Virus record (IMG/VR): IMGVR_UViG_2718217884_000004
Reading direction: 5' to 3' (one strand)
Length of the DNA stretch: 26,719 nucleotides
Source of the DNA: a virus
Taxonomy: Duplodnaviria > Heunggongvirae > Uroviricota > Caudoviricetes
Position numbers and translations under genes: made by a program
In this document: positions 1 to 26,719 of the stretch, in pieces
Layout of the letters: every line of letters starts with the position of its first letter
Position numbering within the stretch: the stretch's first letter is position 1
Notes under the pieces: model-generated
Seen by the model: the letters and a program-made list of their open reading frames with translations, nothing else
Told to the model about the DNA's origin: nothing
The model's database searches: none

Positions 1-1284
1 TTACAGACTTCTGGAAGGTTGCGCAGCTCTTACAACACGCGGTTGATCTTCCGCGGCGTCTTCCAGCGCACTTAAATCACGGTCTTTCACTTCTGGCATT
101 TTCAGCGCAGAGATTAAACCAATCACTGAATATGCCATGATCATAATGGCGATCGGATACCAGGATTCCGTCATGGTGCAGAAAATACCCGCCAGGATAG
201 GACCAAAACCGGAAGCGATAAGACCACCAATTTCTTTAGAAATAGCCATCCGGGTAAAGCGGTTTTTACAGCCGAACATTTCTGCCATGGTAATATTTTC
301 CAGAGCAAATAATCCCAGCACCGCACAGTTATGAATCACAATCAGTGCAACCATAATGGTGCTCGGGGCATAGCTTTTATCTACGATGATAGAAAGCATT
401 GGCCATGCCAGCACAATCGCGGAGGTATTCATAATAATATACGGGATCCGGCGACCAATTTTATCGGATAACCAACCAAGGAACGGAATGGTCATAAAGC
501 CGAGAATCGAACTGATCATCAATGCATCTGTTGGAATTGCTTTGTTAAACAATAACGTCTGCACTAAATAGCCCGCAAGGAAAGTCTGAATTAAACCTGA
601 GTTACCCGCCTGACCAAAACGCAGCCCTGTTGCCAGCCAGAAGGATTTGCTCTGGAACATGCTACCAGCAGGTGCAGGTTTTGCTGTCGGTTGGTTGCTG
701 TCGTTAACCTTCTCAAAAACCGGGCTTTCTTTCAGATTCATACGCAACCAGATAGCAAAGACCATCACGACAACGCTCGCCAGGAACGGTATACGCCATC
801 CCCACGCCAGCAGTTCCTCTTTACTGAGAATGAAGAACATAAAGGCCCAGATTGCCGTTGCGCTTAAAGTTCCGCAGTTAGTTCCCATAGCCACAAATGA
901 GGAGATAATTCCGCGCTTACCTTTTGGCGCATATTCCGCCAGCATCGTACCGGCACCGGAAATTTCCGCACCTGCACCCAATCCCTGAATAATACGCAGC
1001 GTCACCAGCAAGATGGGGGCAAAAACACCAATCTGTGCATAGGTCGGTAACACACCAATTAAGGTGGTACAGATCCCCATCATGGTGATGGTAATAAAGA
1101 GCACTTTTTTACGCCCTATTCTGTCGCCCATTTTGCCGAAAATAAATGCTCCGACAATACGCGCCACATAACCTGCACCGTAGGTTCCCATTGCCAGAAT
1201 TAACGCCATTGCCGTTGATGATTCAGGAAAAAATATTTCATGAAACACTAACGCTGCGCCGAGCGAATATAACTGGAAATCCAT
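1..1284 (-). CDS. ydfJ: MHS-family MFS transporter (ShiA/YdfJ-like); ORF begins inside the conserved first transmembrane segment, so the N-terminus appears removed by prophage insertion
   Basis: 427-aa ORF from the track with multiple hydrophobic segments and the MFS loop motif GKMGDRIGRKKVL. It starts MDFQLYSLGAALVF, which aligns to the WYDFLLYG region of ShiA-type transporters about 30 residues into the protein. Stop codon at 1-3. Confidence 0.8.
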   Translation of the reverse strand: MDFQLYSLGAALVFHEIFFPESSTAMALILAMGTYGAGYVARIVGAFIFGKMGDRIGRKKVLFITITMMGICTTLIGVLPTYAQIGVFAPILLVTLRIIQGLGAGAEISGAGTMLAEYAPKGKRGIISSFVAMGTNCGTLSATAIWAFMFFILSKEELLAWGWRIPFLASVVVMVFAIWLRMNLKESPVFEKVNDSNQPTAKPAPAGSMFQSKSFWLATGLRFGQAGNSGLIQTFLAGYLVQTLLFNKAIPTDALMISSILGFMTIPFLGWLSDKIGRRIPYIIMNTSAIVLAWPMLSIIVDKSYAPSTIMVALIVIHNCAVLGLFALENITMAEMFGCKNRFTRMAISKEIGGLIASGFGPILAGIFCTMTESWYPIAIMIMAYSVIGLISALKMPEVKDRDLSALEDAAEDQPRVVRAAQPSRSL

Positions 1285-1888
1285 AATTCACAGGTGTTTT
1301 TTCCCATCCTGTGGTTTCCTTGGCGTTTTCTAGGTTTTTTCAGATAGTTGCATTTTTTAAAAAGCATCCTAAGTTCGATCTCAGTGTCTATCTGGGGCCT
1401 ATTTCTGTCCCATATATGCTCCAAAAAAAACTCCCCAACAGATAAGTAGTTTTTTCATGGATTTATGCGTAAAATCAAGAACGGCTGGAAATCATTCAAT
1501 ACTCACACTATCGAAAAATTTACCAGCCAACCGCAGCACGTTCTTGCATAAGGCGTGTCTGCGGTTTTTCAACTATTCAGATACATCACTCCCATCACAT
1601 TCATTCCTCCGCATCAAAGGCATATAGGCTATATCACCTTGATATTTTTATTTTTCAGATAAAAACTGTTATCTATGTATACTTTTAAACCCAATCCGTG
1701 TAGAGTCTCTGCATAAGATAGTTTGCAGTTGCCGCTTCAGCTTGCGCCATAAACCGCCTGATTTTTGCTGCCACCTGTTAGCATTCCTGTATACCTGAAA
1801 CGACAATGTTTATCTACGAACTTTAAGAACACCCAAGATAAAAATTGTCAACTATATCATATATAACACATTACTAATTCGAGGCTAT

Positions 1889-2002
1889 ATGAACAGCATA
1901 CTGATAATCACATCTCTCCTTATCATATTCAGCATTTTTAGTCATGCCCTAATAAAATTAGGGATTGGCATATCCAATAACCCAGACAAAACCGATGTAT
2001 AA
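1889..2002 (+). CDS. Candidate small hydrophobic protein, 37 aa ([37 protein letters not shown])
   Basis: Hand-translated ORF below the track's 60-aa cutoff. GAGG at 1881-1884 sits 4 nt before the ATG; one predicted transmembrane helix followed by a polar tail. No homology support. Confidence 0.3.
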
Positions 2003-2070
2003 GTCAACATATCCTGAATCAGACATACAATATCGCAATGAAAATCAATAATATTTTAAGGAATATCTTC

Positions 2071-2304
2071 ATGAAATCAAAAGACACCCTAAAGTGGTTC
2101 CCTGCGCAGCTTCCTGAAGTAAGAATTATCCTAGGGGATGCTGTAGTGGAAGTAGCAAAACAGGGAAGACCTATCAATACCAGAACATTGCTTGATTACA
2201 TTGAAGGAAACATAAAGAAAAAATCATGGCTGGATAACAAAGAATTATTACAAACAGCGATATCAGTTCTTAAAGACAACCAAAATTTAAATGGTAAAAT
2301 GTAA
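2071..2304 (+). CDS. ydfK: Cold-shock-induced prophage protein YdfK/YnaE family (77 aa from the internal Met; track ORF extends to 2038)
   Basis: Track ORF 2038..2304. Residues from M12 (MKSKDTLKWFPAQLPEV...) match my recollection of YdfK; AAGGA precedes this ATG. Confidence 0.7.
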   Translation: MKSKDTLKWFPAQLPEVRIILGDAVVEVAKQGRPINTRTLLDYIEGNIKKKSWLDNKELLQTAISVLKDNQNLNGKM

Positions 2305-2620
2305 TATAATAAACTTACTTTTTTATCATTTTTCCACTTTAACAACATTTTGCTCCACTTTTCCACGACCAAACAACTTGAAATCTGGTTAAAATAACAC
2401 GCAACACTATTCTTCTTCCTTGAGTCCGCCCGGAACTCGAAAAACAAACCGAGTTAAAGCCATTTTTCACAAAATCGATTTTGGGTCTCACCAAAATTAC
2501 GGGGTTGCATACGCATTCGTTTATTTTCGAACGTGTACATACAAATATGCACAAAAATAATCAAAATTATTTTCTGAGATGCATTATGATATGAACACCA
2601 ATTTCGTATAGAGTCTCACT

Positions 2621-3211
2621 ATGTCTCGAATTTTTGCTTACTGTCGGATATCAACGCTGGATCAGACCACCGAAAATCAACGCCGGGAAATCGAAAGTGC
2701 AGGTTTTAAAATCAAACCTCAGCAAATAATCGAAGAACACATTAGCGGCTCAGCAGCAACCAGTGAGCGTCCTGGTTTTAACCGGTTGCTTGCTCGCCTG
2801 AAATGTGGTGATCAATTGATTGTGACAAAACTGGATCGCCTTGGTTGTAATGCAATGGATATCAGGAAAACAGTGGAACAACTGACCGAAACAGGTATCA
2901 GAGTGCATTGCTTAGCATTGGGGGGCATTGACCTGACCAGTCCAACAGGAAAAATGATGATGCAAGTAATTTCAGCAGTCGCTGAATTTGAACGAGACCT
3001 TTTACTTGAACGCACTCATTCCGGGATAGTAAGAGCCCGGGGCGCAGGGAAACGTTTTGGTCGACCACCTGTGTTAAATGAAGAACAGAAACAGGTGGTA
3101 TTCGAACGAATTAAGTCAGGTGTAAGTATAAGTGCCATTGCCCGGGAATTCAAAACCTCGCGGCAAACCATTTTAAGAGCCAAAGCAAAACTTCAGACAC
3201 CTGACATATAA
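2621..3211 (+). CDS. pinQ: Serine recombinase, DNA invertase of the Pin/Gin/Hin family
   Basis: 196-aa ORF. N-terminal resolvase catalytic domain (YCRISTLDQ with the active-site Ser) and C-terminal HTH ([18 protein letters not shown]). Called pinQ rather than pinR from the ydfK/ydfJ context. Confidence 0.9.
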
Positions 3212-3308
3212 AAAATAATCTCGGTGTGAGATGCTTTACGTCTTCCAAGCCACCTTCCTTGCCGTAAATGGAAAGATACATCTAATTATAGAATTTATAT
3301 GTTTTACC

Positions 3309-3751
3309 CTACGGCAGTGCTGGCCATTCAATATCCTGTGCAGTTGACGTATCAACACGGTTCAGCAATACCCGATACTTTTTCCATGCTTCCAGCAACG
3401 AGATTTCTTCCTCCGTTGCAATTTCCAGATCTGCAGCATCCTGAAGCGGCGCAATATGCTCACTGGCTACCTGCATCAGGCTGTTTTTTGTTTCTTCCGC
3501 CTCCCGGATCCGGAACAGTTTTTCTGCTTCCGTATCCTTCACCCAGGCTGTGCCGTTCCACTTCTGATATTCCCCTCCCGGCGATAACCAGGTAACATTT
3601 TCCGGTAACGGACCGAGTTCAGAAATAAATAACGCGTCGCCGGAAGCCACATCATAAACCGTTTTACCCCGATGATCTTCAACGAGATGCCACGATGCCT
3701 CATCACTGTTGAAAACAGCCACGAAGCCTGCCGGAATATCTGGCGGTGCAA

Positions 3752-3752
<1 letters not shown>
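3309..3752 (-). pseudogene. tfaQ: Tail fibre assembly protein Tfa, 5'-truncated (C-terminal ~147 aa retained)
   Basis: From [42 protein letters not shown] to the C-terminus the translation matches lambda-type Tfa. The upstream 70 codons of the track ORF (3309..3962) are portal-gene DNA read out of frame. Confidence 0.7.
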
Positions 3753-6482
<2,730 letters not shown>

Positions 6483-6508
<26 letters not shown>

Positions 6509-7028
6509 TCAGCAACCCCGGTATCAGTTCATCCAGCGCGGCTGCTTTGTTCATGGCTTTGATGATATCCCGTTTCAGGAAATCAACATGTCGGTTTTCC
6601 AGTTCCGGAAAACGCCGCTGCACCGACAGGGGGATCCCGTCGAGAATACTGGCAATTTCACCTGCGATCCGCGACAGCACGAAAGTACAGAATGCGGTTT
6701 CCACCACTTCAGCGGAGTCTCTGGCATTTTTCAGCTCCTGTGCGTCGGCCTGCGCACGCGTAAGTCGATGGCGTTCGTACTCAATAGTCCCTGGCTGGAG
6801 ATCTGTCTCGCTGGCCTGCCGCAGTTCTTCAACTTCCCGGCGCAGCTTTTCGTTCTCAATTTCAGCATCCCTTTCGGCATACCATCTTATAACGGCGGCA
6901 GAGTCATAAAGCACCTCATTACCCTTGCCACCGCCTCGCAGAACGGGCATTCCCTGTTCCTGCCAGTTCTGAATGGTACGGATACTCGCACCGAAAATGT
7001 CAGCCAGCTGCTTTTTGTTGACTTCCAT
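6483..7028 (-). CDS. nohA: Terminase small subunit (Nu1 homologue)
   Basis: 181-aa ORF MEVNKKQLADIFGASIRTIQNWQEQGMPVLRGGGKGNEVLYDSAAV..., matching lambda Nu1 with its N-terminal winged HTH. Confidence 0.85.
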
Positions 7029-7205
7029 TGTTCATTCCACGGCCAAAAACAGAGAAAGGAAACGACAGAGGCCCAAAAGCTCGTTTTCAGCACCTGTCGT
7101 TTCCTTTCTTTTCAGGGGGTATTTTAAATAAAAACATTAAGTTACGACGAAGAAGAACGGAAATGCCTTAAACCGGAAAATTTTCATAAATAGCGAAAAC
7201 CCGCG

Positions 7206-7217
7206 AGGTCGCCGCCC
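7206..7217. other. cosN cohesive-end sequence within a lambda-type cos region (about 7030-7260)
   Basis: AGGTCGCCGCCC is the reverse complement of the lambda 12-nt cohesive end GGGCGGCGACCT. It lies about 180 bp upstream of the Nu1 start, the same spacing as in lambda, and the flanking sequence reads as near-identical to the lambda cos region from memory. Confidence 0.8.
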
Positions 7218-7416
7218 CGTAACCTGTCGGATCGCCGGAAAGGACCCACAAAATGATAATAATTATCATCTGCATGTCACAACGTGCATCTACGCAATCA
7301 AACCACGTCAAATAATCAATTATGACGCAGATATCGTATTAATTGATCTGCATCAACTTAACGTAAAAACAACTTCAGACAATACAAATCAGCGACACTG
7401 AATACGGGACAACCTC

Positions 7417-7650
7417 ATGTCAACGAAGAACAGAACCCGCAGAACAACAACCCGCAACATCCGCTTTCCTAACCAAATGATTGAACAAATTAACATCGCT
7501 CTTGAGCAAAAAGGGTCCGGGAATTTCTCAGCCTGGGTCATTGAAGCCTGCCGCCGGAGACTGTGCTCAGAAAAAAGAGTTTCTTCTGAAGCAAACAAAG
7601 AAAAGAGTGACATTACTGAATTGCTCAGAAAACAGGTCAGACCAGATTGA
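7417..7650 (+). CDS. ynfO: Small prophage protein, YnfO-like (77 aa), possibly ribbon-helix-helix
   Basis: Track ORF; Arg-rich N-terminus then NIRFPNQMIEQINIALEQKGSGNFSAWVIEACRRRL. Position and length fit YnfO of Qin. Confidence 0.5.
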   Translation: MSTKNRTRRTTTRNIRFPNQMIEQINIALEQKGSGNFSAWVIEACRRRLCSEKRVSSEANKEKSDITELLRKQVRPD

Positions 7651-7692
7651 AGCAATTTAGATAATCGTGCAGACTACGCCCCCTCATATCAC

Positions 7693-8118
7693 ATGGAAGG
7701 TTTATCTATGGATCAGGTAGTCATTTTTAAACAAATATTTGATAAAGTTCGAAACGATTTAAACTATCAATGGTTTTATTCTGAGCTAAAACGTCACAAT
7801 GTCTCACATTACATTTACTATTTAGCCACAGAGAATGTTCATATTGTATTAAAAAATGATAATACAGTGTTATTAAAGGGCCTAAAAAACATTGTGTCTG
7901 TCAAATTTTCAAAGGATAGGCATCTTATAGAAACGACCTCTAATAAGCTGAAATCCAGAGAGATCACATTTCAGGAATACAGAAGAAACCTTGCTAAAGC
8001 AGGAGTTTTTCGGTGGGTTACAAATATCCACGAACAAAAAAGATATTACTATACCTTTGATAATTCATTACTATTTACTGAAAGCATCCAGAAAACTACA
8101 CAGATCTTACCACGCTAA
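7693..8118 (+). CDS. ydfO: Prophage protein of the YdfO family (DUF1398-like), 141 aa
   Basis: Track ORF; length and position next to ynfO and gnsB fit Qin ydfO. Confidence 0.6.
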
Positions 8119-8269
8119 ACCATAACGTCCGGCTTCTCTCACTCCTGAGCCGGACTGCATTGGTTTAATAAAAACCATCAACAATTGTGATTTAGATATT
8201 CGGAACCATTCAAATATAACAAAACCCCGTAAAAACGAGGTTTATGGATAAATTTTATTATTGAATACA

Positions 8270-8443
8270 TCAGATTAAATTAATCTTGACATCATAGCTT
8301 TCAAGACCCGTCATTTTTTCCCGTGCGGTAAACTGAATACTGGTAACTTCTTTCCCGGTCTTTTTCTTAAGTTCAATAATTTTTTTTGTTATATATTCAG
8401 AAATATCTGCTTCTGCTTTTGTTTTTAAGTTTTCAATATTCAT
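8270..8443 (-). CDS. gnsB: GnsA/GnsB family protein (57 aa)
   Basis: Hand translation gives MNIENLKTKAEADISEYITKKIIELKKKTGKEVTSIQFTAREKMTGLESYDVKINLI. AAAGAGGAA precedes tandem ATG codons at 8444-8446 and 8441-8443. Confidence 0.8.
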   Translation of the reverse strand: MNIENLKTKAEADISEYITKKIIELKKKTGKEVTSIQFTAREKMTGLESYDVKINLI

Positions 8444-8614
8444 CATTTCCTCTTTTAGTCTGTTATGACTTTCCAGTTACACAGTAAGTCGATTATATGG
8501 TGCAAACGTGTAAAAGATAAGATGAAACATCGCAATAATCAACATACGATAGTCTAAATTTTACACAAACAGACAAAGAGAATTTTCCTGAATTATCAAT
8601 GCAATAGCATCAAA

Positions 8615-8770
8615 TCAACTCAAGAGCCTTATTGCTGCTTCCAGAATTTCTTCTGAAGTAACATGTCGATCCGCGGCTACATAAATGACTTTATGATCTC
8701 CGGTCAGAGATGGAAACCCTGCGGCCATTACAGTAAGGTGTGTTTTTTCGCCATTTGGATATTCACGCAT
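8615..8770 (-). CDS. ynfN: Cold-shock-induced small prophage protein YnfN (51 aa from the internal Met; track ORF starts at a GTG at 8806)
   Basis: MREYPNGEKTHLTVMAAGFPSLTGDHKVIYVAADRHVTSEEILEAAIRLLS, with GGAG upstream of this ATG. Confidence 0.6.
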   Translation of the reverse strand: MREYPNGEKTHLTVMAAGFPSLTGDHKVIYVAADRHVTSEEILEAAIRLLS

Positions 8771-9115
8771 GATGGTGTTAACTCCAGTCATCGCTGGCAC
8801 TACCACTGCTGGTTCAGAGTTAAAAAAACTATGATTTTTTTCATGATGTTACCGTAGTATGTGAGTATCCATCGAATAGACACCAAGCAAAAAAGCTCCC
8901 GAAGGAGCCTTCATTTTCACTTTTTTAAATCCAACGACAGACGGCTGGCATTTAAGTATTGTGAAATATTATCAAATGTAATCATCATTGATTTACAAAA
9001 GATACATTTTGCCCCGAAAGGATTCATGTCAGAAACATCAAAAGATGATGTTCTATACTGGGAACCATGACAACACGGGCATCTAAAGTGAATATGGTTT
9101 GTAATATTGTCTACC

Positions 9116-9328
9116 TCAAAGCGCCACTACATGAACAGCGGCAGGACCTTTAGGTCCGTTCTCAATACCAAATTCAACTTCCTGATTCTCAGTTAATGTT
9201 TTGAAATCGTTGCTCTGAATTGCTGAGAAATGGACAAACACATCTTTGCTGCCATCTTTCGGCGTGATGAAACCAAAACCTTTTTCAGGGTTAAACCATT
9301 TCACTAAACCAGTCATTTTGTTAGACAT
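9116..9328 (-). CDS. cspI: Cold shock protein, CspA family
   Basis: 70-aa [41 protein letters not shown]... with the RNP1/RNP2 motifs; long upstream leader typical of csp genes. Confidence 0.85.
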
Positions 9329-9689
9329 AATTATTACCTTTTGAAGAAATTAGCCCTTGGGCAGAATGGTCCGAAAAAAATATCAGAGAGAAAAACCAAC
9401 AAGGAAATCTCAAGAGGTACAAATAATAAAATTATAACAATGACTGCTTCAGATAAATTTGTAACAAACCAGAACACCATTAACGCATGATTAACCACCC
9501 ATAGCAAGGATTACTTTTGTAAAGAAAAACACAGCAATGAAAGAATAGCTTTATTTATTAATAAAACGTGTCATTCTGATTAAGACCTTTTATCTTACCC
9601 TTAAGATTTCAGGAATTTTGGCTCATGGAAGAGTCCTTTTTATTTAAATTTTACATTCCGCGATGTAAATGTTCCGATTTAATATTACC

Positions 9690-10718
<1,029 letters not shown>

Positions 10719-10773
10719 GGATATTTATCAGGATGCTACCAATGAAAGATACTGGAAAGCCAACTGCAAAAAG

Positions 10774-11088
10774 CTAACAACCCGTAATCGAGTTATCTGA
10801 ACTGTTAATTTTTATGGTATACCGAGCCTCTGAACAGGGTCGCGTTTCTGGCAACAGCTCGTCCCCTTCACATAACCCGGCAGCAACATCCAGGAAGACC
10901 TGTCTGATGCTCCTTCTGGCTGCTGCCTCATAAAACTCCAGCGCGGCACCTTCAACATGGTCCAGCGAGATGTCCAGGTCAAAAATTTCACCGTCAAAGC
11001 GTTCTTTGTCCCGTAACGCTAAAGTTACCGTAACTTTATTCTCAAAATTGCGGATCCCTTTCACAATCAGTTCATATTTTTGAGTCAT
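10774..11088 (-). CDS. ydfR: Prophage protein of the YdfR family, unknown function, between holin and endolysin
   Basis: 104-aa track ORF; position within the lysis cassette as in Qin. Confidence 0.55.
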   Translation of the reverse strand: MTQKYELIVKGIRNFENKVTVTLALRDKERFDGEIFDLDISLDHVEGAALEFYEAAARRSIRQVFLDVAAGLCEGDELLPETRPCSEARYTIKINSSDNSITGC

Positions 11089-11092
11089 TGAA

Positions 11093-11308
11093 TTACTCTC
11101 CCCGTGCAGCCTTACGCTTGTCTTCTTTAATCTTGAAATAAAGGTTTGTCAGATACGTCAGCATGCCAAATACCAGACTACCCAATAAACCTATTGCCGC
11201 CCACTGTGAGGGCGTGACTTTATCGAGCAACTGTAAAAACCAGTAGCCAGCACTGCCTGCAGAGGTGCTGTAGGCGATGCCCGTTGTTAACTTATCCATG
11301 GATTTCAT
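11093..11308 (-). CDS. essQ: Class II holin of phage-21 S type (pinholin), dual-start motif MKSMDK
   Basis: 71 aa from the internal Met of track ORF 11093..11392: [71 protein letters not shown], with two TM segments and a charged C-terminus. Confidence 0.85.
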
Positions 11309-11498
11309 AGCCTCACCTCCGCAGATAACGGATGGTGTACACGGTTTGGTTCGAAGAAGGAAAGAAGTTACATTAGCGTAAGGCCCGAACATCTATTCAA
11401 AAAGAAAAACGCCAGCAATTATTCTGGCGTAGCTAAAAATATCGTATAATCTTACACTTCAAAAAATAACTTTATAAAATGCCATCACATCATATCTT

Positions 11499-12221
11499 CT
11501 AAGAAAATCTTGATAAATATTGGTGCGGAGGCACACCAAAATATCCTCTAAAAACACTTACAAAATATGATGCATTGTCATACCCGCATATTCCCGCCAC
11601 CTTGCCGACAGTATGGTTACTGTAGATCAATAATCTTTGCGCCATCATCATTCGTTCTTCAAGAATTAATTTACTAAACGATAATCCTTCGTCTTTTAAT
11701 TTTCTTTTTAACAAACTCTCGCTCATATATAATCTTGAAGATATATCACAAAGTCTCCATGACGCTGAGATATCCGAGTGAATAATAGCCTTAACTTTAC
11801 AACCTAAGCTATTAAGACTTCCGAACAAAAAACTTTGCACTATTTTCTCTGAAGATAAGACAGCAAGACATGCAAGTGATATTTGATTTCTAACTACATC
11901 CACGGTTTTGCTATCACAATTCAAGCATGCAACCAAGTTCTTTAACAATGAAAAATCTTCACATTCTACTATCAAGTATGACGGATAAAACCTTCTTACA
12001 GAAAAAGGTGAGAGTGTGTAGTTTTTAAAGAAATCATTAACTGTTTTCTCCTCAACATCTACGATCATTAGATGATCTGTATTTGACGAAAAAAGATCTT
12101 TTAAATTGTATTCAATGAGAACAGCATTTCCTTTTTTAAACAAAATATCTTCTTTACCAATTCGGACACCAAACGAGTTCAACACCAAAATGATAGAACA
12201 TATGTATGGCATATTATCCAC
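11499..12221 (-). CDS. AraC/XylS-family transcriptional regulator, AppY/GadX-like
   Basis: 240-aa ORF with a C-terminal AraC-type HTH (GICGYDNASYFVSVFRGYFGVPPHQY). The gene and its flanks are visibly AT-rich compared with the neighbouring phage genes. Confidence 0.8.
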   Translation of the reverse strand: MDNMPYICSIILVLNSFGVRIGKEDILFKKGNAVLIEYNLKDLFSSNTDHLMIVDVEEKTVNDFFKNYTLSPFSVRRFYPSYLIVECEDFSLLKNLVACLNCDSKTVDVVRNQISLACLAVLSSEKIVQSFLFGSLNSLGCKVKAIIHSDISASWRLCDISSRLYMSESLLKRKLKDEGLSFSKLILEERMMMAQRLLIYSNHTVGKVAGICGYDNASYFVSVFRGYFGVPPHQYLSRFS

Positions 12222-12618
12222 CTGATATCATTGGGGTTACACCAGGTAAGTATAGGTGGAAAATCAATATTCGCCAGTTCAACAATAAGGAAAATCTCAT
12301 TGCATCACAACTATAAAACCATGTGTTTAACTCACAAAAAACAAATCATTAAACTAATCTGTTATATTATAATAGCTGCGTGCAATAATAATATTATATG
12401 CTCTTAATATTCACTTGAAATATCTTCATATAAAAACAGATTGAATAAAATCTTTTGGGGCTGGTATGTTTACCAACATTAAATTGCATCTCAATGTTTT
12501 CTTTAGCGTGAACAGGATTTTTATAAAAACTGACACTATGAGCATCATAGCGTAGTTTTTACGATTGTAAATATCCTGCATACAGGAACTCATCACTTTC
12601 AGATGATATCGCATACAG

Positions 12619-13578
12619 TTAATTCACCATCAGTCTTAGAGCCAGTTCTTCCGGATAGGGATCGAAGTAATTCTGTGTAAGCAAGTAATCATTAGGATAC
12701 TCACCCAGATAATGCTTCAGCAGAGTCAACGGCGCAAGAAGAGGCAATGTGCCAAAGCGATAGTTAAGTATAACCTCGCTCAACTCTTTACGCTGGCGTG
12801 TACTTAAGTAATTACTAAAATACCCCTGTATATGCATCAGCACATTCGTGTGATTTTTACGTGATGCTGGTTTTCTGAGAATCGCCATCAGATTATCACG
12901 ATACACCTCAAAGTATGATTCAAGGTCCGCCCACTCGTGTATTGCAGCCACAAATGGTCCCATATCTTTATAGCCTGCCTGGCTATGCGCCAACAACTGA
13001 AGCTTATAACGACTATGAAAAGCTAATAACTCTCTTCTTGATAATTTCTCCTTGTAAAGGTGATTGAGCTCATGCAAAGCAAAAACTCTTTCAATAAAAT
13101 TCTCACGAAGCACTGGATCATGTAATCGCCCATCCTCTTCAACCGGTAGCCAGGAAAACTTTTCCATCAAAGTGCTCGTAAATAGTCCCACTCCATCTTT
13201 ACGACCTCGATTACCATTTTCATCATAGACACGCACGCGCTCCATGCCACAGCTGGGAGATTTAGCACAAACCACAAACCCCGATACATCCTTTAATTTG
13301 TCCATATAAGAACGACTAAACTCTGTCATTCTCTCTGTCACATCCTCATTCTGGTCGTGGCTGAAACACATCCGTATATTTCCTTGCTTCGAGCGCACAA
13401 GTCGTAGAGCAGGACGCGGAACTGGCAGCCCTATAGCCATTTCCGGACATACTGGTCTGAATGTTACCCATTCCACTAATTTGTCCATTAAAAAGTCATC
13501 TCTTTTGTGACCACCATCAAAACGAACAGCAGAACCGCCCAAACAACCGCTGATCCCAATCACAGGTTTTTTTATCAT
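12619..13578 (-). CDS. Two-domain protein: N-terminal DUF523 (TudS-like, putative Fe-S thiouracil desulfurase fold) fused to C-terminal DUF1722 (YbgA-like)
   Basis: 319-aa ORF with conserved Cys residues at GISGCLGG, FRPVCPE and CAKSPSCGME in the N-terminal half. Domain assignment is by recollection of family motifs, not by search. Confidence 0.65.
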   Translation of the reverse strand: MIKKPVIGISGCLGGSAVRFDGGHKRDDFLMDKLVEWVTFRPVCPEMAIGLPVPRPALRLVRSKQGNIRMCFSHDQNEDVTERMTEFSRSYMDKLKDVSGFVVCAKSPSCGMERVRVYDENGNRGRKDGVGLFTSTLMEKFSWLPVEEDGRLHDPVLRENFIERVFALHELNHLYKEKLSRRELLAFHSRYKLQLLAHSQAGYKDMGPFVAAIHEWADLESYFEVYRDNLMAILRKPASRKNHTNVLMHIQGYFSNYLSTRQRKELSEVILNYRFGTLPLLAPLTLLKHYLGEYPNDYLLTQNYFDPYPEELALRLMVN

Positions 13579-13770
13579 TTCCTCCCCCTTGACTAATTCA
13601 TTAACACATAAACTTTGTAGTGCACGGACTAAATTGCCTTTCTGGCTTCATCACTGACAATTTTTCTGTTATTGACTATTCCTAATATAGTAGGAAAGTT
13701 CTTTAAGTGATCGGTCGTACTCATCTATCTTTCATACTTACTCTCAACTATCAAAAGTACAGGATTTATT

Positions 13771-14295
13771 ATGAAGTTATGGCCTGTGTTGACTGGCATT
13801 GCACTCTCTTTCACTCTTATAGCATGTAAGGCCCCGACACCACCTAAAGGTGTGCAGCCGATTACAAATTTTGACGCCAACCGCTACCTCGGAAAATGGT
13901 ATGAAATAGCTCGCCTCGAGAACTGGTTCGAACGTGGTCTGGAACAGGTCAGCGCTACTTATGAAAAACGGAACGACGGAGGGATTCGCGTACTTAACCG
14001 TGGATACGATCCAACGAAAAACAAATGGAGCGAGAGCGAAGGTAAAGCATACTTTACTGGAGATACTAAAACTGCAGCGTTGAAAGTTTCGTTTTTTGGC
14101 CCCTTCTATGGTGGCTATAATGTAATCAAACTGGATGATGAGTATAAGTATGCTCTTGTCAGTGGTCCGAACAGAGAATACCTATGGATTCTGGCAAGGA
14201 CCCAAACTATTCCAGATAATGTAAAAGCAGACTATGTGCGTACCGCTCAAAAGTTGGGATTCAATGTCAATGAACTATTATGGGTTAAACAATAA
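13771..14295 (+). CDS. Bacterial lipocalin (Blc-like outer-membrane lipoprotein)
   Basis: 174-aa ORF with a signal peptide and lipobox (TLIAC) and lipocalin motifs (NFDANRYLGKWYEIARL; KVSFFGPFYGGYNVI...EYLWILAR). I estimate roughly 60% identity to chromosomal E. coli Blc. Confidence 0.85.
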   Translation: MKLWPVLTGIALSFTLIACKAPTPPKGVQPITNFDANRYLGKWYEIARLENWFERGLEQVSATYEKRNDGGIRVLNRGYDPTKNKWSESEGKAYFTGDTKTAALKVSFFGPFYGGYNVIKLDDEYKYALVSGPNREYLWILARTQTIPDNVKADYVRTAQKLGFNVNELLWVKQ

Positions 14296-14320
14296 AATCC
14301 CCACCCGAAATGATACTTAT

Positions 14321-14350
14321 TAGAAAAAAACCAGCCTTTGGGGAGGCTGG
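14321..14350 (-). terminator. Rho-independent terminator on the minus strand, in the tR' position about 100 nt downstream of Q
   Basis: Stem CCAGCC/GGCTGG (14331-14336 and 14345-14350) with an 8-nt loop, followed on the minus strand by a U7 run (A7 at 14324-14330 on plus). Confidence 0.5.
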
Positions 14351-14450
14351 CTAAATCAGGAAACAAGCTGTTATATGATAATAACTACGTTGCGATTCCA
14401 ACATTTAAAATGTTAGACTAATGAAAATCAGACAGCAACTTTTCCTTTAA

Positions 14451-14828
14451 TTATTTCGAACAATCAGCATCCATCTCCAATCGGAGATCCAACACCATCA
14501 GCATGCCCTCCACTACGCCCTCAGCTTTCTGGAGCATCCTGCCAACCCAACAATCAGATCGCCCATGCTTACGTGCAAGCGCCATAAAAGTCATGCCGCC
14601 GACATAATAGTCCACCAATAAATCATGTAAATCGCTGTTGTTTTTTTTCAGGCGAGCCATACATTCACAAATGATCATCGCGTCATCGTCACAGCATTGC
14701 GGACGAGATCTTACTTTTGAAGGAATTAATCCCTTAAAACCGGCGGCAATGGACGACCAGGTCACATCTTCATGATTATTAGCCGCCCATGCCCCCCAAC
14801 GCTCAAGAACCATCTGAATATCACGCAT
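14451..14828 (-). CDS. Late-gene antitermination protein Q (phage 82/21 type, QuuD-like), 125 aa from the first ATG
   Basis: [33 protein letters not shown]... with Cys-rich motifs. The track ORF starts at a TTG at 14843. Confidence 0.8.
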
Positions 14829-14845
14829 CAACTTACTCCACAAAA

Positions 14846-15895
14846 TTAGGCCAGCACACCAATTGCCAGCGCGCGATCGATAAATCGAAAAATCAGCTCC
14901 AGTTGGGAGCCATACTTCTCTTCAAATGCCACGGTATCCGTATGCAACTCGTCGTGATGCTTTCTGCACAAAGGCAACACAAAGAGATCATGTGCTTTGG
15001 TTCCCATTCCGCCCTGCCCGTGACCAATCAGATGATGCGGATCGTCGGCTGGCATACCGCAGCAAGCACACGGCTGTGTCTTAACCCAGCGTGTGTATTT
15101 CTCCTTAACCCAACGGTGACGTTTAGGCAGCTTCATGAAAGATTCCGGAGACTCTGGATCAACGGTGATGCTTACCACCGTCTTTTCTTGTGATGGGTTT
15201 TGTTGCTGGTGGGCGTGAGGCAACGGTGCAAGATTTTTTGTGCGCTGTTTCAGTATGCTGGTGGCGGTCTGCTCTCCCGGTACGATGTCGCTTTCACGGT
15301 ACATTGAGCGGATTTTTTCCGCACGCAACCCCAGCGAACGACGTAATACCGCTTCCGGTAGCGCGTCCGCCACCTGATTGCGGACCGCCCACCAGGATAA
15401 TTCAGCCAGAGATAATTCACGCTCCTGCGTACCGCTTATTGCGTGACCGATGACGTCAATCATCCATGCTGACAGGTTTTGATGAGCTAGTTGCTCGAGT
15501 GATTCGGATGTCTGGTCACGCAGCTGGTTGTCGCAGTGCCAGCACAACACCATTGCGCCGGTACCATAACGGTGAATGACGGTTTCGCTGTGATGATAAT
15601 CGCCGTGTGGCCACTGGCAGGATTTAATATGGCGCAACAGCCAGTCAGACAATGCACCAGCACCACCAGCAGCACGAATCACCCGTGCGTTACTGAAAAA
15701 CGGCAGCAATGTTTTGTCTTCCACCAGCGGCTGGCGAGCGGCAGGAACGACCCCGGACGGCAGATTACGCATGCTTTTCGGTTCCGGCTCCACCAGTAAC
15801 CGGGTATTGTGGAATACCGGCATGGGTTCACGGCCCGGCTTAACGATCACCAGCCCGAGTTCCGGTACCAGAACAGGTCGAAGTAATACCCGCAC
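14846..15895 (-). CDS. ydfU: DUF968-family prophage protein with a C-terminal Cys/His (HNH-like) motif
   Basis: 349-aa ORF; C-terminus [45 protein letters not shown]. Confidence 0.7.
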
Positions 15896-15896
15896 G

Positions 15897-16175
15897 TTAC
15901 CTCCAGATGCGTTGCTGGAATGTGCGGGACGGACGCGGTGGGCGTTCGGAGTAAGGAAGCCTGACGGAGATTATCCAGTGACGGTAGTCGAGGCTAAGGG
16001 CTTTTTTAACCTCGCATCCGCGCCTGCGGTAACACTGAATGAGCCATTCGGCCTGTTCTTCAGTGCATGGGGGATGCTGGTACCAGTCTGACTTAAATGC
16101 GTGAGAATACCGCTCGTGCGTGTGGGCAAGAACGGTCGAATTATCATGATTGTAATATTTTGCGTTGCGTGCCAT
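15897..16175 (-). CDS. Hypothetical small prophage protein (92 aa) in the nin-equivalent region
   Basis: Track ORF, tightly packed between rem and ydfU. No confident family assignment. Confidence 0.4.
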   Translation of the reverse strand: MARNAKYYNHDNSTVLAHTHERYSHAFKSDWYQHPPCTEEQAEWLIQCYRRRGCEVKKALSLDYRHWIISVRLPYSERPPRPSRTFQQRIWR

Positions 16176-16241
16176 CGGTTTTCTCCGGTGGCACGGTGTT
16201 ACTCAGCGGGAGTTCAGCCCCGCGCAAGATTGTAGATGAGT

Positions 16242-16493
16242 TTATTCTTCTGAAAAAGCAGAAAAGCCAGCTTTTATTCCGATCTCTTTCAATGCCTGTA
16301 ATGAAGTGACAAACTCACCGTCGCGCAAGATAAATCCGTCCGTCACTCGGGCATCCACATAATTAATTAACGCAGCCCCATTTTTTTGCAAACACACAAT
16401 GCGGTAATGACTAGCAATATTTCCATTTTCAACGCACACAGCATAGAGGCCATCTTCACAAAAAATTTTACGCAGTTCTTCGATGTTCATCAT
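16242..16493 (-). CDS. rem: Prophage protein Rem-like (83 aa)
   Basis: Track ORF MMNIEELRKIFCEDGLYAVCVENGN...; position downstream of hokD as in Qin. Confidence 0.55.
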   Translation of the reverse strand: MMNIEELRKIFCEDGLYAVCVENGNIASHYRIVCLQKNGAALINYVDARVTDGFILRDGEFVTSLQALKEIGIKAGFSAFSEE

Positions 16494-16608
16494 CAGAATC
16501 CTTCCGGATAATTAGCTCTCCCCTTTAAGGGACCATCCCTCTTATCCCTGCGCGCTACTTAAGTATTTTTGATTCTATTCCGGCACCATCCAGAACTTCA
16601 AATGCGTT

Positions 16609-16640
16609 GAAAATAAAAACAAAAACCCGCCGAAGCGGGT
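16609..16640 (-). terminator. Rho-independent terminator downstream of hokD (minus strand)
   Basis: Stem ACCCGC/GCGGGT with a UUCG tetraloop (16625-16640), followed on the minus strand by UUUUUGUUUUUAUUUU. Confidence 0.6.
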
Positions 16641-16709
16641 TAAGTGCGGGTGCGTTGAGGATGCCTGCCACATCAGAGGTGGCGAGGGATTTCTCACTCG
16701 CCGAGTCTC

Positions 16710-16865
16710 TTACTCCTCAGGTTCGTAAGCTGTGAAGACAGCGACCTCCGTCTGGCCGGTTCGGATTCGTACCTCGCAGAGGTCTTTCCTCGTTACCAGT
16801 GCCGTCACTATGACGGTTAAACAGATGACGATCAGGGCGATTAACATCGCCTTTTGCTGCTTCAT
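16710..16865 (-). CDS. hokD: Hok-family small membrane toxin (51 aa)
   Basis: Hand translation: MKQQKAMLIALIVICLTVIVTALVTRKDLCEVRIRTGQTEVAVFTAYEPEE. Below the track cutoff. Confidence 0.85.
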   Translation of the reverse strand: MKQQKAMLIALIVICLTVIVTALVTRKDLCEVRIRTGQTEVAVFTAYEPEE

Positions 16866-16936
16866 AGCCTGCTTCTCCTGTCAACGCAAAGCAGAAGTGT
16901 CACCTTCGGTGCGAAACAGAGATGTCATGCTTTGGT

Positions 16937-17224
16937 TCAGAGAATGCGTTTGACCGCCTCGCTATATACTTCCGAGCGTTCTCTTTTCCCAACAGAAATC
17001 ACGAAAACGACAACTTTCTCGTCTATAACCTGGTATACAAGGCGATAGCCTGAAGACCGGAGCTTAATCTTGTAACAATCAGGCATACCACGGAGCTTGT
17101 TTGCTTCAATCCGGGGTGACTCAAGTACTTCAACCAGCTTCTTTTTCAACTGTTCACGTACCGTCGAGCCCAGCTTTCGCCATTCCTTTAGTGCCCGCTC
17201 GTCAAAATCCAGAAAATACGCCAT
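16937..17224 (-). CDS. relE: RelE mRNA interferase toxin
   Basis: 95-aa ORF MAYFLDFDERALKEWRKLGSTVREQLKKKLVEVLESPRIEANKLRGMPDCYKIKLRSSGYRLVYQV... Confidence 0.9.
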   Translation of the reverse strand: MAYFLDFDERALKEWRKLGSTVREQLKKKLVEVLESPRIEANKLRGMPDCYKIKLRSSGYRLVYQVIDEKVVVFVISVGKRERSEVYSEAVKRIL

Positions 17225-17463
17225 CAGAGTTCATCCAGCGTCACACGTACTGGCTTAGGATTACGAAGCCGTTCTTTCACTATCTCCACAAGTTCAGCAT
17301 CTTCATCACTCAGGAGTGTCTGTTTGAACGGCAAGCGTTCATTGTCAGCGATATACTCGAGCATGAGACGAAGCGCTTCAGAAGGAGTTACACCCATTTT
17401 TTCAAGCGCGGCGTAAGAACGCGCTTTAAGTTCATCGTCAATACGCAGGTTAATGCTACCCAT
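17224..17463 (-). CDS. relB: RelB antitoxin
   Basis: 79-aa ORF MGSINLRIDDELKARSYAALEKMGVTPSEALRLMLEYIADNERLPFKQ...; its stop overlaps the relE start. Confidence 0.9.
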   Translation of the reverse strand: MGSINLRIDDELKARSYAALEKMGVTPSEALRLMLEYIADNERLPFKQTLLSDEDAELVEIVKERLRNPKPVRVTLDEL

Positions 17464-17474
17464 GTCTTACACCT

Positions 17475-17500
17475 CTTGTAATTACAAATGTCATTACAAG
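17475..17500. promoter_or_regulatory. relBE operator/promoter palindrome (relO-like)
   Basis: CTTGTAATTACAAATGTCATTACAAG: repeated TTGTAAT/ATTACAA half-sites 12 bp upstream of the relB start. Confidence 0.55.
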
Positions 17501-17793
17501 TATCGCACTACAACATGCTTAGGGCAAGTCACGAAGGAAGTCAGAAAGTAGTCGTAAGAACGGTGATCACTGTCCGCTTTCTGCCAGGAGCAGCCATTGC
17601 TAAGTCCATCCTGTATTGTGCAGGTCAGCTCGTTTTTAAAGAGTCCGGCCATCATCTTACTGGTACAGACACCATATACTTTGTGACGGTCAGGCTACAT
17701 ATGCACAACTCAACTTATTCATCTATTTTTTGCTTTAGCATGTCAGTGTTGCTTTCTCGTCGGCGGGTGAGCGGTGACCTGACCTGTCGATAA
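17488..17793 (+). CDS. Possible YdfV-like ORF (101 aa); weak
   Basis: Track ORF whose length matches YdfV of Qin, but the composition is atypical (Cys-rich, no recognisable motifs). Confidence 0.3.
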   Translation: MSLQVSHYNMLRASHEGSQKVVVRTVITVRFLPGAAIAKSILYCAGQLVFKESGHHLTGTDTIYFVTVRLHMHNSTYSSIFCFSMSVLLSRRRVSGDLTCR

Positions 17794-17945
17794 AGGAACG
17801 TAACACGTTTTATGCAACACCCGCATGCGGCAGAAAATTATTGCCGAACGTTTACCCCTGTCAACAAGCTTTACTTTCTGAGGCGCGCCAGCCCGCGAGG
17901 AAAACAATCTGAACATCAAACAATTAATGACACAAGAAATACGAT

Positions 17946-17972
17946 TAAAGATTTTTTTGTTCATGCCGATAG
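17946..17972 (+). promoter_or_regulatory. Sigma-28 (FliA) type promoter of flxA
   Basis: TAAAGATT-N11-GCCGATAG matches the sigma-28 consensus TAAAGTTT-N11-GCCGATAA, about 25 nt upstream of the flxA start. Confidence 0.6.
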
Positions 17973-17995
17973 TGCTTTTTTAAAAGGAGAAATCT

Positions 17996-18328
17996 ATGTC
18001 TGTCACAATTCAGGGAAATACCTCAACCGTTATTTCAAACAACTCCGCCCCGGAAGGAACATCAGAAATAGCCAAAATCACAAGACAAATTCAGGTGCTG
18101 ACTGAAAAGCTTGGGAAAATCTCATCGGAAGAGGGGATGACGACACAGCAGAAAAAAGAAATGGCTGCATTGGTACAGAAGCAAATTGAAAGCCTCTGGG
18201 CTCAACTGGAGCAGTTGTTAAGGCAGCAGGCAGAGAAAAAGAATGAAGACGCGACAGTTCAGCCTGATAAAAAAGAAGAGAAAAAAGACGATACAAATAC
18301 CGCTGGCACCATTGATATTTACGTCTAA
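17996..18328 (+). CDS. flxA: FliA-regulated protein FlxA
   Basis: 110-aa ORF MSVTIQGNTSTVISNNSAPEGTSEIAKITRQIQVLTEKLGK...; AAGGAGA RBS. Confidence 0.85.
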   Translation: MSVTIQGNTSTVISNNSAPEGTSEIAKITRQIQVLTEKLGKISSEEGMTTQQKKEMAALVQKQIESLWAQLEQLLRQQAEKKNEDATVQPDKKEEKKDDTNTAGTIDIYV

Positions 18329-18764
18329 GTGACAGCCGTATTGTGGCCCTCATCGGGCCACTTTTCGCCATCAGCCTTTTCTTTAAAGACATATTATCTT
18401 TGTATCATTTCTGATAGTTAACATTACAAGATATAAGTAATGGACGCACTCCCAATTAGTCTATTTAAATCGCCACGAGTTTAACTGACAACCCATGATC
18501 AATTATGAATTGCAACTATTTCTGTAGTCACTTTTGTGGGGACAGTCCACAAAACTGCCAACTTCCGCTTCTTGCTCTTAGCGGACATTAGCATAGGCTA
18601 TTTACCATAACGCCTCATTACGCGCACCGCCCAGACTGACTCAGCGCGTTTCTGGCATATCCCCGGTAAAACAAGTAACAAACCACCCGAAAATGAACAC
18701 CAGAAACGCGACTTAAGAATCTACCCTATGAATGGATATGCACTCAACCGAATCGATCTTGGTT

Positions 18765-19187
18765 TCAATCTTTTTTATCGGGATCAGGCTTCTTTTTAGG
18801 TAACTTCGGGGGCTTAACTTGCTGATGACTTTGCGTTCGGCGCGTAAGCCAGGGATGGTCAGCTTTAGGTTTAACATAGTATTTTGAGCGTAAATCAATA
18901 CGGGCATTAGCCTCCATAATCGCAGGCACTAGCGCCGTGAACTTTTCACGCTTATCCCTGGTGTCGATAGCCTTCCAGCGTTCGAATATCTTCACTCGAT
19001 TAACACCAAGCGCTCGCTGATCAACCGCGCCACCTTCATCTGTGACACGCTGAACATCGATGTTCGGGCGCTCTTTCAAAGCCCAGAATGCTTCAGTGAT
19101 TAATATCGTCGCCTGCTCCTGTGTCATTCCTGGTCGACATATCCAGGCATCCAGAGCCTCACGAGCCTGTTCAGGAGTGATTTTCAT
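18765..19187 (-). CDS. Hypothetical protein of the dicC operon (YdfX-like), 140 aa with a Lys/Pro-rich C-terminal tail
   Basis: Track ORF MKITPEQAREALDAWICRPGMTQEQ...; its ATG overlaps the end of the dicC 3' fragment. Confidence 0.5.
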   Translation of the reverse strand: MKITPEQAREALDAWICRPGMTQEQATILITEAFWALKERPNIDVQRVTDEGGAVDQRALGVNRVKIFERWKAIDTRDKREKFTALVPAIMEANARIDLRSKYYVKPKADHPWLTRRTQSHQQVKPPKLPKKKPDPDKKD

Positions 19188-19224
19188 TGTTCAACCGCCC
19201 CGCCCGCTTCGTCTTACGATATTC
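19171..19224 (-). pseudogene. dicC: dicC 3' fragment (last 17 codons, EYRKTKRAGRLNNENHS-stop) displaced by the IS3 insertion
   Basis: Hand translation directly left of the IS3 left end. It continues the DicC reading frame that is broken at 20484. Confidence 0.75.
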
Positions 19225-19289
19225 TGATCTTACACAGCAATAGTGGACACGCGGCTAAGTGAGTAAACTCTCAGTCAGAGGTGACTCAC

Positions 19290-19589
19290 ATGACAAAAAC
19301 AGTATCAACCAGTAAAAAACCCCGTAAACAGCATTCGCCTGAATTTCGCAGTGAAGCCCTGAAGCTTGCTGAACGCATCGGTGTTACTGCCGCAGCCCGT
19401 GAACTCAGCCTGTATGAATCACAACTCTACAACTGGCGCAGTAAACAGCAAAATCAGCAGACGTCTTCTGAACGTGAACTGGAGATGTCTACCGAGATTG
19501 CACGTCTCAAACGCCAGCTGGCAGAACGGGATGAAGAGCTGGCTATCCTCCAAAAGGCCGCGACATACTTCGCGAAGCGCCTGAAATGA
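19290..19589 (+). CDS. insE: IS3 transposase OrfA (99 aa, HTH)
   Basis: [53 protein letters not shown]... from the first ATG (the track ORF starts at a GTG at 19281). Confidence 0.9.
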
Positions 19590-20452
19590 AGTATGTCTTT
19601 ATTGAAAAACATCAGGCTGAGTTCAGCATCAAAGCAATGTGCCGCGTGCTCCGGGTGGCCCGCAGCGGCTGGTATACGTGGTGTCAGCGGCGGACAAGGA
19701 TAAGCACGCGTCAGCAGTTCCGCCAACACTGCGACAGCGTTGTCCTCGCGGCTTTTACCCGGTCAAAACAGCGTTACGGTGCCCCACGCCTGACGGATGA
19801 ACTGCGTGCTCAGGGTTACCCCTTTAACGTAAAAACCGTGGCGGCAAGCCTGCGCCGTCAGGGACTGAGGGCAAAGGCCTCCCGGAAGTTCAGCCCGGTC
19901 AGCTACCGCGCACACGGCCTGCCTGTGTCAGAAAATCTGTTGGAGCAGGATTTTTACGCCAGTGGCCCGAACCAGAAGTGGGCAGGAGACATCACGTACT
20001 TACGTACAGATGAAGGCTGGCTGTATCTGGCAGTGGTCATTGACCTGTGGTCACGTGCCGTTATTGGCTGGTCAATGTCGCCACGCATGACGGCGCAACT
20101 GGCCTGCGATGCCCTGCAGATGGCGCTGTGGCGGCGTAAGAGGCCCCGGAACGTTATCGTTCACACGGACCGTGGAGGCCAGTACTGTTCAGCAGATTAT
20201 CAGGCGCAACTGAAGCGGCATAATCTGCGTGGAAGTATGAGCGCAAAAGGTTGCTGCTACGATAATGCCTGCGTGGAAAGCTTCTTTCATTCGCTGAAAG
20301 TGGAATGTATCCATGGAGAACACTTTATCAGCCGGGAAATAATGCGGGCAACGGTGTTTAATTATATCGAATGTGATTACAATCGGTGGCGGCGGCACAG
20401 TTGGTGTGGCGGCCTCAGTCCGGAACAATTTGAAAACAAGAACCTCGCTTAG
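19586..20452 (+). CDS. insF: IS3 transposase OrfB (DDE integrase-type catalytic domain)
   Basis: 288-aa ORF; its ATG overlaps the insE stop (ATGA), the usual OrfA/OrfB frameshift arrangement of IS3. Confidence 0.9.
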
Positions 20453-20483
20453 GCCTGTGTCCATATTACGTGGGTAGGATCAA

Positions 20484-20660
20484 TTCATCATAAACTTTGG
20501 GATCATACTGAAGCTCCCCGCCAGATGCCTCCTGTAGACGCATCGCGCGACCTTCAGGAACCAGTATCCCCCAAGCAGCAACACTTGCCAGCCTCACTCC
20601 TGCGGCATTGGCAAGCTTTGTTTTGCTGCCAAAAAAAGTAATTGCGTCAACTTTAAGCAT
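20484..20660 (-). pseudogene. dicC: dicC 5' part (codons 1-59, Cro-like regulator), interrupted by IS3
   Basis: MLKVDAITFFGSKTKLANAAGVRLASVAAWGILVPEGRAMRLQEASGGELQYDPKVYDE, after which the frame runs into the IS3 end (LILPT-stop). The track ORF 20466..20663 includes those IS3-derived codons. Confidence 0.8.
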
Positions 20661-20673
20661 CAAAGCCCCCTCT

Positions 20674-20691
20674 TGTTAGACTTTTCTAACA
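20674..20691. promoter_or_regulatory. Operator palindrome in the dicC-dicA divergent promoter region
   Basis: TGTTAGA-CTTT-TCTAACA, a perfect 7-bp inverted repeat between the divergent dicC and dicA starts. Confidence 0.6.
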
Positions 20692-20740
20692 TTATTGTGC
20701 GCGGGATACCTAAGTCAAGAAAAATTAGAATTACCTAACT

Positions 20741-21148
20741 ATGGATACAAGAACCCTGGGCCAGCGAGTTCTGGCGCGACGAAAAGAATTACGCTTAACA
20801 CAACGAGAAGCCGCGCGCCTCGCTGGAGTTGCTCACGTCACAATTTCACAATGGGAAAGAGACGAAACCCAGCCAGTCGGAAAACGATTGTTTGCTTTAG
20901 CGGATGCTCTGAAGTGCTCACCTACATGGCTAATGTTTGGTGACGAAGACAAGGCACCAGTGCCTGCACAAGAACTTCATGTGGAAACAGAGCTAACTCC
21001 CAACCACAAAGAATTGATCGAATTATTCGATGCTCTTCCATCTTCCGAGCAGGAAGCCTTGCTGTCTGAAATGCGCGCAAGAGTAGAAAACTTCAACAAA
21101 CTCTTCGAAGAAATGCTTAAAGCGCGTAAAAATAAATCAATAAAATAA
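20741..21148 (+). CDS. dicA: XRE-family HTH repressor DicA
   Basis: 135-aa ORF MDTRTLGQRVLARRKELRLTQREAARLAGVAHVTISQWERDETQPVGKRLFALADAL... Confidence 0.9.
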   Translation: MDTRTLGQRVLARRKELRLTQREAARLAGVAHVTISQWERDETQPVGKRLFALADALKCSPTWLMFGDEDKAPVPAQELHVETELTPNHKELIELFDALPSSEQEALLSEMRARVENFNKLFEEMLKARKNKSIK

Positions 21149-21184
21149 CATTCTTTTCAAGTGATTAGTTGCGCCCACCCTTTT

Positions 21185-21202
21185 TGTTAGATCAATCTAA
21201 CA
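21185..21202. promoter_or_regulatory. Second operator palindrome, at the dicB-operon promoter
   Basis: TGTTAGA-TCAA-TCTAACA; a third partial copy TGTTAG-GTTA-TTCTAA lies at 21221-21236. Confidence 0.55.
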
Positions 21203-21316
21203 AAAAACACTTGCCTCTCATGTTAGGTTATTCTAAATTATTTTCCATCAAGACACCGCACGGTGTTCTCAGCAAACAGTTCCGCTACCCCGGCGTTAAG
21301 GGGAAATGAGGTCAGC

Positions 21317-21472
21317 ATGGATACTATCGATCTTGGCAACAGCGAATCTCTGGTATGTGGCGTGTTCCCCAACCAGGACGGTACGTTCACCGCGATGACG
21401 TATACCAAAAGCAAAACGTTTAAAACCGAAAATGGTGCCCGTCGCTGGCTGGAAAGAAACCCAGGTGAGTGA
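21317..21472 (+). CDS. ydfA: Small protein YdfA (51 aa)
   Basis: MDTIDLGNSESLVCGVFPNQDGTFTAMTYTKSKTFKTENGARRWLERNPGE, from the internal Met of the track ORF. Confidence 0.75.
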   Translation: MDTIDLGNSESLVCGVFPNQDGTFTAMTYTKSKTFKTENGARRWLERNPGE

Positions 21473-21473
21473 T

Positions 21474-21602
21474 ATGGATTTCGACACAATCATGGAAAAG
21501 GCTTACGAAGAATACTTCGAAGGTCTTGCCGACGGCGAAGAAGCTCTCAGCTTCAACGAATTTAAACAGGCGCTTTCCAGTTCGGCAAAATCTAACGGCT
21601 GA
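21474..21602 (+). CDS. ydfB: Small protein YdfB (42 aa)
   Basis: Hand translation MDFDTIMEKAYEEYFEGLADGEEALSFNEFKQALSSSAKSNG; starts 1 nt after the ydfA stop. Confidence 0.65.
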   Translation: MDFDTIMEKAYEEYFEGLADGEEALSFNEFKQALSSSAKSNG

Positions 21603-21631
21603 TAAGCGAAACAGCACCGCGAGGAATCAGT

Positions 21632-21850
21632 ATGCAGAAACGAGAACCCGTCATCATCGCGCCAGACTATACCGATGATGAACTTTATGAGTGGATGCGC
21701 CAGAAAATTAATGCAGCGCAGGATTTGAAATGGGCCAATGAAACCAGGGCTAAGCAGGCTGAAAATCTGTCCGCTCTGGAGCAGGATATCACCAATCTGG
21801 AAAAAGCAGCGGCATTAAGCATTGCCAGAATGATTACATACCCGCGTTAG
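21632..21850 (+). CDS. ydfC: Small protein YdfC (72 aa)
   Basis: Track ORF MQKREPVIIAPDYTDDELYEWMRQKINAAQDLKWANETRAKQAENL... Confidence 0.75.
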   Translation: MQKREPVIIAPDYTDDELYEWMRQKINAAQDLKWANETRAKQAENLSALEQDITNLEKAAALSIARMITYPR

Positions 21851-22190
21851 TAGCTAATCAACAAAGCTAAGGTTAGTAATTAAGGAGTTCTCCACGGGTG
21901 AGGTGGAGTGCGTGCGCCGGACACGGGTGAGCATCCGGCACTGACAGTTTACTGAAAGGATATTTCCCTGAAAAGTCAGACCATAACGCGAAAGCGCACG
22001 GCGAGGTAGCTGGTTCATAGATAGCCTGTCGTTAAATTTTCGTCGACCGTGCGCTTCCGGTTGTGGCAACCCGCGAAATGGCGCGGCGGTAAGTATGGCG
22101 GGGTTATTCCTTCCCCGTTGAGGACACCGGGTTGTCAGGTTGACCATACGCTTAAGTGACAACCCCGCTGCAACGCCCTCTGTTATCAAT

Positions 22191-22248
22191 TTTCTGGTGA
22201 CGTTTGGCGGTATCAGTTTTACTCCGTGACTGCTCTGCCGCCCTTTTT
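22191..22248 (+). ncRNA. dicF: DicF small RNA (ftsZ and manX translational repressor) with its intrinsic terminator
   Basis: TTTCTGGTGACGTTTGGCGGTATCAGTTTTACTCCGTGACTGCTCTGCCGCCC followed by TTTTT, between ydfC and dicB. The GGCGG...CCGCC stem plus U-run forms the terminator. Ends are approximate. Confidence 0.6.
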
Positions 22249-22417
22249 AAAGTGAATTTTGTGATGTGGTGAATGCGGCTGAGCGCACGCGGAACAGTTA
22301 AAACCAAAAACAGTGTTATGGGTGGATTCTCTGTATCCGGCGTTAATTGTTAACTGGTTAACGTCACCTGGAGGCACCAGGCACTGCATCACAAAATTCA
22401 TTGTTGAGGACGCGATA

Positions 22418-22606
22418 ATGAAAACGTTATTACCAAACGTTAATACGTCTGAAGGTTGTTTTGAAATTGGTGTCACTATCAGTAACCCAGTATTTACTGA
22501 AGATGCCATTAACAAGAGAAAACAAGAACGGGAGCTATTAAATAAAATATGCATTGTTTCAATGCTGGCTCGTTTACGTCTGATGCCAAAAGGATGTGCA
22601 CAATGA
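22418..22606 (+). CDS. dicB: Cell division inhibitor DicB (62 aa)
   Basis: MKTLLPNVNTSEGCFEIGVTISNPVFTEDAINKRKQERELLNKICIVSMLARLRLMPKGCAQ, from the internal Met of the track ORF, with GAGGA upstream. Confidence 0.85.
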   Translation: MKTLLPNVNTSEGCFEIGVTISNPVFTEDAINKRKQERELLNKICIVSMLARLRLMPKGCAQ

Positions 22607-22794
22607 ATTCAGCATTTGTGCTTGTTCTGACAGTTTTTCTTGTTTCCGGAGAGCCAGTTGATATTGCAGTCAGTGTGCACAGGACAATGCAGGAGTGTAT
22701 GACTGCAGCAACCGAACAGAAAATTCCCGGTAACTGTTACCCGGTCGATAAAGTTATTCACCAGGATAATATCGAAATCCCGGCAGGTCTTTAA
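22603..22794 (+). CDS. ydfD: Small membrane protein YdfD (63 aa), reported as a lysis protein
   Basis: MNSAFVLVLTVFLVSGEPVDIAVSVHRTMQECMTAATEQKIPGNCYPVDKVIHQDNIEIPAGL; its ATG overlaps the dicB stop (ATGA). Confidence 0.75.
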   Translation: MNSAFVLVLTVFLVSGEPVDIAVSVHRTMQECMTAATEQKIPGNCYPVDKVIHQDNIEIPAGL

Positions 22795-22887
22795 AACAGT
22801 TCCGTAATAAATATCCGGTTTCATTCTTATATGCCAGCAATGGCAGGGATTTGTTCATCCTTAAATCTGTCATGAGGTTAAAACAAA

Positions 22888-25359
22888 ATGAGTAAAGTCT
22901 TTATTTGCGCCGCTATTCCTGACGAACTGGCAACAAGGGAAGAAGGCGCTGTGGCTGTAGCCACAGCCATTGAAGCTGGCGACGAACGCCGTGCTCGAGC
23001 AAAATTTCACTGGCAGTTCCTGGAACATTATCCGGCTGCTCAGGACTGCGCTTATAAATTTATTGTCTGCGAGGATAAACCTGGCATACCCCGCCCTGCC
23101 CTCGATTCATGGGATGCTGAATATATGCAGGAAAACCGCTGGGATGAGGAGTCTGCTTCTTTTGTCCCGGTTGAGACTGAATCCGATCCGATGAACGTCA
23201 CTTTTGACAAGCTGGCCCCTGAAGTACAGAACGCTGTCATGGTTAAGTTCGACACATGTGAAAACATCACCGTTGATATGGTTATTAGCGCACAGGAATT
23301 GTTGCAGGAAGACATGGCAACATTCGACGGACATATCGTTGAAGCGTTGATGAAAATGCCAGAAGTTAACGCCATGTATCCGGAGCTTAAGTTGCACGCC
23401 ATTGGGTGGGTTAAGCATAAATGTATTCCTGGTGCTAAATGGCCCGAAATTCAGGCAGAGATGCGCATCTGGAAAAAACGTCGCGAAGGTGAACGCAAGG
23501 AAACCGGAAAATACACGTCTGTTGTTGATCTCGCCCGCGCCAGAACCAATCAACAGTACACTGAAAATTCAACAGGAAAAATCAGCCCGGTCATTGCTGC
23601 CATTCATCGCGAATACAAGCAGACATGGAAAACACTGGATGACGAACTGGCCTACGCTCTCTGGCCTGGTGATGTGGATGCCGGAAACATTGACGGCAGC
23701 ATCCATCGCTGGGCAAAAAAAGAAGTTATCGACAACGACCGCGAAGACTGGAAGCGTATCTCGGCATCAATGCGCAAACAGCCTGATGCCCTTCGCTACG
23801 ACCGCCAGACTATTTTTGGCCTTGTCCGTGAGCGTCCGATCGACATTCACAAAGATCCCATAGCACTGAACAAATATATCTGCGAATACCTGACGACAAA
23901 GGGCGTGTTTGAGAATGAAGAAACAGACCTGGGCACTGTTGATGTTCTCCAGTCATCAGAAACACAAACTGATGCAGTGGAAACTGAGGTATCTGATATC
24001 CCAAAAAATGAAACCGCGCCGGAAGCTGAACCATCTGTAGAGCGTGAGGGGCCGTTCTATTTCCTCTTCGCAGATAAGGACGGAGAAAAATACGGTCGCG
24101 CAAACAAACTTTCTGGTCTGGATAAGGCACTGGCTGCTGGCGCCACTGAAATCACAAAAGAAGAATATTTTGCCCGAAAAAATGGCACATACACGGGCTT
24201 ACCGCAAAATGTAGATACCGCTGAAGATTCAGAACAACCAGAGCCGATAAAAGTTACCGCTGACGAAGTAAACAAAATTATGCAGGCAGCCAATATCAGC
24301 CAGCCTGACGCCGATAAGTTGCTTGCTGCATCACGTGGTGAATTTGTTGAAGGGATTAGTGACCCGAATGATCCGAAATGGGTTAAGGGGATCCAGACCC
24401 GCGATTCTGTGAACCAGAACCAGCATGAATCGGAACGGAACTACCAAAAAGCGGAACAAAACAGCACAAATGCGTTACAAAACGAGCCAGAAACGAAACA
24501 GCCTGAACCAGTGGCGCAACTGGAAGTGGAAAAAGTCTGCACCGCCTGCGGTCAGACCGGCGGCGGCAACTGCCCTGATTGTGGCGCGGTGATGGGCGAC
24601 GCAACATACCAGGAAACATTCGATGAAGAGTATCAGGTTGAAGTTCAGGAAGATGATCTGGAGGAAATGGAAGGCGCTGAACATCCACACAAGGAGAACA
24701 CTGGCGGCAATCAGCATCACAATAGCGATAATGAAACTGGCGAGACGGCAGATCACTCAATTAAGGTGAACGGTCATCACGAAATCACATCCACCAGCAG
24801 GACGTGTGACCATCTAATGATCGACCTTGAAACCATGGGAAAAAATCCTGATGCCCCGATCATCTCAATAGGTGCAATATTTTTCGATCCGCAAACCGGA
24901 GATATGGGACCGGAATTTAGTAAGACTATCGATCTGGAAACTGCTGGCGGAGTCATTGATCGGGACACCATTAAATGGTGGCTTAAGCAATCACGCGAAG
25001 CGCAATCTGCCATTATGACCGATGAAATCCCGTTAGATGATGCACTGTTACAATTGCGGGAATTTATCGACGAAAACTCCGGTGAATTTTTTGTTCAGGT
25101 TTGGGGAAATGGAGCCAACTTCGACAACACGATTTTGCGCCGTTCATACGAACGGCAGGGGATCCCCTGCCCGTGGCGTTACTACAACGATCGCGATGTA
25201 CGCACAATCGTTGAGCTGGGGAAAGCCATAGACTTCGATGCCAGAACGGCTATTCCATTCGAAGGTGAGCGCCATAATGCACTTGATGACGCCCGTTACC
25301 AGGCAAAATACGTTTCAGTTATCTGGCAAAAACTGATCCCGAGTCAGGCTGATTCTTAA
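22888..25359 (+). CDS. Large prophage protein (823 aa): acidic N-terminal region with a RecE-like segment, a CxxC...CxxC zinc-ribbon-like motif, and a C-terminal DnaQ-like (DEDDh) 3'-5' exonuclease domain
   Basis: Uninterrupted 823-aa ORF. Segment DKLLAASRGEFVEGISDPNDPKWVKGIQTRD resembles the central part of RecE. CTACGQTGGGNCPDCG near residue 550. C-terminal motifs MIDLETMG, WGNGANFDNTIL and HNALDDARYQA fit the three Exo motifs of DEDDh exonucleases. Confidence 0.8.
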   Translation: MSKVFICAAIPDELATREEGAVAVATAIEAGDERRARAKFHWQFLEHYPAAQDCAYKFIVCEDKPGIPRPALDSWDAEYMQENRWDEESASFVPVETESDPMNVTFDKLAPEVQNAVMVKFDTCENITVDMVISAQELLQEDMATFDGHIVEALMKMPEVNAMYPELKLHAIGWVKHKCIPGAKWPEIQAEMRIWKKRREGERKETGKYTSVVDLARARTNQQYTENSTGKISPVIAAIHREYKQTWKTLDDELAYALWPGDVDAGNIDGSIHRWAKKEVIDNDREDWKRISASMRKQPDALRYDRQTIFGLVRERPIDIHKDPIALNKYICEYLTTKGVFENEETDLGTVDVLQSSETQTDAVETEVSDIPKNETAPEAEPSVEREGPFYFLFADKDGEKYGRANKLSGLDKALAAGATEITKEEYFARKNGTYTGLPQNVDTAEDSEQPEPIKVTADEVNKIMQAANISQPDADKLLAASRGEFVEGISDPNDPKWVKGIQTRDSVNQNQHESERNYQKAEQNSTNALQNEPETKQPEPVAQLEVEKVCTACGQTGGGNCPDCGAVMGDATYQETFDEEYQVEVQEDDLEEMEGAEHPHKENTGGNQHHNSDNETGETADHSIKVNGHHEITSTSRTCDHLMIDLETMGKNPDAPIISIGAIFFDPQTGDMGPEFSKTIDLETAGGVIDRDTIKWWLKQSREAQSAIMTDEIPLDDALLQLREFIDENSGEFFVQVWGNGANFDNTILRRSYERQGIPCPWRYYNDRDVRTIVELGKAIDFDARTAIPFEGERHNALDDARYQAKYVSVIWQKLIPSQADS

Positions 25360-25431
25360 TGTTCAACTGTCGCCGGTTGTGACTGGTATTCTGCAACCGG
25401 CGCTCGTCTAATGTAAGAGATAAAGAAATCG

Positions 25432-25683
25432 ATGAGCGAAGTAATCATGATTGTCTCTCCCGGCAAATGGGTATCCGAAGAGCAGTTAATTGCGCTGAAA
25501 GGAATAAAAAAAGGTACGTTAAAAAAGGCCCGGGAAAAATCGTTTATGGAAGGAAGGGAATATAAGCATGTCGCTCATGACGGTATGCCATGGGATAACA
25601 GCCCATGCTTTTACAACCTGGAAGAAATTGATCGCTGGATTGAGCGCCAGGCATCAGCGAGACCAAGACGTCATCTTACTTGA
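25432..25683 (+). CDS. Excisionase-like protein (83 aa)
   Basis: Small basic protein immediately upstream of the integrase gene (MSEVIMIVSPGKWVSEEQLIALKGIKKGTLKKAREK...). Assigned from position and size. Confidence 0.55.
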   Translation: MSEVIMIVSPGKWVSEEQLIALKGIKKGTLKKAREKSFMEGREYKHVAHDGMPWDNSPCFYNLEEIDRWIERQASARPRRHLT

Positions 25684-25717
25684 CTAAAAGCCACACTAAC
25701 TAATGAGAGAAGTTGAA

Positions 25718-26719
25718 ATGAAATATCCGACAGGCGTGGAAAACCATGGAGGGAAATTACGTATCTGGTTTGTTTATAAAGGCGTAAGAGTCAGGGAAAA
25801 TCTGGGGGTTCCTGACACAGCAAAAAACAGGCGCGTTGCAGGTGAACTACGCGCCTCTGTTTGTTACGCAATAAAAACTGGTGTTTTCGACTATGCAAAA
25901 CAGTTTCCCTCCTCACGCAATCTGGAAAAATTTGGTGAGGCCCGACAAGATTTAACCATAAAAGAACTGGCTGAAAAATTTCTGGCACTGAAAGAAACTG
26001 AAGTCGCAAAAACATCACTCAACACATACCGTGCCGTCATCAAAAATATCCTGAGCATAATCGGTGAAAAAAATCTTGCCTCATCGATTAATAAAGAAAA
26101 ATTACTGGAGGTTCGTAAAGAGCTACTGACTGGATACCAGATCCCCAAAAGTAACTATATTGTTACACAACCAGGGAGATCGGCTGTAACTGTAAATAAT
26201 TACATGACAAATCTTAACGCCGTGTTCCAGTTTGGTGTTGATAACGGTTACTTGGCAGATAACCCGTTTAAGGGGATCTCGCCATTAAAGGAATCAAGAA
26301 CCATTCCGGATCCTCTTTCGCGGGAGGAATTCATCCGTCTTATCGATGCGTGCAGAAATCAGCAAGCCAAAAATTTATGGTGTGTTTCTGTTTATACTGG
26401 CGTTCGCCCTGGTGAGCTGTGTGCACTTGGATGGGAGGACATAGATCTGAAAAATGGAACAATGATGATCAGGAGAAATTTAGCAAAAGACCGTTTCACG
26501 GTACCAAAAACACAGGCGGGAACCAATCGGGTCATTCATCTTATTAAGCCAGCAATCGACGCTCTCCGGAGTCAGATGACATTAACGAGACTGAGCAAAG
26601 AGCATATCATTGATGTTCACCTCAGAGAGTATGGCAGAACAGAAAAACAAAAATGCACCTTTGTTTTTCAACCTGAAGTGTCAGCGAGAGTAAAAAATTA
26701 TGGTGACCATTTTAGGTGA
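25718..26719 (+). CDS. Tyrosine-type phage integrase, 3' end beyond the window
   Basis: Track ORF 25703..26719 is open at the window end. N-terminal arm-binding-type domain (MKYPTGVENHGGKLRIWFVYKGVRVRENLG) and the start of the catalytic core (VYTGVRPGELCALGWEDIDL). The start is placed at the ATG preceded by AGAGAAG. Confidence 0.85.
   Translation: MKYPTGVENHGGKLRIWFVYKGVRVRENLGVPDTAKNRRVAGELRASVCYAIKTGVFDYAKQFPSSRNLEKFGEARQDLTIKELAEKFLALKETEVAKTSLNTYRAVIKNILSIIGEKNLASSINKEKLLEVRKELLTGYQIPKSNYIVTQPGRSAVTVNNYMTNLNAVFQFGVDNGYLADNPFKGISPLKESRTIPDPLSREEFIRLIDACRNQQAKNLWCVSVYTGVRPGELCALGWEDIDLKNGTMMIRRNLAKDRFTVPKTQAGTNRVIHLIKPAIDALRSQMTLTRLSKEHIIDVHLREYGRTEKQKCTFVFQPEVSARVKNYGDHFR

Follow-up and report, generated by a model that had tools for sequence, protein, structure and literature searches.

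The cryptic prophage Qin (Kim) of Escherichia coli K-12 MG1655, in which the genes follow the order ydfJ'-ynfT-ydfK-pinQ-tfaQ-stfQ-nohA..., is devoid of a morphogenetic module, and the loss is visible as a single junction with a TA microhomology at which Nu1/nohA is joined to stf. In the coordinates of the inducible phage PhiR68_2 (PV340576.1, locus L008), which served as the intact reference throughout, the joined positions are 21310 and 42453, the 3' part of stfQ and the full tfaQ being retained in K-12. Microhomology-mediated illegitimate events are usually described with scattered endpoints. Deletions with one fixed endpoint are known from the quasi-site recombination of Cin, and the Int-promoted deletions of lambda, which are anchored at att, likewise combine one fixed endpoint with variable partners. 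Gyrase sites are characterized by a 130-bp periodic motif.

The window, i.e. the whole stretch of 26,719 nucleotides that was analysed, carries in its first 9 kb the right end of a cryptic lambdoid prophage of the Qin type, inserted at ydfJ (Table 1), the chromosomal locus annotated in K-12 MG1655 as cryptic prophage Qin. The truncated ydfJ lies beside ynfT-ydfK-pinQ, the gene order being that of K-12 and of many other strains, and Rfam searches located, deeper in the prophage, the features expected of a Qin-type locus, namely the DicF sRNA (22192-22243, 76.7 bits) and, for the cold-shock gene cluster, a cspA-type thermoregulator (9089-9473). The flank order ydfJ', ydfK, pinQ, then nohA, ynfO, ydfO, gnsB, cspI ... 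DicF is common to K-12 and the window, and the gene names were concordant in annotated genomes 99-99.8% identical to the latter. As in K-12 Qin, the morphogenetic module has been lost from the window at one visible junction, which shows TA microhomology; unlike K-12 Qin, the window has kept the full Nu1, A and W genes together with 633 nt of the portal gene, while stf is missing altogether and tfa lacks its first ~131 nt. The deletion in the window is independent of that in K-12.

Table 1. Coordinates in the window of the genes and sites at and around the portal-tfa junction.
Feature	Position	Strand	Basis
ydfJ', MFS transporter gene truncated by the Qin insertion; host flank fixing the locus	1..1284	-	ORF and annotations
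ydfK	2038-2304		ORF
pinQ, serine invertase; converges on tfa, right flank kept	2621..3211	+	ORF and annotation in near-identical genomes
tfa remnant, from about nt 132 (codon 45) to the stop codon	3309..3753	-	Homology; PF02413 Caudo_TAP on the 137-aa called ORF
Fused ORF, 226 aa: portal residues 1-211 and 15 out-of-frame residues through tfa	3703..4383	-	
Deletion junction, 3-nt TAT common to portal codon 211 and tfa nt 132-134	3751..3753	-	Three-line alignment
Lambda-type portal gene (gpB), 5' fragment, codons 1-211	3751..4383	-	DNA identity; blastp against the PhiR68_2 portal; PF05136
gpW head-tail joining gene, intact, 68 aa; left flank kept	4380..4586	-	PF02831
Terminase large subunit gpA, intact, 641 aa	4583..6508	-	PF05876, PF20454
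Terminase small subunit Nu1/nohA, intact, 181 aa	6483..7028	-	PF07471
cosN cohesive-end sequence, AGGTCGCCGCCC on the + strand	7206..7217	-	Exact match

The minus strand across the join reads ...GTCAGCGAGGACGGCTAT^TGCACCGCCAGATATTCCGG..., the caret marking here and below the point of crossover. A megablast search of 50,697 phage records showed that gpW and the portal gene of lambda-like phages match the window at 97-99% DNA identity and that every alignment ends at 3751, with no portal homology beyond it, and in BLAST comparisons with related chromosomal loci the portal homology ended at 3751/3752 and the tfa homology began at 3753. The original prediction, which had the portal homology stopping at codon 211, about position 3751, and the Tfa homology starting within a few bases in another frame, is thus borne out, the distance between the two being 0-3 nt. 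In PhiR68_2 the parental sequences are ...GACGGCTAT^CCTGG in portal and ...ACCGATAT^TGCACC in tfa, and the three-line nucleotide alignment places the crossover within TAT at 3751-3753. Since both parents carry TAT, the three bases are a true microhomology, which had earlier been proposed tentatively with reference to lambda and is now seen in a real portal gene and a real tfa gene. As the portal ORF starts at 4383, TAT corresponds to codon 211 (...YVSEDGY). Six of the eight bases flanking the crossover are alike in the parental portal and tfa sequences, and there is no extended homology.

The gene order in PhiR68_2 is Nu1-A-W-B-C/Nu3-D-E-FI-FII-Z-U-V-G-T-H-M-L-K-I-J-lom-stf-tfa-pin, and relative to this phage 19,479 bp are absent from the window, in agreement with the module of about 20 kb that had been predicted to be missing. 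The deletion has taken the 3' part of portal, the protease/scaffold gene, D, E, FI and FII, the complete set of tail genes, J, lom and stf, together with the first ~131-134 nt of tfa. It is bordered by cos-Nu1-A-W-portal' and by tfa'-pinQ-ydfK, both of which remain. Residues 1-211 of the fused product align to the PhiR68_2 portal, with PF05136 recorded, and 211 of the 533 residues needed for a functional dodecamer are left, while the tfa remnant is without codons 1-44 and the start codon. Both remnants are pseudogenes and the 226-aa ORF presumably specifies a pseudogene product.

The alternative that nothing has been deleted, the N-terminus of Tfa being merely divergent or the join an assembly chimera, has next to no probability. 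A normal 131-nt 5' end (...ANSIDIAPPDIP; ...ANS(I/T)... in the protein) is present in native tfaQ alleles that match the remnant at 99-100% identity, and therefore codons 1-44 of tfa were deleted rather than diverged; their place is taken by 99%-identical portal DNA, the 633 nt upstream of the join being 98-99% identical to portal genes. The exact 226-aa ORF (P0121, 'phage portal protein') is indexed in 86 blocks of a public assembly collection, on contigs stemming from both NCBI and Logan assemblies, and it has the same neighbouring genes at 4 places (22 further contigs being collapsed as similar), namely Nu1, A, W, portal', tfa', pin, ydfK and ydfJ. The allele is found in dozens of public E. 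coli assemblies, and since the junction recurs in many independent NCBI and Logan assemblies it is not an assembly artefact; the allele is real and inherited. The unbroken junction was found in none of 5,426 RefSeq complete genomes, and scans of metagenome and genome contigs gave only chance matches in unrelated organisms. The allele is thus already public, annotated merely as partial portal and tfa genes.

Neither the sequence nor the annotations at 3700-3800 contained an insertion sequence, a transposase ORF or an inverted repeat, portal abutting tfa directly. An adjacent deletion mediated by an insertion sequence was rejected, no insertion-sequence end being present at the junction. As judged from the sequences of the junction and its parents, the scar very probably arose by a microhomology-mediated (illegitimate) deletion, presumably independent of RecA, in the Qin-type lambdoid prophage at ydfJ. 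Both of its endpoints, as could not be seen from the window, recur as breakpoints in other strains of E. coli.

The portal endpoint, GACGGSTA^T, was found joined to ten distinct right partners in various strains, all of them checked at the DNA level. The left side reads ...GTCAGCGAGGACGG(C/G)TA in all ten and the crossovers all fall inside the four bases TATC. In tfa, the right partner is TTGCACC at nt 131 in the window and TCAGAAGTGG at nt 306 in EC09, L038 and P0001. The further partners, located by their PhiR68_2 positions, are GCGCCACGACGG (stf, 41561; strain 2018-10-1CC), CCCACAGCGCC (stf, 42931; GF31), TGAGTTTACGG (lom, 39838; L010 and GPEC1405), CATGGGAACG (FII, 28256; L012 and five IMG/VR contigs), CTCCGTGTTT (portal, 24478; L014), (TC)GTTCGCC (portal, 24686; L015), CCCGTAAGC (D, 26467; L029) and TTGCCAGCATGG (C, 25040; L035). 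A survey at the protein level, in which 120 relatives of the fused ORF were compared with the native portal, the listed proteins reaching about 393 aa, gave a similar picture: residue 211 holds 5 of the 22 distinct fusion junctions between portal residues 100 and 211 (112 codons), the simulated probability of at least five junctions on one codon being P = 2e-4. A scan for the portal site as a right-hand end gave only a divergent native allele. A frameshift at codon 211 (P0012, locus L016), considered as further support for a hotspot, was rejected; it consists of one C lost in TATCCTGG in an assembly that has other frameshifts, and it was left out of the counts as a probable long-read error related to methylation.

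The history of the window junction has to be considered in the light of these relatives. In the window, EC09 and 2018-10-1CC the flanks are 99.8-100% identical and the portal endpoint is the same, with differing right partners, and the three could stem by independent deletions from an intact ancestor of recent date or form a nested series. The claim that one junction explains the loss of the whole module consequently stands for the present structure and not necessarily for its history, since relatives share the portal endpoint with other right partners and the window junction may be one of several events there. It is possible, if rather doubtful, that the window junction is the last of several nested deletions, an earlier fusion of portal codon 211 to a point further left (e.g. 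in stf) having been followed by a deletion from there into tfa. The right partners on the near-identical flanks do fall in nested order (stf 41561, tfa 131, tfa 306), and the retained GACGGCTA would leave the same TA microhomology available to a second deletion. Each such later deletion, however, would have to begin, to the nucleotide, where the earlier junction lies, and this too calls for a site-specific cause. Strain 2018-10-1CC is not the direct parent of the window, since 25 nt of tfa still present in the window are missing from it. Moreover, the junctions of L012, L014 and L015 sit in otherwise complete head modules, and so arose from the native gene and not from each other. Some of the junctions with the common portal endpoint could be nested derivatives rather than independent events, and the window junction may have originated in one step or in two; under either history the portal site was hit repeatedly.

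The tfa endpoint of the same deletion, TA^TTGCACC(G/A)CCAGATATTCC, is preceded by eight distinct left partners. Besides nt 633 of the lambda-type portal gene in the window, these are nt 403 of a lambda-type portal (L013), nt 1335 (C1, TST3 and TBE6) and nt 192 (TW14425 and L037) of a different, cdtI-type portal, nt 1764 of stf (ZH177), gene C (L035), another gene (L036) and, at another locus, a sequence adjoining ynaK in the Rac prophage (MLI023K1). Once, in an internal tfa deletion (L051), the tfa endpoint serves as the left end. Left partners of this endpoint resemble the portal sequence GACGGSTA, an observation which prompted the idea that all tfa-endpoint junctions descend from a junction of the window type. 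This descent was rejected, as it fails for ZH177, in which the deletion is internal to stf-tfa.

The structure found in L035 is especially informative. Portal nt 633 is followed there by 44 nt copied from gene C (L008 25040-25083) and then by tfa nt 131, with a TAT microhomology at both joints (GGGTAT/GCATAT and GCCTAT/CGATAT), as is characteristic of serial strand switching or of two short-overlap joins made one after the other.

Reuse of endpoints is not confined to the two sites of the window. A protein search with TfaQ showed that Tfa residue 19 (^AGTNEFIGEGD) is fused to at least seven unrelated N-terminal heads, among them terminase A, Lom, the N-terminus of stf and the antiterminator Q. 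A third reused endpoint at the DNA level lies in stf, GGTCGGGTA^ACCGCG. The K-12 MG1655 Qin junction reads nohA ...GAATATA^ACCGCGCTGACAG... stfQ, and that of strain 33-6, in which portal nt 432 is the left partner, reads ...GGCCATG^ACCGCGCTGACAG; the stf endpoint of 33-6 is thus exactly that of K-12 Qin in an unrelated junction, the deleted side ending in GGTCGGGTA in both. ZH177 has kept, as the left end of its junction, the homologous GGTCGGGTA from a different stf allele. Both the tfa and the stf endpoints are therefore used in either orientation.

Comparison of the sites revealed a common element. The portal site GGACGG(C/G)TA^ and the stf site GGTCGGGTA^ together conform to a 9-mer, GGWCGGSTA, and the left partner ends in GG(C/G)TA in four of the eight junctions of the tfa site. 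Since native tfa reads (T/C)CGATA, the occurrence of GG(C/G)TA in these partners is not explained by microhomology to tfa. A second junction in L012 breaks after GGGCTA. The motif was defined after the data had been seen, and therefore the small nominal probabilities attached to GGSTA are only a lead; the sample of junctions was, besides, opportunistic, several having been found through their resemblance to the window junction. It was also observed that CC often comes one or two bases past the break.

On these grounds it may tentatively be proposed, as a reading to which we give somewhat less than even weight, that the decay of lambdoid prophages in E. coli proceeds not by random deletions but by the combinatorial joining of a few nucleotide-precise, reusable breakpoints, the breaks falling directly on the 3' side of a GGSTA-type motif (in the form GGWCGGSTA at the two best sites), which would imply an undescribed sequence-specific activity of host or phage for breakage or strand switching. 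The breakpoints of such a network would here lie at codon 211 of portal, at nt 131 and at codon 19 of tfa and at GGTCGGGTA in stf, the last including the classic K-12 Qin junction, an assignment that is equally tentative.

As to how the joins were made, the reading adopted is an illegitimate, microhomology-mediated joining at sites with an intrinsic tendency to break or to switch; the endpoints would be sites of unusually frequent DNA breakage, or sites at which a nascent 3' end unusually often leaves or lands. The joins show an overlap of 1-7 nt, mostly TA or TAT. The ends may then be joined through 1-4 nt of such pairing, for which two or three terminal base pairs would suffice, and the G+C-rich bases copied next possibly stabilise it. 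Template switching or end-joining of 3' ends is the preferred mechanism because of the 44-nt insert from gene C in L035, with TAT at both of its joints.

Several local features that could mark an endpoint for breakage were considered. A quasi-palindrome, CGGC(T)ATCC-TGGCT-GGATGCCG, holds the portal site in its 5' arm, with the crossover at the bulged T; the DNA hairpin (dG -7.1 kcal/mol) is in the top 2% of the 30-nt windows of the morphogenetic region. Folding of the tfa site showed no notable hairpin at nt 131, and the hairpin was rejected as a general cause, being strong at the portal site and absent from the tfa one. Nicking by Dcm/EcoRII or Vsr was rejected too: CCTGG abuts the native portal breakpoint, but there are 85 CCWGG sites in the prophage and the other endpoints have none nearby. 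The portal site also resembles the cosN half-site GCG^AGGTCG; the predicted nick is 12 nt off, and the similarity was treated as a coincidence. Dcm CCWGG and Chi-like octamers are each present at only one of the sites.

The Chi-like octamer deserves separate mention, as it could shield the DNA to the right of the tfa endpoint if RecBCD resected to it and alternative end-joining followed. In PhiR68_2 and TW14425 the tfa side reads TCTGGTGG, which matches Chi (GCTGGTGG) in seven of eight bases on the expected strand and at the expected spacing (4-5 nt from the break), and the short terminal microhomology at the junctions is typical of end-joining. In the window (3739-3746, protecting orientation) and in most other alleles with this endpoint the sequence is TCTGGCGG, with only six of eight matches, nothing comparable to Chi is found ahead of the portal and stf endpoints or of the tfa codon 19 hotspot, and the match was spotted after the fact; a role of RecBCD and Chi in placing the break is accordingly regarded as unlikely.

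A fixed endpoint with variable partners resembles the quasi-site events of a recombinase, and PinQ, whose gene lies 540 bp from the junction, might have recombined its crossover site with quasi-sites, the crossover being always on a TA dinucleotide. This origin is, however, very improbable. Comparison of the two endpoints with the Pin/Gin/Hin core AAACCnnGGTTT and with the pix repeat TTGGTTTGGGAGAAGG, which is reported to be used by PinQ in e14 (PMC12529663), showed no resemblance, and no 26-bp invertase site (AAACC-nn-GGTTT core) or pix repeat was found near the window junction or at the parental sites of L008. Furthermore, the portal endpoint is also used for deletions internal to portal (L014, L015), and the microhomology, at 1 to 7 nt, is not of constant length, as a fixed 2-nt core would be.

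Cleavage by a type IIA topoisomerase is reported to depend on -4G/-2A/-1T, a 4-nt stagger and +5A/+6T/+8C (PMC10117906). At the TAT^ sites -2A/-1T alone match these determinants, while -4G, +5A, +6T and +8C mostly do not.

Taken by itself the scar is ordinary, a clean case of prophage decay, resolved to the base, in which cos, both terminase genes and gpW were left intact and which records the loss of the structural genes from one Qin allele. The reuse of breakpoints merits a systematic census, and no published description of it in prophage decay was found in the literature consulted, the coverage of which was incomplete. If endpoints are indeed reused to the nucleotide across lineages and loci, models in which prophages erode by random deletion plus selection would need a term for mutational hotspots, identical junctions would be no proof of common descent in strain typing, and the sites would constitute a natural, sequence-defined substrate for the study of illegitimate recombination in E. 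coli.

With regard to known systems, the scar belongs to a well-known kind, the deletion scar in a defective lambdoid prophage, and represents a Qin allele other than that of K-12. It shares with the microhomology-mediated illegitimate recombination of E. coli (alternative end-joining, slippage, template switching and MMBIR-type events) the large deletion, the overlap of 1-7 nt, the lack of extended homology and, in one related allele, a templated insertion. The endpoints described here are reused to the nucleotide with many partners, and thus an added site preference is implied. The quasi-site deletions of the Cin/Gin/Pin systems resemble the window in their fixed endpoint, in their variable partners and in the adjacent Pin gene, and differ from it in that the window endpoints contain no recombinase site and the overlap is variable in length. 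Illegitimate recombination by type IIA topoisomerases (gyrase or Topo IV) offers a likeness in the network of preferred sites joined in many combinations, with all crossovers of the portal site in TATC and with -2A/-1T at the TAT^ sites, the difference being that the other cleavage determinants are mostly unmatched.

In the Rac prophage of some strains (L018, strain MLI023K1), a tfa remnant has its break on the very nucleotide where the Qin remnant of the window is cut, and is joined to DNA near ynaK; one endpoint therefore recurs at a second prophage locus. The same endpoint appears in a complex junction of the viral record IMGVR_UViG_2585427776_000015 (1690-1800), in which portal nt 633 leads into 44 nt copied from gene C and these into tfa nt 131, both joints carrying TAT; the same contig also contains a Nu1-A internal deletion with TACC microhomology. 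The tfa gene has an imperfect direct repeat, AGTA(C/T)CGATATTGC versus AGTATCGGGTATTGC, seen on comparing window 3359-3381 with tfa nt 120-135, which the window has lost. In the compared locus L051, an internal tfa deletion has joined tfa nt 131 to the point immediately ahead of the second copy.

A Chi-like octamer was found 4-5 nt into the tfa side that was kept. The window allele, TCTGGCGG, agrees with Chi at 6/8 positions, and TCTGGTGG, present in the alleles of the intact phage PhiR68_2 and of TW14425, at 7/8. The strand of this octamer would fit a shielding of the kept tfa side against RecBCD arriving from the deleted side. The 3' half of the tfa remnant, still present in the window, also holds a match to a candidate small RNA family. 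The closest relative, strain 2018-10-1CC, has a tfaQ gene annotated as frameshifted, with a 25-nt deletion (at 3897-3900 of its locus) that is absent from the window.

Features located in the window
Feature	Position	Strand	Remarks
cosN, Nu1 (181 aa), terminase A (641 aa), gpW (68 aa)	4380-7217		Lambda-length ORFs, all intact
Rfam IS009 (RF02111)	3343-3541	-	Full-length match, 221 bits
Direct repeat in tfa, one copy	3359-3381
Segment matching the 25-nt deletion of 2018-10-1CC	3701-3725
Chi-like octamer	3739-3746	-
Left four bases of the portal quasi-palindrome	3754-3757		Only part present

In the native gene (PhiR68_2, 24050-24075), the portal breakpoint is located within a quasi-palindrome, CGGC(T)ATCC-TGGCT-GGATGCCG, which ranks in the top 2% locally with a dG of -7.1 kcal/mol, and a Dcm site (CCTGG) comes immediately after the breakpoint. 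An apparent frameshift exactly on the breakpoint, one C missing from TATCCTGG at portal nt 634-635, was noted in the assembly GCA_045573505.1, which contains several further frameshifts. A basecalling error at a methylated Dcm site is the probable cause, and the frameshift should therefore not be counted as biology.

A second recurrent right-hand endpoint was recognized at Tfa residue 19, where the retained protein begins with AGTNEFIGEGD (DNA CTG followed by GCAGGAACT). At least seven unrelated heads, including the stf N-terminus, terminase A, Lom and antiterminator Q, are fused at this residue, as read from the TfaQ relatives P0154, P0163, P0191, P0201, P0202, P0206, P0214 and P0215. The stretch of tfa holding this endpoint is deleted in the window.

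The window is without any head or tail structural gene, yet its cosN-Nu1-A-gpW segment is complete; such a capsid-less packaging-initiation module could represent a recent state, or could be kept for some reason.

The comparison of the Qin junction of E. coli K-12 MG1655 (1,635,8xx) with a junction in strain 33-6 showed an stf endpoint identical to the base. The former joins nohA to stfQ (GAATATA followed by ACCGCGCTGACAG) and the latter joins portal nt 432 to ACCGCGCTGACAG, the deleted side ending in GGTCGGGTA in both. The 33-6 junction is independent of that of K-12 Qin.

Follow-up and report, generated by a model that had tools for sequence, protein, structure and literature searches.

A common blc-rudS-araC moron cassette of probable composite origin in the Q-to-holin slot of a Qin-like Escherichia coli prophage

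Proteins in which DUF523 is fused to DUF1722 have been described as RudS enzymes, which are tRNA 4-thiouridine (s4U) desulfidases (PMC11417400). Among them is a phage protein, RudS_vir (gp66) of Escherichia phage 1H12, which was expressed and tested in E. coli and lowered tRNA s4U (Jamontas et al, NAR 2024; PMC11417400). RudS_vir desulfidated tRNA less than the other variants despite good expression and a high level of soluble protein, and showed the shortest lag among RudS variants when a uracil auxotroph was grown on 4-thiouracil (PMC11417400). E. coli is said to be without RudS both in that paper and in a 2026 review, and the published work did not treat late-operon position, linked genes or prevalence in E. 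coli (PMC11417400). The lipocalin gene blc has in turn been named as a moron that >50% of the lambda-like phages from the infant gut carry (Mathieu et al, 2020; PMC6969025). Regulators of the prophage clade of AraC proteins, namely PatE, PsrA/B and AppY, have also been characterised; PatE, PsrB and AppY activate acid-resistance genes (gadE, hdeA).

The window analysed here is a stretch of 26,719 nucleotides of viral DNA (IMGVR_UViG_2718217884_000004). Its Q-to-holin gap belongs to a QuuD/EssD-type lambdoid late region and lies inside a defective Qin-like E. coli prophage. The original prediction had placed three genes in this gap, and all three ORFs were found there intact (Table 1), with araC and rudS oriented like Q and the holin gene and blc the other way. 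Pfam and NCBIfam profile searches upheld the assignments of DUF523, DUF1722, the lipocalin and the AraC-type helix-turn-helix. The same prediction saw the best candidate for an uncharacterised accessory module, with no described function to link a desulfurase-like enzyme to a prophage late region. This view is not supported, as RudS has been published (PMC11417400), the 1H12 orthologue is 92% identical and occupies the same slot, blc has been called a moron, and the relatives of the regulator are characterised. We consider it likely that the locus is a composite moron cassette, in which a captured blc/rudS pair and a separate araC gene would be reached by late read-through.

Table 1. Features of the Q-to-holin slot, with positions counted from the first nucleotide of the window.
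Feature	Coordinates	Strand	Basis and remarks
Class II holin, EssD type, 71 aa	11093..11308	-	downstream slot border, first lysis gene; Phage_holin_2_1, 7.5e-33
Intrinsic terminator, araC-holin	11399..11430	-	ACGCCAG...CUGGCGU followed by a U-rich tail; terminator scan and folding, -11.3 kcal/mol
AraC/XylS-family regulator (araC), 237 aa	11499..12212	-	PatE/PsrA/GadW/AppY clade; HTH_18 and HTH_AraC
AT-rich leader/spacer upstream of araC	12213..12525	-	~30% GC; composition and 5-allele alignment
Promoter-like TTTACA-16-TATGAT	12526..12571	-	just past the rudS stop; overlaps an A-tract/hairpin/U-tract element
rudS, TudS(DUF523)-DUF1722 fusion, 319 aa	12619..13578	-	late-transcript strand; Pfam, alignment to TudS 6Z92
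blc-rudS divergent intergenic region, 192 bp	13579..13770		strong rudS Shine-Dalgarno (AAGGGGGAGG)
blc, outer-membrane lipocalin lipoprotein (predicted), 174 aa	13771..14295	+	Lipocalin_2 and NCBIfam Blc subfamily
tR'-like intrinsic terminator	14322..14352	-	9-bp GC-rich stem (GCCAGCCUC/GGCUGGU) followed by U7; ~100 nt past Q
Putative PR' region	14410..14479	-	two candidate promoters; role suggested by lambdoid architecture
Q antiterminator, QuuD type, 125 aa from ATG	14451..14828	-	upstream slot border; Phage_antitermQ, 8e-51

At the upstream border, the Q ORF runs on to a TTG codon at 14843, and the ATG start was taken from the PGAP annotation of L001. Q shares 86% amino acid identity with DLP12 QuuD and 79% with the Q protein of Sakai Sp4. 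The late promoter may correspond to TGGAGA-18-AATAAT (14479-14450; a 9/12 match in the consensus scan) or to TTGCTG-17-TAACAT (14438-14410; only a 7/12 match, located by sequence inspection). Both candidates are weak. The tR'-like terminator was recovered by the terminator scan and by folding (-14.9 kcal/mol, z = -4.2) and is present also in phages 1H12 and IdasGreatGrand, where the Q-blc spacer is kept along its full length. Because this element has no U-tract on the plus strand, it would be a poor terminator for blc. At the downstream border, the ORF of the P21-type holin spans 11093-11392 on the minus strand, with its real start at 11308 and a conserved RBS and ATG. The holin is 94% identical in amino acid sequence to K-12 EssD and is followed by YdfR and the lysozyme.

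Both domains of RudS were matched by full-length profiles, with 2-thiour_desulf/DUF523 (PF04463) at residues 7-149 (5.8e-40) and DUF1722 (PF08349) at residues 192-309 (9.4e-40). This is the N-terminal TudS, C-terminal DUF1722 architecture of the family, and the C-terminal part shares 49% identity with K-12 YbgA. Overall, the protein is 92% identical in amino acid sequence to RudS_vir, from which it differs by 26 substitutions. Cys12, Cys44 and Cys110 align with Cys10, Cys43 and Cys104 of TudS (6Z92). Across 61 enterobacterial homologues Cys12, Cys44, Cys104 and Cys110 are invariant and Cys71 is not; the four conserved cysteines of the original prediction are therefore literally correct, though the [4Fe-4S] ligands are Cys12, Cys44 and Cys110 only, under the same numbering for RudS_vir and RudS_ST (PMC11417400). 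Invariant in the same homologues are E46, R55 and the Ser-x-Ser residues S107 and S109, so that cluster ligands and catalytic residues are both in place; these four were matched to E51, R60, S111 and S113 of KT by their offset from the cysteine positions and not by an alignment to KT. Based on these features, RudS is predicted to be a [4Fe-4S] tRNA 4-thiouridine desulfidase.

Given the low tRNA activity of RudS_vir together with its short lag on 4-thiouracil, tRNA may not be the only or the main substrate. RudS could instead serve mainly in TudS-like salvage or detoxification of free 4-thiouracil or 4-thio-UMP, for example from host RNA decay in lytic growth, and the wholly conserved TudS-type active site is consistent with such a role. 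We regard this as unlikely, since every RudS variant assayed, RudS_vir among them, lowered tRNA s4U (PMC11417400), and since the tRNA-binding DUF1722 domain has been kept and equals the catalytic domain in conservation (mean identity 0.74 versus 0.69). Desulfidation of tRNA remains our preferred assignment.

The blc gene converges on Q and so lies antisense to the late transcript. Its product matched Lipocalin_2 (PF08212; 7.5e-43) and the NCBIfam Blc subfamily model NF007786, the latter with 312.6 bits (cutoff 267) over residues 1-174 of 176 profile positions. The signal MKLWPVLTGIALSFTLIAC, followed by Lys, features the lipobox LIAC from residue 16, with Cys19 and Lys at +2 and without an Asp retention signal; sorting of the lipoprotein to the outer membrane is predicted on this basis. 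Identity reaches 78-80% with Citrobacter and Enterobacter Blc proteins whose genes adjoin rudS, and 96% with the Blc alleles of the 2020 gut-phage collection. A near-identical allele, WP_000780581.1 (98%), was found by proteomics in a lysogen, where it was classed as outer membrane and was up 2-3x with meropenem (PMC13459554). The suggestion that blc has its own signals found no confirmation in the consensus scan, which returned no confident sigma-70 promoter (nothing at or above 9/12) on either strand of the blc-rudS spacer.

For the regulator, the ORF covers 11499-12221 on the minus strand, and the conserved ATG/RBS and PGAP annotation place its real start at 12212. The resulting protein (237 aa here, 243 aa in other alleles) belongs to phrog_1450 and carries a C-terminal AraC-type double helix-turn-helix, detected by Pfam as HTH_18 (3.1e-16, residues 161-237) and HTH_AraC (6.1e-11). 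It aligns collinearly with members of its subgroup across ~233-237 aa, N-terminal domain included, with identities of 48% to Sakai ECs_0287 (presumed by us to be PatE, Z0321), 38% to the PsrA ORF, 33% to GadW, 30% to AppY and 29% to YdeO. The protein belongs to the PatE/PsrA/GadW/AppY clade, and the earlier label of AppY-like is loose. Orthology with a named regulator was rejected; the top NCBIfam model, YdeO, scored 112 bits where its cutoff is 348, and GadX scored 90 against 500. Scoring below every NCBIfam equivalog cutoff, the protein is a distinct paralogue. Because identity to characterised relatives is only 38-48% and the score falls far under the YdeO cutoff, its targets are a guess, the best one being gadE/hdeA.

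The element just past the rudS stop is a candidate araC promoter, a candidate rudS terminator, or both. TTTACA-16-TATGAT is a 10/12 match in the consensus scan, and its hexamers and spacing are identical in 5/5 alleles; the overlapping hairpin folds at -17.6 kcal/mol (z = -6.5) in the window allele and at only -9.3 and -4.5 kcal/mol in other alleles. The leader that follows has a 42-bp insertion in the window allele relative to the other alleles of the 5-allele alignment. It contains no conserved small ORF, a 62-aa ORF at 12426-12614 being disrupted by indels in other alleles, and an Rfam search of the leader gave no match. The araC-holin terminator is kept in all cassette alleles and is missing upstream of K-12 essD and essQ; it is part of the cassette rather than of the K-12-type holin upstream region. 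Of the own signals by which a moron may be expressed from a repressed prophage, araC has candidates in the invariant promoter-like sequence and the conserved terminator. For blc and rudS the scan predicted no promoter with confidence, although a Blc allele 98% identical to that of the window is detected as protein in a lysogen.

The gene order Q-blc-rudS-araC-holin was found in ~1,000 of 5,426 complete E. coli genomes (950 when at least 80% coverage of the 3.9-kb query was required). Counted singly, rudS occurs in 1,135 of these genomes, blc in 1,134 and araC in 921. At megablast sensitivity, araC is present in ~80-85% of the rudS-positive E. coli genomes. The cassette is also carried by 12 isolated phages (1H12, IdasGreatGrand and ten of the 'Lambda_ev' type), and was seen in three different prophage backbones. 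Whether the three genes travel together across prophages had been raised as a check, and they do, with fixed spacings, in 69 of 80 IMG/VR contigs; the blc-rudS spacing is 193 bp in 71 of 72 IMG/VR loci. As expected of a dispensable insert, Q/holin-type flanks match 4,876 genomes and the cassette only ~950-1,135, and DLP12 has equivalent Q and holin types (86% and 94% aa) on either side of nmpC, with different cargo again in Sp4 and in an Stx2k phage.

The cassette is probably a composite of two parts with different origins. In Citrobacter and Enterobacter the divergent blc/rudS pair forms an ordinary locus of the chromosome; this neighbourhood was found in Citrobacter sedlakii, where the genes are equally divergent across a 188-bp spacer, and in ~40 Enterobacter, Leclercia and related species. 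None of the chromosomal blc-rudS loci examined contains araC, which was therefore probably acquired separately, in agreement with the original prediction. That prediction had also noted that the regulator and its flanks are AT-richer than the phage genes around them; GC content is indeed 0.30-0.34 across 11400-12600 versus 0.40-0.46 for rudS and blc and 0.45-0.58 for the phage backbone, a base composition unlike that of neighbouring phage genes. No donor of the pair was found, the best chromosomal matches being 67-75% identical in nucleotide sequence and confined to coding regions.

A functional link between all three genes, as first proposed, is unsupported; only the blc-rudS pairing is backed by independent synteny. 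A rival reading would make the three genes one co-regulated unit, in which the AraC protein directly controls blc and/or rudS in place of a chromosomal regulator. Chromosomal rudS usually adjoins a gene for a MerR/LitR- or MerR/MlrA-like regulator, often along with photolyase genes, and this regulator is gone from beside the phage copy; the very tight linkage seen in IMG/VR and E. coli genomes agrees with such a replacement. Linkage is, however, expected anyway between the conserved recombination arms of Q and the holin gene, and the characterised relatives of the regulator (PatE, PsrA/B, AppY, GadW) target loci of the host, gadE and hdeA among them. The distinct base composition of araC, its absence from the chromosomal loci, and the greater divergence of its alleles (dS 0.57 versus 0.29 for rudS) also argue against a single unit. 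Furthermore, some loci, L081 among them, have kept blc-rudS without araC, and araC is frameshifted in strain EC1. We consider co-regulation improbable, and retain the composite cassette with a separately acquired regulator.

Another proposal is that the genes take part in phage-phage conflict, with Blc as a surface lipoprotein blocking superinfection in the manner of Cor or Llp, or with RudS-altered tRNAs evading or triggering a tRNA-directed defence. The evidence for it is circumstantial: many lambdoid late-region morons are exclusion lipoproteins, and the morons of gut lambda-like phages are mostly membrane proteins (PMC6969025). None of the three proteins matched a PADLOC defence protein model at E <= 0.01, and Blc is a true member of the Blc subfamily, above the NCBIfam cutoff, with orthologues in non-phage chromosomal contexts. 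For no anticodon nuclease is s4U8 known to be a determinant. This proposal is very unlikely in our view.

Across alleles, dN/dS of the cassette genes is 0.06-0.28 (0.11-0.28 for rudS and 0.20-0.26 for araC), with dS up to 0.3-0.6, and blc, rudS and araC are all under purifying selection. That the cassette is a neutral hitchhiker in a decaying prophage, of no function for phage or host, is therefore scarcely credible, even though the window prophage is defective, IS elements have inserted in the cassette in several genomes, and a frameshifted araC and rudS remnants are known, because ~1,000 genomes as well as plaque-forming phages carry the three ORFs intact, the catalytic residues are invariant, and Blc protein is produced from a 98%-identical allele (PMC13459554).

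For the composite cassette, we infer the transcription steps, the targets of the regulator and the benefit to phage or host as follows. The blc/rudS pair would have been captured from an Enterobacteriaceae chromosome where both genes already adjoin, and the AT-rich araC would bring its promoter-like element, its long AT-rich leader and its terminator. With the lysis genes downstream of the cassette and dependent on PR', Q-modified RNA polymerase has to cross it to reach them, and the Q-dependent read-through of the original prediction follows from this architecture. The polymerase would pass tR', run antisense over blc, then in the sense direction through rudS and araC, and continue over the araC terminator to the holin gene. 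On induction, RudS and the regulator would be co-expressed with the late genes, like stx in Stx phages, whereas in the repressed prophage the terminators would insulate the holin gene and Blc may be made from its own promoter. RudS would turn s4U8 of tRNA back into uridine, and with it would go the near-UV photosensor that causes cross-linking of tRNA, delayed growth and bursts of ppGpp. The regulator would most likely act in stress regulons of the host, and the best guess is the acid fitness island. Since the window prophage is defective, its late expression may have ceased to be of use to a phage.

A more specific reading, which we put forward as a doubtful one, would couple RudS to the late operon as a tRNA 'eraser'. 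Induction in nature may often be by sunlight, in which UVA comes together with DNA-damaging UVB. Q-dependent transcription would then yield much RudS, which would strip s4U8 from host tRNA, and reduced tRNA cross-linking along with a weaker ppGpp/stringent brake would protect late phage protein synthesis. On this reading the blc-rudS pair would represent a captured unit for stress from light and at the envelope. If true, prophage carriage would explain why E. coli strains differ in their level of s4U and in growth delay under UVA.

Compared with the closest described protein, RudS of the window has the two-domain architecture, the length of 319 aa, Cys12/44/110 and the catalytic Glu/Arg/Ser-x-Ser residues of RudS_vir, and in phage 1H12 the gene likewise sits between blc and an AraC gene downstream of Q. 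Blc resembles E. coli Blc (b4149) in Lipocalin_2 fold family, lipobox signal and length (174 versus 177 aa), but the two are only 59% identical in amino acid sequence and the window gene is antisense to a phage late operon. The regulator shares size, collinearity and the C-terminal double helix-turn-helix with PatE and PsrA/PsrB of EHEC O157:H7, AppY of DLP12 and GadW/GadX/YdeO. Like this gene, those of the prophage AraC regulators are AT-rich, and psrA likewise occupies the late strand in the interval from Q to the lysis genes; in contrast to its EHEC relatives, the window regulator is carried mostly by non-EHEC strains without LEE. The slot itself is a known site of cargo, with cspB/cspF in Qin of K-12 (as the original prediction stated), nmpC in DLP12, and psrA, stx2 and tRNAs in O157 and Stx phages. 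Its equivalence to the stx slot, also proposed there, is borne out by phiSTEC1575-Stx2k, which has the order Q ... AraC-like ... tRNAs ... stx2AB ... holin. Sense-strand cargo in this slot needs read-through by Q-modified polymerase, as for stx-type cargo, whereas nmpC of DLP12 is antisense, as blc is here. The content differs, with a tRNA-modification eraser, a lipocalin and a regulator where the other elements have a toxin, a porin or cold-shock proteins, but the cassette is a real and common moron made of described families, and an ordinary kind of phage cargo.

The E. coli prophage in the window is Qin-like, adjoins ydfJ and has lost most of its structural genes. Between Q and the holin gene we identified blc, rudS and araC, and the Pfam and NCBIfam assignments of all the cassette genes had E-values far beyond chance. 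Together with the ORF positions, these assignments bear out the three genes, domains and strands of the original prediction, which had also described the regulator and its flanks as AT-rich. In agreement with this, GC content was 0.30–0.34 in the regulator gene and its leader and 0.40–0.46 in rudS and blc, compared with 0.45–0.58 in the phage backbone. The comparison with Qin of K-12 likewise holds, as cspB/cspF occupy the slot there.

Features of the Q–holin interval (window coordinates)
Feature	Position	Strand	Size	Remarks
ydfU (DUF968)		−		First in minus-strand order, upstream of Q
Q	14451–14828/14843	−		QuuD-type; 86% amino acid identity to DLP12 QuuD
Q–blc spacer			155 bp
Terminator, candidate tR'	14352–14322			−14.9 kcal/mol; z = −4.2
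blc	13771–14295	+	174 aa	Lipocalin_2 (Pfam); Blc subfamily (NCBIfam), above curated cutoff
blc–rudS spacer			192 bp
rudS	12619–13578	−	319 aa	DUF523 ("2-thiouracil desulfurase") and DUF1722
rudS–araC gap			~400 bp	AT-rich
araC	11499–12212	−		HTH_18 and HTH_AraC
Second terminator	11430–11399			Behind araC
araC–holin spacer			190 bp
Holin gene	11093–11308	−		EssD-type, 94% amino acid identity; followed by ydfR, lysozyme and Rz genes

The prophage is defective; the region at 1–7028 contains ydfJ (1–1284), then pinQ (2621–3211), an ORF resembling a portal-gene remnant (3703–4383), the terminase large subunit gene (4583–6508) and nohA (6483–7028). The head–tail module is complete in the related prophage of strain 13P484A (comparison locus L001). 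At gathering thresholds, an Rfam scan of the whole window identified no RNA family within the cassette; matches elsewhere were a cspA-type thermoregulator 5' UTR upstream of cspI (9089–9473, minus strand), the DicF sRNA (22192–22243, plus strand) and IS009 RNA (3343–3541, minus strand). A tRNA scan of the window found none, in contrast to the Q–holin slot of Stx and Sp4 phages, where tRNAs are present. A 62-aa ORF in the rudS–araC spacer (12426–12614) was rejected as a gene because it is broken by indels in other alleles.

The three genes travel together across prophages, as the original prediction had left to comparative analysis. The order Q–blc–rudS–araC–holin is identical in phage 1H12, ten sibling "Lambda_ev" phages from infant guts and phage IdasGreatGrand; among 50,697 phage records no other carried a close RudS. 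All five genes were present at fixed spacings (Q–162 bp–blc–193 bp–rudS–346/401 bp–araC–110/147 bp–holin) in 69 of the 80 IMG/VR contigs retrieved with RudS, and the exceptions were mostly contig ends. Among 5,426 complete E. coli genomes, 1,135 (~21%, about one in five) carry rudS, 1,134 carry the phage-type blc and 950 cover at least 80% of a 3.9-kb query from Q to holin. For araC, whose alleles are more divergent, the count was 921 at megablast sensitivity. Prophage rudS sites in E. coli were all chromosomal except for two plasmid places. The cassette occurs in at least three backbones (Qin-like, DLP12-like and lambda nin-type), always flanked by a QuuD-type Q and an EssD-type holin gene.

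We distinguished three allelic lineages, with maximum dS of 0.29 for rudS, 0.20 for blc and 0.57 for araC. Across alleles dN/dS was 0.06–0.28 for all three genes, which argues that selection maintains each of them. In the window allele the rudS–araC spacer is enlarged by a 42-bp insertion (12426–12470 region), and AraC is six codons shorter at the C-terminal end (11499–11516; 237 versus 243 aa in other alleles). The araC gene of strain EC1 is frameshifted. IS3, IS5/ISKpn26, IS903B or IS1 lies within the cassette in several genomes (search matches H1, H2, H17, H22, H23, H26 and H68), one of which has a split rudS with the DUF523 and YbgA halves annotated separately; the AT-rich spacer could be a preferred site of insertion. 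The laboratory expression strain E. coli C41(DE3) retains only a 147-bp rudS fragment annotated as "2-thiouracil desulfurase family protein" and another strain a 118-bp DUF1722 fragment; such short fragments (matches H91 and H92) are remnants of a decayed cassette. Two short contigs of a "Candidatus Nanosynbacter" MAG (loci L056 and L061) carry Q–blc–rudS and rudS–araC–holin–lysozyme with 85–98% amino acid identity to the E. coli cassette and are almost certainly mis-binned E. coli phage DNA.

Scanning one genome for each bacterial species, we identified chromosomal RudS proteins 66–76% identical to that of the cassette in Citrobacter, Enterobacter, Leclercia, Lelliottia, Klebsiella, Kluyvera, Pectobacterium and others. 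Approximately 40 of these species have, just upstream of rudS and divergent from it, a blc 75–80% identical to the phage gene, which shares only 59% identity with E. coli's own blc. In Citrobacter sedlakii (locus L010) blc and rudS are directly adjacent, with a phage-like spacer of 188 bp. In Enterobacter a MerR/MlrA-type regulator and a transthyretin-like gene stand between them; this arrangement, which we observed in E. cloacae (4021–6960 of locus L025) and ~40 similar loci as divergent blc, MerR/MlrA-like regulator, transthyretin/HIUase-like gene and rudS, is the one that the RudS paper (PMC11417400) discusses for E. cloacae. Both middle genes are missing from the phage cassette and from C. 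sedlakii. These loci suggest that the blc–rudS pair derives from a chromosomal neighbourhood. The original prediction had considered that all three genes might form an ordinary chromosomal locus; blc and rudS do so in other genera, and araC was absent from every such locus examined. Because of this absence, and because the regulator is AT-rich and more divergent, we infer that it was added separately, as originally proposed. A donor DNA search for blc and rudS gave at best 67–75% nucleotide identity, in coding regions of Citrobacter, Enterobacter and related genera, and no intergenic homology; therefore, either the donor is not among these matches or the capture is old.

The cassette had been put forward as the best candidate for an uncharacterised accessory module, a view superseded by the 2024 description of the RudS family, which includes a 92%-identical phage orthologue (PMC11417400). 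DUF523–DUF1722 fusions are RudS, [4Fe-4S] desulfidases that convert tRNA 4-thiouridine (s4U8) into uridine, and RudS expression in E. coli lessens UVA-induced growth delay (PMC11417400). That orthologue, gp66 of 1H12 (RudS_vir), is equal in length to the window RudS and shares its cysteines; the cluster ligands of RudS_vir were given as Cys12, Cys44 and Cys110 (PMC11417400). When the window protein is aligned with TudS as crystallised (6Z92), the three cysteines and the CPE and SPSCG motifs all match. This alignment, the Pfam and NCBIfam matches and the characterised 92%-identical orthologue were enough to settle the gene assignments. Mutation of E51, R60, S111 or S113 abolished activity of Pseudomonas putida RudS (PMC11417400); the window counterparts, E46, R55, S107 and S109, are invariant in 61 enterobacterial homologues. 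RudS_vir reduced tRNA s4U less than other variants, although it was well expressed, and conferred the shortest lag on 4-thiouracil (PMC11417400). Based on this, the cassette RudS may also have a salvage-type activity on free thionucleobases. The position of rudS in the late operon, in the slot of Shiga toxin, suggests a role for tRNA de-modification in lytic growth. A specific version, in which late-expressed RudS deprives host tRNA of its near-UV sensor and thereby keeps the stringent response from throttling lytic growth induced by sunlight, we consider improbable.

The regulator was collinear over its full length with ECs_0287 of Sakai prophage Sp1 (48% identity), the PsrA ORF of Sp4 (38%), GadW (33%), AppY (30%) and YdeO (29%). 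It scored far under every NCBIfam equivalog cutoff and is thus a new paralogue inside a known clade (PatE, PsrA/B, AppY) described in 2011–2023. ECs_0287 sits in Sp1 next to thrW; since OI-8 presumably occupies this Sp1/thrW site, we infer that ECs_0287 is PatE/Z0321. PatE, PsrB and AppY are activators of acid-resistance genes of the gadE/hdeA type, and PsrA/B act via GadE to repress type III secretion. In Sp4, psrA is on the late strand between Q and the lysis genes, and the same interval of an Stx2k phage holds an AraC-like gene, tRNAs and stx2; therefore, a regulator of this clade in the Q–lysis slot is a recurring theme. In Sakai Sp4 (18678–19391 of comparison locus L068), psrA (ECs_1087) is deposited as a 195-aa protein. 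With an in-frame ATG located further upstream the ORF comprises 237 aa and aligns with the window regulator and ECs_0287 from residue 1; the annotated psrA is therefore probably truncated at its start.

The strong intrinsic terminator ~100 nt downstream of Q is kept in isolated phages and fits tR'. Consensus scanning and reading of the sequence gave two candidates for the PR' hexamers, whose position is thus uncertain. The second terminator is found in all cassette alleles and is missing upstream of essD and essQ in K-12, and therefore belongs to the cargo. Just past the rudS stop lies TTTACA-16-TATGAT, with hexamers invariant in five alleles, which would serve as araC's own promoter with an AT-rich leader of ~270–325 nt. 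It overlaps a hairpin that we rejected as a conserved terminator, since it is strong in the window allele only. rudS is preceded by a strong Shine–Dalgarno sequence. Because lambdoid lysis genes need PR' and Q, the late transcript would have to traverse the cassette, running antisense to blc and then in sense through rudS and araC. While the prophage is repressed, the holin gene would be insulated by the two terminators, and blc would be transcribed from its own promoter.

A consensus scan of the spacer found no blc promoter, and a search there for MlrA/LitR-type palindromes found short, weak inverted repeats only. The blc–rudS spacer was rejected as a specially conserved operator region, as its divergence (~9%, window versus 1H12) merely tracks the flanking genes. 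The tR' hairpin lies ~35 nt beyond the blc stop (14296–14352) and has no U-tract on the blc strand; transcripts of blc may therefore continue into Q as antisense RNA. Because blc and PR' are transcribed towards each other, their convergence could also lower the basal read-through that reaches the lysis genes.

A literature search by cassette protein accessions had a single match, a clinical E. coli proteome in which Blc allele WP_000780581.1 was quantified and rose 2–3-fold under meropenem (PMC13459554). This allele is 98% identical to the window Blc and sits in a cassette locus. We found no direct support in the literature for a lipocalin–LitR light-regulon link; a bioRxiv "lipocalin" match concerned host lipocalin-2 and was unrelated, as were the phiv142-3 orf6/orf10 serum-resistance genes, whose primer arms have no counterpart in the window.

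The RudS paper (PMC11417400) and a 2026 MMBR review describe E. coli as lacking RudS, and the tRNA-modification literature invokes this absence for its near-UV growth delay, stronger than in Enterobacter. The presence of rudS in about a fifth of complete genomes, contrary to this literature, seems not to have been stated before; the same appears true of the fixed three-gene cassette wired into the late operon and of the chromosomal-neighbourhood origin of its blc–rudS pair. Because these genomes have an intact, selectively maintained prophage rudS, s4U erasure and the response to UVA may vary among natural isolates. The regulator, in commensal and ExPEC backgrounds, adds a further prophage AraC regulator akin to PatE, PsrA/B and AppY, which rewire acid-resistance regulons.

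PHROGs has families for all three proteins, labelled "unknown function", and no PADLOC defence-system model matches any of them. A 2020 study had already named blc as a moron that more than half of gut lambda-like phages carry (PMC6969025). In DLP12, nmpC stands between the same kinds of Q and holin genes, likewise antisense; with the invariable QuuD/EssD flanks, this points to the cassette being one allele of a swappable slot. Slot and logic are classical moron biology, as for stx and nmpC: the kind of element is unchanged, a moron cassette assembled from already described families.

Follow-up and report, generated by a model that had tools for sequence, protein, structure and literature searches.

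What becomes of a prophage switch when an insertion sequence enters its Cro-like gene is the question raised by dicC in the virus record IMGVR_UViG_2718217884_000004, a stretch of 26,719 nucleotides referred to here as the window. The first-pass annotation had described a complete IS3 that severs dicC and separates it from its downstream gene, and had suggested that the DicA/DicC switch could be altered. The host element is a Qin-type cryptic prophage of E. coli, located between ydfJ and rspB and carrying the relBE-hokD-rem, flxA, dicC/dicA and ydfABC-dicF-dicB-ydfD modules. Most of the window aligns collinearly with K-12 Qin, at 96–99% identity. An 80-bp interval with a promoter-like site separates the divergent genes dicC and dicA (Table 1). 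The location of this candidate site agrees with that of dicCp, which is treated in the literature as the counterpart of lambda PR (PMC10448788). The homologue of dicC in deposited phages bears the annotation Cro, and the gene after it is cII, CII-like or ydaT.

Table 1. Features of the interrupted dicC locus and its surroundings, in window coordinates.
Feature	Position	Strand	Basis or remark
Downstream gene, 140 aa: 93 N-terminal residues of a YdaT-family (CII-like) protein, in-frame fusion with ydfW	18765..19187	-	ATG overlaps the dicC stop region
Older deletion joint	18908..18909	.	About 4.9 kb of MB10 absent; right breakpoint the same as the K-12 ydfX/ydfW joint
Orphaned dicC 3' fragment: duplicated GAA copy, codons 60-75, stop	19171..19224	-	98.4-100% identity to K-12 and MB10 dicC 3' ends
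Left copy of the 4-bp target-site duplication ATTC	19221..19224	.	Flank inspection; natural empty site needs IS + 4 bp removed
Complete insertion sequence IS3, 1,258 bp	19225..20482	+	Ends TGATC...GATCA; near-match to the K-12 copy
IS3 left terminal inverted repeat (IRL)	19225..19263	+	IRL/IRR alignment, about 39 bp; A-for-C variant at 19234
IS3 orfA, 99 aa, HTH_Tnp_1	19290..19589	+	ORF and domain match
IS3 orfB, 288 aa, rve DDE integrase core	19586..20452	+	PF00665, E = 5e-28
IS3 right terminal inverted repeat (IRR)	20444..20482	+	IRL/IRR alignment
dicC 5' fragment: 59 native codons + 5 IS-encoded (LILPT), stop inside IRR; 64-aa chimeric ORF = WP_073527387.1	20466..20660	-	ORF; P22_Cro at residues 3-58
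Right copy of the 4-bp target-site duplication ATTC	20483..20486	.	Flank inspection and natural empty site
Promoter-like site for dicC, TTGACT-16-AATAAT, dicC-dicA intergenic	20691..20718	-	10/12 consensus matches; consensus match only
dicA allele, 135 aa, CI-like HTH_3 repressor, intact, divergent from dicC	20741..21148	+	99.9% identity to the MB10 locus, there 'helix-turn-helix domain-containing'
DicF sRNA of the dicBF operon, target of the DicA/DicC switch	22192..22243	+	Rfam RF00039, 76.7 bits

The inserted element is a complete member of IS3 (IS3 family, IS3 subgroup). It runs from 5'-TGATC to GGATCA-3', and its terminal inverted repeats are imperfect: the left repeat, TGATCTTACACAGC..., is similar over about 39 bp to the reverse complement of the other end, TGATCCTACCCACG..., with 5'-TG...CA-3' termini. 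Both reading frames are intact and overlapping, orfB lying in the -1 frame, and a slippery A-AAA-G motif is found at 19552-19556. Besides the rve core, domain matches were obtained to PF13333 rve_2 (E = 5e-22) and PF01527 HTH_Tnp_1 (E = 5e-10). The overlapping frames and the slippery motif are the arrangement expected for programmed frameshifting, and near-identical copies bear the RefSeq label 'IS3-like element IS3 family transposase, programmed frameshift'. The element has one mismatch with the IS3 copy in K-12 ren (locus L021), at IS position 10, and five with that of G4/9, and megablast matches annotated as IS3 show 99.3–99.6% identity to it. The variant base at IS position 10 (A in the window, C in L021 and L001) is shared with two further loci, L005 and L017. 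Elements of the IS3 family transpose by a copy-out/paste-in mode.

The insertion is precise, and the pre-insertion allele persists unchanged in many natural strains. On re-inspection the ATTC repeat was present on both flanks, and removal in silico of the IS together with one ATTC rejoined a minus-strand open frame, MLKVDAITFF...YDEYRKTKRAGRLNNENHS, ending in a stop codon; no open frame resulted from removing just the IS, or the IS and 3 bp. The insertion point lies between bases 1 and 2 of codon 60. DicC of strain MB10, annotated with 75 aa (WP_000921596.1), has exactly the sequence of the restored protein, and the reconstructed empty site matches uninterrupted E. coli loci with 100% identity over 1,031 bp, the excision point included. 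At least 80% of the 1,239-bp empty-site query was covered by 545 E. coli genomes. These matches to a natural empty site and a natural protein are far stronger evidence than a flanking 4-mer repeat, for which the chance is 1/256. The element with its duplication, the split after codon 59 and the restoration of the frame are thus as first described, and the outer coordinates given for the locus, 20663 and 19171, stand, the latter being the final base of the dicC stop codon. The length of the rejoined frame had been given as 76 aa and needs amendment: it is 75 aa from the annotated ATG (20660) and 76 only with the in-frame TTG at 20663. DicC of K-12 has 76 aa owing to one additional internal residue.

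The length of the duplication is atypical for the IS3 subgroup, where it is usually 3 bp (PMC10045372), against 4 bp at dicC. In the literature on this point, only that general 3-bp statement for the subgroup was found. Other natural IS3 copies have 3-bp ATG flanks in G4/9 and 4-bp TAAC flanks in E24377A, and a 4-bp duplication is no bar to membership in IS3.

The allele is already public, its chimeric product being deposited at NCBI as WP_073527387.1, although complete genomes gave no sign of it. A 2.5-kb region was searched against 5,426 complete RefSeq E. coli genomes and the configuration was found in none; separate 160-bp junction queries against the same genomes left both junctions uncovered, and an exact 25-mer of the left junction had 0 matches in the GTDB species representatives. 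Such absences would be expected if a repeat-collapsed IS had been placed wrongly during assembly. However, the right junction occurs in six independently assembled loci (L005-L010) and the left one in another (L017), the 4-bp duplication is perfect, the excised sequence exactly matches natural empty sites, and 29 contigs, one of them 4.7 Mb long, carry the chimeric protein. An assembly artefact is effectively refuted, and we give it next to no probability. The intact allele is far commoner, with at least 1000 contigs vs. 29. Two kinds of apparent matches were set aside: partial 'IS3 + ydfW' matches represent a separate insertion of IS3, about 485 bp from this one and accompanied by an ATG duplication (window 18738-18740), and the E24377A match is an IS3 within a DUF977 gene. 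A breakpoint hot spot was sought among the other members of the protein cluster of the chimera, and none of them shares the breakpoint. Unrelated C-terminal fragments of YdaT are also grouped in that cluster. The literature search retrieved no paper on dicC::IS3.

The damage to the protein appears to be confined to its C-terminus. The break falls after Glu59, so that 16 native residues (YRKTKRAGRLNNENHS) are lost and five IS-encoded ones, LILPT, are gained; the loss had previously been counted as 17. Judging by its Pfam score and cro-like position, the reconstructed DicC is a P22-Cro-type regulator. The P22_Cro domain (PF14549, gathering cut-off 30.2 bits) matches residues 3-58 of both forms, scoring 45.9 bits in the reconstructed protein and 46.3 bits in the truncated one, and P22 Cro itself (PDB 1RZS) aligns to residues 1-58 of DicC with E = 1.2e-6. 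The Cro-like regulator is therefore split, as had been stated, but 'severed' overstates the extent, since the P22_Cro segment is whole and only the conserved basic C-terminal tail is replaced. Within the lost tail, homologues that differ in their N-termini or distal tails show little or no variation at Y60, R61, K62 and R65. The proximal motif YDEYRKxKR is held near-invariant even in Salmonella forms with another distal tail, and such conservation across divergent homologues argues for constraint. The full-length tail is also found in Cro proteins of deposited phages. An AlphaFold2 model of a full-length DicC homologue (P0001), of low confidence overall (mean pLDDT 64, pTM 0.36), places a helix at residues 54-65, across the breakpoint, with pLDDT there of about 52-60. 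Operator binding and repression of dicA by DicC are known for the K-12 and O157 proteins (PMC10448788, PMC6915034). With the basic segment YRKxKR... gone, DicC(1-59)-LILPT is probably a null or hypomorph, i.e., a weakened or inactive Cro.

The insertion also puts 1.26 kb between the dicC promoter and the next gene, as previously noted. That gene had been described as YdfX-like. It is no intact gene newly silenced by the insertion but a YdaT/CII-like remnant fused to ydfW and truncated at an earlier time. The same 140-aa YdaT-YdfW fusion coexists with an intact 75-aa DicC in nine loci (L011-L016 and L018-L020). Because the older deletion also occurs beside intact dicC, the downstream gene was defective before IS3 arrived, and by the time the element entered, the replication region of the prophage and most of the CII-like ydaT were gone. 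The history of the locus continued after the insertion. Locus L005 (GCA_045607865.1) is 100% identical to the window but is devoid of window 17600-19224; 1,625 bp abutting one end of the IS are missing, and no duplication is present. In at least one descendant genome, the same IS thus gave rise to an adjacent deletion of 1.6 kb at a later time. The sequence fits either intramolecular transposition or recombination between this IS3 and a second copy that was present only transiently; adjacent deletions produced by IS3 family elements are a topic of PMC11708052. As a clean pair, the window and GCA_045607865.1 document the states before and after an IS3-adjacent deletion.

We consider it highly probable that IS3 transposed into the cro-like dicC of a Qin-type prophage, with a product that is likely weakened and a dicBF operon more stably OFF. 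The element duplicated its 4-bp target ATTC on entry. The dicC frame, ending five codons into the IS, would yield a product that keeps the helix-turn-helix Cro core, and untranslated antisense passage through the 1.26-kb IS3 should exert polarity on the already defective ydaT'-ydfW remnant. This polarity and the absence of outward promoters are read from a simple consensus scan only. Basal repression of dicBF by DicA should be unchanged and spontaneous or stress-induced flips to the toxic dicBF-ON state should become rarer, by analogy with published ΔdicC strains. In one such strain basal dicBp activity was unchanged, dicBp-ON colonies fell from 1.16% to 0.04%, and induction by urea and heat was weaker (PMC10448788). 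In O157:H7, ΔdicC lowered dicB expression and raised the growth rate (PMC6915034), and high DicC expression was reported to inhibit growth independently of Qin (PMC11430063). The suggestion that the switch is altered is reasonable in the light of the ΔdicC phenotypes, and its direction can be qualified: the expected outcome is a more stable DicA-ON/dicBF-OFF state, i.e., firmer repression of dicBF rather than derepression of DicB, DicF and YdfD. The event would amount to neutral or mildly beneficial prophage decay or domestication. The points that speak against this explanation are the retention of the whole recognisable Cro domain, the 61-aa length of P22 Cro itself, the low confidence of the helix model and the 4-bp duplication.

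Three other readings of the insertion deserve attention. The truncated protein could still be a working Cro with a dispensable tail, in which case the switch would be normal, polarity would affect only a dead remnant and the event would be fully neutral. The domain score, which does not fall on truncation, the alignment of the solved 61-aa P22 Cro to residues 1-58 and the prior truncation of the ydaT'-ydfW gene all favour such an outcome. Nevertheless, it seems rather unlikely to us, since the near-invariance of YDEYRKxKR in otherwise differing homologues points to a function of the tail, the low-confidence model sets the last helix across the cut, and the added LILPT contains a proline. Another reading relates to the transcription of the element itself: read-out from IS3 might supply additional dicA-sense, dicC-antisense transcription and reinforce the DicA state independently of the protein truncation. 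orfA and orfB are indeed on the plus strand, co-oriented with dicA and antisense to dicC', and face the dicC 5' fragment and dicA, and no plus-strand terminator-like site was detected from the end of orfB (stop at 20452) up to the start of dicA at 20741. Yet the consensus scan, which covered hybrid and outward promoters at both ends of the IS as well as terminators within it, detected nothing at the junctions, with neither a junction nor a hybrid promoter-like site at either end, and its counts were no higher than the shuffle expectation. The two weak plus-strand promoter-like matches inside the IS are not above chance (3 found vs. 2.2 expected). This reading is purely inferential, and we regard it as very improbable.

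It is also conceivable that the insertion was positively selected, the knockout of dicC removing a growth-inhibitory factor and locking dicBF-ydfD off, which would make it adaptive domestication instead of drift. The published ΔdicC strains, one switching ON about 30-fold less (PMC10448788) and one growing faster in O157:H7 (PMC6915034), are in line with such a benefit, as is the Qin-independent toxicity of overexpressed DicC (PMC11430063). In public data the same allele is broken in many other ways, by frameshifts, by fusion of dicC to ydfW and by differing chimeric continuations after residue 32 or 42, and the insertion allele persists in its lineage. However, under relaxed selection any gene of a decaying prophage would be disrupted repeatedly to the same extent, the intact allele remains far commoner, and the insertion is absent from the complete RefSeq genomes; selection for this particular insertion is thus unlikely. 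The wider proposal, that disruption of dicC is recurrent and positively selected in E. coli and Shigella and locks Qin-type prophages DicA-ON, we find more doubtful still. If it were true, loss of dicC would remove a host-toxic transcription factor, while the phage-defence and division functions of dicBF would stay under repressor and Rem control; the IS3 allele and its adjacent-deletion descendant would then be a case caught in the act, and the other broken copies independent repeats.

Taken on its own, the IS3 insertion in dicC is an ordinary step of prophage decay, and neither the element nor its target gene nor the kind of event goes beyond the textbook. Its significance beyond annotation is slight. 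WP_073527387.1 is named as an ordinary Cro/CI regulator though its last five residues are IS3-encoded, and it merits a disrupted-gene flag. The lineage also offers a natural C-terminal truncation of DicC which could be used for probing the conserved basic tail in the bistable DicA/DicC switch.

The locus can be placed against several known systems. As in K-12 Qin, dicC is divergent from dicA and upstream of a ydfX/ydfW remnant, the ydfABC-dicF-dicB-ydfD genes lie beyond dicA, and the whole is found between ydfJ and rspB; unlike K-12, the window prophage keeps a full-length exonuclease, xis and int. The two prophages carry different immunity alleles: the C-terminal 44 residues of K-12 DicC are identical to those of the reconstructed protein, whereas the N-terminal 31 residues and dicA diverge, and K-12 dicC is uninterrupted. 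The IS3 copy of K-12 agrees with the window element in its length of 1,258 bp, in 1,257 of 1,258 bases, and in the TG...CA ends, imperfect inverted repeats, overlapping orfA/orfB, A-AAA-G motif and HTH_Tnp_1 and rve domains, and differs in having C instead of A at IRL position 10. P22 Cro is homologous to DicC 1-58 but is free of the additional basic tail of about 14 residues, and it is this tail that IS3 takes away. With respect to the general pattern of IS inactivation and adjacent deletion in prophages, there is nothing unusual here: a simple insertion with a duplication was followed by a deletion in a descendant.

The first-pass annotation had placed a complete IS3 at 19225-20482, inserted in dicC with an ATTC duplication, and this observation was correct and well read. 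A 1,258-bp element with imperfect terminal inverted repeats of ~39 bp occupies exactly these positions (stretch 18900-20900 read), running from 5'-TGATCTTACACAGC... at 19225 to ...GGGTAGGATCA at 20482, and re-inspection shows an ATTC copy directly outside each end. As had been stated, dicC breaks after codon 59: the last native residue is Glu59, and the frame stops after five further residues encoded inside the IS (MLKVDAITFF...PKVYDE-LILPT*). Three in silico excisions, a check proposed in the same annotation, were compared. Deletion of the IS with one ATTC gives a continuous frame ending in ...YDEYRKTKRAGRLNNENHS*, identical in translation to DicC of the uninterrupted E. coli strain MB10 (WP_000921596.1, 75 aa), where the gene is annotated 'dicB transcriptional regulator DicC'; deletion of the IS alone, or of the IS plus 3 bp, did not restore an open frame. 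The fragments do rejoin as claimed, but into 75 aa from the ATG, the proposed 76 being reached only by counting the upstream TTG, and the native residues lost number 16 rather than 17. K-12 DicC has 76 aa. As a 1,239-bp query, the restored empty site was compared with 5,426 complete E. coli genomes: several match it with 100% identity across 1,031 bp including the excision point, and in 545 genomes at least 80% of the query is covered. Since the empty site exists in natural genomes and the restored product equals MB10 DicC, the insertion was precise, with a target duplication of 4 bp.

Features of the dicC::IS3 locus and the surrounding prophage
Feature	Position	Strand	Remarks
ATTC target duplication, two copies	19221-19224 and 20483-20486		directly outside both IS ends
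Interrupted dicC ORF	20466-20660	minus	64 aa from ATG 20660; 65 aa from TTG 20663
dicC 3' fragment	19171-19224	minus	
Downstream fusion ORF, 140 aa	18765-19187	minus	starts 17 nt before dicC end
DicA, 135 aa, HTH_3	20741-21148		divergent from dicC
Promoter-like TTGACT-16-AATAAT	dicC-dicA intergenic region		directed at dicC; sequence match
DicF	22192-22243		
Exonuclease	22888-25359		full length
641-aa ORF	4583-6508	minus	first non-K-12 segment
Gene with DUF1722 and 2-thiouracil-desulfurase-like domains	12619-13578	minus	second non-K-12 segment
Lipocalin-family gene	13771-14295	plus	second non-K-12 segment
IS009 sRNA	3343-3541	minus	Rfam, 221 bits
cspA-type thermoregulator 5' UTR	9089-9473	minus	Rfam, 114 bits
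rem, 83-aa ORF	16242-16493		stretch collinear with K-12 and G4/9, where rem is annotated

The element is IS3 by all the defining features tested, its 4-bp duplication being atypical. Both orfA (99 aa, HTH_Tnp_1) and orfB (288 aa; HTH_21, rve, rve_2) are open and overlap, with an A-AAA-G motif at 19552, and near-identical RefSeq copies are named 'IS3-like element IS3 family transposase, programmed frameshift'. Duplications of 3 bp are usual for the IS3 subgroup (PMC10045372). Natural IS3 copies examined show 3 bp (ATG, G4/9), 4 bp (TAAC, E24377A) or none (K-12 ren::IS3), so that the length at dicC is atypical but has precedent. Against the K-12-lineage copy in ren, the dicC element shows one base change only: A replaces C at window 19234, IS position 10, which falls in IRL. 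This position is one where IRL and IRR normally match, and the variant is common to loci L005 and L017 of other assemblies; the change might lower the mobility of this copy. A separate IS3 lies in G4/9 at window 18738-18740, between flxA and ydfW, with a 3-bp ATG duplication, and also in several other complete E. coli genomes, judged by match pattern. As that insertion is independent of the one in dicC, IS3 entered this short Qin stretch at least twice.

The gene now separated from the dicC promoter by the IS was a remnant already before the insertion. Residues 1-93 of the downstream fusion ORF are identical to the start of a 173-aa YdaT-family protein of MB10, and the remainder is the ydfW reading frame. 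At the joint (18908-18909), ~4.9 kb of MB10 from ydfW to mid-ydaT is absent, comprising an ISEsa1 remnant, a methyltransferase pseudogene, a DUF977 gene, a 321-aa hypothetical gene and the 3' part of ydaT. Compared with the K-12 ydfX/ydfW joint, the right breakpoint is equal, whereas the left one is displaced inwards by 38 bp and shows TA microhomology; through this additional loss ydfX and ydfW share a single 140-aa frame, and the joint resembles a K-12-type one that underwent a small secondary deletion. The fusion protein co-occurs with intact 75-aa DicC in nine other loci (L011-L016, L018-L020), so the deletion came first and IS3 second.

Neither IS3-dicC junction was found in the 5,426 complete RefSeq E. 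coli genomes, nor the left one in GTDB species representatives. The right junction is carried by loci L005-L010, and the left, with the IRL variant, by L017. Records of the 64-aa chimera come from 49 collection blocks, and it was seen on 29 contigs, against at least 1000 contigs for intact DicC. It is mis-annotated in NCBI (WP_073527387.1 / APL42897.1), named plain 'Cro/CI family transcriptional regulator' with no indication of truncation by IS3. The insertion is an ordinary finding of a known kind, with its allele already in public databases. In L005 (GCA_045607865.1), a near-identical genome, IS3 and the right junction are the same, and both flanks match the window at 100% identity. The left end of the IS (7435/7436) joins window 17599 there, inside ydfV, with no duplication; the missing 1,625 bp (17600-19224) held the dicC 3' fragment, the ydaT'-ydfW fusion, flxA and part of ydfV. 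This arrangement arose from that of the window by an IS3-adjacent deletion, an event already known for IS3 family elements (PMC11708052), and the two loci form a before-and-after pair.

Public protein records hold other broken versions of the same dicC allele (P0039, P0049, P0058, P0065, P0066, P0071, P0072, P0078, P0082, P0092-P0099, P0100-P0104): residue 32 (WGI|) is followed by at least six different chimeric sequences and residue 42 (RAMRL|) by four different ones, and there are also two dicC-ydfW-frame fusions and several frameshifted forms. Part of them may be metagenome assembly chimeras; so many broken forms are compatible with relaxed selection as well as with selection against DicC. 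The 90%-identity cluster with chimeric DicC (P0106, P0109, P0111) is represented by an unrelated 83-aa fragment matching the YdaT C-terminal part, which seems to be an artefact of how the collection was clustered.

For study of the DicC tail, the lineage supplies a naturally truncated form. The Pfam P22_Cro match (residues 3-58) scores the same in intact and truncated DicC, and the 61-aa P22 Cro aligns to residues 1-58. The lost segment opens with Y-R-K-x-K/R-R; Y60, R61, K62 and R65 show little or no variation among homologues differing in the N-terminal region or distal tail, and in a low-confidence AF2 model the last helix (residues 54-65) spans the cut. The truncated protein with its five IS residues is probably a hypomorph or null, and, with a premature stop and then 1.26 kb of antisense IS that is not translated, a polar effect on the downstream remnant is expected. 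In K-12, dicC deletion leaves basal dicBp unchanged, makes spontaneous ON colonies rarer (0.04% instead of 1.16%) and dampens the response to urea and heat as inducers (PMC10448788). In O157:H7, dicB is expressed less and growth is faster after this deletion (PMC6915034), and high DicC expression inhibits growth independently of Qin (PMC11430063). From these data the dicBF-ydfD cassette would be expected to be more firmly repressed, not released. Induction through Rem, the antirepressor of DicA (PMC10448788), should remain in this prophage.

The interrupted dicC encodes a P22-Cro-type regulator and occupies the cro position in a Qin-type cryptic prophage. Deposited phages carry DicC-type proteins with the same tail at that position, the next genes being annotated cII, CII-like or ydaT, and YdaT is reported to be functionally equivalent to CII (PMC9986795). 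From its start in ydfJ to its end in the integrase beside rspB, the window is for the most part collinear with K-12 Qin; gene calls on identical loci place dicB, ydfD, the exonuclease, xis and int further downstream. Unlike in K-12 Qin, exonuclease, xis and int are full length, and the segments ~3753-6500 and 11337-14846 have no counterpart there.

Follow-up and report, generated by a model that had tools for sequence, protein, structure and literature searches.

Comparative evidence for a conserved pseudoknotted RNA domain in front of DicF in the dicB operon of Qin-type prophages

DicF has been studied since 1989 and phage P1 is among the best-annotated phages, yet what is the long untranslated stretch that precedes this small RNA (sRNA) in the dicB operon, and does it do more than carry DicF until it is cut free? 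We addressed this question in a window of 26,719 nucleotides (the whole stretch of DNA that was analysed; IMG/VR record IMGVR_UViG_2718217884_000004), in which the region of interest belongs to a Qin-type lambdoid prophage of E. coli and corresponds to its dicB (dicBF) operon (Table 1). Our comparisons show that the most conserved RNA of the dicF region is a 115-nt pseudoknotted domain in front of DicF, here called the module, rather than DicF itself.

Elsewhere in the window, overlapping ORFs of 102 aa and 288 aa on the plus strand (19281-20452), which adjoin dicC and by eye resemble an IS3-family transposase pair, are probably an insertion sequence in the immunity region. Two further matches above the Rfam gathering score, to IS009 (221 bits) and to a cspA-thermoregulator-like leader (114 bits), lie at 3343-3541 and 9089-9473, both on the minus strand; the second of these probably represents a leader belonging to a cold-shock gene of the prophage.

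Table 1. Features of the dicB operon region, in positions of the window.
Feature	Position	Strand	Basis or remark
dicC		-	First in the gene order of the operon region
dicA	20741-21148		ORF list
ydfA			DUF1391 (Pfam); followed by ydfB and ydfC
ydfC CDS	21632..21850	+	72-aa ORF; YdfC annotation in related E. coli records
Domain A, three hairpins H1-H3	21890..21985	+	MFE fold; alignment of 33 relatives
Domain A, H1	21890-21908
Domain A, H2	21916-21939		GCCGGA/UCCGGC
Domain A, H3	~21941-21979
Domain B, long hairpin AGCGCACGGCGA ... UCGACCGUGCGCU with variable apical part	21993..22055	+	MFE; RNAalifold
Pseudoknotted module, whole domain	22060..22174	+	Covariance model R1, 162 bits; 83 homologues aligned
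P0, closing stem	22060-67/22167-74	+
P1, hairpin	22071-75/22082-86	+	Stem CCGCG/CGCGG
P2	22087-90/22126-29	+
Pseudoknot 5′ strand GUAUGG	22093..22098	+	Partner 22144-22149
P3, hairpin	22099-103/22113-17	+	Sequence and length variable
P4	22130-37/22157-64	+
P4 loop, motif GGUUGACC-NNN-CGCYURAG, with pseudoknot 3′ strand CCAUAC (22144-22149)	22138..22156	+	Alignment columns invariant
Linker with RNase E site for DicF 5′ end	22175..22191	+	Site placed from published RNase E dependence and RF00039 start
DicF sRNA and intrinsic terminator	22192..22243	+	Rfam RF00039, 76.7 bits
STnc100-like element	22244..22411	+	RF02076, 34.1 bits against a gathering score of 47; z = -4.8
dicB	22419-22606		Followed by ydfD and an intact exonuclease-like gene

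The leader as DicF precursor

The ydfC stop codon at 21850 forms the 5′ boundary of the leader, and about 340 nt without a conserved ORF run from there to DicF (gap 21851-22191, between the ORF end at 21850 and the start of the RF00039 match at 22192), as a first-pass annotation made from the sequence alone had described. According to PMC5069750 and PMC9438474 (both citing Faubladier et al. 1990), the 5′ end of DicF is generated by an RNase E cut of the polycistronic ydfABC-dicF-dicB transcript, and its 3′ end either by intrinsic termination, giving a 53-nt RNA, or by RNase III cleavage of the full-length transcript, giving a 72-nt RNA. The first-pass annotation had read the leader as a precursor from which processing frees DicF, in agreement with the RNase E dependence described in the two papers, and had named a DicF promoter directly upstream as the finding that would overturn the proposal; a scan for plus-strand sigma-70-like sites from 20400 to 23000 returned none. 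The DicF model RF00039 has no match within 21851-22191, and its sole match lies at 22192-22243. The leader is precursor sequence, not DicF. This processed-precursor reading is correct but long established, and it overlooks the main feature of the leader, the conserved pseudoknotted domain, which contains one of the two short stems that the first-pass annotation had quoted. The RNase E cleavage region lies about 17 nt 3′ of P0, the closing stem of the module, and the predicted fold has a small hairpin in the linker region (22182-88/22195-201) with the AU-rich sequence AUUUUC in its loop.

As the 5′ part of the DicF precursor, the 340-nt leader comprises three conserved RNA domains, A, B and the module. 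That it is structured had been put forward as a matter for structure prediction, and by folding energy the signal is weak: the plus strand of the whole leader has a z-score of -1.54, with 7 of 100 shuffles folding equally well, the module alone (the last 115 nt) reaches -2.0, and the minus strand of the leader folds better, at -3.6. With z-scores as weak as these, short perfect stems like the two quoted are by themselves not beyond chance. What makes the structured leader convincing is conservation and covariation among relatives.

Domains A and B are both conserved with covariation near zero. In domain A, for which covariation is almost nil in the alignment of 33 relatives, H1 is replaced by unrelated hairpin sequences in relatives, while H2 is the first of the quoted stems; its presence stands and its coordinates were one base off, the strands lying at 21916-21921 and 21934-21939. 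This stem is paired in 32 of the 33 relatives and almost unvarying in sequence. Domain A also occurs in N-bearing phages that lack the module. In some IMG/VR loci (L031, L046, L056) and in E. coli H66/H67, an insertion interrupts domain A after GCAUCCGGCAC; in H66/H67 it is about 550 bp long and annotated as a hypothetical protein, resembling a moron within the untranslated leader. The stem of domain B is conserved with G-U variants only, and its apical loop is swapped in relatives (RNAalifold). Its base could grow longer if (A)UAAC at 21983-87 paired with GGUUG at 22059-63, the 5′ strand of P0, a pairing that would compete with P0 and offers a possible alternative conformation in Qin-type leaders.

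A boxA-like motif, GUGCUCU(C/U)U, stands directly 5′ of P0 in several lineages (L002, L217, L213, L221; window equivalent 22048-22058), among them cdtI-, Erwinia- and Trabulsiella-type copies. It reads UGCUCUUUC in Trabulsiella and GUGCGCUUCC, a weak version, in Qin-type leaders. We dropped the boxA reading by eye, the motif being weak in Qin-type leaders and missing in phage P1; it remains a hint.

A pseudoknotted module in the last part of the leader

Comparative evidence leads us to the firm view that the last part of the leader is a real, autonomously folding pseudoknotted RNA domain on the transcribed strand, predicted to form a four-way junction with a pseudoknot. Across 77 distinct module sequences, the paired fraction of cells is 95.6%, with compensatory change at 13 pairs; none of 500 shuffles attains the observed values on any of five measures, and slid controls are 32-55% paired. 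Compensatory changes back every helix of the module except P1. P1 is the second stem quoted in the first-pass annotation, located exactly at 22071-22075/22082-22086 as given there, and it is paired in 96% of cells across the 77 distinct sequences without compensatory change. P2 was found independently by RNAalifold, with U-A to C-G covariation. G-U pairs are consistent with the plus strand only. In this family, composed mostly of close enterobacterial relatives, the covariation statistics lean on a few lineages, namely phage P1, P7-type, Izhakiella, Serratia and Pantoea-clade copies. Covariation in the 3′ third of the leader shows that the RNA structure is real.

The pseudoknot varies by clade, reading GUAUGG/CCAUAC in the window, GCAUGG/CCAUGC in phage P1, GACUGG/CCAGUC in L360 and UCUGG/CCAGA in L362. 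Likewise, P4 reads GCGGCCA/UGGCCGC or GCGGACA/UGUCCGC in a divergent Pantoea/Enterobacter clade, and both the pseudoknot and P4 are fully compensated in that clade. In a set of 20 sequences that covers every clade, pairing reaches 96% of cells and compensation 9 of 18 pairs; for the pseudoknot these values are 97.5% and 2 of 6. The unpaired segments AAG, (A/G)CCG and GGUUGACC-NNN-CGCYURAG are nearly invariant across module copies, and invariant loops imply a conserved binding partner.

No Rfam family covers the module at gathering or at permissive thresholds (E <= 10 for the window, E <= 1 for phages P1 and cdtI), and we found no description of it in Rfam 15 or in the searchable literature, although a mention in older papers is possible. 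Thus, while the leader as DicF precursor is textbook knowledge, the module appears to be undescribed. An ops/RfaH reading was dropped by eye: the module and the terminator arm both contain GGCGGUA, for which P7-type copies have GGCGGCA.

Distribution of the module and exchange of its neighbours

Many E. coli chromosomes, that of K-12 among them, carry the leader at 99-100% identity; it has a match in 4428 of 5426 complete E. coli genomes, covering at least 80% of its length in 3493. BLAST against phages shows that it is a mosaic, in which interval positions 210-332 recur at 78-90% identity in otherwise unrelated phages (cdtI, Stx2c-converting phages, 2H10, pPE4, P1/P7 and P1-like plasmids). 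Between a Qin-type prophage and phage P1 the module is about 78% identical over 97 nt. The P1 copy begins about 20-30 nt past the start of the C1-controlled ban promoter, and the label "dicF-like region" in the P1 record overlaps the 3′ part of the module and the next terminator hairpin. No DicF match was found in this region with the Rfam model, and the label shows that the similarity had been noticed earlier. In cdtI, pPE4, F1055, mEp460 and PPompW, the module follows a repressor gene (cI or dicA) and the early-left promoter.

Further copies were sought by pattern scans of IMG/VR and GTDB genomes filtered with covariance model R1. The P4-loop motif used as a search pattern retrieved all family members, most matches of a loose genome-wide pattern were due to chance and were removed by R1, and all matches of the pattern AGGTTGACCATYCGC were unrelated environmental sequences. 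In total, 83 copies were found, in Escherichia, Shigella, Citrobacter, Salmonella phage F1055, Serratia symbiotica, Erwinia, Trabulsiella and Izhakiella. Each contig searched carries a single copy, co-oriented with the operon and located in the leftward operon. A scan aimed at pseudoknot variants added the divergent clade, found in P1-like plasmids of about 90 kb in Pantoea and Enterobacter. Judged by this distribution of sequences, the 115-nt domain is conserved more widely than DicF itself and far more widely than a mere precursor spacer would need.

In every E. coli-type copy, an sRNA-like hairpin and its U-tract lie downstream of the module, within about 12-70 nt, with the operon genes beyond. 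At least ten different such cargos, of which DicF is one, follow the same module, most of them framed by UUGGCGG...CCGCC(C)UUUUU; the adjoining sRNA is freely exchanged while the loop bases of the module stay almost invariant. Phage pPE4 (L003 2600-2770) has one module followed by two tandem copies of sRNA and terminator; this phage is named as an Actinobacillus phage, but the region resembles that of a Rac/Qin-type phage of E. coli. The terminator hairpin of the cargo is long in Erwinia, Serratia, Trabulsiella, Izhakiella and one IMG/VR contig (L217, L173, L213, L221 and L048), where it encloses AGGAG, about 7 nt and AUG; it may contain a small ORF or be a dual-function sRNA.

The cargo sRNA is followed by the STnc100-like element and then by dicB, kil or, in phage P1, tciA. 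In the window, the STnc100-like element has a closing stem of about 28 bp, lies immediately 5′ of dicB and is likely the RNase III site for the 72-nt DicF. The published 72-nt end would fall at about 22263, in the 5′ arm of this element. The element is also found 5′ of kil in pPE4, Rac-SA53 and PhiR5_2, and 5′ of tciA in phage P1 (L001 3842-3961); it has the look of a 5′ leader common to the division-inhibitor genes of phages.

The Pantoea plasmids have a different order, consisting of an intrinsic terminator, the module, a plain hairpin without a U-tract, a tRNA-like sequence and then TerB/tciA; no obvious P0 was seen by eye in the Pantoea copy. In the Pantoea/Enterobacter plasmids (L362 5033-5307; L365; L367), the terminator lies immediately 5′ of the divergent module, the tRNA-like sequence has acceptor and T-arm features and is not called by ARAGORN, and some 800 nt beyond it there is a suppressor-type tRNA (anticodon UUA).

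The module can also be absent from an otherwise similar leader. PhiSTEC1589-Stx1c and PhiR5_2, which encode N, retain domains A and B together with the sRNA and the STnc100-like element and have lost the interior of the module, with GGUUGUG-AAUA-ACAAC in its place. Rac-type phages lack N as well as the module; they have a similar mini hairpin and share the layout of sRNA, terminator and kil; a search with R1 found no module in phiSTEC1589-Stx1c, PhiR5_2 or the Rac-type phages. In module-less relatives (L232 1689-1703; L236, region 1512-1527), the mini hairpin GGUUGU(G)-A(A)AUA-AC(A/G)AC stands exactly where P0 closes the module. The mini hairpin at the P0 position suggests that the module acts as a unit that is plugged into, or removed from, a hairpin loop. 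Conversely, tblastn with two types of N query (933W and lambda) gave no match in 150 module-bearing loci, and no N gene was found in the annotations or ORFs of the module-bearing loci examined; the correlation is based on two N-bearing lineages and these two query types.

Possible functions and relation to known systems

Tentatively, we suggest, as the leading one of several explanations, that the module acts in cis by binding a host factor and helping RNA polymerase to cross the DicF terminator and the untranslated region on its way to dicB. As the RNA emerges, the invariant loops would provide a binding site for a conserved component of the host, most likely elongating RNA polymerase, and the module would work like HK022 put or the Bacillus EAR element. 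Polymerase would thereby pass a DicF-type intrinsic terminator and a long stretch of untranslated, Rho-exposed RNA to reach the division-inhibitor and recombination genes (dicB/kil/tciA, exonuclease, xis, int) in phages without a recognisable N antiterminator, and P0 would also form a structured boundary beside the RNase E site. In agreement with this model, the module is always found in a repressor-controlled early operon and co-oriented with it, E. coli-type copies have an intrinsic terminator soon after and operon genes beyond, and a long untranslated stretch plus terminator precede the toxic division-inhibitor genes. Moreover, it is exactly the interior of the module that the two N-bearing phages have lost, and N is not detectable in module-bearing loci with the queries used. 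There are also precedents in EAR, which is pseudoknotted, of similar size and located within an operon, and in put, which needs no phage proteins (PMC9378689). However, put has neither sequence nor architectural likeness to the module, and in Pantoea the module sits after a terminator while the next hairpin lacks a U-tract. Rac-type phages, lacking both N and the module, have the same sRNA-terminator-kil layout, and the module is therefore not required for read-through. In a broader form, which we put forward with similar reserve, the module could represent a new class of phage RNA that binds a core host machine via its invariant loops, being either a third RNA-only processive antiterminator or a tRNA-shaped decoy or ribozyme in early sRNA arrays.

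Several observations could also be explained if the module were purely a scaffold for processing and insulation, in which the folded block and the terminator hairpin frame a short, single-stranded, AU-rich stretch, confine RNase E to one cutting site, give the sRNA a defined 5′-monophosphate end and keep upstream mRNA from mispairing with the sRNA. The 5′ end of DicF is RNase E dependent (PMC5069750, PMC9438474), the cleavage region falls in the loop of the small hairpin 17 nt after P0, the module always lies beside small RNA genes (DicF-like sRNAs in E. coli-type copies, the tRNA-like sequence in Pantoea), and stem-loops direct MicL processing (cited in PMC9438474). Module-less relatives keep a mini hairpin at the position of P0, where a helix seems to matter, and P0 therefore probably has a role as a processing scaffold. 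For the module as a whole we consider this explanation unlikely: the same sRNAs occur with the mini hairpin only, so the interior of about 100 nt is dispensable for sRNA production, and invariant unpaired bases and a pseudoknot shared by P1, lambdoid phages and Pantoea plasmids would be left unexplained. A stable ncRNA that is excised like a tRNA and acts in trans, binding or titrating some protein or RNA of the host such as an RNase, chaperone or defence component, fits an autonomous fold closed by P0 that is gained or lost as a unit, an invariant core whose position relative to terminators varies by clade, a place in RNA-gene arrays (sRNAs; tRNAs in P1 and Pantoea plasmids) and a four-way junction resembling a cloverleaf. 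We nevertheless regard it as doubtful, given that the module has neither a promoter nor a terminator of its own, that ARAGORN finds no tRNA in 21500-22600, leaving a loose resemblance in the four-way junction only, and that complementarity to neighbouring sequence does not exceed that of shuffled controls.

The complexity of the fold, with its invariant junction and loop bases, is also that of an aptamer, and the module might be a sensor, either a riboswitch or a protein-responsive leader, whose folding state sets termination, Rho access or RNase E cleavage. An intrinsic terminator directly downstream in most copies, the competition of helix B with P0 for GGUUG in Qin-type leaders and the global MFE of the Qin copy, which alone pairs the GGCGCGGCGG stretch of the module with the 3′ arm of the terminator, would fit such a sensor. 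Yet in 5 of 6 variants folded, the outer helices of the module and the terminator coexist in the global MFE, and folding the 3′ part by itself produced the terminator in each of the five variants tested. Since terminator and module form together in most variants, there is no conserved antiterminator, and we rejected a terminator/antiterminator switch. GGUGG variants of the terminator have no matching change in the module and no covarying competitor, no Rfam riboswitch matches at E <= 10, and the Pantoea copy has no terminator after the module; we regard a sensor as improbable. Small ribozymes are common in phage RNA-gene settings of this type, and a self-cleaving ribozyme of an undescribed class that separates the small RNAs of the early transcript would match a compact pseudoknotted fold with invariant core bases, borne by phages and adjoining sRNA and tRNA-like genes. 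We think this highly improbable: hammerhead, twister, pistol, hatchet and HDV-like models have no match (window E <= 10; P1 and cdtI E <= 1), the topology is unlike that of HDV in having a hairpin between the two 5′ strands of the pseudoknot, and the sole mapped end, the 5′ end of DicF, is RNase E dependent in the literature cited above. Finally, a minus-strand ORF of 111 aa (21854-22189) matches the extent of the leader almost exactly, a "hypothetical protein" is annotated there in some phage records, and the minus strand folds better than the plus strand, raising the idea of a protein gene or a DNA-level site instead of an RNA element. This we hold to be scarcely credible. The ORF has no Pfam match, and it is broken in 33 of 60 distinct related leaders, where the stop-free stretch is shorter than 100 codons; among close relatives, the P3 loop carries 1-nt indels that break its frame. 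Helix substitutions are compensatory, G-U pairs suit the plus strand alone and the orientation always follows the operon. On the plus strand, no ORF of at least 25 aa spans the leader.

If antitermination is the function of the module, control of read-through into dicB/kil and the recombination genes would explain early-operon expression in N-less Qin-type and P1-like elements and would add a new RNA-only regulator of RNA polymerase. If it is instead a processing element or a trans-acting RNA, the annotation and engineering of prophage sRNA cassettes would change. In either case, the module is a candidate new RNA family; it is present in E. coli K-12 and phage P1 and hence readily testable, with the pseudoknot (22093-98/22144-49) as a concrete target for mutation.

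Among known systems, the closest in setting are the put elements of HK022 (putL/putR), which suppress termination by binding the zinc-binding domain of the RNA polymerase β′ subunit. Each put element is about 70 nt long, forms two stem-loops with a triplex and acts without phage proteins (PMC9378689). Comparable in placement with the module, especially with the copy in phage P1, put is a structured RNA in an early operon of an N-less lambdoid phage with a promoter upstream and terminators downstream; for this placement the picture is mixed, since it is seen in the copies of P1, cdtI, pPE4, F1055 and Qin-type phages, whereas in the Pantoea plasmids the terminator precedes. In contrast to put, the module is about 115 nt long with a four-way junction and a pseudoknot and occurs once per contig, in the leftward operon, rather than once in each early operon. 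Homology to put was rejected, with no sequence or model match in HK022: the best hit of R1 with filters off scores 11.1 bits (E 0.04) over 37 nt in the tail-gene region. EAR RNA of Bacillales eps operons is pseudoknotted, about 120 nt long, lies between operon genes and promotes terminator read-through. The Qin copy of the module is similarly intra-operonic, following ydfC, whereas phylum and sequence differ and no Rfam family matches at E <= 10.

The C4 RNA of P1/P7 and the CI RNA of P4 are cloverleaf-like, are processed from the untranslated leader of a repressor-controlled phage operon and act as antisense RNAs that pair with sites in that transcript; phage P1 carries both C4 and the module. 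We rejected an antisense or immunity RNA of this type: in four phages, duplex energies between module and operon are no better than those of shuffled modules, and the Rfam C4 model has no match in the window, P1 or cdtI. The module also resembles DicF- and MicL-type precursors derived from 3′UTRs or operons, in which RNase E makes the 5′ end of an sRNA beside a structured element of the same transcript; unlike these, it is a separate domain upstream of the sRNA, RF00039 covering 22192-22243 only. From STnc100 (RF02076), whose sub-threshold relative lies downstream of DicF, the module differs in sequence and fold, while both are conserved structured elements of the same untranslated region.
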